Source: Dehalococcoidia bacterium (GTDB lineage: Bacteria > Chloroflexota > Dehalococcoidia > UBA2979). Taken from it: 64,000 nucleotides of DNA. A program made the position numbers and the translations under genes. The stretch spans positions 256,001-320,000 of the forward strand of contig OZ219871.1 in NCBI GenBank assembly GCA_964291495.2. The letters are read 5' to 3'. The notes beneath the pieces were generated by a model, which was not told the DNA's origin, made no database searches, and worked only from the letters and a program-made list of their open reading frames with translations. Positions 1-64,000 of the stretch are shown here, piece after piece; the first letter of the stretch is position 1; each line of letters opens with the position of its first letter.

Positions 1-1
1 C

Positions 2-67
2 TCGGAGGACAAGAGCGGCTGCCCACCGGGGACCGGTGGCATCCAGTACGCGCTGCCGTACCGCTAG
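2..67 (+). CDS. 3' end of amino-acid ABC transporter substrate-binding protein (AapJ/BztA-like), partial
   Basis: Frame reads ...GTGGIQYALPYR*, resembling the AapJ-family C-terminus; lies directly upstream of AapQ/M/P-like genes. Confidence 0.65.
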   Translation, partial: SEDKSGCPPGTGGIQYALPYR

Positions 68-95
68 GCCTACGAGCAACGCGAGCACGCAACTC

Positions 96-125
96 GAGGG
101 GTTGCCCCAGTTGGGGCAACCCCTC
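96..125 (+). terminator. Perfect inverted repeat (terminator or mRNA-stabilising hairpin) after the SBP gene
   Basis: GAGGGGTTGCCCCA-gt-TGGGGCAACCCCTC; only a short T tract follows. Confidence 0.65.
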
Positions 126-188
126 TTGCATAAGTCCGGCTGCGCGCGTGAACGCGCGCGCGAGCCGGGCAGCCGCTAGGCTGTGACC

Positions 189-1382
189 ATGTCAGCTGCC
201 GCTCCGCCCGAGCCAGCACCCGTTCCGCTGATCCACCGGCGGAGCTTCCGGGACTTCGCCACGCAGGGCGTCTACGTCGCCGTGACGGCTCTTGCCTTCG
301 CGTATGTGTTCGTGTCGCTCGACCTGCGGGAGTTCGGCTTTACCTTCCTGGGGGAGCCAGCCGGCTTCGCCGTGGGCAGCCAGTGGATCGTTGACGTCGA
401 CGGCGTCACCAACTCACGGCTCACGATGTACCTCGTCGGCGTGTGGGCGTCGATCCGCGCGGTGATCGTTGCGATCGTGCTCTCGACGATTCTCGGGGTC
501 ATCGTCGGAGTGGCCCGGCTGTCGAACAACTGGCTGGTATCGCAGCTCGCGATGCTCTTCGTTGAGATTTTCCGGAACACCCCGCTGCTTGTGCAGATCG
601 TGCTGGTCTACGCGGTCTTCCTGGTGGGGATGCCGCTGATCCAGGACGTCATCGACGTCGGTGGAGTCTTCTACCTGTCCAACCGCGGCATGGCGATTCC
701 CTGGCCGGTCCCCAGCGGTGGCCTGTGGGGGCTCCCGCACTGGTTCGCTGGGGTGTGGGTACTCGTCCTGCTCGTACTTGCCCTGATCGCCATGCGCGTA
801 CGAGCGCGCTGGCAGGAGCGCGAGCGTGAGACCGGCACCCCAATGAACGCGAACCGGCGAGCGTTCACGATGTTCGCCATCGGCGCGGTTGCCTCCTACA
901 TCGTGCTGGGTGGGCCTGTGGTGATCGATGCGCCCATCATCGAGGGGACGCACTATGCCGAGGGCATGGTCGTCAATCCAGAGTTCGCGGCGCTGGTTGT
1001 TGGTCTCACGTTGTACACGGGCTCGTTCATTGCCGAAGTCGTCCGCGCCGGTATCCAGGCACTGCCCCGGGGCCAGTCCGAGGCCGCGAACGCAGTGGGA
1101 CTCACCAACTACCAGCGCCTGACGCTCGTGATCCTGCCGCAGGCGCTGCGCCAGATCATTCCCTCGGTCACAAACCAGTACCTGAACGTCAACAAGAACT
1201 CGTCGCTGGCGTACGCCGTGCTCTACGACGACCTGTTCCGCGTGGCCACCATCGTGCAGAACAAGGCGGGGCACGCGCTGGAGATGTTCTTCGTCATCAT
1301 CATCACTTACATGATCATCTCGTTCGTCATTTCCGCGATCATGAACTTCTTCAACGCCCGCGTAACGGTGCACGAGGTCTAG
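189..1382 (+). CDS. aapQ: Amino-acid ABC transporter permease (AapQ/BztB-like)
   Basis: Multi-TM protein; FRNTPLLVQ and EAA loop (AEVVRAGIQALPRGQSEAA); ATG189 chosen because TAGGCT lies 6 nt upstream. Confidence 0.85.
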   Translation: MSAAAPPEPAPVPLIHRRSFRDFATQGVYVAVTALAFAYVFVSLDLREFGFTFLGEPAGFAVGSQWIVDVDGVTNSRLTMYLVGVWASIRAVIVAIVLSTILGVIVGVARLSNNWLVSQLAMLFVEIFRNTPLLVQIVLVYAVFLVGMPLIQDVIDVGGVFYLSNRGMAIPWPVPSGGLWGLPHWFAGVWVLVLLVLALIAMRVRARWQERERETGTPMNANRRAFTMFAIGAVASYIVLGGPVVIDAPIIEGTHYAEGMVVNPEFAALVVGLTLYTGSFIAEVVRAGIQALPRGQSEAANAVGLTNYQRLTLVILPQALRQIIPSVTNQYLNVNKNSSLAYAVLYDDLFRVATIVQNKAGHALEMFFVIIITYMIISFVISAIMNFFNARVTVHEV

Positions 1383-1391
1383 GGAGGCGCG

Positions 1392-2627
1392 ATGGCCGAG
1401 ATGCCTATGCAGCAGCCCCCGGGACGCATCGTCCTCCCTCCGCACCGCGAGCGCGCCGGCCGGCCGTTCTCGGTGCGCGCGCGCGAGTGGATACGTCGCA
1501 ACCTCTTCCCATCGACCGGTGGGACTGTGCTGACGCTCTCGGCAGCGGTCTTCCTCGGGCTGCTGGTCATTGGCGTGTTCTGGTTCGTGTTCGTCGACGC
1601 GAACTGGCGCATCGTCACGGTCAACCGCTGGCTGCTCTTCGCTGGCGGGTTCCCCCGCGAAGAGGCGTGGCGGCTGTGGGTCGGCATGGGCTTCGTCTTC
1701 ATGCTCATTGGCCTGACGTACGGCACCTGGTCGAGCTTCGGGCGTCGCGATCACATCTTTGTGGCGATCGCCGGGGCGTTCGTGGTCTTCGTCATGGCCC
1801 ATGGTGGGGCAGCGATCTGGTCCTCGGTGTGGTTCCTGCTCGCCGTCGGAATCATGTACCTCTCGTATGCGGCCACCGTACGGCTGCCCCGCGAGTTGAG
1901 CCCGGGCCGCACGCTGCAGCAGCGCGTGGTCGGCGGGTTGCTCGTGGTTTCGTTGCCGGTGGCTCTGGTGATCCTGCTCTCAGGCGAAGCGAATGTCCGG
2001 CAGCTCGACGGCTTCGTGTTGAACCTGGTGCTCGCCCCGGTCGGGATCATCGGCGGGCTCGTGATTGCGATCCCGCTCGCGATCGGGCGTGCCTCGAGCA
2101 TGAAGGCCATCTCCTGGACCTGCACCACCTACATCGAGGTCGTGCGGGGGGCGCCACTGCTCGGCTGGCTGTTCGTCGCGCTGTTCATCCTCGACGACGT
2201 GGTCGGCGGAGATCTGATCGTTCGCGCCATGGTGGTCATGGCTGTCTTCACCGGTGCCTACATGGCGGAGTCGATCCGCGGCGCGCTGCAGGCGCTCCCG
2301 CGCGGGCAGTTCGAGGCCGCGCACGCCGTGGGCCTCTCCCGGTTGCAGGCGCTGCGACTGATCATCCTGCCGCAGGCGCTGCGCATCTCGATCCCGCCGA
2401 TCGTCGGGCAGGCGATCGCGATCTGGAAGGACACGACGCTCGTGACCGTGATCCTTCCGCTCCGTGAGCTCAAGGGGAACGCCGACTCAGCCATTGCTCA
2501 GCGCGAGTTTATCGACGACCGCATCGAGGCGTACGTCTTCGTCGCTGTCGTCTTCTGGGTCGTCGCCTTCATGATGTCGCGCATCTCGCAGCGTATCGAG
2601 GACACGCTCGGCGTCGGCGAACGCTAG
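1392..2627 (+). CDS. aapM: Amino-acid ABC transporter permease (AapM/BztC-like)
   Basis: YIEVVRGAPLL, AESIRGALQALPRGQFEAA; SD GGAGG. Confidence 0.85.
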   Translation: MAEMPMQQPPGRIVLPPHRERAGRPFSVRAREWIRRNLFPSTGGTVLTLSAAVFLGLLVIGVFWFVFVDANWRIVTVNRWLLFAGGFPREEAWRLWVGMGFVFMLIGLTYGTWSSFGRRDHIFVAIAGAFVVFVMAHGGAAIWSSVWFLLAVGIMYLSYAATVRLPRELSPGRTLQQRVVGGLLVVSLPVALVILLSGEANVRQLDGFVLNLVLAPVGIIGGLVIAIPLAIGRASSMKAISWTCTTYIEVVRGAPLLGWLFVALFILDDVVGGDLIVRAMVVMAVFTGAYMAESIRGALQALPRGQFEAAHAVGLSRLQALRLIILPQALRISIPPIVGQAIAIWKDTTLVTVILPLRELKGNADSAIAQREFIDDRIEAYVFVAVVFWVVAFMMSRISQRIEDTLGVGER

Positions 2628-2657
2628 GATGATTGGAAGCGGGGAAGGAGCACCGCG

Positions 2658-3443
<786 letters not shown>

Positions 3444-3485
3444 CGGATCCGCGCACCAACCGACGGGCGCCCGGACCGCGCCGCA

Positions 3486-3561
3486 TGGCGCCCTCGGGAG
3501 GATTCGAACCTCCGGCCTCCGGATTAGAAGTCCGCTGCTCTGTCCCCTGAGCTACGAGGGC
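3486..3561 (-). tRNA. tRNA-Arg (anticodon UCU), CCA encoded
   Basis: Minus strand GCCCTCG-TAGCTCAGGGGACAGAGC-A-GCGGA-CTTCTAA-TCCGG...GGAGG-TTCGAAT-CCTCC-CGAGGGC-G-CCA; 76-nt cloverleaf. Confidence 0.95.
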
Positions 3562-3687
3562 GCGCGGGCGCCTGGGCCTCGATCTCAGGATACAGCGGGC
3601 CGCCTTGCTGAGCGCCCCGCACTTACGGTCCGCTAGAATCGCGCGCGGATGAGCCGCAGCCGCGGCACTCGCGCCGTTTGGAGGCAC

Positions 3688-4836
3688 ATGACCGACTCGC
3701 CGCTCCAGCAGGTTGCGATCGTCGGGGCCTACAACACCAAGGTCGCACGCCACCTCGAGGGCGAGACATCGCTCTCGGTCACGGTCGACGCGCTGCGTGG
3801 CGCGCTGGCGGACGCGGGCATCGACGGCTCCGAGGTCGACGGCGTCAACGTGCTGGCGAGCATGGAGCCGGCAGCCCAGACGCACTTCGTGCACCTGCTG
3901 GGCGGACGGCCGAGCTGGACGGGCGGAGCGCTCGTCGGCGTCTCGGCCGTACTCGAGGCGGCCTCGGCGATCGCGACGGGCTTCTGCCAGACGGTGGTGA
4001 TCGCGAACGGCCAGGCGGGCGCCTATTCCGTTCGTCCCTCGACCGCGCCGTGGACCCGGCCGAGCAACGAGTTCGTCGAGTGCTTCGGGCTCTACACCGC
4101 CGCCGAGTTCGCCCTGATCGCACAGCGGCACATGTACCTCTACGACACGAAGCCCGAGCACCTCGCCGAGGTCGCCTCGGCGATCCGCACGAACGGCGGG
4201 CGCAACCCGGACGCCGTCTACAGCGGGCAGGTGATCACGCCCGAGGACGTGCTCAACTCGCGCATGGTCGCCGACCCGTTCCACCTGCTGGACTGCGCGA
4301 TGACCGCCGAGGGCGGCGCCGGCCTTGTGCTCACGACCGTCGAACGCGCGCGCGACCTCGATGTGCCGCTGGTGCGCGTGCTCGGCGGCGGACTCGACCG
4401 GCGCGGGCCCGCGTACCACATGGCGCCGATCTGGGACCGCGTCGGCGATGTCGGCGCCTGGGCCGCGAAGAAGGCCTTCGCGATGGCGGGGCTCCAGCCC
4501 TCGGACGTGGACGTGTGCGAGTTCTATGACCCGTTCTCGTTCGAGATCATCCGCCAGTTCGAGGCGTACGGCTTCTGCGAGCTGGGCGAGGGCGGTCCAT
4601 TCGTGATGGACGGGCGGGTCCGGCCCGGCGGCGAGTTCCCGATCGTCACCGACGGCGGGACGATGTCGTTCTGTCACGCGGGCACGGCGCAGCTGCTGCA
4701 GCGCGTGGTCTCCGCCGTGCGGCAGCTGCGTGGGACTGCCCACTACAACCAGATCGAGGGCGCAGAGGTCGCGATGGTGACGAACCACGGCGCCGGGGCG
4801 CTCTTCACCGACGCCGCCCTGCTCGGCCGCGGCTAG
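3688..4836 (+). CDS. Thiolase-family protein (SCP2-thiolase/Ltp-like)
   Basis: VAIVGA N-terminus, LLDCAMTAEGGAG, DVDVCEFYDPF, TDGG.MS..H; SD GGAGG. Confidence 0.85.
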   Translation: MTDSPLQQVAIVGAYNTKVARHLEGETSLSVTVDALRGALADAGIDGSEVDGVNVLASMEPAAQTHFVHLLGGRPSWTGGALVGVSAVLEAASAIATGFCQTVVIANGQAGAYSVRPSTAPWTRPSNEFVECFGLYTAAEFALIAQRHMYLYDTKPEHLAEVASAIRTNGGRNPDAVYSGQVITPEDVLNSRMVADPFHLLDCAMTAEGGAGLVLTTVERARDLDVPLVRVLGGGLDRRGPAYHMAPIWDRVGDVGAWAAKKAFAMAGLQPSDVDVCEFYDPFSFEIIRQFEAYGFCELGEGGPFVMDGRVRPGGEFPIVTDGGTMSFCHAGTAQLLQRVVSAVRQLRGTAHYNQIEGAEVAMVTNHGAGALFTDAALLGRG

Positions 4837-4918
4837 GCGCGCGCGCGGGGCCGGGTCCCGGCGCTCACCACGCCGGAGCTCCTCGAACGTTCCCAAAAAT
4901 ATGTATCCTGTGTGAGCC

Positions 4919-7024
4919 ATGACGAGTACTCCCCAGGCCGCACGGGCAAGCGCCGAAGCGCGCACTGCGCCGCGCCGCGAGGCCGCGCTCGACCTCGACG
5001 ACCCGGAGCTCTACCTCAACCGCGAGCTGAGCTGGCTGGACTTCAACGACCGCGTGCTGGCGGAGGCGCAGGACCCGCGCAACCCGCTGCTGGAGCGCGT
5101 CAAGTTCGTCGCCATCACCAGCAGCAACCTCGATGAGTTCTACGAGAAGCGGATCGGCTGGCTGCAGCGCCTGCTGCGCACCAACCCCGCGCGCCGCACC
5201 GTGGACGGCCTGACCGTGGCCGCCCAGTTGATGCAGGCGAAGGAGCGCTGCGCCGCGATGCGGCACGCGACCGACGAGCTGTGGATGCGCGAGCTGCGCC
5301 CGGCGCTCGCCGCAGCCGGAGTGCGCATCGTCAGCTTCGACTCACTCAAGGAAGCCGAACAGGCGGAGCTCGGGGAGCACTTCGAGCGCATGATCCTGCC
5401 GGTGCTGACGCCACTGGTCGTCGATCCGGCGCATCCCTTCCCGTTCATCTCCGGCGGCAGTCTCTCGCTGGTGATCGAGCTGGCGGACCCCGGGAGCAGC
5501 AGCGGGCGGTTCGCGCGCGTCAAGGTGCCGCCCAACCGCCCTCGCTTCATCGAGATCGGGGACGGGCGCTTCGTCCCGATCGAGGAGGTGATCGGGGCCT
5601 TCCTGCACCTGCTCTTCAACGGCGTCGAGGTGCGCGGCTGGAACATGGTGCGCGTGCTCCGCAGCGCCGACATCGGCGAGCCCGGCGAGGCGGCGCAGGA
5701 TCTGCGCGAGCTGATCGAGAGCCAGCTCGAGCAGCGGCGCCTCGCGTCCGCGGTCGCCCTCGAGGCCCCCGTCGCGCTGCCGCCCGCACACCGGCGCCTG
5801 CTGCTCGACGAGCTGGACCTCGACGACTCCGACGTGATCGAGATCGACGACCTGATCGGCAAGGACGACCTGATGCAGATCGGCACGCTGCCGCGGCCCG
5901 ATCTGTCGGTCCCGCCCTTCACCCCGGCGGTCCCCTCCTCGTTCGCCAACGTCGAGGACGACGCCGCGCTGTTCGCGCTTCTGCGCGAGCGGGACGTGCT
6001 GGTCAGCCACCCCTACGAGTCCTTCGATGCGACGGTCGCACGCTTCGTCGAGGCCGCTGCGCGTGATCCGCACGTGCTCGCGATCAAGCAGACGCTGTAC
6101 CGCACCTCGCCGGACTCGCCCGTGCTGGAGTCGCTGATCGACGCGGCAGGCAAGGGCAAGCAGGTCGCCGTCGTGGTCGAGCTGTCGGCGCGCTTCGACG
6201 AGGCAAACAACATCGAGTGGACGCATCGCCTCGAGCAGGCAGGGGTGCACATCGCCTACGGCTCGCCGGCGCTGAAGGTGCACAGCAAGACCTGCCTCGT
6301 CGTGCGCGAAGAGGAATCGGAGCTGCGCCTCTACGCGCACATCGGGACGGGGAACTACAACTCCGCGACCGCGCGCGTCTACAGCGACCTCGGCCTGTTC
6401 ACGTCCGACCACGGCATCTGCTCGGACCTCGTGACGGTCTTCAACCACCTCACCGGATCCTCCGCGCAGCCGGTGACCGACCACCTCGTGGTCGCGCCCA
6501 CCACGCTGCGGCGCGACTTCGAGCAACGCGTGCGGCGCGAGATCGAGCACGCCCGCAACGGCCGGGCAGCGCGCGTGATCTTCAAGATGAACGCGCTCGA
6601 GGACGCCCGCTTCACGCGGCTGCTCTACGAGGCCGCCCAGGCCGGCGTGCAGGTCGACCTGATCGTGCGCGGCATCTGCCGCCTGCGGCCCGGCCTCGAG
6701 GGCCTGAGCGAGCGCGTGCGCGTGGTCAGCGTCGTGGGCCGTTTCCTCGAGCACGCCCGCATCTACTGCTTCGAGAACGACGGCGACCCCGAGTACTTCA
6801 TCGGCAGCGCCGACCTGATGGAGCGCAACATGGACGAGCGGATCGAGATCCTCACTCCGATCCGCCAGGCCGACCTGCGCGAGCAGCTGCAGGGCGTCCT
6901 CGACGACCAGCTCGACGACTGCCGCCAGGGCTGGGAGCTGCGCGACTCCGAGTGGGAGCGCGATCCGCAGTGCCCTCGGCCCGGCGTGCACGCCGAGCTG
7001 CTGGCCCGCGCCCCGTTCAGCTAG
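4919..7024 (+). CDS. ppk1: Polyphosphate kinase 1
   Basis: YLNRELSWLDFNDRVL, HPYESF, IKQTLYR, ARFDEANNI, KVHSK, GTGNYN, GRFLEH. Confidence 0.96.
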   Translation: MTSTPQAARASAEARTAPRREAALDLDDPELYLNRELSWLDFNDRVLAEAQDPRNPLLERVKFVAITSSNLDEFYEKRIGWLQRLLRTNPARRTVDGLTVAAQLMQAKERCAAMRHATDELWMRELRPALAAAGVRIVSFDSLKEAEQAELGEHFERMILPVLTPLVVDPAHPFPFISGGSLSLVIELADPGSSSGRFARVKVPPNRPRFIEIGDGRFVPIEEVIGAFLHLLFNGVEVRGWNMVRVLRSADIGEPGEAAQDLRELIESQLEQRRLASAVALEAPVALPPAHRRLLLDELDLDDSDVIEIDDLIGKDDLMQIGTLPRPDLSVPPFTPAVPSSFANVEDDAALFALLRERDVLVSHPYESFDATVARFVEAAARDPHVLAIKQTLYRTSPDSPVLESLIDAAGKGKQVAVVVELSARFDEANNIEWTHRLEQAGVHIAYGSPALKVHSKTCLVVREEESELRLYAHIGTGNYNSATARVYSDLGLFTSDHGICSDLVTVFNHLTGSSAQPVTDHLVVAPTTLRRDFEQRVRREIEHARNGRAARVIFKMNALEDARFTRLLYEAAQAGVQVDLIVRGICRLRPGLEGLSERVRVVSVVGRFLEHARIYCFENDGDPEYFIGSADLMERNMDERIEILTPIRQADLREQLQGVLDDQLDDCRQGWELRDSEWERDPQCPRPGVHAELLARAPFS

Positions 7025-7168
7025 AACCGCTACCGGCGCTCGGCATCCGGCCACGCGCACCACGCCGCGTCTCGCAGTCCAACACGGAGCACTCGCCTCG
7101 TCGCCCCGGTCGCCGGAGCGGCCCGCTACCATGACGCCCGCACTGCCGTAGCCGGCAAGGGACTTGGG

Positions 7169-8404
7169 ATGGCGCGGGCGCTCGCGAACTACCGCATCTG
7201 CGATTTCACGGGCCAGCTCGCCGGCGCGGGCGCGACGCGTCACCTCGCCGCGTTCGGCGCCGAGGTGATCCGCATCGAGGATCCCGTGAACGAGGGGCGC
7301 TGGGACATCTTGCGCGGGCAGCCGCCCTACCCGGACGAGCGACGCGGCATCAACCTCGGCGGCGCCTTCAACAACCACAACACGGAGAAGCTGGGCATCA
7401 CGCTCAACCTCCGCACGGAGCGCGGCAAGGAGCTGCTGCGCGACCTCGTGCGCATCTCCGACGCCGTGACGGAGAACTTCTCGGCCGGCGTGATGGAGCG
7501 GCTGGGCTTCGGGTACGAGCAGCTACGGGAGCTCAAGCCGGACATCGTCTACGTCTCCAACAGCGGCTTCGGCGGTAGCGGCCCCTACCGCGACTACAAG
7601 ACCTGGGGCCCGATCGTGCAGGCGATCTCCGGGCTGACGTGGACCTCGAAACTGCGCGACCAGCCGCCCGCCGGCTGGGGCTACTCCTACATGGACCACA
7701 CCGGCGCCTACTACATGGCGATCGGGCTGCTTGCCGCGCTGCACCACCGCAACGTCAGCGGCGAGGGCCAGTGGGTGGACATGGCCTGCACCGAGGCGGG
7801 CGCGACGCTGACCGGACCGGCGACCCTCGACTACACCGCCAACGGACGCCCGACGCGCCGCGACGGCCTGCCCGACTCGAACCACAGCGAGTGGCCGCCG
7901 ATGTCCCCGCACGCGATCTACCCCGCCGCCGGCGAGGACAACTGGATCGCGATCGCCTGCCGCGACGAGGACGACTGGCGCGCCCTCGCCGCCGTCGTCG
8001 CCGCGCCGTGGACCGGCGACCCGCGCTTCGCCGGCCTCGAGGCGCGACGCGAGCACGAGGACGCCCTCGACGAACGCATCGCGGCCTGGACCGGCGAGCG
8101 CGAGGCCTTCGAGACGGCCGCGCGCCTGCGGGCTGCGGGCGTGCCCGCGGCCGCCGTCGCCCGCCCCGAGGACCGCATCGACCACGACCCGAGCACGGCT
8201 GCCTGGGGCCTCTGGCCGGAGGTCACGCAGACGGAGATGGGCCGCGTCCGCGTCGACGGCCTGCCCGCGCACCTCGGCGAGACGGACTGGCAGCTCGAGC
8301 GCGGCGCGCCCTGCCTTGGCGAGCACAACGAGTACGTCTTCGGCGAGCTGCTCGGCCTCGACAGCAACGAGGTCGAGCAACTGCACGAGGACGGCGTGAT
8401 ATGA
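7169..8404 (+). CDS. Family III (CaiB/BaiF) CoA-transferase, catalytic subunit
   Basis: LAAFGAEVIRIE, ENFSAGVMERLG, SYMDHTGA (catalytic Asp position), APCLGEHN. Confidence 0.9.
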   Translation: MARALANYRICDFTGQLAGAGATRHLAAFGAEVIRIEDPVNEGRWDILRGQPPYPDERRGINLGGAFNNHNTEKLGITLNLRTERGKELLRDLVRISDAVTENFSAGVMERLGFGYEQLRELKPDIVYVSNSGFGGSGPYRDYKTWGPIVQAISGLTWTSKLRDQPPAGWGYSYMDHTGAYYMAIGLLAALHHRNVSGEGQWVDMACTEAGATLTGPATLDYTANGRPTRRDGLPDSNHSEWPPMSPHAIYPAAGEDNWIAIACRDEDDWRALAAVVAAPWTGDPRFAGLEARREHEDALDERIAAWTGEREAFETAARLRAAGVPAAAVARPEDRIDHDPSTAAWGLWPEVTQTEMGRVRVDGLPAHLGETDWQLERGAPCLGEHNEYVFGELLGLDSNEVEQLHEDGVI

Positions 8405-9672
8405 CGCAGCCGCCCACGTCCGCACCCGGTCCGCTCGCGAGTCTGCGCGTCGTCGAGCTCTGCGACGAGGCCGGCGAGCTGGCGGGCAAGCTGCTGGGCG
8501 ACATGGGCGCGGACGTTGTGAAGGTGGAGTCGCCCGAGGGCGCCCGCACCCGCCGCTACGAGCCCTTCCTCGGCGACGAGCCGCACCCGGAGCGCAGCCT
8601 CTACTTCTGGCACTACAACACCAGCAAGCGCTCGCTGACGCTCGACCTCGAGACTGACGAGGGCCGCGAGGCGTTCCGTCGCGTGGCAGCGAACGCCGAC
8701 GTGCTGGTGGAGGACCAGCCGCCGGGCCGCCTCGCGGCGCTGGGACTCGACTACGCGGACCTGCGCGCCGACAACCCCGGGCTGATCCACGCCGCGATCA
8801 CCTCGTTCGGGCGCAACGACCCGCGCAGCCTGGAGCCGTTCACCGACCTCACGATCCTCGCGGGTGGCGGGCCGGTCTGGTCCTGCGGCTACGACGACCA
8901 CTCGCTGCCGCCGGTGCGCGGCGGTGGCGGCCAGGGCTTCCAGACCGGCTGCCACTGGGCGCTGATCAGCATCCTCACCGCCCTCCTCCACCGAGACGGC
9001 GGTGGCGAGGGGCAGTTCATCGATGTCAGCATGCACGCCGCCTCGAACGTGACGACCGAGGCCGCGAGCTACCAGTGGCTCGTCGCCAACGCCACGGTCC
9101 AGCGCCAGACGGGACGCCACGCCGGCCCCTCGCCAAGCATCCCCACCCAGCGGGAGGCCGCCGACGGGCGCTGGATCAACACCGGCCTCTTCCCGCGCTA
9201 CCCGGACCAGTTCCGGACCGTGATCGAGTGGATGCGCGAGGTCGACCTGCTCGACGCGTTCGAGGAGGCGCCGCTGCTCGAGATCGCGGGGGGACGGGAC
9301 CGCATGCTCGACATCGGGCGCATCGGCGAGGACGGCGAGGAGGCCGCGCTGCTGGCGGCGGGGCGCGAGGCGATGAACCTGCTGGCGGCGAGCCTGCCCG
9401 CCTACGATTTCTTCGTGGGCGCCCAGGAGCGCGGCTTCCAGGTCGGGATCATCTATGCGCCCGAGGAGGTCATCAGCGACCCGCACTTCGTCGCGCGGGG
9501 CTTCCCGACGGAGGTCGAGCACCCGGAGCTGGACCGCTCCTTCACCTACCCCGGCGCACCCTGGCGCTTCGGGGCCTCGCCGTGGGCGATCAGCCGCCGC
9601 CCGCCGCTGCTCGCCGAGCACAACGAGGAGCTGCTGGCCGAGCTCGGCCTCGCCCCCACCGACGCCGGCTGA
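8401..9672 (+). CDS. Family III CoA-transferase, second (probably non-catalytic) subunit
   Basis: ATGA overlap with the previous gene; LGDMGADVVKVE, YNTSKRSLTLDL, PPLLAEHN. Confidence 0.88.
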   Translation: MTQPPTSAPGPLASLRVVELCDEAGELAGKLLGDMGADVVKVESPEGARTRRYEPFLGDEPHPERSLYFWHYNTSKRSLTLDLETDEGREAFRRVAANADVLVEDQPPGRLAALGLDYADLRADNPGLIHAAITSFGRNDPRSLEPFTDLTILAGGGPVWSCGYDDHSLPPVRGGGGQGFQTGCHWALISILTALLHRDGGGEGQFIDVSMHAASNVTTEAASYQWLVANATVQRQTGRHAGPSPSIPTQREAADGRWINTGLFPRYPDQFRTVIEWMREVDLLDAFEEAPLLEIAGGRDRMLDIGRIGEDGEEAALLAAGREAMNLLAASLPAYDFFVGAQERGFQVGIIYAPEEVISDPHFVARGFPTEVEHPELDRSFTYPGAPWRFGASPWAISRRPPLLAEHNEELLAELGLAPTDAG

Positions 9673-9685
9673 CCGAGGCGACCGC

Positions 9686-10888
9686 TCAGGCAACCACTCC
9701 GCGCCCACGCAGCTCGGCGATCCGCGCCGCCTCGAAACCGAGCGATGCGAGCACGTCGTCGGTGTGCTCGCCGAGCCGCGCCGAGTGCAGCCGTACCTCG
9801 CCCGGCGTGCCGAGCAGCCTCGGCGCGACGCCTACCTGCTCGACCGTGCCCGCTTCCGGGTCCTCGATGGTCTCGACCAGCCCGCGCGCCCGCACGTGCG
9901 GGTCCGCCGCCATCTCGTCGAGGTCGAGCACGGGCGTGAGGCAGGCGTCCGCCTCGCCGAGGGCGGCGAACCACTCGTCGCGGGGCCGCGTCCGGAAGGT
10001 CGCGGCGAAGGCGTCCATCATCTCCTGCTGGCGGTCGTCGTCGTGCTGGTGCGCGATGAACTCCTCGTGGCCGAGCCCGCGGCAGAGCGCCTCGAAGAAG
10101 TACGCCTCGATCGCGCCCACGCTGATCCACTTGCCGTCGGCGCACTGGTAGACGTTGTAGAAGCAGCGCCCGCCGCCGAGGGGGTGCTCGCCTCTCGGGG
10201 GCGGCGGCTTCTCGACGTTGAACATCCTCGAGATCTGCATGCTGAGCAGCGAGGTCACGCCATCCGACATCGCGAGGTCGATGTCCTGGCCGCGCCCGCT
10301 GCGCTCGCGCGCCTGCACGGCCACCAGCACGGCGAAGGCGAGCAGCAGGCCGCCGCCGCCGAAGTCGGCGACGAGGTTGAGCGGCATCACGGGCCGGCCG
10401 TCGGCGCCACCGATCATGCCGAGCGCCCCGCCGATCGAGATGTAGTTGATGTCGTGCCCGGCCATCTGCGCGTAGGGGCCCGTCCGGCCGTAGCCGGACA
10501 GGGTGCCGGTGATGATCCGCGGGTTGCGCGCCGCCAGCGTCGCGTAGTCGATGCCGAGGCGCTCCGTGACGCCCGGCCGGAAGCCGTCGAGCACGACGTC
10601 GGCGTCATCGACCAGGCGGTAGAAGAGCTCGAGGCCCTCGGGCTCGCGCAGGTTGATGGCGATCGAGCGCTTGTTGCGGCGGAAGGCATTGGTCGCGATC
10701 TGACGCTCGGCCCGGGCGGCGGCCTCCGGGTCGCCGCCACCCTGGGCGTCGAAGCGAGGCACCGCGCCGGGCGGAATCTCCACCATCAGCACGTCCGCGC
10801 CAAAGTCGGCGAGCAGCATCGAGCCGTACATGCCGGGCCCGAGCCGGGCGAGGTCCAGCACGCGCAGGCCCTCCAACGCCTTCGTCAT
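9686..10888 (-). CDS. CaiB/BaiF family, alpha-methylacyl-CoA racemase-like
   Basis: LEGLRVLDLARLGPG, GFRPGVTERLG, GHDINY, NLVADFGGG; SD GGAGG. Confidence 0.9.
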   Translation of the reverse strand: MTKALEGLRVLDLARLGPGMYGSMLLADFGADVLMVEIPPGAVPRFDAQGGGDPEAAARAERQIATNAFRRNKRSIAINLREPEGLELFYRLVDDADVVLDGFRPGVTERLGIDYATLAARNPRIITGTLSGYGRTGPYAQMAGHDINYISIGGALGMIGGADGRPVMPLNLVADFGGGGLLLAFAVLVAVQARERSGRGQDIDLAMSDGVTSLLSMQISRMFNVEKPPPPRGEHPLGGGRCFYNVYQCADGKWISVGAIEAYFFEALCRGLGHEEFIAHQHDDDRQQEMMDAFAATFRTRPRDEWFAALGEADACLTPVLDLDEMAADPHVRARGLVETIEDPEAGTVEQVGVAPRLLGTPGEVRLHSARLGEHTDDVLASLGFEAARIAELRGRGVVA

Positions 10889-10993
10889 CGCAACCTCCCG
10901 AATCGCCGGCCGGCCGGGGCAGCCGCCGCCCTCGGGCGACACGCTAGAATGCCCGCGACGCGGGGACCACCCCCGAGAGCCGGGAGCAGCGCC

Positions 10994-12322
10994 ATGCACC
11001 TCATGTACTTCACCGAGCAACCGGACTCCGCATATCCGGAACCGCGGGATGAGGATGGCAACCTCGGCACGACGCGGGTGACGTTCTCCAACAAGTACTA
11101 CAACCCCGTCGAGGGCAGCCGCCTCTACAACGACCGCCTCCGGGAGTACCTGAAGGCCGAGGAGGTCGGGTACGACGGCATCATGCTGAACGAGCACCAC
11201 AACGCGCCGTTCTGCATGCAGTCGCAGATCACGGTCTGGGCCAGCATCCTCGCCGCCGCAACCGAGCGAGTGAAGATCGTGCTGCTGGGCACGCCGCTGC
11301 CGACCCTCGAGAACCCGCTGGCAGCGGCCGAGAGCCTCGCCATGATCGACATGATCTCGAAGGGCCGCCTCGTCGCGGGGATCGTGCGCGGAGGCGGCTC
11401 CGAGCAGCTCGCGAACAATGTCAACCCCGCGTTCAACCGCGATCGCTTCTACGAGGCGCACGACCTGATAGTGAAGGCCTGGACGGAACCCGGGCCCTGG
11501 CGCTGGGAGGGCGACCACTACCACTTCCGCACGGTGAACCCGTGGGCGCGTCCGCTGCAGCAGCCGCACCCGCGCATCTGGGTGCCCGGCACCGCGAGCC
11601 CGGAGACGATCGTCTGGTGCGCGGAGCAGCGCTACCCCTACATCGCGCTCAACACCGCCATCGACGTCACGAAGCAGATCTGGCAGCTCTACGACGACAC
11701 CGCCGCCGAGGCCGGCTACGAGGCGGGCCCCGAGCACCGCGGCTACCTGCTGCGCGTGCATGTCGCCGACACCGAGGAGAAGGCTGTCGAGAACGCCCGG
11801 CAGTTCATGTGGATGCAGGGCGAGTTCGCCGGCGTCGGCCAGCCGGAGTACCAGTCACCCTCGGGCTACTTCTCGCCGACGCGGCGCGAGCAGTACGTGC
11901 AGGTCATCAACCACCGCGGCGAGGATCCCCGCGCCCGCCCCTTCGACGACCAGCGCGAAACCCGGACGATCGTCGCGGGGACGCCGGACCAGGTCGTCGA
12001 GGAGCTGCGTGTCGTCATGGAGGCGACGCGGCCGGGCATCTTCGCCCTCTGGGGCAGCGACGGCCGCGTCAGCCACCAGGACGCGATGCGCTGCATCGAG
12101 CTGACCGGCCAGGAGGTGCTGCCGCGACTGCGCGAGATCGCGAAGGAACTGGACCTCAAGGACCCCTTCGAGACAAACGCCCCGGTCAGCTCCGGGTTCC
12201 TCGAGACCGCCACGGTGCCGGAAACGTTCGACGTGCCAACGCCCCCGGTGGAGCCGGCGCGCGTTCGCCGCGGCCCGGCCGTCGGCACCGAGAGCCTGCG
12301 CCCGGGCTCGATCGGGCGATAA
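10994..12322 (+). CDS. Luciferase-like (LLM) flavin-dependent oxidoreductase
   Basis: GYDGIMLNEHH, AESLAMIDMISKGRL, PLQQPHPRIWVPG. Confidence 0.9.
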   Translation: MHLMYFTEQPDSAYPEPRDEDGNLGTTRVTFSNKYYNPVEGSRLYNDRLREYLKAEEVGYDGIMLNEHHNAPFCMQSQITVWASILAAATERVKIVLLGTPLPTLENPLAAAESLAMIDMISKGRLVAGIVRGGGSEQLANNVNPAFNRDRFYEAHDLIVKAWTEPGPWRWEGDHYHFRTVNPWARPLQQPHPRIWVPGTASPETIVWCAEQRYPYIALNTAIDVTKQIWQLYDDTAAEAGYEAGPEHRGYLLRVHVADTEEKAVENARQFMWMQGEFAGVGQPEYQSPSGYFSPTRREQYVQVINHRGEDPRARPFDDQRETRTIVAGTPDQVVEELRVVMEATRPGIFALWGSDGRVSHQDAMRCIELTGQEVLPRLREIAKELDLKDPFETNAPVSSGFLETATVPETFDVPTPPVEPARVRRGPAVGTESLRPGSIGR

Positions 12323-12353
12323 CTTCCACGGACCCGCTGCAAGGAGACAATCG

Positions 12354-13469
12354 ATGCCCTCCGATCCGCTTCGCACGCGCCTCTGCGACGAGTACGGCTG
12401 CGAGTACCCGGTCGTCGGGTTCGCGCACACCAAGGACGTGGTCGCCGCCGTCACCAACGCCGGCGGCATCGGCATCTACGGCGCCAACTCGCTCACCCCC
12501 GAGCAGATCCAGTCCGACGTGCGCTGGATCAAGGAGCGCGTCGGCGACCGCCCCTTCGGCGTCGACCTGCTGCTCTCCGCCTCCTACCTCGAGGGCACGC
12601 CCGAGGATCTGGAGGCACAGATCCCGCAGGGGCACATCGACTTCGTCGACAGGGTGATGGAGGAACACAGCATCCCGGAGCCAAAGACGCCGGGCCCGTG
12701 GGGCCACGCCCGCGTGGACCTGCTGCGCAAGGCGCGCGCCAAGTTCGAGGTGATCAAGGCGGAGCGCGTCCCGATCTTCGCCTCCGGCATGGGCAGCCCC
12801 GCCTTCATCCTCGACGAGCTGCACGAGGCCGGCATCAAGGTCTGGGGGCTGATCGGCCTCGCGCGACAGGCGCGCCGCGAGCTTGAGCAGGGCCTCGACC
12901 TGATCGTCGCCCAGGGCCAGGACTCCGGTGGCCACACCGGCCGCATGGGCACCTTCTCGCTCGTGCGCGAGGTGACCGAGCTGGCGAAGGACTACGACAC
13001 GCCGATCCTCGCCGCCGGCGGCGTCACGACCGGGGCGCACATCGTCGCCGCCCTCGCCCTCGGCGCATCCGGCGTCTGGTGCGGCACGATCTGGCAGACC
13101 ACGCATGAGTCCGAGACCTCGATGGCGAAGAAGCAGAAGCTGCTCGAGTCGGGCAACCAGGACGCGTGGGTCTCCGAGGCGGTCGACGGCAAGCGCATGC
13201 GCGTCATCCGCGGCGCCTTCATCGACGTGTTCGACGCGCCGGACGCGCCGCCGCCGCTCGCGATGCCGCTCCAGGGCATGCTGCTCGGCAAGCTCGAGAC
13301 GGCAGTCGAGGACCACCAGGTCTACGACTGGCTGCGCATCCCGGCCGGCCAGGGCGTCGGCTTCGTCACTGAGATGAAGCCCGCACGCCAGACCTTGCTC
13401 GACCTCGTCGAGGAGGCGCGCGACAGCCTCGACGCGATGGGCTTCGACCCGCCCGACGACGCGGAGTAG
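12354..13469 (+). CDS. Nitronate monooxygenase / FabK-like flavoprotein
   Basis: AAVTNAGGIG, VAQGQDSGGHTG, ILAAGG, LALGASGVWCGT. Confidence 0.88.
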   Translation: MPSDPLRTRLCDEYGCEYPVVGFAHTKDVVAAVTNAGGIGIYGANSLTPEQIQSDVRWIKERVGDRPFGVDLLLSASYLEGTPEDLEAQIPQGHIDFVDRVMEEHSIPEPKTPGPWGHARVDLLRKARAKFEVIKAERVPIFASGMGSPAFILDELHEAGIKVWGLIGLARQARRELEQGLDLIVAQGQDSGGHTGRMGTFSLVREVTELAKDYDTPILAAGGVTTGAHIVAALALGASGVWCGTIWQTTHESETSMAKKQKLLESGNQDAWVSEAVDGKRMRVIRGAFIDVFDAPDAPPPLAMPLQGMLLGKLETAVEDHQVYDWLRIPAGQGVGFVTEMKPARQTLLDLVEEARDSLDAMGFDPPDDAE

Positions 13470-13524
13470 CGGCGACACGGGGCTGGCGGGACGAAGCTGC
13501 GCGGCAGCAGCAGCACGCAAGGAG

Positions 13525-14235
13525 ATGGCGATGGCAGACGAACCCACGATCGGCCTCCTCGAGGCGATCCACTCGACGCGGGCGATCCGCCGCTTCAAGC
13601 CGGACCCGATTCCCGAGGACGTGCTCTGGGCAATCCTCGACGCCGCGATCCGCGGACCGACCGGCGCCAACCGCCAGAACTGGGGCTGGGTCGTGGTCCG
13701 GGACGCGGAGGCGAAGCGCAAGATCGCGGGCTGGTTCAAGCAGGAGTACGACAACACCTACGGCCGCGTCGACGAGTCGACGCTGACGGACACCGGGCGC
13801 ATCCAGTCCGGCACCTACACGATCAACGAGGAGATCAACTATGGGCTGACCGCCCAGAACTACCGCGCGGTGAGGCACCTGGCGCACAACCTGCAGAATG
13901 CGCCGGTGATCGTCTTCCCCTGCCTCTTCGGCGGTCCCGGATCGCGCAGGCCCGGGCGCAACCCGCGCCGCGCGGGCGCCTCGATCTTCGGCGGGGTGCA
14001 GAACATGATGCTCGCCGCGCGCGCCTACGGGGTCGGCTCGGTGATCACGGGCTGGGCCGTGGACATGCCGGAGCTGCACGAGCTGCTCAACCTGCCCGAG
14101 GGCTACGAGCCGATGGCGCTCGTCCCGATGGGCTACCCAACGGTCCCCTTCTCGCAGCCGCAGCGCATCCCCGTGGACCAGGTGACGCACTGGGACCGCT
14201 GGGGCGAGCAGCACGAGCGGCCCGCACAGGACTAG
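13525..14235 (+). CDS. Nitroreductase family protein
   Basis: TRAIRRFKPDPIP, GPTGANRQNW, QNMMLAARAYGVGS. Confidence 0.88.
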   Translation: MAMADEPTIGLLEAIHSTRAIRRFKPDPIPEDVLWAILDAAIRGPTGANRQNWGWVVVRDAEAKRKIAGWFKQEYDNTYGRVDESTLTDTGRIQSGTYTINEEINYGLTAQNYRAVRHLAHNLQNAPVIVFPCLFGGPGSRRPGRNPRRAGASIFGGVQNMMLAARAYGVGSVITGWAVDMPELHELLNLPEGYEPMALVPMGYPTVPFSQPQRIPVDQVTHWDRWGEQHERPAQD

Positions 14236-14368
14236 CGTCCGCAGACCAAAGCGGCGATCCCCGGCGCGCCGGCCTCGTTGCGGGGATCGGGTGTGGGGAC
14301 TAGAGTGTGGCGCTAGCGAGGCGTCGGCGCGCGAGGCGTGGCCGATGCGAACGAATCCGGGGGGGCAC

Positions 14369-16285
14369 ATGGCAGACGAGCACTGGTCAACGTTTATCGG
14401 ATCGCGGGTCAGTAGACGAAGCGTCATCCGCGGCGGGGTTCTCGGCGCGGCCGGACTGACCGCTGCCGCGCTGATCGGCTGTGGCGACGACGATGACGAC
14501 GACGAGGCCCCCGCGGTGGCGACCGCGGCGCCGACGGCAGCCGCCACGGCCGCTCCGACGCAGGCCCCGACGGCCGCTCCGACGCCGGAGCCGGAGCCGG
14601 AATACGTGACGGGCGCGAAGGCGCAGGGCGCGCCGTTCGCCTGGAACTACCCGGAGCCGGACGAGACCCCGAAGCGCGGCGGCATCTACAAGGGCGTGCT
14701 GACGTTCGCGCACGGCAGCTTCGACCCGAACACCTCGAGCTTCTCGTGGACGCCCAACAGCATGATCGGCGACTTCGTCGTCGGCTATAACGTCGGGCCG
14801 AGCCTGAACAAGGGCCTCGAGATCGAGCTGAACCCGGACTACGGCCTCGCCACCGCGTGGGAGACCTCGCCGGACGGGCTGACGTACACGTTCAACATCC
14901 GCGAGGCGAACTTCCAGAACGTCGCGCCGGTCAACGGGCGCGCGATGGTCGCGGGTGACATCGTCACGGCCTTCGATCGCATGCTCGCCGGGTTCTTCGC
15001 CGGGCCGCTCGGCACGCTGGACCGCATGGAGGCGGCGGACGACCGCACCCTGCTGGCCCACATGAAGATCCCGGACCCCGACCTGCCGACCACGCTGGGG
15101 AACCGGCAGTTCCCGGTCTACGCCCAGGAACCGTACGACGAGGGCACCCAGGACACGAACCCGATCGGCACGGGCTCGATGATCCTGGACAACGCAAACA
15201 CCGTGAAGGACCAGACGCTGGCCTTCGTCTCGAACCCGGACTACTGGGACGGCGCGCCGTACCTGGACGGCTTCCAGTTCGAGCGGATCCTGGACCGCGC
15301 GACGCACCTCGCGGAGTTCGTGCAGGGCCGCGTCCAGTTCGCCCGCCAGCCCGAGGAAGTCTCGCAGATCAGGAACCTCTTCGACGAAGTGCCGGGCATG
15401 CAGATCACGAGCGACCCGTTCTGGAGCTCCGGCACCACCGTCTACGCGGTCAACCCGAACATCGAGCCGTTCAACGACGTGCGTGTCCGCCGGGCCCTCA
15501 AGCTCGCGATGGACACGGTCAAGTACGGCAACCTGCGGTTCCCGCTCGGCTGGAACACCGGGCCCGCCTTCGCGCTGCCCTTCGTGTTCGGCACCGAGTA
15601 CCCCTCGCAGAAGTCGATCGACCCGGACACCGTGCCGGACGAGTTCGGGCCGTGGTTCAAGTACGACCTGGAGGAGGCGAAGAAGCTGCTCGCCGCGGCT
15701 GGCTGGGAGACCGGTCTCAAGTGGACCCATCGCGGTCCCGCCGGCTTCACCGGCGAGACCACCTCGCAGGACGCGCTCTGGCAGCAGGACATGCGGGCGC
15801 TCGGAGCGGACATCGAGTTCGCCACGCCCGAGTCGGTGAACTTCACTACCCAGTACTACGCCGGCGGCTTCCGCGACCCGGAGAAGCGGGCCACGGAGAG
15901 CATCCAGGGCTGGTCGACGGCGACGCCGACCCGCAACGGCTACTTCTGGGAGAACATCCACTCCGAGTCCAGCGTGAACCACTTCGACACGAGGGACCCG
16001 GAGGTGGACCGCCTGGCCGACCTGCAGCGCTCCGAGGGCGACCCGGATCAGCGGCAGGAGTACATCCGCCAGATCTTCGACGTCTTCAACGACCAGGCCT
16101 ACTGGATGGACAAGCCGCCCGGAACCTGGACCGGCACGGTGCTGCGGCCGGAGTCGCGGTTCTTCCGCTTCAACGCACCGCACATCGGCATCCACTGGTT
16201 CTGGGACTGGGGCTACGGAGTGCACAAGGCGTGGCTCGGCGACACCCTCACGGAATCGCCGACGATCTCGCTGCTGGACCTGTAG
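14369..16285 (+). CDS. ABC substrate-binding protein family 5 (peptide/nickel type), Tat-exported lipoprotein
   Basis: SRRSVIRGG twin-Arg, LIGC lipobox, LATAWETSPDGLTYTF, PFNDVRVRRAL. Confidence 0.88.
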   Translation: MADEHWSTFIGSRVSRRSVIRGGVLGAAGLTAAALIGCGDDDDDDEAPAVATAAPTAAATAAPTQAPTAAPTPEPEPEYVTGAKAQGAPFAWNYPEPDETPKRGGIYKGVLTFAHGSFDPNTSSFSWTPNSMIGDFVVGYNVGPSLNKGLEIELNPDYGLATAWETSPDGLTYTFNIREANFQNVAPVNGRAMVAGDIVTAFDRMLAGFFAGPLGTLDRMEAADDRTLLAHMKIPDPDLPTTLGNRQFPVYAQEPYDEGTQDTNPIGTGSMILDNANTVKDQTLAFVSNPDYWDGAPYLDGFQFERILDRATHLAEFVQGRVQFARQPEEVSQIRNLFDEVPGMQITSDPFWSSGTTVYAVNPNIEPFNDVRVRRALKLAMDTVKYGNLRFPLGWNTGPAFALPFVFGTEYPSQKSIDPDTVPDEFGPWFKYDLEEAKKLLAAAGWETGLKWTHRGPAGFTGETTSQDALWQQDMRALGADIEFATPESVNFTTQYYAGGFRDPEKRATESIQGWSTATPTRNGYFWENIHSESSVNHFDTRDPEVDRLADLQRSEGDPDQRQEYIRQIFDVFNDQAYWMDKPPGTWTGTVLRPESRFFRFNAPHIGIHWFWDWGYGVHKAWLGDTLTESPTISLLDL

Positions 16286-16310
16286 CCGGCACGAACGCGG
16301 AGACTGGACG

Positions 16311-16340
16311 GAGGGAGCCGGCCGGCGGGTCGGCTCCCTC
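16311..16340 (+). terminator. Hairpin downstream of SBP gene
   Basis: GAGGGAGCCGGCC-ggcg-GGTCGGCTCCCTC. Confidence 0.6.
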
Positions 16341-16490
16341 TGCGTTCGGCGCGCGGAACGCGAACACGAGGGTAGTGAACCTCGCCGAGGCCAGCGCGCT
16401 ACAATGCGCCGCGTTCCGCTCGCGTCCGCCCCGCGCAGCGGCCGAGCGCGGACGACCGGATCGGGATGTGGTGACCCAGGGGATGTCGCG

Positions 16491-17483
16491 ATGACGCAGT
16501 ACCTGGTCAAGCGGCTGCTCGCCGCCGTCCCCACGCTCCTGATCGTCTCGATCGGGATCTTCGGCCTCGTGCGACTGATCCCCGGCGACGTCGTGATGGC
16601 CCGCATCGCGCAGGGCGGCAGCGGCGCGGGCGGAAGCGCGAACGAGGCGGTGATCGAGCGAACGCGCGCGGAGCTCGGCCTCGACCGCCCCTTCCATGAG
16701 CAATACCTGGACTGGCTCGCCGGAGCCGTACGCGGCGACCTGGGCAACTCGCTGATCAGCGGCGTGCCCGTCTCGGAGACACTGATCGAGCGGCTCCCGG
16801 TCACGATCGAGATCGTGATCCTCGCGATGACGCTCTCGATGCTGCTCGCCATCCCGCTGGGCATCATCTCCGCCGTGAACCAGGACAAGCCCGCCGACTA
16901 CGCGGCGAGGCTGTTCACGGTGTTCGGGCTCTCCATCCCGGACTTCGTGATCGGCACGGTCACGATCCTCTTCCTCACCTTCTACCTGGACGACGCGACG
17001 TTCGGGCTGTTCGACTCGTGGCTGCCGCCGCTCGGCTGGTACCCGCCCTGGGAGGATCCCTGGACGAACTTCCAGGCGCTGAGCATCCCGGTGGTGATCC
17101 TCGCCTACCGCTCGTCCGCGGTGAGCGCGCGCATGATGCGCTCGACGATGCTGGAGGTGCTGCGCGAGGACTACATCCGGACGGCGCGCGCCAAGGGCGT
17201 GACCGAACGCGCCGTCGTGTTCCGCCACGCGCTGCGCAACTCCGTCATCCCGGTGCTCACGATCATGGGCGCGCAGACATCGTTCCTCTTCGGCGGATCG
17301 GTGATCGTCGAGCAGATCTTCCGGATTCCCGGCATGGGGCAATGGACGCTCGACTCCGTCGGTCAGCGCGACTACACGGCGGTGCAGGGCGCCGTCCTGA
17401 TGATGGCCGTCGTCTTCATCGTCGTGAACCTCGTGGTCGATCTGATGTACGGGCTCATCGACCCGCGAATCCGCTACAGCTAG
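16491..17483 (+). CDS. Dpp/Opp-type ABC permease (DppB-like)
   Basis: GDLGNSL, EDYIRTARAKG, RHALRN, DPRIRY. Confidence 0.92.
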   Translation: MTQYLVKRLLAAVPTLLIVSIGIFGLVRLIPGDVVMARIAQGGSGAGGSANEAVIERTRAELGLDRPFHEQYLDWLAGAVRGDLGNSLISGVPVSETLIERLPVTIEIVILAMTLSMLLAIPLGIISAVNQDKPADYAARLFTVFGLSIPDFVIGTVTILFLTFYLDDATFGLFDSWLPPLGWYPPWEDPWTNFQALSIPVVILAYRSSAVSARMMRSTMLEVLREDYIRTARAKGVTERAVVFRHALRNSVIPVLTIMGAQTSFLFGGSVIVEQIFRIPGMGQWTLDSVGQRDYTAVQGAVLMMAVVFIVVNLVVDLMYGLIDPRIRYS

Positions 17484-17512
17484 GCGAGTGAGCGGGCGAG
17501 GTACGAAGCGAG

Positions 17513-18409
17513 ATGGCTGAACGCACGTTGAACGTTGGGGCAACGCGACAGTTCGCCAGCGAGACGCGCCACCCCGCGATCGATGCTTCGATCCGGATCG
17601 TCCGCAACCCGGTCGGCGGCGGATCGACGATCGTGCTGATCGGGCTGATCGGAGCCGCAGTCGTGGCCTGGGCCGGTTTCGGCGGCGACCCCTACACGAG
17701 CCTGGGCGGGCGGCTCGACAGCCCCAACCGCGACTTCCTGTTCGGCACCGACCAGATCGGGCGCGACGTGCTCGCCCGGGTCCTGCAGGGCGCCGTCATC
17801 TCGCTTTACGTCGGGTTCCTCGCCACGGGGCTGGCGGGCGGCCTGGGGTCGCTCGTCGGGCTGGTCAGCGGGTTCGCCGGCGGCTGGCTGGACCTCGTGA
17901 TGCAGCGCGTCGTGGACGCGCTGCTCTCGATTCCCGGGCTCGTGCTCGCCCTCTTCTTCGCCGCGGTCTTCGACCCCAGCACGGAAACCGGCGTGCTGGC
18001 GATCACGATCGCCATCACGCCCGCGGTCTCGCGCGTGATCCGCAGCGCGGTGCTCGCCGCGAAGGAGAACGTCTACGTGGAGGCGGCGCGCACGATCGGC
18101 GCCACACCGCTGCGCATCATGGTGCGGCACGTGCTGCCCAACGTGACCGCGCCGATCCTGATCATGATGTCGACCCTGCTCGGCGCGGCGATCCTGATCG
18201 AGGCCAGCCTCGCCTTCCTCGGGATGGGCGCGCAGGAGCCGGACCCGTCGTGGGGCGTGATGCTGCGGTCGGCTCGCCAGTTCATGGAGGTCGCGCCCTG
18301 GCTGGTGCTGGCGCCGGGCGCGGCGATCAGCGTCACGGTGCTGGCCTTCAACCTGCTGGGCGACCGCATCCGGGACGTGCTGGACCCGCGCCTGCGAGGA
18401 TCGCGCTAG
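17513..18409 (+). CDS. Dpp/Opp-type ABC permease (DppC-like)
   Basis: FGTDQIGRD, YVEAARTIGA, RHVLPN, PSWG, DPR. Confidence 0.92.
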   Translation: MAERTLNVGATRQFASETRHPAIDASIRIVRNPVGGGSTIVLIGLIGAAVVAWAGFGGDPYTSLGGRLDSPNRDFLFGTDQIGRDVLARVLQGAVISLYVGFLATGLAGGLGSLVGLVSGFAGGWLDLVMQRVVDALLSIPGLVLALFFAAVFDPSTETGVLAITIAITPAVSRVIRSAVLAAKENVYVEAARTIGATPLRIMVRHVLPNVTAPILIMMSTLLGAAILIEASLAFLGMGAQEPDPSWGVMLRSARQFMEVAPWLVLAPGAAISVTVLAFNLLGDRIRDVLDPRLRGSR

Positions 18410-18419
18410 TCGCGCCCGG

Positions 18420-19919
18420 CTACTCCGGCCAGAGGTGCTCCTCGAAGGCCCAATCGAGCAGCCAGCGAGCCTCGTTGAAGCGGTTCGGCGCGTTGAGCAG
18501 CACGACGAAGAGCCGCCGATCGTCGCGCGCGGCAGACGCCACCAGCGTCAGGCCGGCGTCATCCGTGAAGCCGGTCTTGACGCCGTCGGCATCCGCGTAG
18601 CTGCCGAGCAGGTAGTTGCCGTTCCGCATCGAGAGTTCCCGCGAGCCGCGGGCCGTCCAGTACGTTTCGCCGACGATCGAGGCGAACTCGGGCAGCGTCA
18701 TCCCGTAGCGGGCGAGCATCGCGAGGTCATAAGCAGAGGCGTGGTGCCCGGCCTCGTCGAGGCCGTGCGGGTTCGCGAACTCGCTGTCGTCGAGGCCCAG
18801 CCGGTGCAGCAGGGTGTTCATGGCGGCCACGAACTCCTCGTCCGATCCGCTCAGGTGCCGCCCCAACGCCAGCGCCGCGTCGTTGCCGGAGGGCAGCATG
18901 AGGCCGTAGAGGAGGTCCGCCACGGTGAAGCAGTCGCCGGGCAGCAGCCCCATCAGCGAGCTGTCGTACATGAGGCGGCTGTCGACGTCGGTTTCCACCC
19001 AGCCGCCGAGGTCGCTGCCCTCGATCGCCAGGATCGCCGTCGCGATCTTGGTCAGGCTGGCCGGGGCAACGGGTAGCCGGGCGTGCTTGTCGTAGAGCAC
19101 GGCGCCGGAGCCGGCGTCGATGACGATCGCCGCCTCCGCGCTGATCTGCGGAGCGGGGCTGGCGTGAACGGGCTGCGGCGCCGCGGAGCTGGGCGGCGGA
19201 ATCGGCAGGGCCGCCGTCGCGGGCGCCCCCTCGATGCTGCGCGCGAGGCGTCCGACCGCGTGGTCGCACTTGATCATCAGCGGTGTGCCGGCCGGGATGC
19301 GCCCGCCGGGGAACTGCTGGAACCAGGCGACGTTCACGAAGGCCGGCGCCCCGAACAGATAGGAGATGAAGCCGCCCCCGGTCTTGTTCGCCCAGACCGA
19401 TCGCAGATTGCAGCCCTGCAAGGCAGCCGCGTTGGCAACTCCATGGGCCGTGCCGCCGCCCCAGAGAACCAGCCCCCATCCCGACTCCGGAACCCAGCCC
19501 AGCAACCCCGGCCCGATTCCCGAGACTCCGGCCTGTGATCCGCAGGCGGGGGTGGGCGGGACCGGAGCGAGGAACTCCGCGGCCACCCAGCCGGCGACGC
19601 CAAACACCCGCACGCGCTGCCAGTCGTACCCGTCCGCGCTGGCCGAGCCCTCCAGCACGTCCAGCGTCGTCCCGTCCTCGATGCAGCTGATCTGGCTGCC
19701 GGAGAGGGAGGGGGCGTCGCGCAGCCGCAGGCAGTCGCCGTCGCCGCGCACGACTGCCTCGTGGCCGGGAACGAGCTGCCCGAATGCAGGGCGCGCGGGC
19801 GCATCGAGCATGGCGCTGCTCGATGCCGCGCCGGCGGACGCCGAACCCAGCGCGGCTACGGGCGCGACGAGGACGGCAAGAAGAATGAGGGCAACAAAAA
19901 ACCGGCGAGGCATGACCAC
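18420..19919 (-). CDS. D-alanyl-D-alanine carboxypeptidase (peptidase S11) with signal peptide and SH3-like domain
   Basis: ASLTK (SxxK), SGN, KTG motifs; LRLRDAPS...WQRV...GWVAAEFL SH3b-like segment. Confidence 0.88.
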   Translation of the reverse strand: MVMPRRFFVALILLAVLVAPVAALGSASAGAASSSAMLDAPARPAFGQLVPGHEAVVRGDGDCLRLRDAPSLSGSQISCIEDGTTLDVLEGSASADGYDWQRVRVFGVAGWVAAEFLAPVPPTPACGSQAGVSGIGPGLLGWVPESGWGLVLWGGGTAHGVANAAALQGCNLRSVWANKTGGGFISYLFGAPAFVNVAWFQQFPGGRIPAGTPLMIKCDHAVGRLARSIEGAPATAALPIPPPSSAAPQPVHASPAPQISAEAAIVIDAGSGAVLYDKHARLPVAPASLTKIATAILAIEGSDLGGWVETDVDSRLMYDSSLMGLLPGDCFTVADLLYGLMLPSGNDAALALGRHLSGSDEEFVAAMNTLLHRLGLDDSEFANPHGLDEAGHHASAYDLAMLARYGMTLPEFASIVGETYWTARGSRELSMRNGNYLLGSYADADGVKTGFTDDAGLTLVASAARDDRRLFVVLLNAPNRFNEARWLLDWAFEEHLWPE

Positions 19920-20339
19920 ACCCGAGCCATTACCCGCCAGCTCGCCGTTAAGTATACACGCCAGCGGCTGCGAGGCGCAGCAGGCGAGGTCGAGCCGGGA
20001 TCCGGCGCCGGACTACGGGGTGCTTACCAACGTTTGTGATTAACCTTCAACTTCTGAAGGGCATCCTCTGGTTCAGCTGGCACTTACCAGGAGCAGGACA
20101 TGCTGCTCGTGACTGCGGACTGCAAGGTCTACCGGTTCAACTCCAGCACGTGGAGCCCACGTTCTCGGGGCGGGCGCAGTCAACTCCCCTTCGAGCGGAT
20201 GAGCAGATAGGCCATGATGACGCCTATCACTGCGTAGAAGATGAGGTCGTCACGCTTGGACCTGGCCCAGTAGTCGGAACGATTGAACGGCCAGCGGTCC
20301 TTCCACTTCCTCCTTGCCCATGACTGGAGCGCTGCTCCA

Positions 20340-20498
20340 TTAGGCTACATCGAGAAGCAGCGTCAGATACAGGCTCAAGCCCAGCCTGCTGAGTAGTACG
20401 AACCCGACGATCCCGGCGCCCATCAAGAGCACGATGCGCAACAGGTCGCCCCTTGGTGGTAGTTCGTCCCACGGCACCTCGTCGCCTAACCGCCTCAT
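20340..20498 (-). CDS. Putative 52-aa membrane peptide
   Basis: Own translation: MRRLGDEVPWDELPPRGDLLRIVLLMGAGIVGFVLLSRLGLSLYLTLLLDVA*; lower-GC patch; SD poorly spaced. Confidence 0.35.
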   Translation of the reverse strand: MRRLGDEVPWDELPPRGDLLRIVLLMGAGIVGFVLLSRLGLSLYLTLLLDVA

Positions 20499-20577
20499 CC
20501 TCGGAACCACCTGTCGATCTCGTCACCCCAACGCCACCAGCGGCTCTTGCAACCCCAATCACAAACATAAACGCCCC

Positions 20578-22083
20578 CTAGTGGTAGATGATCATGTCCG
20601 GCACGTGCGTGAGGGCCTGGATCTGCTCCGGCGACATGATCGGGTCGTCCTGCCGGAAGAACAGCTTGATCGCCGACCGCTCCGAGGGCGCGGCGAGCGA
20701 GTAGCGCTCGTAGTGCAGCAGCTTCAACCTCGCGCCGCCGAAGCCGTCCATGTCGATCGTGATCTCGACGCCGGCGACGTCCTCGACCGCCTCGCGGTCA
20801 AGCAGCATCCAGTCGACGAACTGATGCACGACGAGGATCTTCGGCGGCAGCCCCTCGTCCTCGACGAGCTCCGCGAGGTAATGCTGGACCTCGTTGAGTT
20901 CTTCGGCCTCCAGCGAGCCGATCGCCAGGCCGGGACGCACACCCCGGCTCAGGGTCGCGAATTCGGGGTCGAGCGCCAGGTGCACGAACGGCTCGCGCAG
21001 GAAGCGGTCGAGCAGCTTGACCTCGGTGAGCGGGTCGCTCCAACCGATCTGCACGTCGAGGAAGAGCAGCATCCCGTAGTCGCGAGCTGCCTCGACATAC
21101 GACTCGATCCTGTCGTCGGTCATCCGGCTCAGGTACGTACCGTCCGCCGTGGGGTAGGCCTGAGCGACAGCGGTGATCAGGTGGAACGCCGGGATCACAT
21201 CGCGTGGGCCGTTCAGCCGGTCGTAGCGCTCAGCCCAGGTTGCGACCTCCCTGGCTGTCTCCGCAGGCGAGCCCTTGCCGAGCGCGCCCATCACCGGCAC
21301 GCCCGGGTAGCCGTAGAAGGCGACGACCTGGGCGTGCTCGAACGGGGAATCGGTCTCGCGAGGCCGCGGGAACGTCCACGGCCGCTCCGCATCGGAGATC
21401 ACGAGGTACTCGCCGCCCGGGGCCAGGTATGAGAGGCCCTGCATCCCCGGCGGCACGCCGTCTCCCCAGCCGACCGAGTGCCACGGCTCGTCTTCGAGGA
21501 CCACCCAGACGGAGAGACCCGGGACGAGGCCTCCCGGGCCGCGCTCCCACTCCGCCCAGCCGAGCGCCCCGCCGGCGAAGGCATCGGGCACCTCCATGCG
21601 CGGTCCGCTCCATTGCAGGCGCATCGAGCCGGGCTTGAGCAGCACGTCGCACTGCGGAAGCGCCCTGACGCCGCGGATCGGGACCGACTGGAACCAGCCG
21701 AGGGCCTCCGAGGCGACCTCGACAGTTGGATCCTGACCGCGGCAGAGATACGCCCGCTCGTCCCTGATCCGCAGCGGCGAGCGCGCCTCCACGAAGTGCG
21801 CCGAACCGGGGCCGCCCGGCACGTGCACCTCCACCCGTGCGGTGGCATCGCACATAATCTCGATCTCGAGCGGCGTGCTCAGGGTGCCGAGGGGCGCCGC
21901 GCCGGCCTCGGCCGCGACCTGGCAGGGTGCGGCCGCTGCCGTGGCGGGGCCGCCACCCGCCAGCGTGAGCGCGATCGCGGCAAGCGCCGCAACGAGCGCG
22001 GCCAGAGCGGAAGGCAGGGAGATTCCGAGGGGAGTCCGACCCCGGGGTCGCGCCATGCGACCCAGGCGGTGCAGCGGTGGCAT
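20578..22083 (-). CDS. Secreted hypothetical protein with conserved C-terminal domain
   Basis: Signal peptide; VVAFYGYP..MGALG, FLDVQIG, VHLALDPEF, LVVHQF, DMDGFG; start uncertain. Confidence 0.7.
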   Translation of the reverse strand: MPPLHRLGRMARPRGRTPLGISLPSALAALVAALAAIALTLAGGGPATAAAAPCQVAAEAGAAPLGTLSTPLEIEIMCDATARVEVHVPGGPGSAHFVEARSPLRIRDERAYLCRGQDPTVEVASEALGWFQSVPIRGVRALPQCDVLLKPGSMRLQWSGPRMEVPDAFAGGALGWAEWERGPGGLVPGLSVWVVLEDEPWHSVGWGDGVPPGMQGLSYLAPGGEYLVISDAERPWTFPRPRETDSPFEHAQVVAFYGYPGVPVMGALGKGSPAETAREVATWAERYDRLNGPRDVIPAFHLITAVAQAYPTADGTYLSRMTDDRIESYVEAARDYGMLLFLDVQIGWSDPLTEVKLLDRFLREPFVHLALDPEFATLSRGVRPGLAIGSLEAEELNEVQHYLAELVEDEGLPPKILVVHQFVDWMLLDREAVEDVAGVEITIDMDGFGGARLKLLHYERYSLAAPSERSAIKLFFRQDDPIMSPEQIQALTHVPDMIIYH

Positions 22084-22190
22084 AGGGGCGTTCCTGTCCG
22101 GTTACCCCCACTACCATTATCGACAGCCGAGCCCGAAAGTAAAACCCGCCGCCGGTTGCGCCCCCGGGCCGCGTGCGCTACCACCCCCGC

Positions 22191-22913
22191 ATGCTGGAAC
22201 GCATCGCAGACACCGGGACCACCGAGGGCGTGCGCGAGCGCCGCTTCGACATCGTGCGCCCAGAAGGACGTGTGCCTGGCGTGCTCTGGACGCCGCAGCA
22301 GCGGGGCGGCGCCACGCCGCTGGTGCTGCTCGGACACGGCGGCGCCGGGCACAAGCGCGACGAGAGCCGCCTGGAGCGTGCGCACGCCTACGTCCGGCGC
22401 TACGGCATCGCCGCCGCCGCCATCGACGGCCCTTACCACGGCGACCGCGCCGCCCGCGGCCGCGAGCAGCGCTACGACGCCGCGGTGGCCGAGGAGATGG
22501 TGGGCGATTGGCAGGCGACGCTCGACGCGCTGCTCGGCCTCGGCGAGTTCGACGAGGAGCGCATCGGCTACGGCGGCGTCTCGATGGGGACGATGTTCGG
22601 GCTGCCCTTCCTCGTTGCCGACGGCCGCATCCGCGCGGCGGTGCTTGGCCTCTGCGGCGTGCGCAGCTCCGCCCGGACTGAGGACAGCCTCTTCGTGCGC
22701 CTGGTGCGGGACGCTCCTCGCCTCAGCTGCCCGACGCTGTTCCTGATGCAGTGGGACGACGAGCTCTTCGATCGCGACGGGATGCTGGCGCTCTTCGACC
22801 TGCTCGGCTCGGCCGACAAGCGCCTCTACGCCAACCCCGGCGGCCACGCCGAGACGCCCGAGCACGTGCGCGACATCGGCCTGGAGTTCATCGCCGCGCA
22901 ACTGCTCGCGTAG
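22191..22913 (+). CDS. Alpha/beta hydrolase (dienelactone hydrolase-like)
   Basis: LLGHGG, GVSMG nucleophile elbow, QWDDE, NPGGH. Confidence 0.85.
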   Translation: MLERIADTGTTEGVRERRFDIVRPEGRVPGVLWTPQQRGGATPLVLLGHGGAGHKRDESRLERAHAYVRRYGIAAAAIDGPYHGDRAARGREQRYDAAVAEEMVGDWQATLDALLGLGEFDEERIGYGGVSMGTMFGLPFLVADGRIRAAVLGLCGVRSSARTEDSLFVRLVRDAPRLSCPTLFLMQWDDELFDRDGMLALFDLLGSADKRLYANPGGHAETPEHVRDIGLEFIAAQLLA

Positions 22914-22998
22914 CCCGCGAGCGCGCGGGCCGCTACGCTGCCCTCACGGGCCCGGTCCGCCGCCGGGGCCAGAGATGCAGCGCAAGGACGGACCGCCG

Positions 22999-23685
22999 AT
23001 GGAAGTCGCAAACGAACTCATGGTCCGCGGCATCGTCGTCGGGGTCTTCCAGGAGAACTGCTGGGTGGTCGGCAACCGCCGCACGGGCGAGGCGATCTGC
23101 ATCGACCCCGGCGACCAGCCGGAGGAGATCCTCGCCCTCGCGCGCGACATGGGCGTGACGATCAAGGCGATCGCCAACTCCCACGCGCACCTCGACCACA
23201 TCCTCGGCGTCCACGGGGTGCACGAGGCGACCGGGGCGAAGTTCCTGCTGCACGAGAGCGACCTCGACCTGCTGCAGCACGGCTGGAAGGACTCGGCGCA
23301 ACGGATGGGGCTGGACCTGACGCAGGGCCCGCCCGACCCCGACGGTTATGTCGAGGAGTCCGACATCGTCGAGGTCGACGGCGTGCGCCTCCGCGTCATC
23401 ACCACGCCCGGGCACACGACCGGAAGCGTCAGCTACTACAACGAGGACGCGAAGTTCCTGTTCAGCGGCGACACCCTCTTCCGCGGCTCGATCGGCCGCA
23501 CCGACATGCCGGGCGGCAGCTACGCCGAGGAGATGACCAGCATCACCGAGAAGCTGCTGGTGCTGCCGGACGAGACGGTCGTGCTGCCGGGCCACATGCA
23601 GGAGACCTCGGTGGCCTTCGAGAAGGAGCACAACCCGTTCGTGCTGGACTGGGAACGGCGGCGCGCCGCCGCCGAGAGCCAGTAG
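22999..23685 (+). CDS. MBL-fold metallo-hydrolase (glyoxalase II-like)
   Basis: HAHLDH, TPGHT, FSGDTLF, GRTD, PGH. Confidence 0.92.
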   Translation: MEVANELMVRGIVVGVFQENCWVVGNRRTGEAICIDPGDQPEEILALARDMGVTIKAIANSHAHLDHILGVHGVHEATGAKFLLHESDLDLLQHGWKDSAQRMGLDLTQGPPDPDGYVEESDIVEVDGVRLRVITTPGHTTGSVSYYNEDAKFLFSGDTLFRGSIGRTDMPGGSYAEEMTSITEKLLVLPDETVVLPGHMQETSVAFEKEHNPFVLDWERRRAAAESQ

Positions 23686-23704
23686 CCGCCGATCCCGAAG
23701 CGCC

Positions 23705-24214
23705 CTAGGCCCCTGCCGGGCCGCGCGTCCGGACCTGGTGCACGCGCCCGAAGAACGTACGAACCCCGAGGATCTCGACACTCCCGTGATCGGCCAGCGT
23801 GGTCACGTGCTGCTGCACCCAGCGGCCCGCCGGCTGTCCGCCGACCGCGGCAAGGGCGGCCGCGGTGAACGCGTTCGGGAACCGCGTCCAGGGGCGGCCG
23901 GTCGCGAGCACCAGCGTGGCCGCCAGTGCGCACAGCCCCGCGCCGACAGCGATCGTCGTGCCGCACAGCGGCGAGATCGCGAGCGACGCCTCGCCGGCCT
24001 GGAGGCGCCTGAGCGCCTCATTGGCGGCGTCGGCGACCTCGTCCGTCTCGAGGTCGCCGAGGATGACGTAGCCGCTCGCCGTGGCGCGCCCCGCGAGCCG
24101 CGTGGGGCCGCGGCGCGCGAGCAGGACCGCGACCGTCGCGTGCTCCAGCGCGTGATTGCGCCGGATCGCGTCGAGCCAGGGCCGGATCAACTCGAGCATC
24201 GCCCTCGCCTCCAT
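23705..24214 (-). CDS. Conserved membrane protein (DUF6391-like)
   Basis: RRNHALEHAT motif, LAISPLCGT, two hydrophobic segments. Confidence 0.65.
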   Translation of the reverse strand: MEARAMLELIRPWLDAIRRNHALEHATVAVLLARRGPTRLAGRATASGYVILGDLETDEVADAANEALRRLQAGEASLAISPLCGTTIAVGAGLCALAATLVLATGRPWTRFPNAFTAAALAAVGGQPAGRWVQQHVTTLADHGSVEILGVRTFFGRVHQVRTRGPAGA

Positions 24215-24237
24215 GGATCGAGTGTAGCGGGGCGCGC

Positions 24238-25596
24238 TCAGTAGGCGCGGCTGGTCCCGGGCGCTCCGACCTCGAAGTCCGCATCGACGTCGATCCGGAC
24301 CTCGACATCCCTGCCCTCGCCGTTGGGCGTGCTGATGAGCAGTGTCCCCCGAGCCGTAGACCCCGGCAGCAGCGTGGGGTTGACCGTGATCGTGATCTCC
24401 GCCTCCCGGCTACAGCCGCGGCCGGTGCAGGCGATGTCCGATCCGAGGGCAACCCCGGCCGGCGGATCGACCACGATCCAGCCGTCCGACGACGTTGCCG
24501 ACCAGGAGAGGATGCCCGTGCCCGAGTTCCTGATGTGCACGGTCGCGCGGGTCTCCTCGAAGGTTCCCTCCGTGCGGATCTCGATCGGCGGCGCGTTCAC
24601 GGAGAGTCGCGGCGATGCGAGAACCGCGGAGCGGAACCCTCCGCGAACAGAGGGCGGCTCCGTCTGGTGCGCGGGCTGCGGCGTGGGCATGTCCATGCCC
24701 GCGAACGGGAAGCGGAAGTTCGCAATCGAAAGCGCCTCGAAGTAGCTGACCTGCGAGAGGTTCGGAAGCGTCGCGTCGACTGGACTCCAGAGCCGGGCGC
24801 CGTTCGGCGCGGGCGGGCGCGCCATGCAGCCCCAGATCAGCTCCTGGTAGGGGTAGCGGTTGCGCGACTGCGTTCCGTCGCAACGATAGCGCTCGCGCGG
24901 CCACCCGCCGAAGACGGGGTCGGCGGGGTGATTCGACCCGATTGCGCCGGGCCCGGTAAATCCGTTGTAGGACCAGACGGCGTAGTACCAGTTCTCGATC
25001 AGCTGCGGCGACGAGCCGGTGTCCGTGCCGACGATCGGGCGCGACTGCGGGGCGCGATTCCACTTGTCCGCGAGGATCGCCGCGCCTCGAGCGATGTTGT
25101 ACACGTAGTGCGTCGCCACGCTCACCTGCGTCTCGCTCGGCCGGCGGTCGGCGCCCAGCGGCAGCGTCATGCCTGTCGTTACCTGCATCACGCCGTGACC
25201 GCAGTCGAATGAGATCAGCGCGTCCCCGAGGGCTTCGAAGGAGACCGAGCGCGAGGCCATCGTGATACCGGACTCGACCCAGGCGACCGCGCGCAGCACC
25301 TCCACGGGCACCTGCCGCAGGGCGCTGTCGGAGCGGTTGCTGCGCGTCCCGACCTCGATTGTCGGCAGCCCGAAGAACGGGTTGTTCGGGAAGAGCGCGT
25401 TGACCGCCGCCGCGTCGATCACATCCAGGTAGGACGCGCGTGCGCGATCGGCCTCGTAGGTCTGCGGCGTGCGCAGGAATGCGCAGGCTCGCGCCGGTTC
25501 CGCGCCTCGAGGCGACGACCAGAGCCCGAGCGCCAACGCGGCGGCGAGGACGATCAGCGCCGCCCGCGCGATCCGGCGCAGGGCGACCTCAGGCAT
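24238..25596 (-). CDS. Secreted lytic-transglycosylase/lysozyme-like protein with C-terminal Ig/BACON-like domain
   Basis: AVAWVESG, GHGVMQV, NIARGA, AVWSYNG; C-terminal IRNSGTGILSWS...WIVV. Confidence 0.65.
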   Translation of the reverse strand: MPEVALRRIARAALIVLAAALALGLWSSPRGAEPARACAFLRTPQTYEADRARASYLDVIDAAAVNALFPNNPFFGLPTIEVGTRSNRSDSALRQVPVEVLRAVAWVESGITMASRSVSFEALGDALISFDCGHGVMQVTTGMTLPLGADRRPSETQVSVATHYVYNIARGAAILADKWNRAPQSRPIVGTDTGSSPQLIENWYYAVWSYNGFTGPGAIGSNHPADPVFGGWPRERYRCDGTQSRNRYPYQELIWGCMARPPAPNGARLWSPVDATLPNLSQVSYFEALSIANFRFPFAGMDMPTPQPAHQTEPPSVRGGFRSAVLASPRLSVNAPPIEIRTEGTFEETRATVHIRNSGTGILSWSATSSDGWIVVDPPAGVALGSDIACTGRGCSREAEITITVNPTLLPGSTARGTLLISTPNGEGRDVEVRIDVDADFEVGAPGTSRAY

Positions 25597-26713
25597 CGCG
25601 CAGCCAGCCGATGAAGATCAGCTCGTGGTCCGCCAGTACGGTCGCCCGGCCGCCGGCGCTGGATATCACCACCAGCGACTCGCGACCCGGCTCATAGGCG
25701 TCGCGTCCGTCGAAGCTGCGCGCCGCCAGGTAGCGGCCGTCGCCGCTCCAGCCGAGCGGCGCGTCGAAGCCCTGCTCGGGCGCGGTCAGCCGCCCCTGTT
25801 CGCCGCCGTCCTCGAGCTGCAGTGTGAGCGGGGCTGCCCCCGCCAGGAATCCGGGCTCCTGGCCGAACGTGATGCCGTCGCCCGCGGGCGTCCAGACGGG
25901 CGAGAACTGATCGCCAACGAAGCCGTCGCTCGCCTCGATGCGCGGCTCGGCGCCGCCGTCGATCGCTGTGACGTGGAGGCGCTGAACCACGCGCTCGGCC
26001 TCGATCCGCGGCGCCAGGTAGGAGAGCGTGCCGCCGTCCGGCGAGAGGCGCCAGCCGCTTGCGATGTGATCGGAGGCGTGGAGCAGCAGCGTGGCGCCCT
26101 CGCCTTCGGCATCGACGCGGTAGAGGTCGGTGCCGCCGGTGGAGAGTTCGGCGTAGACCACGCCGCCATCCGCCGGAACGGCCACGGGCAGGATCCCGAA
26201 CCGCGTCGTCAGCTTGCGCACGGTCCGCCGCTCGCGTGTCGCGAGATCGACGCGCACCAGCGCCTGCGTCCCCTCGATGCCGTCGCTGCTGCGATAGACG
26301 AGGTAGCGACCCTCGCGGTCGAAGACGGGCGGAACGAGCAGATCGGCGTCGCCGGCGAGTCGCGTCAGATCGCCGCTGGCGGCGTCCAGCAGCCAGAGCT
26401 CGGCGGGGGAATCGCGGCGGGGTTCGGCCTCGGGCGGCAGGGCGACGAAGGCGATCAGGGCGCCGACCATCTCCGTCGCCGGCGTCAGCGCCCAGCCCTG
26501 CGCGTGCGGCACGCTCGCGAGCAGCTCGCGAGCCTCGAGGTTCCCGGCGGGCGCGGTGTAGATGCTGTCCTCGCCGGGGCCGAACTCGGCGAAGACGAGC
26601 CGCGCCTCGGCAACGGGCTCGTCCGGCTCGTCGTCGCCGAAATCACACGCGACCACGACACCGGCGGCGAGCAGGACGAGCAGGGCCAGCAGCGGCAGGA
26701 CACGGCGGGGCAT
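25589..26713 (-). CDS. TolB-like beta-propeller lipoprotein
   Basis: VVAC lipobox; SPDG, SPVWTPAGD, WSGDGRYL repeats. Confidence 0.72.
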   Translation of the reverse strand: MPRRVLPLLALLVLLAAGVVVACDFGDDEPDEPVAEARLVFAEFGPGEDSIYTAPAGNLEARELLASVPHAQGWALTPATEMVGALIAFVALPPEAEPRRDSPAELWLLDAASGDLTRLAGDADLLVPPVFDREGRYLVYRSSDGIEGTQALVRVDLATRERRTVRKLTTRFGILPVAVPADGGVVYAELSTGGTDLYRVDAEGEGATLLLHASDHIASGWRLSPDGGTLSYLAPRIEAERVVQRLHVTAIDGGAEPRIEASDGFVGDQFSPVWTPAGDGITFGQEPGFLAGAAPLTLQLEDGGEQGRLTAPEQGFDAPLGWSGDGRYLAARSFDGRDAYEPGRESLVVISSAGGRATVLADHELIFIGWLRDA

Positions 26714-26890
26714 GAGCAAGCGCCTTCGGGCTTCCCGGAGAGTTCGGCCCCCGCCAAACGAGCCACAGTCACCTGTGGGCCAGAATCACGATATGAACCG
26801 CCGTCACGCGGTGTCAACGCGCACCCCCGGACGAGCTGCCTCGCGCCCCCTGCGAGGGCGCTCTGCGGCGACCCCTGCTACGCTGGAATC

Positions 26891-27628
26891 GTGATACTTC
26901 GCTATCTGGCGGTGCTCGATGAGGCGCCGCTCGCCTTTGTCATTCTGATCGCTGCATTCGGCGCCTCGCTGCTGGTCGGCCTCGTGCTGCACGAGGTCGC
27001 CCACGCCTACGTCGCCGACTCGCTCGGGGACCGCACGCCGCGCTCGTTCGGGCGGCTCTCGCTCAATCCGAAGCGACACCTGGATCCGCTCGGCTCGGCG
27101 CTGATCTTCCTCGCCGGCTTCGGCTGGGCGCGGCCGGTGCCGGTCAACCCGTTCAACACCTCGGGCAACGTCAAGCTGAACATGGCCACGATCGCCGTCG
27201 CGGGCCCGGCGACGAACCTGGTGGTCGCGGCGATCGCCGGGCTGCCGATCAAGCTCGGCTGGGTGCCGTTTTTCCACCCCTTCGTCGCGCCCTCGCTGGC
27301 CGAGTTCGCCGTGGGGGTATGGACGGACTCGCCCGAGAACATGGTTGGGTTGTTCCTGGGGACGGTCGTGCTGCTCAACGTGATCCTCGCGATCTTCAAC
27401 CTCGTGCCGCTCGCGCCGCTCGATGGGTTCCGGGTCGCCGCCGGGCTGCTGCCGCGCCCGATCGGGGTGCACTTCGCGAAGCTGGAGCCATGGTGCCCCG
27501 GCATCCTGATGCTGCTGATCATCCTCCCCTTCCTCGGGGGGCCGGCCTGGCTGTTCGAGGTCATGGGGCCGCCGCGCGACTTCCTGCTGGAGCTATTCGC
27601 CGGCGACACCCTGGTACGGCTGGTCTGA
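26891..27628 (+). CDS. Site-2 protease (peptidase M50)
   Basis: HEVAH, GWARPVP, AGPATN, FNLVPLAPLDG. Confidence 0.92.
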   Translation: MILRYLAVLDEAPLAFVILIAAFGASLLVGLVLHEVAHAYVADSLGDRTPRSFGRLSLNPKRHLDPLGSALIFLAGFGWARPVPVNPFNTSGNVKLNMATIAVAGPATNLVVAAIAGLPIKLGWVPFFHPFVAPSLAEFAVGVWTDSPENMVGLFLGTVVLLNVILAIFNLVPLAPLDGFRVAAGLLPRPIGVHFAKLEPWCPGILMLLIILPFLGGPAWLFEVMGPPRDFLLELFAGDTLVRLV

Positions 27629-27634
27629 CCGCGC

Positions 27635-28147
27635 GTGCTGGCCGCCGCCACGGACCTCGCGCGGCACACGCGGCGCTTCTTCCGAGGTCTCCGCGGCTCG
27701 CTCGCCCCCGCCGAGCAGCGCGCCGCGCGGGAGCTGCTCCGTCCCGCCGAGCTGCGCCTGTTCGAGGCGCTGCAGGGCCGCGAGCGCCGGCACGCCCTCG
27801 ACGTCCTCGCCTGGCTGCGCGCCAACGCGTCGCCCTCCGACGAGCTGCTGGTCGCCGCCCTGCTGCACAACACAGGCAAGGGCAGGCTGTACGTGCAGGA
27901 GCGCATCCTCCACGTGCTGCTGCTGCAGTTCGCGCCGGGGCTGCACGAGCGCCTCGCCAGCGCCGAGGGCGGACGGCTGTCGCGCGCCCTCGCGGCGCAG
28001 CGCGATCACCCCGCGCGGGGCGCGGCGCGACTTCGCGCGATCGGCTGCTCGCCGCGCGTCTGCGAGCTGGTCCGCCGCCACCACGATGCTTCTCCCGGCG
28101 ACGACCGCGAGCTGGCCTGGCTGATGGAGGCCGATCAGGTCGTCTGA
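27635..28147 (+). CDS. HD-domain-like protein
   Basis: RRHAL, AALLHNTGK (HD changed to HN), HPARGA, RRHH, EAD. Confidence 0.65.
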   Translation: MLAAATDLARHTRRFFRGLRGSLAPAEQRAARELLRPAELRLFEALQGRERRHALDVLAWLRANASPSDELLVAALLHNTGKGRLYVQERILHVLLLQFAPGLHERLASAEGGRLSRALAAQRDHPARGAARLRAIGCSPRVCELVRRHHDASPGDDRELAWLMEADQVV

Positions 28148-28247
28148 GCGGGCCGCGCCGAGGGCGCCGCGCCGCCCGTGCTACCATCGAGACTGGCAAT
28201 CCAGCGGCGCCGGACGGCGTCCGCGGAGCACGAATGGCGCGGTGCAC

Positions 28248-29276
28248 ATGACGCAGGTGGCCATCCTCGGTACGGGCCTGATCGGGGCCTCGATCGGCCT
28301 TGGGCTGAAGGCAGCCGAGGGCACGGACGACATCGAGATCATCGGCTTCGACACCAGCCGCGAGCGTGAGCGCGAGGCCGAGCGCCGCAAGGCGATCGAC
28401 CGGCGCGCGAGCAGCCTGCGCGACGCCGTCGCGGGCGCCTCGCTCGTGGTCATCAGCACACCGGTGCTCGCCACGCGCGAGGTCATGGAGACGATCGCGT
28501 CCAACCTGGCGGTGGGTGCGATCGTCACGGACACCTGCTCGACCAAGACCCAGGTGATGCAGTGGGCCGCGGAGTTGCTGCCGAACACGATCAACTTCGT
28601 GGGCAGCCACCCGATGGCCGGCAAGACGGAGTTCGGGCCCGCGGCAGCCGAGGCGGAGCTGTTCCGGGACGCGCGCTGGGTCGTCGTGCCATCACGCTCG
28701 GCCTCCAGCGAAGCCGTCGAGACGGTCTCCGGCCTCGCCACGGCGCTGGGCGCGAAGCCGATGTTCATGGACGCCGCGGAGCACGACGCCTACGCCGCCG
28801 CAATCTCGCACCTGCCGATGTTCGCCGCGAGCGCGCTCTTCCGACTGGTGCGCGACTCCGAGGCCTGGCCAGAGATGTCGCTGCTGGCCGCCAGCGGCTT
28901 CAAGGACACCACCCGCCTCGCCGGCACCGACGAGCTGATGGCGCATGACATCGCCGTCACCAACCGCGAGCAGGTGGTCCACTGGCTGCAGCGCCTGCGC
29001 GGCGCCATCTACGACCTCGAGGACATGATCACCGACCCCGATCGGGACGAGGAGTTCCTGCGCCACCTGGCGCAACTGAACATCGACCACATCGCCTACC
29101 ACGACGGCCAGATCGGGCGCGTCGAGATCGACCAGAAGGGCTCCGGCATCCCGGTGCCCGGGATGACCGACATGCTCCTCGGCGGCGCGCTCTCCGAGCG
29201 GCTACGCCAGATGACCGAAGAGAGCGACGAGGACGCGCAAACACGCCAGCGCAGGCGCTTCTTCGGCCGCCGCTAG
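28248..29276 (+). CDS. tyrA: Prephenate/arogenate dehydrogenase
   Basis: GTGLIGAS, D.CSTK, GSHPMAG, EHD..AAISHLP, GFKDTTRLA. Confidence 0.92.
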   Translation: MTQVAILGTGLIGASIGLGLKAAEGTDDIEIIGFDTSREREREAERRKAIDRRASSLRDAVAGASLVVISTPVLATREVMETIASNLAVGAIVTDTCSTKTQVMQWAAELLPNTINFVGSHPMAGKTEFGPAAAEAELFRDARWVVVPSRSASSEAVETVSGLATALGAKPMFMDAAEHDAYAAAISHLPMFAASALFRLVRDSEAWPEMSLLAASGFKDTTRLAGTDELMAHDIAVTNREQVVHWLQRLRGAIYDLEDMITDPDRDEEFLRHLAQLNIDHIAYHDGQIGRVEIDQKGSGIPVPGMTDMLLGGALSERLRQMTEESDEDAQTRQRRRFFGRR

Positions 29277-29283
29277 CCGCGGG

Positions 29284-30591
29284 ATGAACGCGGCGCAGAT
29301 CAGGCGAGTCATCCCGCCCGCGCGGCTGCGCGGCCACGTCGAGATCCCCGGCGACAAGTCCATCACCCATCGCGCGCTGATGCTCAACGCCGCCGCCGAG
29401 GGCGAGGCGCGCATCGACGGCTTCCTCGACGCCGCCGACACCCGCTCCACCTTCGAGTGCATGCGCGCCCTGGGCGCGGAGATCGAGCAGGTCGCCGAGG
29501 ACGCGCTGATCGTGCGCGGGCGCGGCCGCGCCGGCCTCCACGAGGCGTCCGGCGTGCTCGACTGCGGGAACTCGGGCACGACGATCCGGCTGCTGAGCGG
29601 CATGCTCGCGGGGTTCCCGTTCCTCTCCGTGCTCACGGGCGACGGCTCGCTGCGACAGCGCCCGATGGGGCGCATCGTGCAGCCGTTACGCGCCCTCGGC
29701 GCGCGCATGTCCGCACGCGCGGGCGACACGCTGCCGCCGCTGGTGATCGAGGGCGGCGCGATCGCCGGCGGCCAGCGCATCGAGACGCCGGTCGCCTCGG
29801 CGCAGGTCAAGTCCGCGATCCTGCTCGCCGGCCTGGCCGCCGAAGGCGCCACGACCGTCGCCGAGCCCTCGCGCTCACGCGACCATAGCGAGCGCATGCT
29901 GGCCGCGATGGGCGCGCACATCGCCGTCGAGGACGCGACGGTTACGCTGACGCCGCCCGCCGGCGATCTGCAGTCGATCGACGTGCGCGTCCCCGGCGAC
30001 ATCTCCACCGCAGCCGTCTGGATCGTCGCCGCCACGCTTCACCCGGACGCCGACGTGCTGCTCACCGGCGTCGGCCTCAACCCCACGCGCGCGGGCGTCC
30101 TCGACGTGCTGCGCGAGATGGGCGCGGACATCGAGGAGCTCGAGTCGCGCACCGTCGGCGGCGAGCCCGTCGCCGACCTGCGCGTGCGCTCCGCCTCGCT
30201 GCGCGGCGTGCGCGTCGAGGGCGACGTTATTCCCCGCGCGATCGACGAGCTGCCGCTGCTCGCGCTGGCCGGCGCGGTCGCCGAGGGCGAGACCGTGATC
30301 GCCGACGCCGCCGAGCTGCGCGTCAAGGAATCGGACCGCGTCGCCACCACGGCGGCGGCGCTGCGCGCCCTCGGCGCGGAGGTCGAGGAGCGCGCCGACG
30401 GTCTCGCCGTCGGGGGCGGCGGGGGGCTGCGAGGCGGGCACGTCGAGGCGGCGGGCGACCACCGCCTCGCGATGCTCGGCGCGGCCGGCGCGCTGATCGC
30501 CGAGGGCGAGTCCGCGATCGAGGGCGCGGACGCCGTCGCCGTCTCCTACCCCGCGTTCTGGTCGGACCTCGATCGGCTCGGTTCGGCGTAG
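29284..30591 (+). CDS. aroA: 3-phosphoshikimate 1-carboxyvinyltransferase (EPSP synthase)
   Basis: PGDKSITHRA, DCGNSGT, ASAQVKS, LRVKESDR, DHRLAM. Confidence 0.96.
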   Translation: MNAAQIRRVIPPARLRGHVEIPGDKSITHRALMLNAAAEGEARIDGFLDAADTRSTFECMRALGAEIEQVAEDALIVRGRGRAGLHEASGVLDCGNSGTTIRLLSGMLAGFPFLSVLTGDGSLRQRPMGRIVQPLRALGARMSARAGDTLPPLVIEGGAIAGGQRIETPVASAQVKSAILLAGLAAEGATTVAEPSRSRDHSERMLAAMGAHIAVEDATVTLTPPAGDLQSIDVRVPGDISTAAVWIVAATLHPDADVLLTGVGLNPTRAGVLDVLREMGADIEELESRTVGGEPVADLRVRSASLRGVRVEGDVIPRAIDELPLLALAGAVAEGETVIADAAELRVKESDRVATTAAALRALGAEVEERADGLAVGGGGGLRGGHVEAAGDHRLAMLGAAGALIAEGESAIEGADAVAVSYPAFWSDLDRLGSA

Positions 30592-30602
30592 GGCGCGCGG
30601 CG

Positions 30603-31196
30603 GTGTCGACTCCCCCACCGCTGCTCGCCGTGATCTCGGGACCGTCGGGCGTCGGCAAGGACGCGCTGATGAGCGCGCTGCTCGCGGGCGACGAGTTCGC
30701 CCGCCCCGTCACAATGACGACGCGACCGCCGCGCCCCGGCGAGGTTGACGGCGTCCACTACCTCTTCGCAAGCAGCGAGGCGTTCGAGGCGGCCGTCCGC
30801 TCCGGCGAGCTGGTCGAGCACGCCGAGGTGCACGGCCGCTTCTACGGGACGCCGCGCACGCAGCTGCGCGCCGCCCTCGGCAGCGGACGCGACGTGCTGC
30901 TGCAGGTGGACGTGCAGGGCGCGCTGGCGATCCGCGAGGCGATCGCGGAGGCGCGGCTGCTGTTCATCGCGCCCGAGAGCCTCGAGCAGATCGAGCAGCG
31001 CCTGCGCGAGCGCGGCACGGACCCCGCCGAACTGGCGCGCCGCCTCGACAGCGCCCGTGCCGAGCTGGAGCAGCAGGACGCCTTCGACGCCGTCATCGTC
31101 AACGTCGAGGGCGACCTCGCCGGCACGGTCGCCCGCGTCCGCGCCTGGGTCGCCCGCGAGCGCGCGCGGCCGGGGCGGCGCGCGGTGGAGGTGTGA
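30603..31196 (+). CDS. gmk: Guanylate kinase
   Basis: SGPSGVGK, TTRPPRPGEVDGVHY, YGT, DVQGA. Confidence 0.95.
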   Translation: MSTPPPLLAVISGPSGVGKDALMSALLAGDEFARPVTMTTRPPRPGEVDGVHYLFASSEAFEAAVRSGELVEHAEVHGRFYGTPRTQLRAALGSGRDVLLQVDVQGALAIREAIAEARLLFIAPESLEQIEQRLRERGTDPAELARRLDSARAELEQQDAFDAVIVNVEGDLAGTVARVRAWVARERARPGRRAVEV

Positions 31197-31208
31197 GCGG
31201 GGCGTCGA

Positions 31209-33275
31209 TCAGGGTTCGTCGGCGAAGAGTTCGGCGCTGTAGGCCTCGAAGTCCTCGTAGAAGTCCTCTACGCGGAAGCCAAAGGTCGCCCTGAACACCG
31301 GTTTCCAGACCTCGTAGGGCGACCACTGTTCGAAGAAGTCGAAGAGGGCGGTCTCGCCTGTTCGCTCCACGAGCCACTCCACCGCGAGGTAGCTGAGCGC
31401 CGTCTTGATGCCGCTCCGAAATTCGGTCTCTTCGAGGTCTCGCAACCCCCCGAGACTTCGCCGGGCCCACCCGATGTGCGATACCCGGTGCTCGGCGATG
31501 TCCAGGCCCTTCGCCTCCGCGTGATACGCAGCCGTTGCGTACTCTTGCGCACCGACTGCCAGCCACACGGGAGCGAAGAAAAACCGGGGGAGCAGGGCCC
31601 TGATGTAGTAGATGTCTTGCCGGGTGGCGGTGCCGCACGGCTGCGCGAGGGAGACGATGGCAACGTCCCGTTCCACGAACCCGCTGCAACCGTTCCAACC
31701 GCCGAGGCCGAGGAACGACACGGGAACTTCGGCGCGTAACGTGTCGACATCAGGTCCCACATAGAGCGTGAACTCGCGCGGCTCCGTGTCGAATCGTCGG
31801 GACACGAACTCACCCACTCGCTCGAAGTCGCTGCGGATCGCCTCTCGGGCCTCGGGCGGAACGTCCCCCACGAACTCGATGACGGGTCTCGTTCCCTCAT
31901 CAGTCACATGCGGCAGCAGGGACGCCACTTCCTTGCGGTACGCCTCGAAGTCCGCGTAGAACACGTCGACCGTGGTGCCGAACGCCTCGGCGAAGGCATC
32001 CTCCCATGTCTCTTCCAACGGCAGCAGACGGTAGTACTCGAAGATCGCGGGTTCGCCCGCCAGTGCTGCAAGCCGCTCAATGGCAAGAAACGCGAGCGCG
32101 TGCGCTCCAGCGGGCTGATCGCCGGGGTCTTGGCTGACCGTCTCGAGGCTGTGCAGCGGAACCGTGGCGCGCGTTGTCTGGTTCACCTGGCCGCCCCGGG
32201 CTACCTCGTAGCCGACACTCCCCGCCACGGGTTGGTAGATGACATCGATGTACATCTCCGTGCCGATCACCAGCCAGTCCGCTCCGCCTGGATCACCGGT
32301 CGAGACTCCATGGCCGACCAGCGCTTGCACCTGACGATTCTCCAGCCTGAGCACGTCGTCCGGCCGGGCGCAGCTGGCCAGCACCACGTCCACGTAGTCG
32401 TCAGTGAGCCGCGCACAGTTCCGGTACGGTGGCGGCCGCCCGAATACCGCGACGTGGGTCGCCCGCAGCGCCTCCACGTCGGCGCCCACGTAGAGCGGAG
32501 TCTCCCTCGGAACGACCCCGAAGCGCTCGGCGAATAACGTCTGGACCCGCTCGTACTCGGCGATGATGCCCCTCTTGATGTGGGCAGGAACCTCGCCGAG
32601 GAACACGACCGGCGGATCCGCACCCGGTTGATCCCACTCGACGGCCCTCGCTGCCCGGATCATGAGCGCGTCGCCCCGGCGAAGACCGGGCCCCGTGTCC
32701 GCCTGCCCGCTCGAGCGCAGGCTGTGGCGCACGTATTGCTGTCCGGCTGCGTCCCAGCCCCACGCCGCGAGCGCCGCGTCGCCGAGCCCCTGGAGGGCTT
32801 CCCTGACCGGCGTGCCGTCGTCTCCTGTCCAGCCGACGAGGTTCAGGCCCGGGTGCAGCCGGAGCTCCGCGCCCTCCAGCGCGATCGGGCGGTCCCACCG
32901 GACCGGCGCGTCGCCACCGATCAGCAGCCATAGCCCCATGCCGGCGGTGAGCGTTGGCAACTGCTCGTACTCGCCTCGCCACGCCCGCCGGTAGCGCTCG
33001 TGCTCGGCGTCCCACGCCGAGATCCGCTCCAACTCCGGGAGCTGGTGGAACAGACGCCGGGACGCGGTCTCGGGCCCGACCCAGCCGACCATGTTCCAGC
33101 CGGGCTGCAGCTCCGTCGAGGTACGTGGCAGGACCACCCACGAGGACAAGCCGACAGACCCGGTCGCGCCGGCCGATGCGAGCCCTGCGCACAGCACCAG
33201 CGCAGCGAGGAGAGGAGTGAACCCGAGGTGGACGGGCCGACGCATGCTCACCCCCCGTGCAGTGGCTCCACTCAC
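31209..33275 (-). CDS. Secreted hypothetical protein with internal A-A-B-B duplication
   Basis: Signal peptide; LQPGWNMVGW / LHPGLNLVGW repeats; two ~220-aa repeats ending FYADFEAY / FYEDFEAY. Confidence 0.75.
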   Translation of the reverse strand: MSGATARGVSMRRPVHLGFTPLLAALVLCAGLASAGATGSVGLSSWVVLPRTSTELQPGWNMVGWVGPETASRRLFHQLPELERISAWDAEHERYRRAWRGEYEQLPTLTAGMGLWLLIGGDAPVRWDRPIALEGAELRLHPGLNLVGWTGDDGTPVREALQGLGDAALAAWGWDAAGQQYVRHSLRSSGQADTGPGLRRGDALMIRAARAVEWDQPGADPPVVFLGEVPAHIKRGIIAEYERVQTLFAERFGVVPRETPLYVGADVEALRATHVAVFGRPPPYRNCARLTDDYVDVVLASCARPDDVLRLENRQVQALVGHGVSTGDPGGADWLVIGTEMYIDVIYQPVAGSVGYEVARGGQVNQTTRATVPLHSLETVSQDPGDQPAGAHALAFLAIERLAALAGEPAIFEYYRLLPLEETWEDAFAEAFGTTVDVFYADFEAYRKEVASLLPHVTDEGTRPVIEFVGDVPPEAREAIRSDFERVGEFVSRRFDTEPREFTLYVGPDVDTLRAEVPVSFLGLGGWNGCSGFVERDVAIVSLAQPCGTATRQDIYYIRALLPRFFFAPVWLAVGAQEYATAAYHAEAKGLDIAEHRVSHIGWARRSLGGLRDLEETEFRSGIKTALSYLAVEWLVERTGETALFDFFEQWSPYEVWKPVFRATFGFRVEDFYEDFEAYSAELFADEP

Positions 33276-33384
33276 AAGGTACTACGCCAGTTCGACCGGT
33301 CTGGTTCCCTCGGATCTTTCTCACCTCGTTGACACTCCGTGGCGGCCAGCCGTAGCCTCGATCACGGTCGCAAGCGCGAAAGAG

Positions 33385-33706
33385 AGCGACGCGGAACGGG
33401 AGTAGTACGCCGTCACGCGGGGCCCAGAGAGCCGGGGCAAGGTGGAAGCCCGGCGCCCGACAGCAGCGGCGGAATGGACCCGGGAGTCTCGGCCCGAACG
33501 CCCCCAATCGACCCGACGAGGGGCAAGTAGGCGTCGACGGTGTGGGCGCCGTTATCCAGGCCCAGGGCATCGCCGCCACGCCCCGCGTCCGGGGCAGCCG
33601 GGTGGCCGTGCCTTGAATGAGCGCGAGCCGCGGGCCTCGAGGCCTCCGGCGCGCGGAACTTGGGTGGCGCCGCGAGGACCATCGCCCCAGGGCGGTGGTC
33701 CCTTTG
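33385..33706 (+). ncRNA. T-box riboswitch, Trp specifier
   Basis: Stem I with AGTA(GTA), AGAGA box, GGTGGAA loop, specifier GAA-TGG-A (TGG at 33475-33477); GAA...AGTA stem II; GCCGTTA; T-box AACTTGGGTGGCGCCGCG (33657-33674) able to pair with TCGCCCC; upstream of trpE. Confidence 0.9.
33676..33706 (+). terminator. T-box terminator hairpin
   Basis: GGACCATCGCC-ccag-GGCGGTGGTCC followed by CTTTG; overlaps the antiterminator 3' strand. Confidence 0.75.
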
Positions 33707-33739
33707 TATCCGGGACAACCCGTGTATCCGGGGCAACCC
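33705..33739 (+). repeat. Tandem 17-bp direct repeat (period 18)
   Basis: TGTATCCGGGACAACCC g TGTATCCGGGGCAACCC. Confidence 0.85.
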
Positions 33740-33768
33740 ACGGCTGGAGGAAACGAGGAGGCTTGATC

Positions 33769-33891
33769 GTGCACCGCAGCAGCCCTGCGCCGTACCGCCG
33801 CCAGTCCGCCGCACGCCTCGGCGGCGTCTGGTGGTGGCCGCGCGCCACGGGCTCACGACGCTGCATCGCACGAACAGGACGACGACGATGA
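33769..33891 (+). CDS. Putative trp leader peptide (40 aa, WWW)
   Basis: SD GAGGAGG (33755-33761), 7-nt spacer, GTG; MHRSSPAPYRRQSAARLGGVWWWPRATGSRRCIARTGRRR*; stop overlaps trpE ATG (ATGA). Confidence 0.75.
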   Translation: MHRSSPAPYRRQSAARLGGVWWWPRATGSRRCIARTGRRR

Positions 33892-35378
33892 CGACACCGA
33901 CCGCAACCCGCACCATGCCGACCCGCGAGGAGCTGCACCGCCTCGCGGCCGCCGGCGAGGGCAACATCGCGGCGATCTACCGCGAGGTGCGCGCCGACCT
34001 GGAGACGCCTGTCTCCGCCTACCTCAAGATCGCGCGCGGCAAGTACTCCTTCCTCCTCGAGTCCGTCGAGGGCGGCGAGCGCATGGGGCGCTACTCCTAC
34101 ATCGGCACCGAGCCGTACCGGGTGAGCGCCCTCAACCACGAGGACGGCGATCCGCTGAGCGTGATCGAGGACGAGATCGCCGAGTTGCGGCCGGTCGCGG
34201 CGCCAGGGCTGCCGCGCTTCCACGGCGGGGCCGTCGGCTACCTCGGCTACGAGACCGTCGGGCACTTCGAGCGCATCCCGCGCCCGGAGACGGACGCGCT
34301 GGGCGTGCCCGAGTCGTGGCTGATGTTCACCGACACGCTGCTCGTCTTCGACCACGTGCTGCACACCATCAAGGTGATCTCGCACGCCCGCCTCGACGGC
34401 GACGTCGACGCCGCCTACGACGCGGCGGTCGCGAAGATCGAGCGCCTTACGGAGCGCCTCGAGGCGCCGCTCGCCGCGCTGCCCTACGTTCCGCTCGACG
34501 GGCCGACCGGGCAGCCGATCGGGTCCAACTGGGCGCACGAAGACTACCTGCGAGCCGTCGAGCGCACGAAGCAGTACATCGTCGAAGGCGACATCATCCA
34601 GGCGGTGATCGCGCAGCGCTTCTCGCGCGAGACCGGCGTGCACCCCGTGGAGCTGTACCGCTCGCTGCGCGTCGTCAACCCCTCGCCCTACATGTACCTG
34701 CTGCAGTTCGACGACATCGCCATCATCGGCGCCTCGCCGGAGCTGCTGGTGAAGGTCGAGGACGGCGTCGTCGACGTGCACCCGATCGCCGGAACGCGCC
34801 CGCGCAGCGGCTCGCCCGACGAGGACGAGCGGCTGGCCGAGGAGCTGCGCAACGATCCCAAGGAGATCGCCGAGCACGTGATGCTGCTCGACCTCGGGCG
34901 CAACGACGTCGGGCGCGTCTCGAAGTCCGGCTCGGTCGAGGTGACGCAGAGCTTCGACCTCGAGCTCTACTCGCACGTGATGCACCTCGTGAGCCACGTG
35001 CGGGGCGAGCTGCGCGAGGAGATGAGCGGCTACGACGCGCTGCGTTCGGCCTTCCCGGCGGGAACGGTCTCCGGCGCGCCCAAGATCCGCGCGATGGAGA
35101 TCATCGCCGAGCTGGAGCCGGACCAGCGCGGCCCCTACGCGGGGGCCGTCGGCTTCTTCGACCTCTCGGGCAACGTCGAGACCTGCATCACGATTCGCAC
35201 GGTGCTGCTGCGCGACGGCGTCGCCTACGTGCAGGCCGGCGGCGGCATCGTCTACGACTCCGACCCGCAGCGCGAGTTCGAGGAGACGCAGCACAAGGCG
35301 CGCGCGTTGATGGCCGCCATCGACGACGCCGAGGCGCGAGCGGGCGTCAGCACGCCCTCGGGAAGCCTGGGCTACTGA
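33888..35378 (+). CDS. trpE: Anthranilate synthase component I
   Basis: DLETPVS, FLLESVEGG, NPSPYMY, PIAGTR, AEHVMLLDLGRND, FPAGTVSGAPK. Confidence 0.95.
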   Translation: MTTPTATRTMPTREELHRLAAAGEGNIAAIYREVRADLETPVSAYLKIARGKYSFLLESVEGGERMGRYSYIGTEPYRVSALNHEDGDPLSVIEDEIAELRPVAAPGLPRFHGGAVGYLGYETVGHFERIPRPETDALGVPESWLMFTDTLLVFDHVLHTIKVISHARLDGDVDAAYDAAVAKIERLTERLEAPLAALPYVPLDGPTGQPIGSNWAHEDYLRAVERTKQYIVEGDIIQAVIAQRFSRETGVHPVELYRSLRVVNPSPYMYLLQFDDIAIIGASPELLVKVEDGVVDVHPIAGTRPRSGSPDEDERLAEELRNDPKEIAEHVMLLDLGRNDVGRVSKSGSVEVTQSFDLELYSHVMHLVSHVRGELREEMSGYDALRSAFPAGTVSGAPKIRAMEIIAELEPDQRGPYAGAVGFFDLSGNVETCITIRTVLLRDGVAYVQAGGGIVYDSDPQREFEETQHKARALMAAIDDAEARAGVSTPSGSLGY

Positions 35379-36283
35379 TGGACGCCAAGCCGCTTGTCGC
35401 ATCCGCCGCGCTGCGCCGCAGCGACGGCCGCGTGCTGCTCGTGCGCCACGCCCGCGAGGAGCGCAGCGGCGCGGGCAGCCGCTGGACGCTGCCCTCGGAG
35501 CCCGTCGCCGACGACGAGACGGCCGAGCAGGCGCTGGCGCGGCTGCTGGCCGACCGCCTCCGCCTGGCGCCCGACCGCCGCGAGTTCAACGACTCGCTGG
35601 CGCTGCCGGCCGCGATCGCCAACGTTTTCATCTGCAGCTCCTGGCGCGGCGACCCGCAGTACGCGCCTGCGGACTTCCTCGACGCCGCCTGGGCGCCTCC
35701 CGGCACCGCGCCGGGCATCGACCTCGTCGAGGGTGTGCGTGAGTGGCTGCGCGGCTTGCCCGCAGACGGCGGTGCGCTCCCGAAGAGCGCCAGCGTCGAG
35801 GACCTGACGGCCGAGCTGATCACAGCGCGCGATGCGCTGCGGGCGGCCTACCTGGCGCTCGACGAGCCCTGGCGCGACGTCAGCCTCGATGGCGAGTGGG
35901 CGCCGGTGGACCTGCTGACGCACTGCGCCACGGTCGAGGCCTACTACGCCTCCGAGGCGCGCGAGCTGCTGGAGACGCCCGGCCACACCTGGCGCCCCTT
36001 CAACCCTGCGCAGGGCGAAGCGGAGCGCGCCGGCCGCGCCCGCCCGGCCAGCGATCGCGCCGAAGTCGAGCGCCTCGACGTGCTGCGGGCGGAGACGCTC
36101 GCCTGGATCGAGGAACTCACGCAGGACGAGCTGGACGCCTACGGCGACCACGCCGATCGCGGCGCGGTGCGCGTCGGCGACCGGATCGCGCGCATCGCGG
36201 CCCACGACCGCGCGCACACGCAGCAACTTGCGAAGATGCTTGCCGCCTCGCAGGCGGATCCCGACGACGACGAGGAGGCCTGA
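35378..36283 (+). CDS. NUDIX-like + DinB-family fusion protein
   Basis: GRVLLVR..WTLP..V.DDET (degenerate Nudix box); C-terminal GEW...DLLTHC and AAHDRAH. Confidence 0.7.
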   Translation: MDAKPLVASAALRRSDGRVLLVRHAREERSGAGSRWTLPSEPVADDETAEQALARLLADRLRLAPDRREFNDSLALPAAIANVFICSSWRGDPQYAPADFLDAAWAPPGTAPGIDLVEGVREWLRGLPADGGALPKSASVEDLTAELITARDALRAAYLALDEPWRDVSLDGEWAPVDLLTHCATVEAYYASEARELLETPGHTWRPFNPAQGEAERAGRARPASDRAEVERLDVLRAETLAWIEELTQDELDAYGDHADRGAVRVGDRIARIAAHDRAHTQQLAKMLAASQADPDDDEEA

Positions 36284-36377
36284 CCATGCTTCTCCTGATC
36301 GATAACGTCCGCGGCCGATCCGTGGCTTACTCCCGCAGCTTGTTTGGAGCGTTCCCATGCTCTTGCTGATCGATAAC
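36284..36377 (+). repeat. Duplicated 5' end of trpG (two MLLLIDN starts 71 nt apart)
   Basis: ccATGCTTCTCCTGATCGATAAC (ATG 36286) versus ccATGCTCTTGCTGATCGATAAC (ATG 36357). Confidence 0.85.
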
Positions 36378-36950
36378 TACGATTCGTTCACCTACAACCT
36401 CTACCAGTACCTCTCCGAGCTGGGCGCGACTGTCGAGGTCGTGCGCAACGACGAGGCGAGCGTCGAGGACTGCCTGGCGATGGGAGCGGAGCGGATCGTC
36501 GTCTCGCCGGGGCCCTGCACCCCTGCGGAGGCGGGGATCTCGATCGACCTGATCCGGGCGGCGGCCGGACAGGTGCCGCTCCTCGGCGTCTGTCTCGGGC
36601 ACCAGAGCATCGGCGAGGCGTTCGGCGCGCGGGTCGGGCCGGCAGGCGAGATCATGCACGGCAAGATCTCGACGGTGACGCACGACGGCAAGGGCGTCTT
36701 CGAGTCGCTGCCGCAGCCGTTCGAGGCGATTCGCTATCATTCACTCGCGATCGAGCCGGACACGCTGCCCGCCGAGCTGGAGGTCACGGCACGCGCGGAG
36801 AGCGGAGTGATCATGGGCGTCCGCCACCGCACGCTGCCGATCGAAGGCGTTCAGTTCCACCCCGAGTCCATCATGACGACGACCGGCCACGACTTGCTGC
36901 GCAACTTCCTCGCGATGGAGTCGCCGCGCACGGCGGCGGCCCCGGCGTGA
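36357..36950 (+). CDS. trpG: Anthranilate synthase component II (glutamine amidotransferase)
   Basis: IDNYDSFTYNL, SPGP, GVCLGHQ, MHGK, RYHSL, QFHPES. Confidence 0.95.
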   Translation: MLLLIDNYDSFTYNLYQYLSELGATVEVVRNDEASVEDCLAMGAERIVVSPGPCTPAEAGISIDLIRAAAGQVPLLGVCLGHQSIGEAFGARVGPAGEIMHGKISTVTHDGKGVFESLPQPFEAIRYHSLAIEPDTLPAELEVTARAESGVIMGVRHRTLPIEGVQFHPESIMTTTGHDLLRNFLAMESPRTAAAPA

Positions 36951-36968
36951 GGCGAGAGGCGGCCTGAG

Positions 36969-37349
36969 ATGGGCACCTTCCACCAGCAAATCGAACTCGC
37001 CGCGAGGCCTGAGGGGCCATTCGAGACGCTGGACGCGCTAGTCGACACCGGTGCGACCTACACGCTCGTGCCAGCATCCATCCTGAGAAGGCTCGGAATT
37101 AGGCCGACGGACAGCCTCACATTCATCATCGCCGATGGCAGTCGAATGCAGCAGGAGATTGGCGAAGCCACCGTCCGGCTCGACGGACGCGAGCGCACGA
37201 CTCTCGTTGTGTTTGGCGACGAGGGCGCCACCGTGCTGTTGGGCGCCTACACACTGGAAGCATTCGCGCTAGGAGTCGATCCGCGAAACCGCCAGTTGAT
37301 CCCCGTGGACGGCTACCTCGTGGGGTTGCGACACGGGGGCGGCTCATGA
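36969..37349 (+). CDS. Clan AA (retropepsin-like) aspartyl protease
   Basis: ALVDTGATYT, ADGS, LLGAYTLE; lower GC3 than neighbours. Confidence 0.85.
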   Translation: MGTFHQQIELAARPEGPFETLDALVDTGATYTLVPASILRRLGIRPTDSLTFIIADGSRMQQEIGEATVRLDGRERTTLVVFGDEGATVLLGAYTLEAFALGVDPRNRQLIPVDGYLVGLRHGGGS

Positions 37350-38371
37350 TCGGCGAGGCGATCGGCGCGCTCGTCGAGGAGGGGCGCGACCTCAGCGAGG
37401 ACGAGGCCGCCGCCGTCATGAACGAGATCATGGAGGCGGAGGCGACGCCCGCGCAGTTCGGCGCCTTCGTCCTCGCGCTGCGCCACAAGGGCGAGACCGT
37501 CGACGAGGTCGTCGGAATGGCGCGGGTGATGCGCGAGCACTCGCTGAGGGCGCACGTCAGCGCCCGCCCGCTGCTCGACACCTGCGGGACCGGCGGCTCC
37601 GGGCTCAACACGTTCAACGCCTCGACGGCGGCCGCGATCGTCGCCGCCTCGGTGGGCGCGAAGGTCGCCAAGCACGGCAACCGCGGGATGACCTCGCAGT
37701 CCGGCTCGGCGGACCTGCTCGAGGCGCTCGGCGCGGAGATCGCGCTCGCACCGGAGCAGGTCGCGAGCTGCATCGAGCGCACCGGCGTCGGCTTCCTCTT
37801 CGCGCAGTCGTTCCATCCCGCGATGCGCTTCGCGGCGCCGCTGCGGCGCGAGATCGGCGTGCGCACCGTCTTCAACATCCTCGGCCCGCTCACCAATCCC
37901 GCCTCGGCCAACTGCCACGTGCTGGGCACGCCCCGCGTCGAGACCGCCGAGCTGCTCGCCGGGGCGCTGGCGCGCCTCGGCGTCCGTCACGCCCTCGTGG
38001 TCTCGAGCGACGAGGGCCTCGACGAGATCTCGGTTTCAGCGCCGACGACGCTGTTCGAGGTGCGCGGCCTGGAGGTCACGCAGCACAGCGTCACGCCGCG
38101 CGACCTCGGCGTCGCGGAGCGCACGCTCGACGAGGTGCGCGGCGGCAGCGCCGAGGAGAACGCGGACGCGCTGCGCGCGGTGCTGCGCGGCGACGGCTCC
38201 GGCTCAGCCGCACTGCGCGACTTCATCGCCGTCAACACCGGCGCGGGGCTCTACGTCTGCGGCCTCGCCGCCTCGATCCAGCAGGGCGCCGAGCAGGCGC
38301 TGACGGCGATCGACGAGGGCGAGGCGGCCGCCCGCCTCGGCGCCTTCGTCGAGGCCACCCGGCGCAGCTGA
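37346..38371 (+). CDS. trpD: Anthranilate phosphoribosyltransferase
   Basis: DTCGTGG, FNAST, AKHGNR, RTVFNILGPLTNP, GLDE. Confidence 0.96.
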   Translation: MIGEAIGALVEEGRDLSEDEAAAVMNEIMEAEATPAQFGAFVLALRHKGETVDEVVGMARVMREHSLRAHVSARPLLDTCGTGGSGLNTFNASTAAAIVAASVGAKVAKHGNRGMTSQSGSADLLEALGAEIALAPEQVASCIERTGVGFLFAQSFHPAMRFAAPLRREIGVRTVFNILGPLTNPASANCHVLGTPRVETAELLAGALARLGVRHALVVSSDEGLDEISVSAPTTLFEVRGLEVTQHSVTPRDLGVAERTLDEVRGGSAEENADALRAVLRGDGSGSAALRDFIAVNTGAGLYVCGLAASIQQGAEQALTAIDEGEAAARLGAFVEATRRS

Positions 38372-38375
38372 CGCG

Positions 38376-39263
38376 ATGACGGCGCACCCTTCGGCAACCT
38401 CCGGCGGCCCGCGCGAGACGGGTACCGTGCTGGACCGCATCGTCGCCGACCGGCGGCTGCGGCTTGCCGAAGACCAGCGTGCCGTGCCTCGCGACGCCCT
38501 CGAAGGACTCGCCGCCGCGCAGCCGCCCGCGATCGACTTCGTCACACGGCTGACGGGCGGGCGCGCCGCCTCGCCCGAGGGCGCGCGGCTGCGGCTGATC
38601 GGCGAGATCAAGCGCGCCTCTCCCTCGCGGGGGGTGATCGACGGCGATCTCGACGCCGCGGCGCAGGCGCGCGAGTACGCCGCAGCCGGAGCGTCCGCCG
38701 TCTCCGTGCTGACCGAGCCGAGCTTCTTCCAGGGCGGCATCGCGGACCTCGCAGCCGCCTCGGAGGCGTTCGGCGGCGACACGGACCGGCCGGCGCTGCT
38801 GCGCAAGGACTTTCTCTTCGACCCCTACCAGGTCGTCGAGGCGCGCGCGCACCGCGCGGACGCGCTGTTGCTAATCGCGATGATGCTGCCGCCCCGGGCC
38901 CTCACCGATCTGCTGGCGCTCACGCACGCGCAGGGCATGGAGGCGCTGGTCGAGGTGCACGACGCCGACGAACTCGGCGCCGCCGTCGACGCCGGAGCGC
39001 GCGTGATTGGCGTCAACAACCGCGATCTGCGGACGTTCGACGAGGACCTCGCGACGTTCGAGCGGCTCGCGCCGCTGGCGCCGTCCGGGGTCACGCTCGT
39101 CGCCGAGTCGGCGATCCAGAGCGCCGCCGACGCCGAGCGGATGGCCAAGGCCGGCGCGCACGCGCTGCTCGTCGGCGAGGCGCTGGTGCGCACGGGCGAT
39201 GTCGCCGCCAAGGCGCGCGAGCTGATGCTCGCGCCCGCTCGCAGCGGGGTGGGCGGGCGATGA
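38376..39263 (+). CDS. trpC: Indole-3-glycerol-phosphate synthase
   Basis: EIKRASPSRG, SVLTE, LRKDF, LVEVH, GVNNRDL, AES. Confidence 0.96.
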   Translation: MTAHPSATSGGPRETGTVLDRIVADRRLRLAEDQRAVPRDALEGLAAAQPPAIDFVTRLTGGRAASPEGARLRLIGEIKRASPSRGVIDGDLDAAAQAREYAAAGASAVSVLTEPSFFQGGIADLAAASEAFGGDTDRPALLRKDFLFDPYQVVEARAHRADALLLIAMMLPPRALTDLLALTHAQGMEALVEVHDADELGAAVDAGARVIGVNNRDLRTFDEDLATFERLAPLAPSGVTLVAESAIQSAADAERMAKAGAHALLVGEALVRTGDVAAKARELMLAPARSGVGGR

Positions 39264-40006
39264 CGCTCGTCAAGATCTGCGGTAACCGCACACCCGCCGA
39301 CGTACTCAATGCGGCCGAGGCCGGCGCCGACTTCGTGGGGATGATCTTCGCCGAGTCGAAGCGTCAGGTGGGCCTGGGCGAGGCGCAGGCGATGGTGCGG
39401 GCCCTCGGCGATCCGCTCGCCGCGCACGAGATCGCGCTGCCGCCGCCCGCTCGCGGCCACGCGCGGGAAGACGAGCGCGAGTGGTTCCGCCACGGCGCGC
39501 AGGTGATCGAGGCCTACCTCGAGGCGAAACGCCCACTCACCGTCGGCCTCTTCGCCGACCAGCCGATCGAGGAGGTCAACGAGCTGGCGCTCGAGTCCGG
39601 TGTCGATCTGGTGCAACTCTCCGGCGACGAGAGCTGGGAAGACTGCCTGCTCGTCGCCCGGCAGGTGATCCAGGTGGTGCACGTCTCGCCGCTCGACTCG
39701 CCCTCGGACCCGATGAGGTACGTCGAGCCCGGGTTCGCGATCGCGCTCATGCTGGACTCGGCGCACGGCCCTTATCGGGGCGGATCGGGCCGCACATTCG
39801 ACTGGGAGGTCGCGCGCATCGTTTCCGCCGAGCTGCCGATGCTGCTGGCCGGCGGCCTGACGCCCGAGAACGTCGGCGAGGCGATCGAGCGCGTCCGCCC
39901 CTGGGCCGTCGACGTATCGACCGGGACGGAGCGCGACGGGCGCAAGGATCCGGAGCGCGTGCGCGAGTTCATCGAGGCTGTGCGCCGCCAGGACGCCACA
40001 GCCTGA
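39260..40006 (+). CDS. trpF: Phosphoribosylanthranilate isomerase
   Basis: VKICG, VQLSG, GGSGRTFDW, LAGGLTPENV, VDVSTG. Confidence 0.93.
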   Translation: MTLVKICGNRTPADVLNAAEAGADFVGMIFAESKRQVGLGEAQAMVRALGDPLAAHEIALPPPARGHAREDEREWFRHGAQVIEAYLEAKRPLTVGLFADQPIEEVNELALESGVDLVQLSGDESWEDCLLVARQVIQVVHVSPLDSPSDPMRYVEPGFAIALMLDSAHGPYRGGSGRTFDWEVARIVSAELPMLLAGGLTPENVGEAIERVRPWAVDVSTGTERDGRKDPERVREFIEAVRRQDATA

Positions 40007-40073
40007 CGCCCGCCGGCACTCGGCCGTCGCGCGACGCGGCCAGTGAAGCGGGTGCGGCGGAACTACAAGCCAG

Positions 40074-41267
40074 CTAGAGGCGCAGCAGGCCCCGGATCGA
40101 GAAGCCCGAGGGAATCTCCGGGCGCGCGGTGAACGCAAGGTGTCCGACGTGGTGGTTCTCGGTGCAGCCCGCCAGCGACTGCTCGGCCTGCACGGTAACG
40201 TGCCCGATGCGGTACTTGTCGTGCGCCAGGTCCTGAACGCCGGAGATCAGCTCGTCGATGTCGCCCTCGTACGAAGGGTCGACCAGGACGTGCGCGGTGA
40301 ACGCCTCGTCGTTGGAGGTGATCGTCCAGCAGTGGACGTCGTGGATCAGCTGGACACCCTCGATCTCCTCGATGTCGGCGCAGAGGCTGTAGACGTCGAC
40401 GTGCTCCGGGGTGCCCTCCAGCAGTACGTGGAAGACCCGCGTCACCAGGCCCCACGAGGAGGCGAGAATCAGGATGCCGATGATGATGCTGATGATCGGG
40501 TCGGCGATGACCCAGTCGAACGCCAGCACGAGGACGGCCGCGACGATCACACCGACAGAGCCGAGCAGGTCGGCCAGCACATGCTGGAAGGCGCCCTCGG
40601 CGTTGAGGCTGTGCTCCGCCGAGGCGTGCAGCATGTACGCGGCGATCAGGTTCACGATCAGATCGCCGGTCCCGACGATCAGCACCGGCAACCCGTCGAC
40701 GTGCACCTCCTCGACCGCGAAGCGGTGGTAGGCCTCGAAGAAGATCCAGGCGACGATCAGCCATAGCGCGAAGGCGTTGAGCAGCGCCGCCAGCACCTCC
40801 GTGCGGTAGAAGCCGAAGGTGCGCTCCGCGGACGCCTCGCGCTCGGCGAACCACATCGCGAGCAGCGCGAGGCCGATGGCGGCCGCGTCGGTGGCCATGT
40901 GCCCGGCGTCCGCCAGCAGCGCGAGGCTGCCCGAGGCCAGCCCGCCGATGATCTCGGCCAGCATGTAGCCGGCGATCAGGAACAGGCTGATCGTCAGCCT
41001 GCGACGGCTGAGCCCTCGCAGGTCGTGCGCGTGATCGTGGTGGGCGTGGTCGTGTCCATCGTGGTCGTCGTGGTCGTGGGCATCGTGGTCGTGTTCGTCG
41101 TGGCCGTGTTCGTCGTGGCCGTGTTCGTCGTGGTCGTGGTCGTCGTGGTCGTGGTCGTCGTGGTCGTGCCCGTCGTGGTCATGGTCGTCGTGGTCGTGGG
41201 CGTCGTGGTCGTGGGCGTCGTGGGCGTGCTCGTCGTGGGAGTCCGCTGCTGGCCTCAGCGTCGACAT
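40074..41267 (-). CDS. czcD: Cation diffusion facilitator with long His/Asp-rich N-terminus
   Basis: SLALLADAGHMATD, TFGFYR.E, AFQHVLAD, DVHCWTITS, HVTVQ. Confidence 0.92.
   Translation of the reverse strand: MSTLRPAADSHDEHAHDAHDHDAHDHDDHDHDGHDHDDHDHDDHDHDEHGHDEHGHDEHDHDAHDHDDHDGHDHAHHDHAHDLRGLSRRRLTISLFLIAGYMLAEIIGGLASGSLALLADAGHMATDAAAIGLALLAMWFAEREASAERTFGFYRTEVLAALLNAFALWLIVAWIFFEAYHRFAVEEVHVDGLPVLIVGTGDLIVNLIAAYMLHASAEHSLNAEGAFQHVLADLLGSVGVIVAAVLVLAFDWVIADPIISIIIGILILASSWGLVTRVFHVLLEGTPEHVDVYSLCADIEEIEGVQLIHDVHCWTITSNDEAFTAHVLVDPSYEGDIDELISGVQDLAHDKYRIGHVTVQAEQSLAGCTENHHVGHLAFTARPEIPSGFSIRGLLRL
41025..41237 (-). repeat. Low-complexity CAC/GAC coding repeats (HDDHD-type pentapeptides)
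   Basis: Repeated tcgtggtcg units on the + strand. Confidence 0.9.
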
Positions 41268-41407
41268 GGCCGCCGGTTATCCCCCTACGCGCAGAACGCC
41301 CAGAGCCTGAAGGCTACCCCACGGGGCGCGCCTCCAGGCTCGTGCTCTCTCCCGGCAAGTTCGACCGTTGCAGGCAGACGACCCTTGCCGCAACCAATTC
41401 CCGCTTG

Positions 41408-41743
41408 CTAGTGGGAGTGGTGCTCGTGCTCGTCGCACTCGTGCTCGTCGTGCACGTGGGCGTGGTGCTCGTGCTCGTCGCACTCGTGCATGTCGTGCTC
41501 GTGCCCCGGCTCGCCGTGGTGCTCGTGCTCGTCGCACTCGTGCTCGTCGTGCACGTGGGCGTGGTGCTCATGCTCGTCGCACTCGTGCTCGTCGTGCCCG
41601 GCGCCGTGCGCATCGCCGTGGTGGGCGTGATCGTGCGCGTGGTGCTCGTGCTCGTCGCACTCGTGCATGTCGTGCTCGTGCCCCGGCTCGCCGTGATGCT
41701 CGTGCTCGTCGCACTCGTGGACATCGTGGACTACCTGTACCAC
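41408..41743 (-). CDS. His/Glu/Asp/Cys-rich repeat protein, putative metal-binding or storage protein
   Basis: SD AGGAGG 5 nt before GTG41743; six HECDEHEHH motifs; codons mostly end in C/G; co-oriented upstream of czcD. Confidence 0.75.
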   Translation of the reverse strand: MVQVVHDVHECDEHEHHGEPGHEHDMHECDEHEHHAHDHAHHGDAHGAGHDEHECDEHEHHAHVHDEHECDEHEHHGEPGHEHDMHECDEHEHHAHVHDEHECDEHEHHSH

Positions 41744-41836
41744 CAAATCCTCCTGACCCTAAATCGCTTCTGGCTTGCGATATTAACAGGTCTGGATAAC
41801 TTGAGTCTATGACTCCAACCGAAAACCGCTCGCTAG

Positions 41837-41905
41837 GAGAAGATAAGACTTAGTATCAACTGCAACAAGAAGCCCCGTCCGAGAAGATAAGACTCAGTAT
41901 CAACT
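41837..41905. promoter_or_regulatory. Two 25-bp direct repeats, putative metalloregulator operators
   Basis: GAGAAGATAAGACT(T/C)AGTATCAACT at 41837-41861 and 41881-41905; GATA-N8-TATC dyad; AT-rich promoter region. Confidence 0.6.
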
Positions 41906-42331
41906 ACGATCGTTCCATACGTGTGGCGCGGTTAGTTGTTGGTTCGTCGATTCTTTTCCTGCAGTTAACTGTTAACCTGGTGAGTGCTCCATTGCACAAC
42001 TCAAAACGTGGCCACTTTGTTGCTGGGGGGTTCGCCCGTCTCCAGAGTCGACATGTGACCGGGCACGCACGCCGAGCGCGTCCAGACCCTCGCCTCATGT
42101 CGGGAGCGCCATCGCCGGGCGCCCGGCCCTGGCCGGGCGCCGCCTCACGCGCGCCCGTGAGGCCGATCGGGCCCCGCGGAGGGCGGGCGCGGAGTTCCTC
42201 GCGGCGCCGCGGCAGCCTGCAATTCGGCGAAGCTTTCGTCGCCCACCGATGGTCGGGCCCCACGTATACTCCAACCGGGCTATACTGCGGCCCTGCCACC
42301 AATCGCGAGCGAGGGGTCAGGAGACGGAGTT

Positions 42332-42670
42332 ATGGAAATCAACGCGGAGCGCGACGGCGCGACGGTCATCGCCAGGCCGACGGGGCGCCTTGACGGCTCC
42401 AACGCGGGCGAATTCCAGGAAGCCCTGGAGTCGGCCATCGACGAGAGCGACCGCGCCCTGGTCCTGGACTTCGAGCAGATCTCCTACATCAGCAGCGCCG
42501 GGCTGAGGGTGATCCTGCTGACGGCGAGGAACCTCCAGGGCAACGGCGGCCAGATGGCGCTCTGCTCCCTCGACGCTCCGATCCGCGAGGTATTCGCTAT
42601 CAGCGGCTTCGACACGATCATCCCGATTCACGGCACCCGAGACGAGGCTCTGGCGGCAGTCGGCGGCTAG
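42332..42670 (+). CDS. STAS-domain anti-sigma-factor antagonist (RsbV/SpoIIAA-like)
   Basis: GRLDG, LVLDFEQISYISSAGLR, REVFAISGF. Confidence 0.92.
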   Translation: MEINAERDGATVIARPTGRLDGSNAGEFQEALESAIDESDRALVLDFEQISYISSAGLRVILLTARNLQGNGGQMALCSLDAPIREVFAISGFDTIIPIHGTRDEALAAVGG

Positions 42671-42720
42671 TCCGCCGCCGTCGCACTGGAACGCAAGCGC
42701 GCACTCCCCCGAACGATGCG

Positions 42721-43872
42721 ATGACCCACAAGATCCTGGTCGTTGACGACGAGCCCGATCTCGAACCCCTGGTGCTCCAGCGCATGCGCCGCGCCATCCG
42801 GCGCGGCGTCTACGAGTTCGTCTTTGCCCGCAACGGCGTGGAGGCGCTGCAGAAGCTCGACCAGGAAGACGACATCGACATGGTCCTCTCGGACATCAAC
42901 ATGCCCGAGATGGACGGTCTGACCCTGCTGGAGCAGATTCCCACGGTGAATCCGGATATCCGGGCCGTGATCATCTCCGCCTACGGCGACATGCAGAACA
43001 TTCGCACAGCCATGAACCGCGGCGCCTTCGACTTCGTGACCAAGCCGCTGGACTTCGACGACCTGCGGATCACCGTCGACCGCACGCTCCAGCACGTCGA
43101 GGAGTGGCGCGAGGCGCTGAAGAGCCGCGACCGGCTGGTGACGCTGCAGAACGAGCTGGACGTCGCCAGCAAGATGCAGCAATCGATCCTCCCGACATCC
43201 TTCCCCAGCGGACCGAACTACAGGGTCTTCGGGACCATGGAGCCGGCGCGAAACGTGGGCGGCGACTTCTACGACGTGGTTCGCCTGCAGGACGACCAGA
43301 TCGGCCTCGCGATTGCCGACGTGTCCGGGAAGGGCGTGCCCGCCGCGCTGTTCATGATGTCCAGCCGCACCCTGCTCAAAGGCGCGGCGATCGCCTTCCA
43401 CGAACCCGGTGAGGTCCTCTCGGAGGTCAACAACCTGCTGCAGGAGGACGACACGGCCGGCATGTTCGTCACCATGCTGTACGCCACGTACAGCCCCTCC
43501 ACCGGGGTGTTCTCCTACGCGAGCGGGGGCCACGACCCGCCACTCGTGATTCACGCCGACGGCAGCTCCACCCTGCTGCCCCTGACCGGGGGCCTCGCCC
43601 TCGGCGTGGTGCCCGGTATCGAGTACCGGCAGGAGAGCTACACGCTCGCGCCCGGCGACACCGTCATCCTCTATACCGACGGGGTAACCGAAGCCACCAA
43701 CATCGACGACGCGCTGCTCGGCATCGAGGGCGTGCGCGAGCACTTCGGGCCCGGGCACCTGTCTGACGACGCCGAGGAGACCGGCATGGAGGTCATGAGG
43801 GTCGTCCGCGAATTCACCGGCGACGCCCCACAGCACGACGACATCACCTGCCTGACCCTGCGACAGGGGTAG
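42721..43872 (+). CDS. Receiver + PP2C/SpoIIE phosphatase (RsbU-like)
   Basis: ILVVDDE, SDINMPEMDG; VGGDFYD, ADVSGKGVPAA, YTDGVTEA, DDIT. Confidence 0.93.
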   Translation: MTHKILVVDDEPDLEPLVLQRMRRAIRRGVYEFVFARNGVEALQKLDQEDDIDMVLSDINMPEMDGLTLLEQIPTVNPDIRAVIISAYGDMQNIRTAMNRGAFDFVTKPLDFDDLRITVDRTLQHVEEWREALKSRDRLVTLQNELDVASKMQQSILPTSFPSGPNYRVFGTMEPARNVGGDFYDVVRLQDDQIGLAIADVSGKGVPAALFMMSSRTLLKGAAIAFHEPGEVLSEVNNLLQEDDTAGMFVTMLYATYSPSTGVFSYASGGHDPPLVIHADGSSTLLPLTGGLALGVVPGIEYRQESYTLAPGDTVILYTDGVTEATNIDDALLGIEGVREHFGPGHLSDDAEETGMEVMRVVREFTGDAPQHDDITCLTLRQG

Positions 43873-43876
43873 CGAG

Positions 43877-44296
43877 TTGAGCACGTCATTGCTACTGACC
43901 ATGAAGACCGACCGCGACGAACTGGAGCGGATCGTCGCCGCTATCGAGAACCTCGCGGAAGAGGACGACTGGCCGGCCGACCTGCTCTTCCGGGTCAACC
44001 TCGTGCTCGAAGAACTGAGTCTCAACATCATCGACTACGGGCATGACGACGACACCAGCGACTTCGAGATCGCCTTCATGTCGGAAGAGGACTCACTGAC
44101 CATCGAGATCGTCGACGGCGGACGGGCGTTCGATCCCCTGAACGACGCTCCGGAGCCGGATCTCAGCTCCGGAGTCGCGGAGCGGCGCGTGGGTGGTCTC
44201 GGCGTCCACTTCGTGCGCACGCTGATGGACGACGTGCAGTACGAGCGCTCCGCGGGCAAGAACCGCTTGAAGATGGTCACACGCAAGGTCAGATGA
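43877..44296 (+). CDS. Anti-sigma factor / serine kinase (RsbW-like)
   Basis: LVLEELSLNIIDYG, DGGRAFDP, RVGGLG, KNRL. Confidence 0.88.
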   Translation: MSTSLLLTMKTDRDELERIVAAIENLAEEDDWPADLLFRVNLVLEELSLNIIDYGHDDDTSDFEIAFMSEEDSLTIEIVDGGRAFDPLNDAPEPDLSSGVAERRVGGLGVHFVRTLMDDVQYERSAGKNRLKMVTRKVR

Positions 44297-45555
44297 GACG
44301 CATGCGCCCCGCGCGAGTCCACTGGCTGGCGGGGGCCTGCCTGGTGCTTGCCACAACGCTCTTCACGGGATGCACCGGCGGCGACGACGGCGTGGCGACC
44401 GCGACACCCACCGCAGAGCCGACCGCGACCGCCGCAGCCGGTACGCCGGGCGTGTCCGGGGACCGGATCCTGTTCGGGCAGTCCGCCGCGTTCAACGGAC
44501 CCGCCCAGGAGCTCGGGAAGAACATGCGGATCGGCATCGAGGCCGCGTTCTTCGAGGCGAACATCGCCGGCGGAGTCCACGGGCGCACGATCGATCTCGT
44601 GTCGTTCGACGACGCCTACGAGCCGGAGGCGGCGATCGCCAACACCCAGCGACTGATCGAGGAGGAGCAGGTCTTCGCCCTGATCGGAGCGGTCGGCACG
44701 CCCACATCGCGCTCGGCCACACCGATCGCCGCGGACGCAGGCGTGCCCTACATCGCACCATTCACCGGCGCCGCGTTCCTGCGCGACCCGGACTGGGACA
44801 ACATCATCAACCTGCGCGCCTCCTATAACCAGGAGACGGAGGAGATGGTCGCGAGGCTGATCGGCGACCTCGGCATCGAACGCATCGGCATCATGTACCA
44901 GGACGACTCCTACGGCCGCGCGGGCTATGGCGGGTCTCTGGCCGCACTGGAGCGGCGCGGTCTCGAACCCGTGGCAGTCGGCGTCTATCCCCGCAACACG
45001 ACGGCCGTCAAGACGGCGCTCCTCGACCTTCGCGAGGGCAGCCCGGACGCCGTAATCATGATCGGCGCCTACGAGCCGATGGCGGCCCTCATCAAGTGGG
45101 GGCGGGCGACCGGGTTCAACCCCGTGTTCCTCAACGTCTCGTTCGTCGGCAGCAACGCGCTCGCCCGGGAGTTGGGCCCCGAGGGCGCCGGGGTTGTCGT
45201 CACGCAGGTGGTCCCGTTCCCGGACGACGACTCGCTTCCGGTGATCTCCGCCTACAAGCGGGCCCTGAGACTCTACGCGCCCGACGCCGTGCCCGGTTTC
45301 GTCTCGCTCGAGGGATACCTCGCCGGCCGGCTCGCCATCGAGGGGCTCGAGCGCTGCGGGCGCGATGTGGATCGCGCCTGCTTCATGAATGCGGTTTTGG
45401 GGGCCGACCCGATCGACATCGGGGGGTTCGGCCTCAGCTTCGGCGAGGGCGACAACCAGGGCTCCGATGCCGTGTTCATCACGGTGATCGGCGCCGACGG
45501 CCTCTACCATCCCATCGAGACGCTGCAGGACGTGGAGACATGGTCGACAAACTGA
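44293..45555 (+). CDS. Type 1 periplasmic-binding lipoprotein (LivJ-like), probable sensor partner
   Basis: FTGC lipobox, GQSAAFNG, GGVHGR, DDAYEP, LRASY; no permeases nearby; overlaps the kinase gene. Confidence 0.85.
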   Translation: MRRMRPARVHWLAGACLVLATTLFTGCTGGDDGVATATPTAEPTATAAAGTPGVSGDRILFGQSAAFNGPAQELGKNMRIGIEAAFFEANIAGGVHGRTIDLVSFDDAYEPEAAIANTQRLIEEEQVFALIGAVGTPTSRSATPIAADAGVPYIAPFTGAAFLRDPDWDNIINLRASYNQETEEMVARLIGDLGIERIGIMYQDDSYGRAGYGGSLAALERRGLEPVAVGVYPRNTTAVKTALLDLREGSPDAVIMIGAYEPMAALIKWGRATGFNPVFLNVSFVGSNALARELGPEGAGVVVTQVVPFPDDDSLPVISAYKRALRLYAPDAVPGFVSLEGYLAGRLAIEGLERCGRDVDRACFMNAVLGADPIDIGGFGLSFGEGDNQGSDAVFITVIGADGLYHPIETLQDVETWSTN

Positions 45556-47717
45556 AGCGCCTGATCGAGAGCCGCTTCCGGATCTCGACCCAGCTCTATC
45601 TGGCGATGGGTGGCGCGGTCGTGCTGACCCTGGCCGCCAGTCTGGTCGGCTGGTTCTCGTTCAATGAGGTCGGCGAGGTGCAGAGCCAGGTCAACGAGGG
45701 CAGCGTGCCGGAACTGGCGGCCGCGTTCGGTGTCGCACAGTACAGCGGCAACCTGGTCGCCGCCGCTCCCAACCTCACCGTCGCCGCCACTCCCGAGGAG
45801 TTCGACCAGGTGGTCCGCAACATCGACGCCGCCTACGCCTCCTTCGAGGAGCACATGGTCATGCTCGAGCAAGGCAACGCCGAGCGCGATCGTGTACTGA
45901 GCATCCGGGAGCGCGCCGACACGATCATCGCCAACATCGAAGCCATTCAGACCGAGACATCCGGCGTCTTCGACCTGACCGCTCGCCGTGAGGCGCTGCA
46001 ACTCGAACTGACCCAGGTGCGCGCACGGCTGGACGACGCGCTCGCCCCGGCGATCGACGACCAGCTCTTCTACATCCTGACCGGCTGGCGCAACCTCTCG
46101 GCGCCCCCGGCCGCTCGCGAGGAGCACCTGTCCGAGGACCAGATGGTCCGCTACCGGCGTCTGGCCGAGTTGCAGGCGGACGTGAACATCGCCACCGAAC
46201 TGCTCGCGAACGCCTTCACACTCCCAGATGCCTCCCTGATCGAGCCGCTCAGGGAGCGCTTCGAGTCCACCGCCAGCCGCATCGAGAGGAATCTCTCGGC
46301 CCTCGTCGGTTCGTCCTTCTACGTTGAGACCGCGCCCATCTTCGACCAGCTGTTCGCCCTTGGCTCGGGCGAGGACAGCGTGTTCGGCGTGTTCGCGGCC
46401 GAACTGAGGATCGCGGAACGGCAGGCGGAGCTGCTCGGCCTCAACCGCGATCTCTCCGTGGAGCTCGTTGCGGAGGTGAACGGCCTGGTCGGCGCGGCCC
46501 AGGCAAGCACCGAGGAAGCCACCGAGGCGTCCACCCAGGCGATCTTCACCGGCCGCGTGCTGCTGCTCGCCATTATCGCGATCAGCATCACCGGCGCGCT
46601 GCTCATCACCTGGCTCTTCATTGGCCGCGTGCTGCTGCGCCGCATCGGGATGCTCTCCCAGTGGATGCGTGACATGGCCCAGGGTGACCTCGAGGTCCGC
46701 GCCGACATCGGCGGACGGGACGAGGTCGCCGAGATGGCCGCCGCCCTCGATGTGTTCCGGCGACACGCCCTTGAGGTGCAGCGCCTCAACCTCGTCGAGC
46801 AGCTCGCCGAGGAACTTCAGGGTAAGAACGACGAGCTGGAAGACGTGCTGGCCCAGCTGCAGCAGGCGCAGGACCAGATCGTCCTGCGCGAGAAGCTGGC
46901 CGCCCTCGGCGAGCTGACCGCAGGCGTGGCCCACGAGATCCGTAACCCGCTGAACTTCGTGAACAACTTCTCCGAGGCCTCCGGCGAGCTGGTGGACGAA
47001 CTGAAGGAGATTCTCGAGGAGGAAGGCGTCGAGCTCACGGAGGAGCAGCGCGATCTCGTTGACGAGATCACGAGCGATCTCACCAGCAACGTCCAGCGCA
47101 TCCACTCGCACGGCGAGCGCGCGAATCGCATCGTGCAGGACATGCTGGCCATGGGCCGGGGTTCGCAGGAGTGGCAGGCCGTGGAAATCAACGCGCTGGT
47201 GGACCAGCACGCGCTGCTGGCCTATCACAGCGCCCGCGCGACGAACCCCGACTTCCAGCTCGACATCCAGCGGGAATTCGATCCGGACGCGGGCGAGCTC
47301 GAGGTCATCCCGCAGGACCTGGGGCGCGTGTTCCTCAACATGGTGAGCAACGCCTGCCACGCGACCAACGAGCGGCGCGTCGCCGGCGAGGGAGACTCCG
47401 AACGCTACTGGCCGACGCTCACCCTGATCACGCGACGCGAGGACGGCGAGGTCCAGATCCGCATCCGCGACAACGGCCCCGGCATCCCGCCCGACATCAT
47501 CGAGAAGATCTTCAATCCCTTCTTCACCACCAAGCCTACGGACCAGGGCACCGGCCTCGGGCTGGCGATCTCGAGCGACATCGTGCGCCGCCACGGCGGC
47601 CACATCAGCGTGGAGTCGGAGCCGGGCGAGTTCACCGAGATGATCGTCGCGCTGCCGCTGGAGCGGCCGCCGGAGCTGGATCCGACCGCGCTGGCCGCCC
47701 ACCCCGGCTTCGAGTAG
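45540..47717 (+). CDS. Membrane sensor histidine kinase (long helical extracytoplasmic domain, HAMP, HisKA, HATPase)
   Basis: Two TMs, [40 protein letters not shown]. Confidence 0.92.
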
Positions 47718-47884
47718 TCGCCGAACGCCGCCCGCTCCCGGTCCCGCCCTCGCGGCAGCCCGTGAGGCAGGTCAGCGGTATCATCGAGAGCACCGCGCGC
47801 GCGGCGAAGAGGGTGCGACATGGGCGCGTTCCCGGTACCGATCGAACCGCCGCCCATCGTCGCTGCAGCGACGCAGGCGTCCGC

Positions 47885-49099
47885 ATGACCGCCACCACGG
47901 ACCGTCCCGCCCTCCCCGACGAACGCGGCTACTTCGGCGCCTTCGGCGGTCGCTACGTCCCCGAGACGCTGATGCCCGCCCTCGCCGAGCTGGAGGAGGC
48001 CTACGCCGCCGCCCGCGAGGACGCGACGTTCGGCGAGGAGCTCGACCGGCTGCTGGGCGAGTTCGTCGGCCGGCCCACGCCGATTACGCGCGCCGACCGA
48101 TTGGCACAGCGCATCGCGGGCGGAGGCGCGCCGATCGTCTACCTCAAGCGCGAGGATCTGACCCACACCGGCGCGCACAAGATCAACGCCGCGTTGGCGC
48201 AGGGCCTGCTCGCGCAGCGCATGGGCAAGCCGCGCATCGTCGCCGAGACGGGCGCCGGTCAGCACGGCGTGGCCACCGCCACCGCCTGCGCGTTGCTCGG
48301 CCTCGAATGCGTCGTCTACATGGGCGCGGAGGACGTGCGGCGGCAGGCGCTCAACGTCTTCCGCATGAAGCTGCTGGGCGCCGAGGTGCGCACCGTCGAG
48401 TCCGGCTCGCGCACGCTCAAGGACGCGATCAACGAGGCGATCCGCGACTGGGTCACCAACGTGCGCACCACGCACTACCTGCTCGGCTCGGTCGTCGGAC
48501 CGCACCCCTACCCGCTGTTGGTCCGTAACTTCCAGGCCGTGATCGGCCACGAGGCGCGCACGCAACTGCTCGAGGCCGAAGGACGGCTGCCCACGGTCGC
48601 GCTCGCCTGCGTCGGTGGCGGGTCGAACGCGATCGGGCTGTTCCACGCCTTCGTCGACGACCCGGTGCGGCTGATCGGCGTCGAGGCGGCGGGCGAGGGG
48701 CTGGACGGGCGGCACGCGGCCCCGCTGGCGGCGGGCGAGCCCGGCGTGCTGCACGGCTCACGCTCCTACCTGCTGCAGGACGAGCACGGACAGGTCACCG
48801 AGGCGCACTCGATCTCGGCTGGCCTCGACTACCCCGGCGTTGGGCCGGAGCACTCCTGGCTGAAGGTCAGCGAGCGCGCCGAGTACGTCTCCGTGACCGA
48901 CGAGGAGGCGCTCGCCGCCTTCCGCCTGCTGAGCGAGACCGAGGGCATCATCCCCGCGCTGGAGCCCGCGCACGCGCTCGCCCACCTCGCGAAGCTGCTG
49001 CCCGAGCTGGGCGAGGACGAGTTGGTGCTCGTCAACCTCAGCGGGCGCGGCGACAAGGACATGGGCACGGTCGCCGACGCGCTCGGCGTCACGCTGTAG
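47885..49099 (+). CDS. trpB: Tryptophan synthase beta chain
   Basis: [45 protein letters not shown]. Confidence 0.97.
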
Positions 49100-49148
49100 C
49101 GGGCAGCCCGCCGTTCTAGAGTCTCGGCCGAGGCCCTACTATTGCTCC

Positions 49149-49853
49149 ATGGCTGACCGACACGCCAAGACCAGAAAGGCATACGAGCTGCTCCGCGAGC
49201 GGAACGGCGAGACCGTGACGATCGGTCAGTTGATGGCCCGAACCGGATGGGCAAGAGACACCGCCAGAACTTACGTCACGAAGCACTGGCGTCCTTGGCT
49301 GCGGCGAGTCGCAGCTGGAACCTATCGCGTGGATGGCTTCGCGTTGATCTCCGAGGATGAGTTCATCCGGCGCCAGTCGCAGGTGAAGTCAGACAACTAC
49401 GGTGAAGCAGCGCTGCTGCGGGACCTTCTCGACGAGGCACTGCGCGCTGGTGAGGGGCAGCGCTACGAGTTCAAGGAAGAGATGCCGGAGCAAGGCCACA
49501 GCCTCGGGAGAGAGATTGCAGCGCTTGCCACAAGTGGCGGCGGGACCATCTTTCTAGGTGTGAGCGACGCGCCCGCAGTGATCGGGTTGGTCGGCTTGGG
49601 TGACGCGAAGTCACGAACTGACTTCAGGGAGCGTGTTGAGGGGATCGCTAGGACCGTGCAACCGGCGGTCTCACCACTCATAGACTATGTCGACTATGGC
49701 GGCGCGACTCTGTGCCTTGCCCGAGTGCCCGACGGGGCCGAGCCCGTGTACTACTACGACCATCGCCCCTACATCCGAATTGGCAGCCAATCGAGGCCGG
49801 CTACGCCTGCCGAGGTCAAGGACTTGATCCGTAACCACGCCGACGCGCTGTAG
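49149..49853 (+). CDS. Schlafen AlbA_2-domain protein with N-terminal HTH-like region
   Basis: GEGQRYEFKE, IAALATSGGGTIFLGVSD, PYIRIGSQSRPA; atypical codon usage. Confidence 0.8.
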   Translation: MADRHAKTRKAYELLRERNGETVTIGQLMARTGWARDTARTYVTKHWRPWLRRVAAGTYRVDGFALISEDEFIRRQSQVKSDNYGEAALLRDLLDEALRAGEGQRYEFKEEMPEQGHSLGREIAALATSGGGTIFLGVSDAPAVIGLVGLGDAKSRTDFRERVEGIARTVQPAVSPLIDYVDYGGATLCLARVPDGAEPVYYYDHRPYIRIGSQSRPATPAEVKDLIRNHADAL

Positions 49854-49901
49854 CCCTCGCGGCGCAGTGCGGCAGCGAGGGACGGCTGTTACGCTCGAAG
49901 C

Positions 49902-50627
49902 GTGATTGCCGATCCCGCAGCGCCGGTGACCGGAACCCTTCCACCGCTCTGGCGCGTGCGCGACATGGTCTCCGCCCTCGCCGTTGTCGTCCTGGCGTTC
50001 GCTGCCCTCGGCGTGCTCTTCGCCGTGACCGCGGACGGGGGCGCGAGTGTCGAGGGCGTCACCCCCGCCGGCGCGGGCGCCATCCTCGGCTTCAACCTGC
50101 TGCTCGTCGCCACGGTGCTGGCGCTCGCGTCGCGGCGAGGCATCACGACGGCGGACCTCGGGTTCGTGCGGCCCCGCGTCTGGGGTCCGCTGGCGATCGC
50201 CTGGGCCGGCGCCTACGTGATCCTGATCTGCTACGTGGCGGTGATCGCGCTGCTCGAGGCGTTCGGGCTTTCCGTCGACGCATTCAAGGGAACCAACACG
50301 ATCGACTTCGACCACAGCCGCGTCGTGCTCGTCGTGGCGCTCGGCCTCGCGACCATCGTCGGCGCGCCGTTCGGCGAGGAGCTGCTGTTCCGCGGGCTGC
50401 TGCACCGTGGGCTGCGCGGCTACTGGCGGAGGTTTCCGGCGATGTCTCTCAGCGGGGCGCTCTTCAGCGTCTTTCACCTGAACCTCGCCGTGCTCGTACC
50501 GTTCGCCTTCATCGGGGCGCTGTGGGCGTGGGCCTACGAGGAGTCCGGCTCGATCTGGACGACTATCGCGGCGCATGCCGGCGTCAACAGCGTCGCGTTC
50601 ATCGCTACACTGCTGTTCCTGGAGTGA
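49902..50627 (+). CDS. CPBP (Abi/CAAX) intramembrane metalloprotease
   Basis: PFGEELLFRG, FSVFH, AAHAGVN. Confidence 0.88.
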   Translation: MIADPAAPVTGTLPPLWRVRDMVSALAVVVLAFAALGVLFAVTADGGASVEGVTPAGAGAILGFNLLLVATVLALASRRGITTADLGFVRPRVWGPLAIAWAGAYVILICYVAVIALLEAFGLSVDAFKGTNTIDFDHSRVVLVVALGLATIVGAPFGEELLFRGLLHRGLRGYWRRFPAMSLSGALFSVFHLNLAVLVPFAFIGALWAWAYEESGSIWTTIAAHAGVNSVAFIATLLFLE

Positions 50628-50635
50628 ACCAACCG

Positions 50636-51451
50636 ATGAGTGATCGCATCGCGAAGCTGTTCGAGCGGACGCGGGCCGAGGGCCGCCCGGCGCTGATCGC
50701 CTTCGTCCCCGGCTGCTGGCCGGAGCCGGACGCCACGCCCGGCATCGTGCGCGCGCTGCTCGAGGGCGGCGCGGACGCCGTCGAGCTGGGCGTGCCCTTC
50801 AGCGACCCGCTCGCCGACGGCGTCACCAACCAGGCTGCCTACCAACAGGCGCTCGACGCCGGCGTGACGCCGCACGACGTGCTCGCCAGCGTCCGGGCCC
50901 TGCGCGATGACGGCGTCTCCGCCCCGCTGCTGCTGATGGGATACTTCAACCCGATGCTGGCCTCGGGAACGGAGTCGTTCACGCGAGCGGCCGCCGAGGC
51001 CGGGGTCGACGGGCTGATCGTCGTTGACCTGCCCGTCGAGGAGGCTGCGGAACTGGCGGAGCCGGCGAAGGCGCACGGCGTGCACCTCGTCTACCTGCTG
51101 GCGCCGACCTCGACCGCGGAGCGCATCGCAGCGGTCGGCGAGCACGGCAGCGGCTTCGTCTACTGCGTGAGCGTCACCGGCGTGACCGGGGCGCGCGCGC
51201 AGGTTTCCGAGGAGCTCCCGGCGTTCATCGCACGGGTGCGCGAGGACGCCGCGCTCCCGCTTGCGGTTGGCTTCGGCATCTCGGCGCGCGAGCATGTCGA
51301 GGAGGTCGCCCGCGTCGCCGACGCCGCGATCGTGGGGAGTGCGGTGGTGCAGACGATCAGCGAGGCGCCCCCCGAGCGGCGGCATGAGGCGGTGCGCGGC
51401 CTGATGGAGCGCCTGAGCGGACGAGCGACGGCAAAGGCGGCGGCGTCATGA
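50636..51451 (+). CDS. trpA: Tryptophan synthase alpha chain
   Basis: ELGVPFSDPLADG, MGYFNP, VDLP, GVTG, VGFGIS. Confidence 0.96.
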   Translation: MSDRIAKLFERTRAEGRPALIAFVPGCWPEPDATPGIVRALLEGGADAVELGVPFSDPLADGVTNQAAYQQALDAGVTPHDVLASVRALRDDGVSAPLLLMGYFNPMLASGTESFTRAAAEAGVDGLIVVDLPVEEAAELAEPAKAHGVHLVYLLAPTSTAERIAAVGEHGSGFVYCVSVTGVTGARAQVSEELPAFIARVREDAALPLAVGFGISAREHVEEVARVADAAIVGSAVVQTISEAPPERRHEAVRGLMERLSGRATAKAAAS

Positions 51452-51837
51452 TGGTTCGCGGCATCCGGGGCGCCACGTCGGTTCGCGCGAACACCCGCGA
51501 GGCGATCATCGAGGCGGCCACGGAGCTGCTCCGGGCCGTCACCGACGCCAACGACGTGGAGCGCTCGCACATCGCCTCGGTGTTCTTCACCACGACGCCG
51601 GACCTCAACGCCGAGTTCCCCGCAGTCGCCGCGCGCGAGGCGGGGTGGACCGACGTGCCGCTGCTGTGCGGCCACGAGATGGCGGTGCCGGGAGGCCTGC
51701 CGCGCTGCCTGCGGCTACTGATGCACGTCAACACGGACCGCCCGCCCGAGGAGATCCAGCACGTCTACCTGCATGAAGCCGCGACGCTGCGCCCCGACAT
51801 CTCCTCGCAGGGCGGTGGGGGGTACGGCGGCCCGTGA
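51448..51837 (+). CDS. aroH: Chorismate mutase, AroH class
   Basis: RGIRGAT, FTTTPDLNAEFPA, PLLCGHE, YLHEA..LRPD. Confidence 0.94.
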   Translation: MMVRGIRGATSVRANTREAIIEAATELLRAVTDANDVERSHIASVFFTTTPDLNAEFPAVAAREAGWTDVPLLCGHEMAVPGGLPRCLRLLMHVNTDRPPEEIQHVYLHEAATLRPDISSQGGGGYGGP

Positions 51838-52874
51838 TCGTCGTCATGCGCATCGACAGCAGCGAGGAGCACGGCGACGCCGTGATCCAGCGCATCGAGT
51901 CCTTCGGGCTGCGCGGCGAGGTCATCCACGGCGAGCAGCGCAAGGTCATCGCCGTCCTCGGGCAGGTCTTCCCGGACCTGCGCGACGAACTGGCGACGAT
52001 GGTGGGCGTGGACCAGGTGCTGCGCGTCTCGCGCCCCTACAAGCTCGCCAGCCGCGAGGTGCGCGAGCGCGACACCGTTGTCGATCTCCCTTACGGCGTG
52101 AGCATCGGGACCGGGCGGCCGGTGGTCATGGCCGGACCGTGCGCGATCGAGTCGGAGGAGCAGTTGCGGGAAACCGCGGCGCAGGTCAAGCAGGCCGGGG
52201 CGCACATCCTTCGCGGAGGCGCCTTCAAGCCGCGCACCTCGCCCTACTCCTTCCACGGGCTCGGCCTCGAGGCGCTCGAGATGCTGCAGCGCGCGGGCCG
52301 GGAGTACCAGATGCCGGTGATCACCGAGCTGCTCTCCGAGCGCGACGTGGACGTCGTCGCAGAGCACTCGGACGTGCTCCAGATCGGTACCCGCAACATG
52401 CAGAACTTCGTGCTGCTCTCCGAGGCCGGCAAGACGGGCAAGCCCGTGATGCTGAAGCGCGGGCTCTCCGCCACGATCGAGGAGTGGCTGCTCTCCGCCG
52501 AGTACATCCTGACGCAGGGCAACGGCGACGTGATCCTCTGCGAGCGCGGCGTCCGTACCTTCGAGACCGCCACGCGCAACACGCTCGACCTCAACGCCGT
52601 CGCGCTCGTCAAGCGGCTCAGCCACCTGCCGGTCGTCGTCGACCCCTCGCACGGGACGGGGCACTGGTACCTCGTGCGGCCGATGGCGACCGCCGGGCTC
52701 GCAGTCGGCGCGGACGGGCTGATGATCGAGGTCCACCCGGACCCGGACCGGGCGCTCTCCGACGGCGCGCAGTCGCTCACCCCGGAGCACTTCGACGAGC
52801 TGATGCAGGAGGCCTCGGCGCTCGGGCGCGCCATCGGCCGCCCGCTCGCCGAGCGCCCGCGTGTCGCGGTCTGA
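51834..52874 (+). CDS. aroF: DAHP synthase (type I-beta, N-terminal regulatory domain)
   Basis: AGPCAIE, RGGAFKPRTSPY, GTRNMQN, LCERG, DPSH. Confidence 0.95.
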   Translation: MIVVMRIDSSEEHGDAVIQRIESFGLRGEVIHGEQRKVIAVLGQVFPDLRDELATMVGVDQVLRVSRPYKLASREVRERDTVVDLPYGVSIGTGRPVVMAGPCAIESEEQLRETAAQVKQAGAHILRGGAFKPRTSPYSFHGLGLEALEMLQRAGREYQMPVITELLSERDVDVVAEHSDVLQIGTRNMQNFVLLSEAGKTGKPVMLKRGLSATIEEWLLSAEYILTQGNGDVILCERGVRTFETATRNTLDLNAVALVKRLSHLPVVVDPSHGTGHWYLVRPMATAGLAVGADGLMIEVHPDPDRALSDGAQSLTPEHFDELMQEASALGRAIGRPLAERPRVAV

Positions 52875-52888
52875 GGGCGGCGCACTCG

Positions 52889-53746
52889 ATGACCGCCCAG
52901 CACTCCGCCGAGCACCCAGCCCCGGACGAGGCCCCGACAACGGCAGCCGGCGACGCCGCCGCCCCCTCCGACGCCGAGGCGCAGCAGGGGGATCTCTTCG
53001 CCCTCGATCTGCCGAAGTTCCAGGGGCCGCTCGAGCTGCTGCTGCACCTGATCGAGCGTCGCGAGCTGGACATCACCGAGGTCTCGCTCGTCGCCGTCAC
53101 GGAGCAGTACCTGGCGCACGTGCGCGAGGGCGAGCGCATCGACCTCGGCGCGCTCGCCTCGTTCATCGCGATGGGCGCACGGCTGCTGCTGCTCAAGTCC
53201 CGCGCGCTGCTCCCGCGCGATCCCGAGGACGAAGACGAGGCCGAGGACAGCGACCCGCAGGCGCTGCTCGACGCGCTGGCCGAGTACCGCCGCTACCGCG
53301 AGGCCGCCGAGCACCTGCGCGACCTCGAGACCGAGCACCGCACCGGCTACCGCCGCGAGGCCGCCCCGCCCGAGTTGCCGCTCCCGAGCGGCCTCGACGG
53401 CGTCACCACGGACCAGCTCTACGCGCTGTTCCGCGAGGTGCTGGAGCGGCTCCCCGAGGAGGAGCCGCCAACCGAGGTGGAGCGCGAGGCCGTGCTGCTG
53501 CGCGATCGCGTCTCGTTGCTGACGGAGCGCCTGGAGCGCGAGCGCACGATCCCGTTCCGCGAGCTGATCGGCGCGGCCACCTCGCGGGTCATGGTGATCG
53601 TCGACTTCCTCGCGGTGCTGGAGCTGATCCGCCGCCGCTACCTGGAGGCGCGCCAGGACGAGGCGTTCGGCGAGATCACCCTCGCCCGCATCCAGGGCGC
53701 CACGCCGCCACCACTGGTCTCCACAACGGACTTCACCGAGGGCTAG
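52889..53746 (+). CDS. scpA: Segregation and condensation protein A
   Basis: FQGPLELLLHLI, LKSRALLP, FLAVLELI, QDEAFGEI. Confidence 0.92.
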   Translation: MTAQHSAEHPAPDEAPTTAAGDAAAPSDAEAQQGDLFALDLPKFQGPLELLLHLIERRELDITEVSLVAVTEQYLAHVREGERIDLGALASFIAMGARLLLLKSRALLPRDPEDEDEAEDSDPQALLDALAEYRRYREAAEHLRDLETEHRTGYRREAAPPELPLPSGLDGVTTDQLYALFREVLERLPEEEPPTEVEREAVLLRDRVSLLTERLERERTIPFRELIGAATSRVMVIVDFLAVLELIRRRYLEARQDEAFGEITLARIQGATPPPLVSTTDFTEG

Positions 53747-53912
53747 CCGAGGCCGCGGACACACGCCCGTTTGAAGCGGCGGCCGTCTGGGCTTATGTCG
53801 CTAACCAGGCAGGGGGCACATCCTTCGGCGTGACCCTTGGGCCATACTGAAGAAGAGCTACCAGGGCACGTACCACCTGCATAGAGAGTGCCCCAGAGAG
53901 GTCGCTGGCGAG

Positions 53913-54665
53913 ATGAACACCTGTATTCTCGGTGCGACCGGCAGCATCGCTTTTGAGTTGACCGTTCACCTGTTGCAGACCGGTTCCGGCGTGCTCGCGG
54001 TTGTGCGCGACGCCGACAAGCTGCGGCGGATGCTCGGGGAGCGCGGATTCGCCCCTGACCCTGATGCGCTGTCCGTTGTCGAGCAGGACCTGTTCGCAGG
54101 GCCGGGCGTCACCGCCACGCCCCTGTCTCAAGAGATGCTGGACTGCGAGTACATCTTCAACATGGCCTCCAAGCCTGTCTCGTTGGCGCCCTGGTCACGG
54201 GTCAACCGTGAATGGGGCAGCGCCGTCTCATCGCTGACACGGGAGCTCGTGGAGACTGCCTCGGTGGCGGGGGTGAAGCCACACATCGTGGCCTTCTGCG
54301 GGACAGAGCAGTTCGCGGGATACGACAGCAACATCAGCCTCCTACAGAAGGTCCTGCCGAAGGTGCTGAACAGGATGAGCGCAGCCCTGCGCGACAATCA
54401 CGATGAGGCGATGTTCCTCCTCACCTCGGGATACGGACGCTGGAGCGTGCTCCGCTGTGGCAGCATCCGGCCACATACCGGCCAACCCGGAGACGCCAGC
54501 CGGATCGGGATGGACCTGCACGAAGACGGCAGCGACTACCGGAGTGGCAGGGGCAAATCACTGGTCGTCGAGGACCTTGCGGCCTACCTCGCCCGCGCAA
54601 TCCAGAACGGAACACTCTCGGGATTCGAGACAGAAATGCCTTTCCTCTTCAACACCCGCTTCTAG
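53913..54665 (+). CDS. NAD(P)-binding Rossmann protein (atypical SDR-like)
   Basis: ILGATGSIA, AVVRDADKL, WSVLR; lower GC. Confidence 0.7.
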   Translation: MNTCILGATGSIAFELTVHLLQTGSGVLAVVRDADKLRRMLGERGFAPDPDALSVVEQDLFAGPGVTATPLSQEMLDCEYIFNMASKPVSLAPWSRVNREWGSAVSSLTRELVETASVAGVKPHIVAFCGTEQFAGYDSNISLLQKVLPKVLNRMSAALRDNHDEAMFLLTSGYGRWSVLRCGSIRPHTGQPGDASRIGMDLHEDGSDYRSGRGKSLVVEDLAAYLARAIQNGTLSGFETEMPFLFNTRF

Positions 54666-54778
54666 GGGACGTCAAGTTAGGGTTACAATCCGCGGCCGTT
54701 TGAGCAGCGATCATGCCGGTGCTACGATCGATGCTCACGGCCGCGCCGACGGCGGCCATGAGGGGGCCAGTCCGCCAC

Positions 54779-55699
54779 GTGCTGCTGATTCGCGAGGAAC
54801 TGCGCCGCGCGTCCACGCCGGGCGCCCACGCCCTGACACTCGGCGTCTTCGACGGCGTGCATCGCGGCCACCGGATGCTCTTCGAGCGTCTGCGCGCCGA
54901 GGCCGCGGCCCGCCAGCTCGGCGCCGGCATCGTCACCTTCCACCCCCACCCGATCACCGTGCTCCGCCCCGACATAGAGATCTCCTACCTCACCTCCCTC
55001 GAAACCCGCGTCGAACAGCTCCGCACCACGGGCGTCGACTTCGTCGCCGTCGTGCAGTTCACCTCGGAGCTCGCGCAGGTCTCGGCGGAGGACTTCGCGC
55101 GCATCCTCATCGAGGAGACCGGCCTGAAGCTGATCGTCACCGGGCGCGACTTCGCGCTCGGCCGCAACCGCGAGGGCACGCCCGAGCGCCTCGCAGAGCT
55201 GGGCCTCGACCTCGGCTTCGAGGTGCACCCGATCGACCTGCTGCCGGAGGACGGCGCCCCGGTCTCTTCGACGCGCGTACGCGAGGCGCTGGCCGGCGGC
55301 GCGATGGCCGAGGCGGCGGAGCTGCTCGGCCGCCCGTTCGCGCTGCGCGGCCCGATCGTCCGCGGCGACGAGCGCGGCCGCACGATCGGCTTCCCGACCA
55401 TCAACCTCGGACTCAGCCCGGACCTCGCGCTCCCCGCCGACGGCGTCTACGTCTCGCGCACCGAGGTCGGCGGGCGCCGCCTCGAGAGCTGCACGAATAT
55501 CGGGATGCGGCCGACGTTCGCGGGCGTGCGGCGCTCGGTGGAGACACACCTGCTGGACTTCGAGGGCGACCTCTACGACCGGATCGCCTCGGTGGAGTTG
55601 CTGCACCGGCTGCGCCCGGAGCAGAAGTTCGACGGCCCGGAGGCGCTGATCGCCCAGATCCGCCGGGATGTCGAGGAGACGCGAGCCTGGTTCGCATGA
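54779..55699 (+). CDS. ribF: Bifunctional riboflavin kinase/FAD synthetase (start uncertain, 54713-54779)
   Basis: GVFDGVHRGH, TFHPHP, VSSTRVR, GRTIGFPT, ETHLLDF, LRPEQKF. Confidence 0.94.
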   Translation: MLLIREELRRASTPGAHALTLGVFDGVHRGHRMLFERLRAEAAARQLGAGIVTFHPHPITVLRPDIEISYLTSLETRVEQLRTTGVDFVAVVQFTSELAQVSAEDFARILIEETGLKLIVTGRDFALGRNREGTPERLAELGLDLGFEVHPIDLLPEDGAPVSSTRVREALAGGAMAEAAELLGRPFALRGPIVRGDERGRTIGFPTINLGLSPDLALPADGVYVSRTEVGGRRLESCTNIGMRPTFAGVRRSVETHLLDFEGDLYDRIASVELLHRLRPEQKFDGPEALIAQIRRDVEETRAWFA

Positions 55700-56916
55700 G
55701 CGCCTCGATCGAGCAGCAGGCGGCCGCGATCATGCGCGGCGCGGAGTTCGGCGACGAAGCCACGCGCCAGACGATGGAGCGTGAGTTGCGCGAGCGCCTC
55801 GCCGAGGGCCGCCCGCTGCGCGTCTACTGCGGCTACGACCCGACCGCCGTCGACCTGCACCTCGGCCACACGCTGACGATGCGCAAGCTGCGCACCTTCC
55901 AGGACTTCGGCCACGAGGTCACGTTCCTGATTGGCAACTTCACCGGCCTCGTCGGCGACCCCTCGGACACCGACAAGACGCGCCCGATGCTCTCGCCGGA
56001 GAAGCTCGAGGAGAACAGCCAGACCTACGTGGACCAGGCGTTCCGCATCCTCGACCGGGAGCGCACCATCGTGCGGCGCAACGCGGACTGGCTCGGAGAG
56101 CTCAGCTTCGGCGACGTGCTGCGCCTCGCCTCGCACTTCACGGTGGCGCAGTTCCTGGAGCGCGACAACCTCGCCCGCCGCTTCGAGCGCCACGACCCAA
56201 TCCACGTGAGCGAGTTCCTCTACGCGCTGATGCAGGCCTACGACGCCGTCGCGATGGAGACCGACGTGCAGGTCGGTGGCAGCGACCAACTCTTCAACCT
56301 CATGGCCGGCCGCGTGCTGCAACGCGAGTACGGCCAGCAGCCGCAGATCGCGATCACGCTGCCGATCCTCACCGGCACCGACGGCCACGAGAAGATGTCG
56401 AAGTCGCTCGGCAACCACATCGGCATCGACGAGCCTCCCAACGATCTGTTCGGCAAGGTGATGTCGATCCCGGACTCCTCGCTGCGGAACTACTTCACGC
56501 TGCTCACGAACCTCTCCGACGTGGAGATCGAGGCGCTGCTCGCCGGCGCCCCGATGGAGGCCAAGAAGCGCCTCGCCTCCGAGATCACCGCCAGCCTGCA
56601 CGACCCCGCCGCCGCCGAGGCGGCCCGCGACTACTTCGAGTCGACGTTCCAGCGTCGCCAGACGCCCGAGGCGATGCCGGAGTACGCGCTCGGCGCCGAC
56701 GGCGACGGAGGCTCCTCGGGACGCCTCGACCATGTGCTGGTGGACGCTGACCTGGCGCAGAGCGGCGCCGAGGTGCGGCGGCTCGTCCAGCAGGGCGCCG
56801 TGCGCGTCAACGGCGAGCCGGTCGATGCATTCGACCGAGCGGTGCACCCGGGAGACGAGCTGCGCGTGGGACGCCGCCGCTTCCTGCGGCTTGTCGCGGA
56901 GGCGCCCGATGCTTGA
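55696..56916 (+). CDS. tyrS: Tyrosine--tRNA ligase
   Basis: YCGYDPT, HLGH, MQAYD, GGSDQ, KMSKS, C-terminal S4 domain. Confidence 0.96.
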   Translation: MSASIEQQAAAIMRGAEFGDEATRQTMERELRERLAEGRPLRVYCGYDPTAVDLHLGHTLTMRKLRTFQDFGHEVTFLIGNFTGLVGDPSDTDKTRPMLSPEKLEENSQTYVDQAFRILDRERTIVRRNADWLGELSFGDVLRLASHFTVAQFLERDNLARRFERHDPIHVSEFLYALMQAYDAVAMETDVQVGGSDQLFNLMAGRVLQREYGQQPQIAITLPILTGTDGHEKMSKSLGNHIGIDEPPNDLFGKVMSIPDSSLRNYFTLLTNLSDVEIEALLAGAPMEAKKRLASEITASLHDPAAAEAARDYFESTFQRRQTPEAMPEYALGADGDGGSSGRLDHVLVDADLAQSGAEVRRLVQQGAVRVNGEPVDAFDRAVHPGDELRVGRRRFLRLVAEAPDA

Positions 56917-57367
56917 CGGAGGCTACGAGCTCGACATCGAGGGCATCTGCGAAAGCGTGGACGAGGTGGAGGTCATCTCGCTCTACTTCCCGATGCTGCG
57001 CCGGACCCTGCTGATGGACACCCGCTCGGGCGACCTCGTGCGCCCCTACATCGGCATCGTCCCGATGGTCCGCACCCCCGCCGAGCGCTTCGAATCGCTG
57101 AAACGACTGCGTCCGCGGCTCCCGCGGCCGGACTCGATCACGATCGTCCCCTGGACGCGGCGCGTCGGCGCGCTGGAGGAGGCGGGCGTGTGGGAGCGCG
57201 TCCTCGCGCGCCTCGAGGACGAAGGCGGCGAGGCCGAGCTGACGCGCGCGTGCGACTGCCTCGCGGAGCTCTACGCCCTGGAGCAGCAGGAACTCGGCAA
57301 CGCCATCCGCGGCCGTCAGTACGAGACGATCTGGCGCAACCCGGAGCCGGGCTCCGCGCCGGCCTGA
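56909..57367 (+). CDS. Hypothetical protein
   Basis: Overlaps tyrS end; host-like codon usage; ISLYFP..RRTLLMDTR, RLRPRLPRPDSI. Confidence 0.65.
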   Translation: MLDGGYELDIEGICESVDEVEVISLYFPMLRRTLLMDTRSGDLVRPYIGIVPMVRTPAERFESLKRLRPRLPRPDSITIVPWTRRVGALEEAGVWERVLARLEDEGGEAELTRACDCLAELYALEQQELGNAIRGRQYETIWRNPEPGSAPA

Positions 57368-57466
57368 GGGCGGCCCTGCTGCACAGCCGTCGGAGCCCGC
57401 GCCCCCACCTAGCGTAATACGATTTGACTGCCAGTCTCCAGATCCGCATAATCTTCCGTATTACCG

Positions 57467-58324
57467 GTGATCGATGCGGTCAGGAGAATGCCCATGGTAG
57501 AAACGATGACTAGTTCCGGCGAGCCCAGTGCGGTCGCTGGTCGCCGGGAGCGCTCGACTATCGCCTTCCCCTACGGCGACCTTGAGTCCGGAATCGCGAT
57601 CGCCCGGGCGCTCCTCGATCACGGCGGGGGGCAGGGTGACCTGAACTCCCTCGCTGCGTGGGCTGAGCACAGTTCGGCGCAGAGCGGTACGTTCCGGAAC
57701 AAGGTCTACGCTGCTCGCGACTTCGGGCTCCTTGAGATCGAGAAGAACGAGATTCGGCTCTCGCAGCTAGGCCGGGACATTCTCGACTCTGGCAAGGAAG
57801 CCAGCGCTCGTTCCGAGGCCTTTCTTGCGGTCCCGCTGTACCGGGCGATCTACGAGGGGTACGAAGGCAATCTGCTCCCGAAGGATGCTGGTCTCGAAAA
57901 CAAGATGCACGCGCTCGGCGTCGCGCGGAAGCAGGTTGCTAGGGCTCGGCAGGCGTTCGCGCGTTCCGCTGATCAAGCCGGGTTCCTTGCATTCGGGCGG
58001 GACCGACTCGTTAAGCCGACGGCATCGCAGGGCACGGATCCCGGGGCGGGCGAAGACACGGGTGGGGCCGAGTCGAGTACCAGTTCCGAGTCGGGAACAC
58101 CGGCGGGCAGGAACGTAAAGACGATCGACCTCCGGAGCGGCGGCGAAGTGACGCTCAGCCTGAGTGTCGACCTCGTGTCTCTGTCGAAGCAAGACAGGGA
58201 GTTCGTGTTCAAGCTGATCGACTCGCTGAACGACTACACAGCAGGCGCTTCCACTGAGTCGGTGCCTGAAGTCAGCGATGCCGCGCTCGGAGCGCCGACA
58301 ACAGCGGAACAGGACGCTGTTTAG
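57467..58324 (+). CDS. Hypothetical protein, winged-helix-like N-terminal domain (start uncertain)
   Basis: FPY..L, AARDFGLL...LSQLG pattern; lower-GC insert. Confidence 0.65.
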   Translation: MIDAVRRMPMVETMTSSGEPSAVAGRRERSTIAFPYGDLESGIAIARALLDHGGGQGDLNSLAAWAEHSSAQSGTFRNKVYAARDFGLLEIEKNEIRLSQLGRDILDSGKEASARSEAFLAVPLYRAIYEGYEGNLLPKDAGLENKMHALGVARKQVARARQAFARSADQAGFLAFGRDRLVKPTASQGTDPGAGEDTGGAESSTSSESGTPAGRNVKTIDLRSGGEVTLSLSVDLVSLSKQDREFVFKLIDSLNDYTAGASTESVPEVSDAALGAPTTAEQDAV

Positions 58325-58333
58325 GAGACCGTG

Positions 58334-58447
58334 GGGCGGGGAGGGCCTGTTTAGGCTGGTCGGCCACCCTCCCCGCCCGGAAAGGAAGGACGGGATGCTC
58401 TCGCACCCTTGGTCGGTGGTACTCCGGGTCTGGACCCCGGAGTACCA
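58334..58447. other. Pair of 12-bp inverted repeats
   Basis: GGGCGGGGAGGG/CCCTCCCCGCCC (58334-58378); TGGTACTCCGGG/CCCGGAGTACCA (58417-58447). Confidence 0.75.
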
Positions 58448-58525
58448 TGCGGCCCTTACCTTGTTGTCTAGGCTAACACGAACCTGAGTCGGCCCCGGCG
58501 GCACCCGCCCGAACAGCGCGACAGC

Positions 58526-60577
58526 CTAGGCCTCCGCGGCGGCCTGCAGCTCCTTGAGCACCTGCTCCTGCACATGCACCGGCACCTCGGCGTAGCGGTC
58601 GACGGCGACGGTGAAGGTGCCGCGGCCGTTGGTCATCGAGCGGAGGTCCGGGCCATAGCGCTGGATCTCGGCGAGGGGCGCCTCGCCGTGGATCACGCTG
58701 TAGTCGCCCTCGGTGTCCACGCCGTGCACCTGGCCGCGCCGGCCGTTGAGGTCGCTCATCACGTCGCCGACACGGTCGCCGGGGATGCGCACGACGAGCC
58801 GCACGATCGGCTCCAGCAGGATCGGCCGCGCATCGAGGAAGCCCTGCTTCAGCGCCTGCGAGGCGGCCAGCTTGAACGCCATCTCCGAGGAGTCCACCGA
58901 GTGCGATGAGCCGTCGAGCAGCGTCACCCGCACGTCGACGATCGGCGCGTGCGCGAGCGGGCCGTCCGGCAGCGTCTCCATCAGGCCCTTCTCGACCGCG
59001 GGGATGAACTGCCTCGGCACGTTCCCGCCGACGACCTTCTCCTCGAAGCTGAAGCCCGCGCCGCGCTCGGCCGGGTCGATCTCGATGATCACGTGGCCGT
59101 ACTGGCCGTGCCCGCCGGTCTGCTTCTTGTGCTTGTACTCGGACTTCGCCTTCGTGGTGACCGTCTCGCGGTAGGGCACCAGCGGGATGCTTACGTCGAC
59201 CTCGACGCCGTAGTTCTTCTCGAGGCGAGCGGCGGCGATATTCGCCTGCGCGTCGCCGATCGTCGACATCACCGTCTCGCTCGTGTTCGCGTCGCGCGCG
59301 ACGACGATCGTCGGATCCTGCTCGACGAGCCGCTGGAGGGCCGAGGAGAGCTTGTCGACGTCCGCCTTCGTCTTCGGGTGGAGCGCGGAGCGGAACGTCG
59401 CCTCGGGGAACGGCAGGCCGGGCACGCGCTCGCCCTGCGTGTCGCTGGCGAGGAGCGTGTCGCCGGTCATCGTCTCGGCGAGCTTGGCGGCGACGCCGAT
59501 ATCGCCTGCCGCCAGCTGAGGCGTCTCGATCTGCTCCTTGCCGCGCTGGATGAAGAGGTGGCCGAGCCGCTCGTTGGTGCGCCGGTCCGGGTTGTGCGGG
59601 TTGGCGTTCGGCGTTAGCACGCCGCTCAGCACCTTCATGAACGTCAGCCGGCCGACGAAGGGGTCCGCCGCGGTCTTGAAGACATGCACCACCAGCGGCC
59701 CGTCCGCGTCCGTGCTGCAGGAGCCGTCGACCAGCTCGTGCTCGCGGCCCAGCGGCGAGGGCAGCAGCCGCGCGACTTCGTTCATCAGCGTGCGCACGCC
59801 GACGCCGCTCACGGAGCAGACCGGCAGCACCGGCACCACGTCGCCCGCCGCCACGGCCGCGGCCAGCACCTCTGCGACGCGATCGGGCGGCAGCTCCTCG
59901 CCCTCGAGGTACAGCTCGAGCAGCTCGTCGTCGGTCTCCGCGATCGACTCGATCAGTTGCTCGCGCGCCGCCTCGATCTCGTCGGCGAGGTCGTCGGGCG
60001 CCGCGCCGGCGGTCGCGTCGGCGCCCATGCGCGCCTCGCCGCTGGCGAGGTGTACGACGCCCTCGAAGCTGTCGGCGGCGCCGATCGGGATCGCGAGCGG
60101 CACCACCTTCACGCCGAAGCGGTCGCGCATCGATTCGAGGACCTGCTGGAAGTCCGCGTGCTCGCGGTCCATCCGCGTGACGGCGATGAAGCGCGGCAGG
60201 CCGCGCGCCTCCGCCTGGCTCCAGGCCAGCTCGGCGCCGGCCTCGACGCCGCTGGAGGCGTCGACGGCGATGAGCGCCGAGTCGGCGGCGGCGAGGCCGC
60301 TGACGACCTCGCCGATGAAGTCGGCGTAGCCGGGTGTGTCGATCATGTTGAGGCGCGTGCCGGCCCACTCGACGGGGACCATGGAGAGCGAGATGGAGTA
60401 GGTGCGGGCGTGCTCCTCGGGGTCGTAGTCGGAGACGGTGTTGCCGTCCTCGACGCGGCCGAGGCGGTTGGTGACGCCGGAGGCGAAGAGCATCGCCTCG
60501 CCCAGCATCGTCTTCCCCGCCCCGCTGTGGCCCAGCAGTACGACGTTACGAAGCTGTTCGGACGTGTAGGCGTTCAT
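58526..60577 (-). CDS. fusA: Elongation factor G paralog (EF-G2-like)
   Basis: GHSGAGKT, DTPG, PYRET, KKQTGGHGQYG, HSVDSSEMAFK, LLEPI. Confidence 0.9.
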   Translation of the reverse strand: MNAYTSEQLRNVVLLGHSGAGKTMLGEAMLFASGVTNRLGRVEDGNTVSDYDPEEHARTYSISLSMVPVEWAGTRLNMIDTPGYADFIGEVVSGLAAADSALIAVDASSGVEAGAELAWSQAEARGLPRFIAVTRMDREHADFQQVLESMRDRFGVKVVPLAIPIGAADSFEGVVHLASGEARMGADATAGAAPDDLADEIEAAREQLIESIAETDDELLELYLEGEELPPDRVAEVLAAAVAAGDVVPVLPVCSVSGVGVRTLMNEVARLLPSPLGREHELVDGSCSTDADGPLVVHVFKTAADPFVGRLTFMKVLSGVLTPNANPHNPDRRTNERLGHLFIQRGKEQIETPQLAAGDIGVAAKLAETMTGDTLLASDTQGERVPGLPFPEATFRSALHPKTKADVDKLSSALQRLVEQDPTIVVARDANTSETVMSTIGDAQANIAAARLEKNYGVEVDVSIPLVPYRETVTTKAKSEYKHKKQTGGHGQYGHVIIEIDPAERGAGFSFEEKVVGGNVPRQFIPAVEKGLMETLPDGPLAHAPIVDVRVTLLDGSSHSVDSSEMAFKLAASQALKQGFLDARPILLEPIVRLVVRIPGDRVGDVMSDLNGRRGQVHGVDTEGDYSVIHGEAPLAEIQRYGPDLRSMTNGRGTFTVAVDRYAEVPVHVQEQVLKELQAAAEA

Positions 60578-60721
60578 CGTGTCGGCACCCCCTGCGCGCG
60601 TGCTGGCGGCGATGGTACACCGCGCGGGCGCGCGAGGGCAGGCGGCTCAGGCCTCGGGGGCCGTGTCGGCGTGCATTGGTCTGCTGGACTGACGAAACCG
60701 CGCAAGAATACGATCGAGCCG

Positions 60722-61759
60722 ATGACCTCCGACGAGCAAACGCAACGCCTGTGGGCTGAGCCAAATCTTGCACCCACGGACGTGAAGCGCCAGCACTACG
60801 TCCCACAGATGTACCTGAGGAACTTTACGGGTGCGGGCGGGTTGCTGACCGTGCACGACCTTGATGAAGGCAGGCGTTTTGAGGCCTCCCCAAAGGATGT
60901 GGCCGTCACTAAGCGATTCTATGATCTCGGTAGTCCCCCTACCCCGATCTCGACCGAGGGCTGGCTCGCGGACATCGAGAGTGCAGCTGCACCCGCAATA
61001 GCTCGGCTAGCTGCGGACCCATCTGCGTTGGTCGAACTCACGACGGATGAAGAGTCGGCGCTCGCGCGCTTCCTAATGGCGCTCCATCTCAGGGTTCCTG
61101 CGTTTCGCAAGCGGGACCAACGCATCACGGAAGACCTCGTCGAGGACTTGAAACACCGGACGAAGCAGATGCTGAGAGGTGGCGTACTGGGTTTGGAGGG
61201 TACCGAGGCTGCCGAGGCTTGGAAGATATGGGAGTCACTTCCGGACCACTGGTGGCTCGGCCAGAGCGAGCCGCACTCAGAGGCGCAACTCACCGCAGAC
61301 ACTCTTGAGGAGACACAGGGTTTTGCCAACCTCCTCCTTGCGAAGCCGTGGAGAGCAGGCTACGTCCCGGAGGGAATGCAACTCTACACATCCGACAATC
61401 CCATGAGTGCGTGGCTGACACCAGTGCGACCTTGGTGGGAACACGGACGCCTGACAGCCCTAGACTTCTGGATCCCTCTCTCGCCCCGAGTACTCCTCCG
61501 GTTGGGGAAGAAGCGACGCTCAGCTGAGGAGCAACACGAGACTAGACTTCAGGGGCCGCGCGAGTACCGGAACTTTAGCGAATGGGAGACGTCCTTTGCT
61601 CGCCATGTAGTCACGGACAACGCCACGCGGTTCCTCTACGGCGACGCCTTCCCGGTGGACAGAGCGTGTGCAGACAGCTGTATTCGTAGCGTTGAGCGGG
61701 CGATGCTTGACACAGCGACAGAGTTGTCCGACTTCAACCCGTCGCCACCCGCGGTCTAG
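60722..61759 (+). CDS. DUF4238-like protein
   Basis: KRQHYVPQMYLRNF, TSDNP, PLSPRVLL; low GC3. Confidence 0.75.
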   Translation: MTSDEQTQRLWAEPNLAPTDVKRQHYVPQMYLRNFTGAGGLLTVHDLDEGRRFEASPKDVAVTKRFYDLGSPPTPISTEGWLADIESAAAPAIARLAADPSALVELTTDEESALARFLMALHLRVPAFRKRDQRITEDLVEDLKHRTKQMLRGGVLGLEGTEAAEAWKIWESLPDHWWLGQSEPHSEAQLTADTLEETQGFANLLLAKPWRAGYVPEGMQLYTSDNPMSAWLTPVRPWWEHGRLTALDFWIPLSPRVLLRLGKKRRSAEEQHETRLQGPREYRNFSEWETSFARHVVTDNATRFLYGDAFPVDRACADSCIRSVERAMLDTATELSDFNPSPPAV

Positions 61760-61780
61760 GTCCTTAAGGGCCACCCGTGG

Positions 61781-63502
61781 CTAAGCCGCGGCCCGCAGGT
61801 CCAGCACCTCAAGCTGGAGGGTGCCGCGGAAGTTGTCCTTGCTGAACGTGTAGACGATGTCCGCCGCCTCGCCGTCGGGGACGGCGTGCTCGGCGAGGCC
61901 GAAGGCGATCGCGCGCCAGGTGACACGACCCGCCTTCAGCGTGAACTGCAGGTGCGTCCCGTCATTGCCCACCACGCGGCTGTTGAGGATGCGCACCGCC
62001 CTCGAGAGGAAGCGCGGCGTCGGGTTGCCGATGCCGTGCGGACCGAGCTGCTGCAGGCGGCGCAGCAGCTCGCCGTTGACGGCGGCGAGCGGCAGCTCCG
62101 CCTCCACGTCGATCGTCGGCGTCAGGTCCTCGGCCGTCAGGTGCTCGGCGGCGTCGGCCACGAGGCGCGCGCGCAGCTCGGGCAGCCGGGACGCCTCGAT
62201 GCTGAAGCCGGCGGCGGCGCGGTGGCCGCCGTAGCGCAGGAACAGGTCGTCGTGGCGGCGCAGCAGCGCCGTGACGTCGAAGGCGTCGATCGAGCGGCAC
62301 GAGGCACGGCCCTCGCCGTCCGCGATCTGGATCGCGATCGCCGGACGGTGATGCGCCCCGACGAGCCGCCCGGCCACCAGCCCCACAATGCCCGACGAAA
62401 GCTCCTCGCTGGCGACGATCAGCAGCGGTGCGGCCAACTCGTCGGGGGTCAGCAGCCTCTCCGCCAGCTCGAGGGCGGCCGTCGTCTCCTCGCGGCGCTC
62501 GCGGTTGAGCCGGTCGAGCTCGGCGGCGAGGCGGCGCGCCTCGTCGGCGTCGTCAGTCAGCAGCAGCTCCAGCGCGGTGCGGGCGTGCGCCATCCGCCCG
62601 GCGGCGTTGAGCCGCGGGCCGAGCTGCCAGCCGCAGGTGTCGGGATCGGCCTCGGCGAGGTCGACCTTCGCCACCCCGGCGAGGGCACGCAGACCCGGCC
62701 GCTTCGAGCGCCGCAGCGCGTGGAGTCCGATGCGCACCAGGTCACGGTTCTCGCCCAACATCGGCGCGAGGTCGCAGACCGTCCCAAGGGCGACGAGCGC
62801 GCGGTGCTCCTCGGGCGATCCGTCGTGCCCTGCGCGTTCGTAGAGATGGTCGACGACCTTGTGCGCGACGCCGACGGCGGCCGGCTCCGAGCCGTATTGC
62901 GAGCCGGCGAGCTTAGGGTTGACGAGGGCGAGCGCGTCCGGCAGCAGGTCCGGCACGGTGTGGTGGTCGATCACGATCACGTCCATGCCCAGCTCGTTGG
63001 CCAGCTCCACCTCGCGCAGCGCCGAGGTGCCGCAGTCCGCCGTCACCAGCACGCTCGCGCCCTGCGCGTGCAGCGTGCGGACCGCCTGCGGGTTGGGGCC
63101 GTAGCCCTCGCTGAAGCGGTCCGGGATGTAGGGCAGCGGGCGCGCGCCGAGCTCGCGCAGGCCCTCGCTGAGAATCGTCGTCGAGGTCAGCCCGTCGACG
63201 TCGAAGTCGCCGAGGACCGCGACCGTCTCGCCGTCGGCGCAGGCGCGCTGCAGCCGCTCGACGGCGACGTCGAGGTCCGGCATCAGCGCCGGGTCCGTCA
63301 GCTCGCCCGGCTCGCCGAGGTAGGCGATCGCCTCCTCGAGGCTGCGCACGCCGCGGTGCGCGAGCAGGACGGAGATCAGGCGAGGCCACGCCGCGCCCTC
63401 GAAGGCGCCGAGGTCGGGCACGGCGCGCAGGCGCCAGCGGCGTCCGCCGGAGCCGTCGATGAGCCGTGCGCCTGTGGTCGGAGCGGTCGGGTTAGTCGTC
63501 AT
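61781..63502 (-). CDS. recJ: ssDNA exonuclease RecJ
   Basis: GDFDVDG, PDRFSEGYG, DCG, IDHH, PRLNAAGR, GGH.AAAG. Confidence 0.95.
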   Translation of the reverse strand: MTTNPTAPTTGARLIDGSGGRRWRLRAVPDLGAFEGAAWPRLISVLLAHRGVRSLEEAIAYLGEPGELTDPALMPDLDVAVERLQRACADGETVAVLGDFDVDGLTSTTILSEGLRELGARPLPYIPDRFSEGYGPNPQAVRTLHAQGASVLVTADCGTSALREVELANELGMDVIVIDHHTVPDLLPDALALVNPKLAGSQYGSEPAAVGVAHKVVDHLYERAGHDGSPEEHRALVALGTVCDLAPMLGENRDLVRIGLHALRRSKRPGLRALAGVAKVDLAEADPDTCGWQLGPRLNAAGRMAHARTALELLLTDDADEARRLAAELDRLNRERREETTAALELAERLLTPDELAAPLLIVASEELSSGIVGLVAGRLVGAHHRPAIAIQIADGEGRASCRSIDAFDVTALLRRHDDLFLRYGGHRAAAGFSIEASRLPELRARLVADAAEHLTAEDLTPTIDVEAELPLAAVNGELLRRLQQLGPHGIGNPTPRFLSRAVRILNSRVVGNDGTHLQFTLKAGRVTWRAIAFGLAEHAVPDGEAADIVYTFSKDNFRGTLQLEVLDLRAAA

Positions 63503-64000
63503 ACCTCCGGAACAGCAGGGAGGAGTTGTGACCGCCGAAGCCCAGGGAGTTCATCATCGCGTACTCGATGTCCACGTCGCGCGCGCCCTCGGCCACGTAG
63601 TCGAGGTCGCAGTCGGGGTCGGGGATCTCGAGGTTGCGGGTCATGTGGAGGCGCTGGTCGCGGAGCGAGAGCACCGTGACGGCGGATTCGATGCCGCCCG
63701 CCGCACCGAGGGTGTGCCCAAGCATCGACTTCGTCGAGTTGACGGGGATGCCGAGGGCGGACTCGCCGAAAACGGCCTTGATCGACATCGTCTCGAACTT
63801 GTCGTTGAGCGGCGTGCTGGTGCCGTGCGCGTTGATGTAGCCGACGTCGCTCGCGGCGACCCCGCCCTTGCGCAGGGCGATGTTCATCGCACGGGCGGCG
63901 CCCTCCCCGTTCTCCGAGGGCTGCGTGACGTGGAAGGCGTCGGCCGACTGCCCGTAGGAGACGGCCTCTGCGAGGATCGTGGCGCCGCGCGCCTTCGCGT
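63492..64000 (-). CDS. fabF: Beta-ketoacyl-ACP synthase II, partial (5' part outside window)
   Basis: DAFHVT, YINAHGTST, STKSMLGH.LGAAG, NSLGFGGHN. Confidence 0.93.
   Translation of the reverse strand, partial: AKARGATILAEAVSYGQSADAFHVTQPSENGEGAARAMNIALRKGGVAASDVGYINAHGTSTPLNDKFETMSIKAVFGESALGIPVNSTKSMLGHTLGAAGGIESAVTVLSLRDQRLHMTRNLEIPDPDCDLDYVAEGARDVDIEYAMMNSLGFGGHNSSLLFRRYDD

What the first reader, a model, noticed from the sequence alone, without database searches (positions are those of the whole stretch)
33385..33891. Two-tier tRNA-Trp sensor: T-box riboswitch followed by a WWW leader ORF overlapping the trpE start
Seen: a Trp T-box (specifier UGG) with terminator. Downstream is an ORF with a strong SD (GAGGAGG, 7-nt spacer, GTG33769) encoding MHRSSPAPYRRQSAARLGGVWWWPRATGSRRCIARTGRRR. 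Codons 21-23 are TGG TGG TGG (33829-33837), and its TGA overlaps the trpE ATG. trpE has only a weak SD (AGGA) inside this ORF. CCGCCGCCAG (about 33795-33804) can pair with the Trp-codon tract, and GTGGC/GCCAC (33834-33848) is a competing helix. No intrinsic terminator follows the ORF. Established: trp operons usually use either a T-box or a leader-peptide attenuator; the T-box plus three-Trp leader combination is known from the Bacillus subtilis rtpA (at) operon. Inference: transcription is gated by uncharged tRNA-Trp, and trpE initiation is then gated by ribosome stalling (for example relief of start occlusion, or Rho access). I do not know of this arrangement on trpE in this lineage.
Basis: partly seen in the sequence, partly recalled or inferred. 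Interest (0 to 1): 0.85.

Follow-up and report, generated by a model that had tools for sequence, protein, structure and literature searches.

The report
Trp T-box plus Trp-codon leader before trpE
The tryptophan-synthesis operon of this uncultured Chloroflexota bacterium carries a tRNA-sensing T-box riboswitch followed by a short translated reading frame with three tryptophan codons that ends on the trpE start codon, and this pairing is conserved in many relatives.

Summary
A Trp-specific T-box (specifier UGG 33475-33477, bulge UGGC, terminator 33676-33701) is followed by an SD-led 40-codon ORF (GTG33769-TGA33891). Its codons 21-23 are TGG, and its stop overlaps the trpE ATG33888.

It is not chance. 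Among 68 distinct Dehalococcoidia trpE loci, 50 have an SD-led upstream ORF with a Trp-codon cluster ending at or near the trpE start. The same filter passes 1.0% of dinucleotide shuffles, 2/68 reverse complements and 0/19 trpE loci of other phyla. Apart from short N-terminal motifs within subgroups, the peptides diverge. The Trp cluster, the SD and, with few exceptions, the reading frame persist. In one genus the leader lies between trpS and trpE, with the T-box upstream of trpS.

The mechanism is unresolved. No terminator follows the leader, no RNA structure is conserved across clades, and modelled stalling does not open the trpE ribosome site. My best reading is a second, ribosome-based tRNA-Trp sensor that controls trpE translation, like B. 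subtilis rtpLP.

I found no description in six literature searches. Verdict: a new variant of a known kind, interest about 0.6.

The parts
33389..33487 (+). T-box Stem I with specifier loop GAA-UGG-A (UGG at 33475-33477)
   Evidence: RF00230 positions 7-103, 35.8 bits, E 3.3e-6, below gathering 93. GAATGGA is found at the equivalent place in 51 of the 53 relatives that carry the T-box motif.
33657..33689 (+). T-box sequence and antiterminator, with bulge UGGC at 33665-33668
   Evidence: RF00230 positions 183-216, 14.4 bits, E 1.1. The bulge is complementary to the GCCA 3' end of tRNA-Trp(CCA).
33676..33711 (+). T-box terminator hairpin (11 pairs, 8 G-C) with a short U-containing tail, CTTTGTATCC
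   Evidence: Terminator scan. Relatives have longer T runs at the same place.
33705..33739 (+). 18-nt tandem duplication between the terminator and the leader SD; lineage-specific and probably irrelevant to the mechanism
   Evidence: TRF period 18, 1.9 copies, 94% match. A single copy is present in L002. One contig of DNA run X3 lacks 18 nt at 33705.
33755..33761 (+). Shine-Dalgarno sequence GAGGAGG of the leader ORF, 7 nt before GTG33769
   Evidence: The SD plus GTG-CAT start is conserved in 18 of 19 genomes of the genus.
33769..33891 (+). Leader ORF of 40 codons plus TGA; no Pfam or NCBIfam match
   Evidence: Six of the 7 length classes of start-to-trpE distance within the genus keep the frame.
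33829..33837 (+). Three consecutive Trp codons (leader codons 21-23), 59 nt before the trpE ATG
   Evidence: WWW is present in 14 of the 18 genus genomes that carry the leader; the others have W-C-W (3) or W-R-W (1).
33838..33947 (+). C-rich, G-poor tract running from the Trp codons into the first 60 nt of trpE
   Evidence: C/G is 1.25 and 1.69 here. Medians over 47 loci are 1.52 and 1.69. Only 3% of 110-nt genome windows reach 1.5.
33875..33878 (+). trpE's own Shine-Dalgarno sequence (AGGA), inside the last codons of the leader ORF
   Evidence: Relatives have GGAG or AGGAG 10-12 nt upstream of the start.
33888..35378 (+). trpE (anthranilate synthase component I); its ATG overlaps the leader TGA as ATGA
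   Evidence: Pfam Chorismate_bind 1e-91 and Anth_synt_I_N 1.2e-30. The start is conserved in the genus.
36357..40006 (+). Downstream trp genes: trpG 36357-36950, trpD 37346-38371, trpC 38376-39263, trpF 39260-40006
   Evidence: Pfam GATase, Glycos_transf_3, IGPS and PRAI.

Best explanation
The trp operon leader has two sensors of tRNA-Trp in series.

Tier 1 is a Trp-specific T-box. Uncharged tRNA-Trp pairs its CCA anticodon with the UGG specifier and its GCCA end with the UGGC bulge. This stabilises the antiterminator and lets RNA polymerase pass the terminator at 33676-33711.

Tier 2 is a well-translated 40-codon leader ORF with a strong SD. Its three Trp codons make the ribosome's progress depend on charged tRNA-Trp. 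Its stop codon lies on the trpE start.

My most likely mechanism is inferred, not shown. When Trp-tRNA is plentiful, a steady stream of leader ribosomes runs over trpE's own SD and terminates on it, which keeps independent initiation at trpE low. When Trp-tRNA is scarce, the lead ribosome stalls about 50-60 nt upstream of the trpE start. Traffic stops, and the G-poor, weakly structured trpE ribosome-binding site is left free for new 30S subunits. This is the logic shown for rtpLP/rtpA in B. subtilis, here applied directly to the first biosynthetic gene.

What is shown: the elements exist, match the organism's tRNA-Trp, and are conserved. What is inferred: that the ORF is translated, that stalling raises expression, and that the effect is on translation.
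For: T-box identity:
- RF00230 matches with GAA-UGG-A and the T-box sequence.
- The UGGC bulge is complementary to the tRNA-Trp GCCA end.
- The terminator is found.
- The same element occurs in 12 of 16 relatives scanned at E<=0.01. It scores above gathering (107 and 113.7 bits) in two more distant class members.

Leader reality:
- 50 of 68 distinct Dehalococcoidia trpE loci pass an automatic filter: SD-led ORF, W.?W, stop within 50 nt of the trpE start. The filter passes 65/6800 dinucleotide shuffles, 2/68 reverse complements and 0/19 trpE loci of other phyla. WWW occurs in 26/68 loci against 1/6800 shuffles.
- Five of the 18 filter failures still carry such an ORF on inspection.
- Apart from short N-terminal motifs kept within subgroups, the peptides share only the Trp cluster.
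- Within the genus, leader-start-to-trpE distances are 119, 131, 116, 113, 143 and 128 nt, all the same modulo 3. One genome has 112.
- A subgroup keeps an M-S-I-F start using Ser codons AGC, TCC and TCG.

Geometry:
- The leader stop overlaps the trpE start as ATGA in 30 of the 50 leaders. It ends 8, 11 or 17 nt past the first base of the trpE start in 14, and directly abuts the start in 3.
- The first Trp codon lies 53-65 nt before the trpE start in 39 of 50.
- trpE keeps its own SD.
- The tract from the Trp codons to trpE +60 is G-poor.

Modularity: in 5 loci the leader sits between trpS and trpE. In the one of these that I checked, a Trp T-box lies upstream of trpS.

Specificity: the two other T-box candidates of the genome (upstream of ileS and a thrS-like gene) have no cognate-codon leader.

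Precedent: a passage of PMC2311275 states that rtpA is under a Trp T-box and that complete translation of the three-Trp-codon RtpLP prevents RtpA translation.
Against: - There is no expression or ribosome-occupancy data. The one RNA-library run held only assembled contigs.
- An ATGA stop/start overlap is the classic geometry of positive translational coupling, not occlusion. In rtpLP, by my recollection, the stop lies upstream of the SD rather than on the start.
- ATGA-overlapping upstream ORFs without cognate codons also precede trpB and ileS in this genome. In 71% G+C DNA the overlap by itself is therefore not special.
- The middle Trp codon is lost in 4 of 11 genomes of the closest clade. 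One relative keeps only a single Trp codon (L054).
- One genome of the genus (G006) has neither a T-box nor a leader.
- The 68 loci are related to one another, so the counts overstate independence.
- The Rfam score of the window's T-box is well below gathering.
Confidence: 0.5

Rival explanations
1. Positive coupling only. The leader exists to deliver ribosomes to trpE by termination-reinitiation at the ATGA overlap and to unwind the GC-rich RNA. The Trp codons then make TrpE synthesis fall, or merely wobble, when Trp-tRNA is scarce, or they have a minor tuning role.
For: Stop/start overlap or near-overlap occurs in 47 of 50 leaders. Passages of PMC4833913 propose that leader genes close to a structural gene raise its translation by reinitiation and that stalling at regulatory codons lowers it. 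Similar non-cognate upstream ORFs precede trpB and ileS.
Against: This does not explain why a Trp-codon cluster, and little else, is conserved specifically before trpE and is absent from the leaders of ileS and the thrS-like gene. Lowering TrpE synthesis during Trp starvation runs against the logic of every characterised amino-acid leader peptide (established knowledge). trpE also keeps its own SD.
Confidence: 0.15
2. Rho-dependent attenuation or polarity. The position of the leader ribosome decides whether Rho can load on the C-rich, G-poor tract between the Trp codons and early trpE, so the second tier acts on transcription rather than translation.
For: Rho is encoded (PF07497, 109.9 bits). 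The tract from the Trp codons to trpE +60 has median C/G of 1.52 and 1.69 in 47 loci, whereas only 3% of genome windows reach 1.5. No intrinsic terminator follows the leader.
Against: A ribosome stalled at the Trp codons would leave the C-rich tract naked. That predicts more termination under starvation, which is the wrong sign. The tract is equally well explained as a way to keep the trpE ribosome site unstructured, or by the Thr/Pro/Ala-rich TrpE N-terminus. No Rho test was possible.
Confidence: 0.15
3. RNA-switch translational attenuation of the erm/cat type. In free RNA the trpE SD and start are sequestered by pairing, and a ribosome stalled on the Trp codons (with or without a queue behind it) frees them.
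For: In the closest clade, the consensus fold pairs the Trp codons with CCGCCGCCAG and pairs the leader start region with the stretch just 5' of the trpE SD (41 pairs, one compensatory change, in L004). For L001, L004, L010, L059 and L093, blocking the leader from its start to the Trp codons lowers the modelled opening energy of the trpE site by 3-12 kcal/mol.
Against: Across 20 representative loci, the median opening energy is 8.7 (free), 8.6 (stall) and 7.4 (stall plus queue) kcal/mol, with several loci rising. The predicted partners of the Trp codons lie upstream in one clade, downstream in its sister clade, and are mixed elsewhere. The more diverse M-S-I-F subgroup gives only 15 consensus pairs at -6.7 kcal/mol.
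Confidence: 0.1
4. No function. The ORF and the TGG run are by-products of GC-rich sequence downstream of a T-box.
For: Long open frames are common here; the leader frame is open for 149 codons. One TGGTGGTGG per 64 kb is within chance.
Against: Conservation of the SD, start, frame and Trp cluster in 50 of 68 loci, against 1% of shuffles and 0/19 loci of other phyla. Most indels within the genus preserve the frame. The leader is also present between trpS and trpE.
Confidence: 0.03

Closest known systems
B. subtilis at operon: Trp T-box plus leader peptide rtpLP upstream of rtpA (anti-TRAP)
   Same: A Trp-specific T-box is followed in the same transcript by a short ORF with three Trp codons, and the end of that ORF lies at the ribosome site of the next gene. 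This gives two sensors of tRNA-Trp in series (passages of PMC2311275 and PMC10327191).
   Different: - The regulated gene here is trpE itself, not an anti-TRAP.
- TRAP was not found in this 93.7%-complete genome.
- The leader is 30-50 codons, whereas rtpLP is 10 (the figure of 10 is recalled).
- The stop overlaps the start codon rather than lying upstream of the SD (rtpLP geometry is recalled).
- The lineage is Chloroflexota, not Bacillota.
- No sequence relationship is claimed.
Classical trp leader-peptide attenuators (trpL of Enterobacteria; Corynebacterium and Streptomyces trp leaders)
   Same: An SD-led short ORF with tandem Trp codons lies directly upstream of trpE. PMC1262725 (passages) reports classical candidate attenuators before trp operons in Corynebacterium and Streptomyces.
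   Different: There is no intrinsic terminator after the leader and no room for one, because the stop overlaps the trpE start. No conserved set of alternative hairpins was found. The leader is combined with a T-box.
T-box-controlled trpE in Dehalococcoides and other Dehalococcoidia
   Same: The Trp T-box before trpE was reported for Dehalococcoides strains CBDB1 and 195 (passage of PMC2494555). I see it directly before trpE in 7 class-level relatives.
   Different: In those relatives the terminator is followed at once by the trpE SD and start, with no leader ORF. The leader is an addition, seen only among relatives whose TrpE is at least about 69% identical to the window's.
Leader peptides without terminators in high-G+C Actinobacteria (for example, cys operons of Mycobacterium)
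   Same: These are conserved cognate-codon leader ORFs that lack the other attenuator parts, and their mode of action is unknown (passages of PMC1262725).
   Different: They involve a different amino acid and phylum, have no T-box upstream, and have no reported stop/start overlap.
Tandem T-boxes before trp operons of some bacilli
   Same: Two serial sensors of tRNA-Trp act on one trp operon leader. A passage of PMC2494555 mentions 2 or 3 adjacent T-boxes before trpE in bacilli.
   Different: The second sensor here is a translated ORF read by the ribosome, not a second riboswitch.

Membership tests
T-box riboswitch (Rfam RF00230) | Stem I with a specifier loop presenting a codon followed by a purine | tested here: met
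   The alignment to model positions 7-103 shows GAA-UGG-A at 33472-33478. The same is seen in all four alignments printed for relatives.
T-box riboswitch (Rfam RF00230) | Conserved T-box sequence whose bulge UGGN pairs with the tRNA 3' end NCCA | tested here: met
   The T-box sequence at 33657-33689 has bulge UGGC. The genome's tRNA-Trp(CCA) ends in GCCA.
T-box riboswitch (Rfam RF00230) | Terminator hairpin that competes with the antiterminator, followed by a U tract | tested here: met
   Hairpin 33676-33701 shares its 5' arm with the antiterminator. The tail CTTTGTATCC is short in U.
T-box riboswitch (Rfam RF00230) | Score at or above the curated gathering threshold (93 bits) | tested here: not met
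   There is no hit at gathering. The element scores 35.8 and 14.4 bits in two pieces. About 170 nt of GC-rich insert separates the pieces. More distant class members reach 107 and 113.7 bits.
T-box riboswitch (Rfam RF00230) | tRNA-dependent antitermination demonstrated | not testable with these tools
   Requires in vitro transcription with charged and uncharged tRNA-Trp.
rtpLP-type translational sensor (B. subtilis at operon) | Short SD-led ORF with three Trp codons downstream of a Trp T-box | tested here: met
rtpLP-type translational sensor (B. subtilis at operon) | Leader stop close enough to the next gene's ribosome site for a terminating ribosome to cover it | tested here: met
   TGA overlaps the trpE ATG. 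In 47 of 50 leaders the stop ends from 1 nt before to 17 nt past the first base of the trpE start.
rtpLP-type translational sensor (B. subtilis at operon) | Complete leader translation inhibits translation of the downstream gene | not testable with these tools
   Requires reporter fusions or in vitro translation.
rtpLP-type translational sensor (B. subtilis at operon) | Regulated product is anti-TRAP, acting on TRAP | tested here: not met
   The downstream gene is trpE. TRAP (PF02081) was not found in the 93.7%-complete genome. This is therefore an analogue, not a member.
Classical trp leader-peptide transcription attenuator | Leader ORF with tandem Trp codons before trpE | tested here: met
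Classical trp leader-peptide transcription attenuator | Intrinsic terminator between the leader stop and the structural gene | tested here: not met
   The stop overlaps the trpE start. No terminator-like site lies between 33702 and 34000.
Classical trp leader-peptide transcription attenuator | Conserved alternative hairpins (1:2, 2:3, 3:4) | tested here: inconclusive
   Predicted partners of the Trp codons differ between clades. Consensus folds show one compensatory pair in the closest clade and almost no shared structure in a diverse subgroup.
Coupling upstream ORF (reinitiation leader) | Stop of the upstream ORF within a few nt of the downstream start | tested here: met
Coupling upstream ORF (reinitiation leader) | Downstream gene depends on the upstream ORF because it lacks an accessible SD of its own | tested here: not met
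   trpE keeps AGGA, GGAG or AGGAG 10-16 nt upstream of its start in 48 of the 49 leader-bearing loci tabulated (L053 shows only GGA). Dependence itself could not be tested.

The most novel reading that the evidence does not exclude
A terminator-less, portable Trp-codon leader module arose within one high-G+C group of Dehalococcoidia. It controls TrpE synthesis purely by ribosome traffic at an overlapping stop/start, with no RNA switch. It works either behind a T-box or between trpS and trpE. Together with the T-box it gives a multiplicative, two-signal response: uncharged tRNA-Trp read by the RNA and charged tRNA-Trp read by the ribosome. This would be an independent re-invention of the rtpLP principle, applied directly to a biosynthetic gene.
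Probability: 0.4. Interest if true: 0.7.

Novelty: new variant of a known kind. Interest (0 to 1): 0.6.

Why it matters
Trp operon control is the textbook case of RNA-based regulation. Known solutions use a repressor plus a leader-peptide attenuator, TRAP, or T-boxes.

A T-box followed by a Trp-codon leader was known only for the anti-TRAP gene of B. subtilis. Finding the same two-tier logic placed directly on trpE in many uncultured Chloroflexota suggests three things:
- Serial sensing of uncharged and charged tRNA-Trp is a recurrent design.
- Leader peptides may regulate without any terminator, or without any conserved RNA switch that I could detect, in GC-rich genomes.
- The leader is a module that can be moved within an operon.

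It also gives a concrete, small (about 180 nt) construct for testing how a stop/start overlap can act negatively or positively, depending on ribosome flux.

Tried and rejected
1. Rfam at gathering threshold on the whole window gave no T-box, only a tRNA at 3489-3561. The T-box rests on sub-threshold hits plus its defining features.

2. Relief of trpE start occlusion by a stalled ribosome. I blocked a 30-nt footprint at every leader codon and computed the energy needed to open trpE -15..+5 in 20 representative loci. Trp-codon positions were no better than other positions. With 80 nt of upstream context, medians were 8.7 (free), 8.6 (stall) and 7.4 (stall plus queue) kcal/mol. I rejected this as a general mechanism. 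Such modelling is crude for 70% G+C RNA.

3. Search for a conserved RNA structure. Per-locus pairing probabilities and RNAalifold on two groups gave clade-specific folds only.

I repeated it on 20 loci.

5. Expression evidence. The look-up of sequencing runs listed one run on record as RNA (X22, share 0.06) and one guessed to be RNA (X23, share 0.05). Both are kept as contigs. Laid at 90% likeness, X22 has a 192-nt contig on 33819-33981 with 12 differences, across the Trp codons and the trpE start. Contigs of a relative in an RNA library do not show transcription, ends or levels, so I draw nothing from them or from the uncovered bins.

6. Leader peptide against Pfam and NCBIfam gave no family even at E 10.

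7. TRAP and TrpR were not found in the 93.7%-complete genome. This is no proof of absence.

8. Cognate-codon leaders behind the genome's other T-box candidates (upstream of ileS and a thrS-like gene): none.

9. A TnaC-like free-Trp-sensing arrest peptide was considered and set aside. The distance from the Trp cluster to the stop varies (about 14 to 27 residues) and no C-terminal residue is conserved except what the ATGA context imposes.

10. Promoter scan: no sigma-70-like site in 33200-34000 by the tool's criteria. By eye, TTGACA at 33329-33334 is followed after 18 nt by TAGCCT. This is unverified.

11. Literature. Six searches found no paper describing a T-box plus Trp-codon leader at trpE. 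Two works that might mention it were not held: PMC2650889, the MMBR review listed in the references of PMC10327191, and PMC2271356, an id I recalled for a comparative T-box study. Chen and Yanofsky 2003 and 2004 were seen only as references. Supplementary files were not consulted.

A second call sent in the same turn returned a format error. No earlier findings were used.
Full report
WHAT IS IN THE SEQUENCE

- The leader SD GAGGAGG (33755-33761) is followed after 7 nt by GTG33769.
- The frame runs 40 codons to TGA 33889-33891 (P0001). Codons 21-23 are TGG TGG TGG (33829-33837).
- The TGA overlaps ATG 33888-33890 of a 496-aa protein with Chorismate_bind (1e-91) and Anth_synt_I_N domains, which is TrpE.
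- trpG, trpD, trpC and trpF follow. trpB lies about 8 kb further on.
- trpE has its own AGGA at 33875-33878.
- Mechanically the leader frame is open from 33442 (149 codons), as expected at 71% G+C. GTG33769 is singled out by its SD and by conservation, described below.

THE T-BOX

Rfam reports no T-box at its gathering score. The permissive scan finds RF00230 in two pieces, both under the gathering score of 93:
- Stem I at 33389-33487 (35.8 bits, E 3.3e-6), with the specifier loop aligned as GAA-UGG-A.
- The T-box sequence/antiterminator at 33657-33689 (14.4 bits, E 1.1).

The pieces are separated by about 170 nt of GC-rich insert.

The defining features are nevertheless there:
- The specifier UGG matches anticodon CCA.
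- The bulge UGGC is complementary to the GCCA end of the genome's only predicted tRNA-Trp.
- A hairpin at 33676-33701 shares its 5' arm with the antiterminator and is followed by CTTTGTATCC.

Relatives support the call:
- 12 of 16 relatives scanned have the element at E<=0.01 (32-57 bits). All four printed alignments show GAA-UGG-A.
- More distant members of the class reach 80.8-113.7 bits, two of them above gathering.
- A T-box before trpE was reported for Dehalococcoides in 2008 (passage of PMC2494555).

WHO CARRIES IT

The genome is an uncultured Chloroflexota of class Dehalococcoidia. The nearest public records are MAGs labelled Dehalococcoidia or Chloroflexi. Parts of the stretch are held by runs labelled sponge metagenome (X3 was laid).

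IS THE LEADER MORE THAN CHANCE?

TGGTGGTGG occurs once in the window against 0.23 expected, and 67 times on both strands of the 3.08-Mb genome. That is about 0.0013 per 120-nt strand segment. This alone is suggestive only. The comparative data decide the matter.

I collected trpE loci from 41 related genomes and from 79 public contigs. After removing duplicates, 68 distinct Dehalococcoidia loci remained. I applied one automatic filter, which required all of:
- a start codon preceded by an SD-like tetramer;
- W.?W in frame;
- a stop within 50 nt of the trpE start.

Results of the filter:

| Set | W.?W leader | WWW leader |
|---|---|---|
| Distinct Dehalococcoidia loci | 50 of 68 | 26 of 68 |
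| Dinucleotide shuffles | 65 of 6800 | 1 of 6800 |
| Reverse-complemented upstream regions | 2 of 68 | 0 of 68 |
| trpE loci of other phyla | 0 of 19 | not counted |

For the other-phyla loci the stop-position requirement was dropped.

Cross-tabulated with the T-box motif:

| T-box motif | Leader | Loci |
|---|---|---|
| yes | yes | 45 |
| yes | no | 8 |
| no | yes | 5 |
| no | no | 10 |

On inspection, 5 of the 8 'T-box only' loci do have an SD- or start-led ORF ending on the trpE start, with WW, W-R-W, W-x2-W, three spaced W, or a single W (L050, L073, L067, L074, L054). The other 3 (L027, L029, L069) have the T-box within 69-124 nt of trpE, with no room for a leader.

These loci are related to each other, so the counts are not independent. 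Even so, apart from short N-terminal motifs kept within subgroups, the peptides share little beyond the Trp cluster.

EVIDENCE THAT THE FRAME IS READ

- Within the genus (19 genomes including this one), 18 have the T-box plus leader and one (G006) has neither.
- The distance from the conserved GTG-CAT start to the trpE ATG takes the values 119, 131, 116, 113, 143 and 128 nt, all equal modulo 3. One genome has 112 nt, and its leader then ends 41 nt inside trpE.
- A subgroup from other genera keeps an M-S-I-F start while using AGC, TCC and TCG for Ser.
- The Trp cluster is not invariant. In the closest clade it is WWW in 7 of 11 genomes, W-C-W in 3 and W-R-W in 1. In the sister clade it is WWW in 7 of 7.

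GEOMETRY

- The leader stop overlaps the trpE start as ATGA in 30 of the 50 leaders. It ends 8, 11 or 17 nt past the first base of the trpE start in 14, abuts the start in 3, and lies elsewhere in 3.
- The first Trp codon of the cluster lies 53-65 nt before the trpE start in 39 of 50.
- trpE keeps GGAG, AGGAG or AGGA 10-12 nt upstream of its start in most loci.
- The stretch from the Trp codons to trpE +60 is C-rich and G-poor. Median C/G is 1.52 and 1.69 in 47 loci. Only 3% of 110-nt genome windows reach 1.5.

A caution: ATGA-overlapping upstream ORFs without cognate codons also precede trpB (47820-47888) and ileS. The overlap itself is therefore cheap in this genome.

MODULARITY AND ORIGIN

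In 5 loci without a nearby T-box, the gene upstream of the leader is trpS, recognised by its KMSKS motif. In the one I extended (L116), a Trp T-box lies upstream of trpS (35.6 bits, E 1.8e-5, GAA-UGG-A). The order there is T-box, trpS, Trp-codon leader, trpE. The leader therefore works at the trpE junction, wherever the T-box is.

In class-level relatives outside this group, either the T-box is followed directly by the trpE SD and start (7 loci), or trpS abuts trpE without a leader (5 loci). The leader looks like an addition made within one high-G+C group, those whose TrpE is at least about 69% identical to the window's.

The two other T-box candidates of this genome (upstream of ileS and a thrS-like gene) have no cognate-codon leader.

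HOW IT MIGHT WORK

No terminator-like site follows the leader, and there is no room for one. This rules out classical attenuation.

- A 30-nt footprint on the Trp codons does not lower the energy needed to open the trpE ribosome site in 20 representative loci.
- Medians were 8.7 (free), 8.6 (stalled) and 7.4 kcal/mol (stalled with the whole upstream leader blocked). There were gains in some loci and losses in others.

Predicted partners of the Trp codons are not conserved:
- They lie upstream in the window's clade.
- They lie downstream in the sister clade and are mixed elsewhere.
- A diverse subgroup shares almost no structure.

What is conserved is ribosome geometry, not RNA shape: a strong leader SD, Trp codons roughly two ribosome lengths before trpE, a stop on the trpE start, and a G-poor trpE ribosome site with its own SD.

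The best-documented precedent with this logic is rtpLP of B. subtilis. [quoted passage not shown]

I therefore favour traffic and termination of leader ribosomes over the trpE ribosome site as the repressing state, and stalling at the Trp codons as the inducing state. Confidence in this whole reading is about 0.5. Within it, I rate the reality of the elements at about 0.9, Trp-dependent stalling as the signal at about 0.75, and the occlusion mechanism in particular at about 0.4.

The main objection is that ATGA overlaps usually couple positively. Passages of PMC4833913 argue exactly that for leader genes, and note that stalling would then lower reinitiation. That sign, however, is opposite to what a biosynthetic operon needs.

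A Rho-based second tier cannot be excluded. Rho is encoded and there is a C-rich tract. But a stalled ribosome would expose that tract, which again gives the wrong sign.

TRAP and TrpR were not found in the 93.7%-complete genome.

NOVELTY

Six full-text searches returned no description of a T-box combined with a Trp-codon leader at trpE, in Chloroflexota or elsewhere. Two comparative T-box works were not held.

I rate it a new variant of a known kind. Each part is known, and the combination is known for rtpA. New are its placement on trpE, the stop/start overlap, the lack of any terminator or conserved switch, and its portability to the trpS-trpE junction.

VERDICT

The two-tier interpretation is supported by comparative evidence. 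Interest is 0.6.

Noticed in passing
window 33705-33739: An 18-nt tandem duplication (1.9 copies, 94% match) lies between the T-box terminator and the leader SD. The close relative L002 has one copy, and one contig of DNA run X3 lacks 18 nt at 33705. It is a recent, polymorphic duplication.
   Followed up: partly
window 47820-47888 (trpB start at 47885): A 22-codon upstream ORF with no Trp codon ends in TGA overlapping the trpB ATG (ATGA). It follows a histidine-kinase-like gene that ends at 47717. No T-box lies here. It shows that ATGA-overlapping upstream ORFs occur without cognate codons in this genome.
   Followed up: partly
L112 (G000:C5:1053171-1053468 and downstream): A full-length but weak T-box match (27.8 bits) lies upstream of ileS. 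By eye the specifier looks like AUC. An 11-codon ORF without Ile codons and without an SD ends in TGA on the ileS ATG. A third, partial T-box match (24.4 bits) precedes a thrS-like gene (L113).
   Followed up: partly
L022, L052, L055, L057, L078; L116 1995-2308: In some relatives the operon order is Trp T-box, trpS, Trp-codon leader, trpE. The leader lies 130-170 nt after the trpS stop. The T-box upstream of trpS was checked only in L116.
   Followed up: partly
window 35379-36356: About 980 nt between trpE and trpG hold only ORFs with no Pfam match (35743-36369 on +, 35394-35807 on +, 35372-36358 on -). It is an unexplained gap inside the trp operon.
   Followed up: no
window 36969-37349 (+): A 126-aa ORF between trpG and trpD matches retropepsin-like aspartyl protease domains (PF13975 at 6.4e-10, PF13650 at 1.7e-08). 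This is an odd passenger in a trp operon.
   Followed up: no
window 33838-33947 and the same place in 47 relatives: The stretch from the Trp codons into early trpE is C-rich and G-poor (median C/G about 1.5-1.7). It could be a low-structure ribosome landing zone, a Rho loading site, or a by-product of a Thr/Pro/Ala-rich TrpE N-terminus.
   Followed up: partly
window 31209-33275 (-): The divergent upstream gene (688 aa) has no Pfam match. By eye its N-terminus looks like a signal or lipoprotein peptide. The trp promoter must lie in the roughly 110 nt between it and the T-box. The tool found no sigma-70-like site there.
   Followed up: no
G006 (L023): One genome assigned to the same genus has neither the T-box nor the leader before its trpE (74% identical). 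Either the whole control region was lost or replaced, or trpE sits in a different context there.
   Followed up: no
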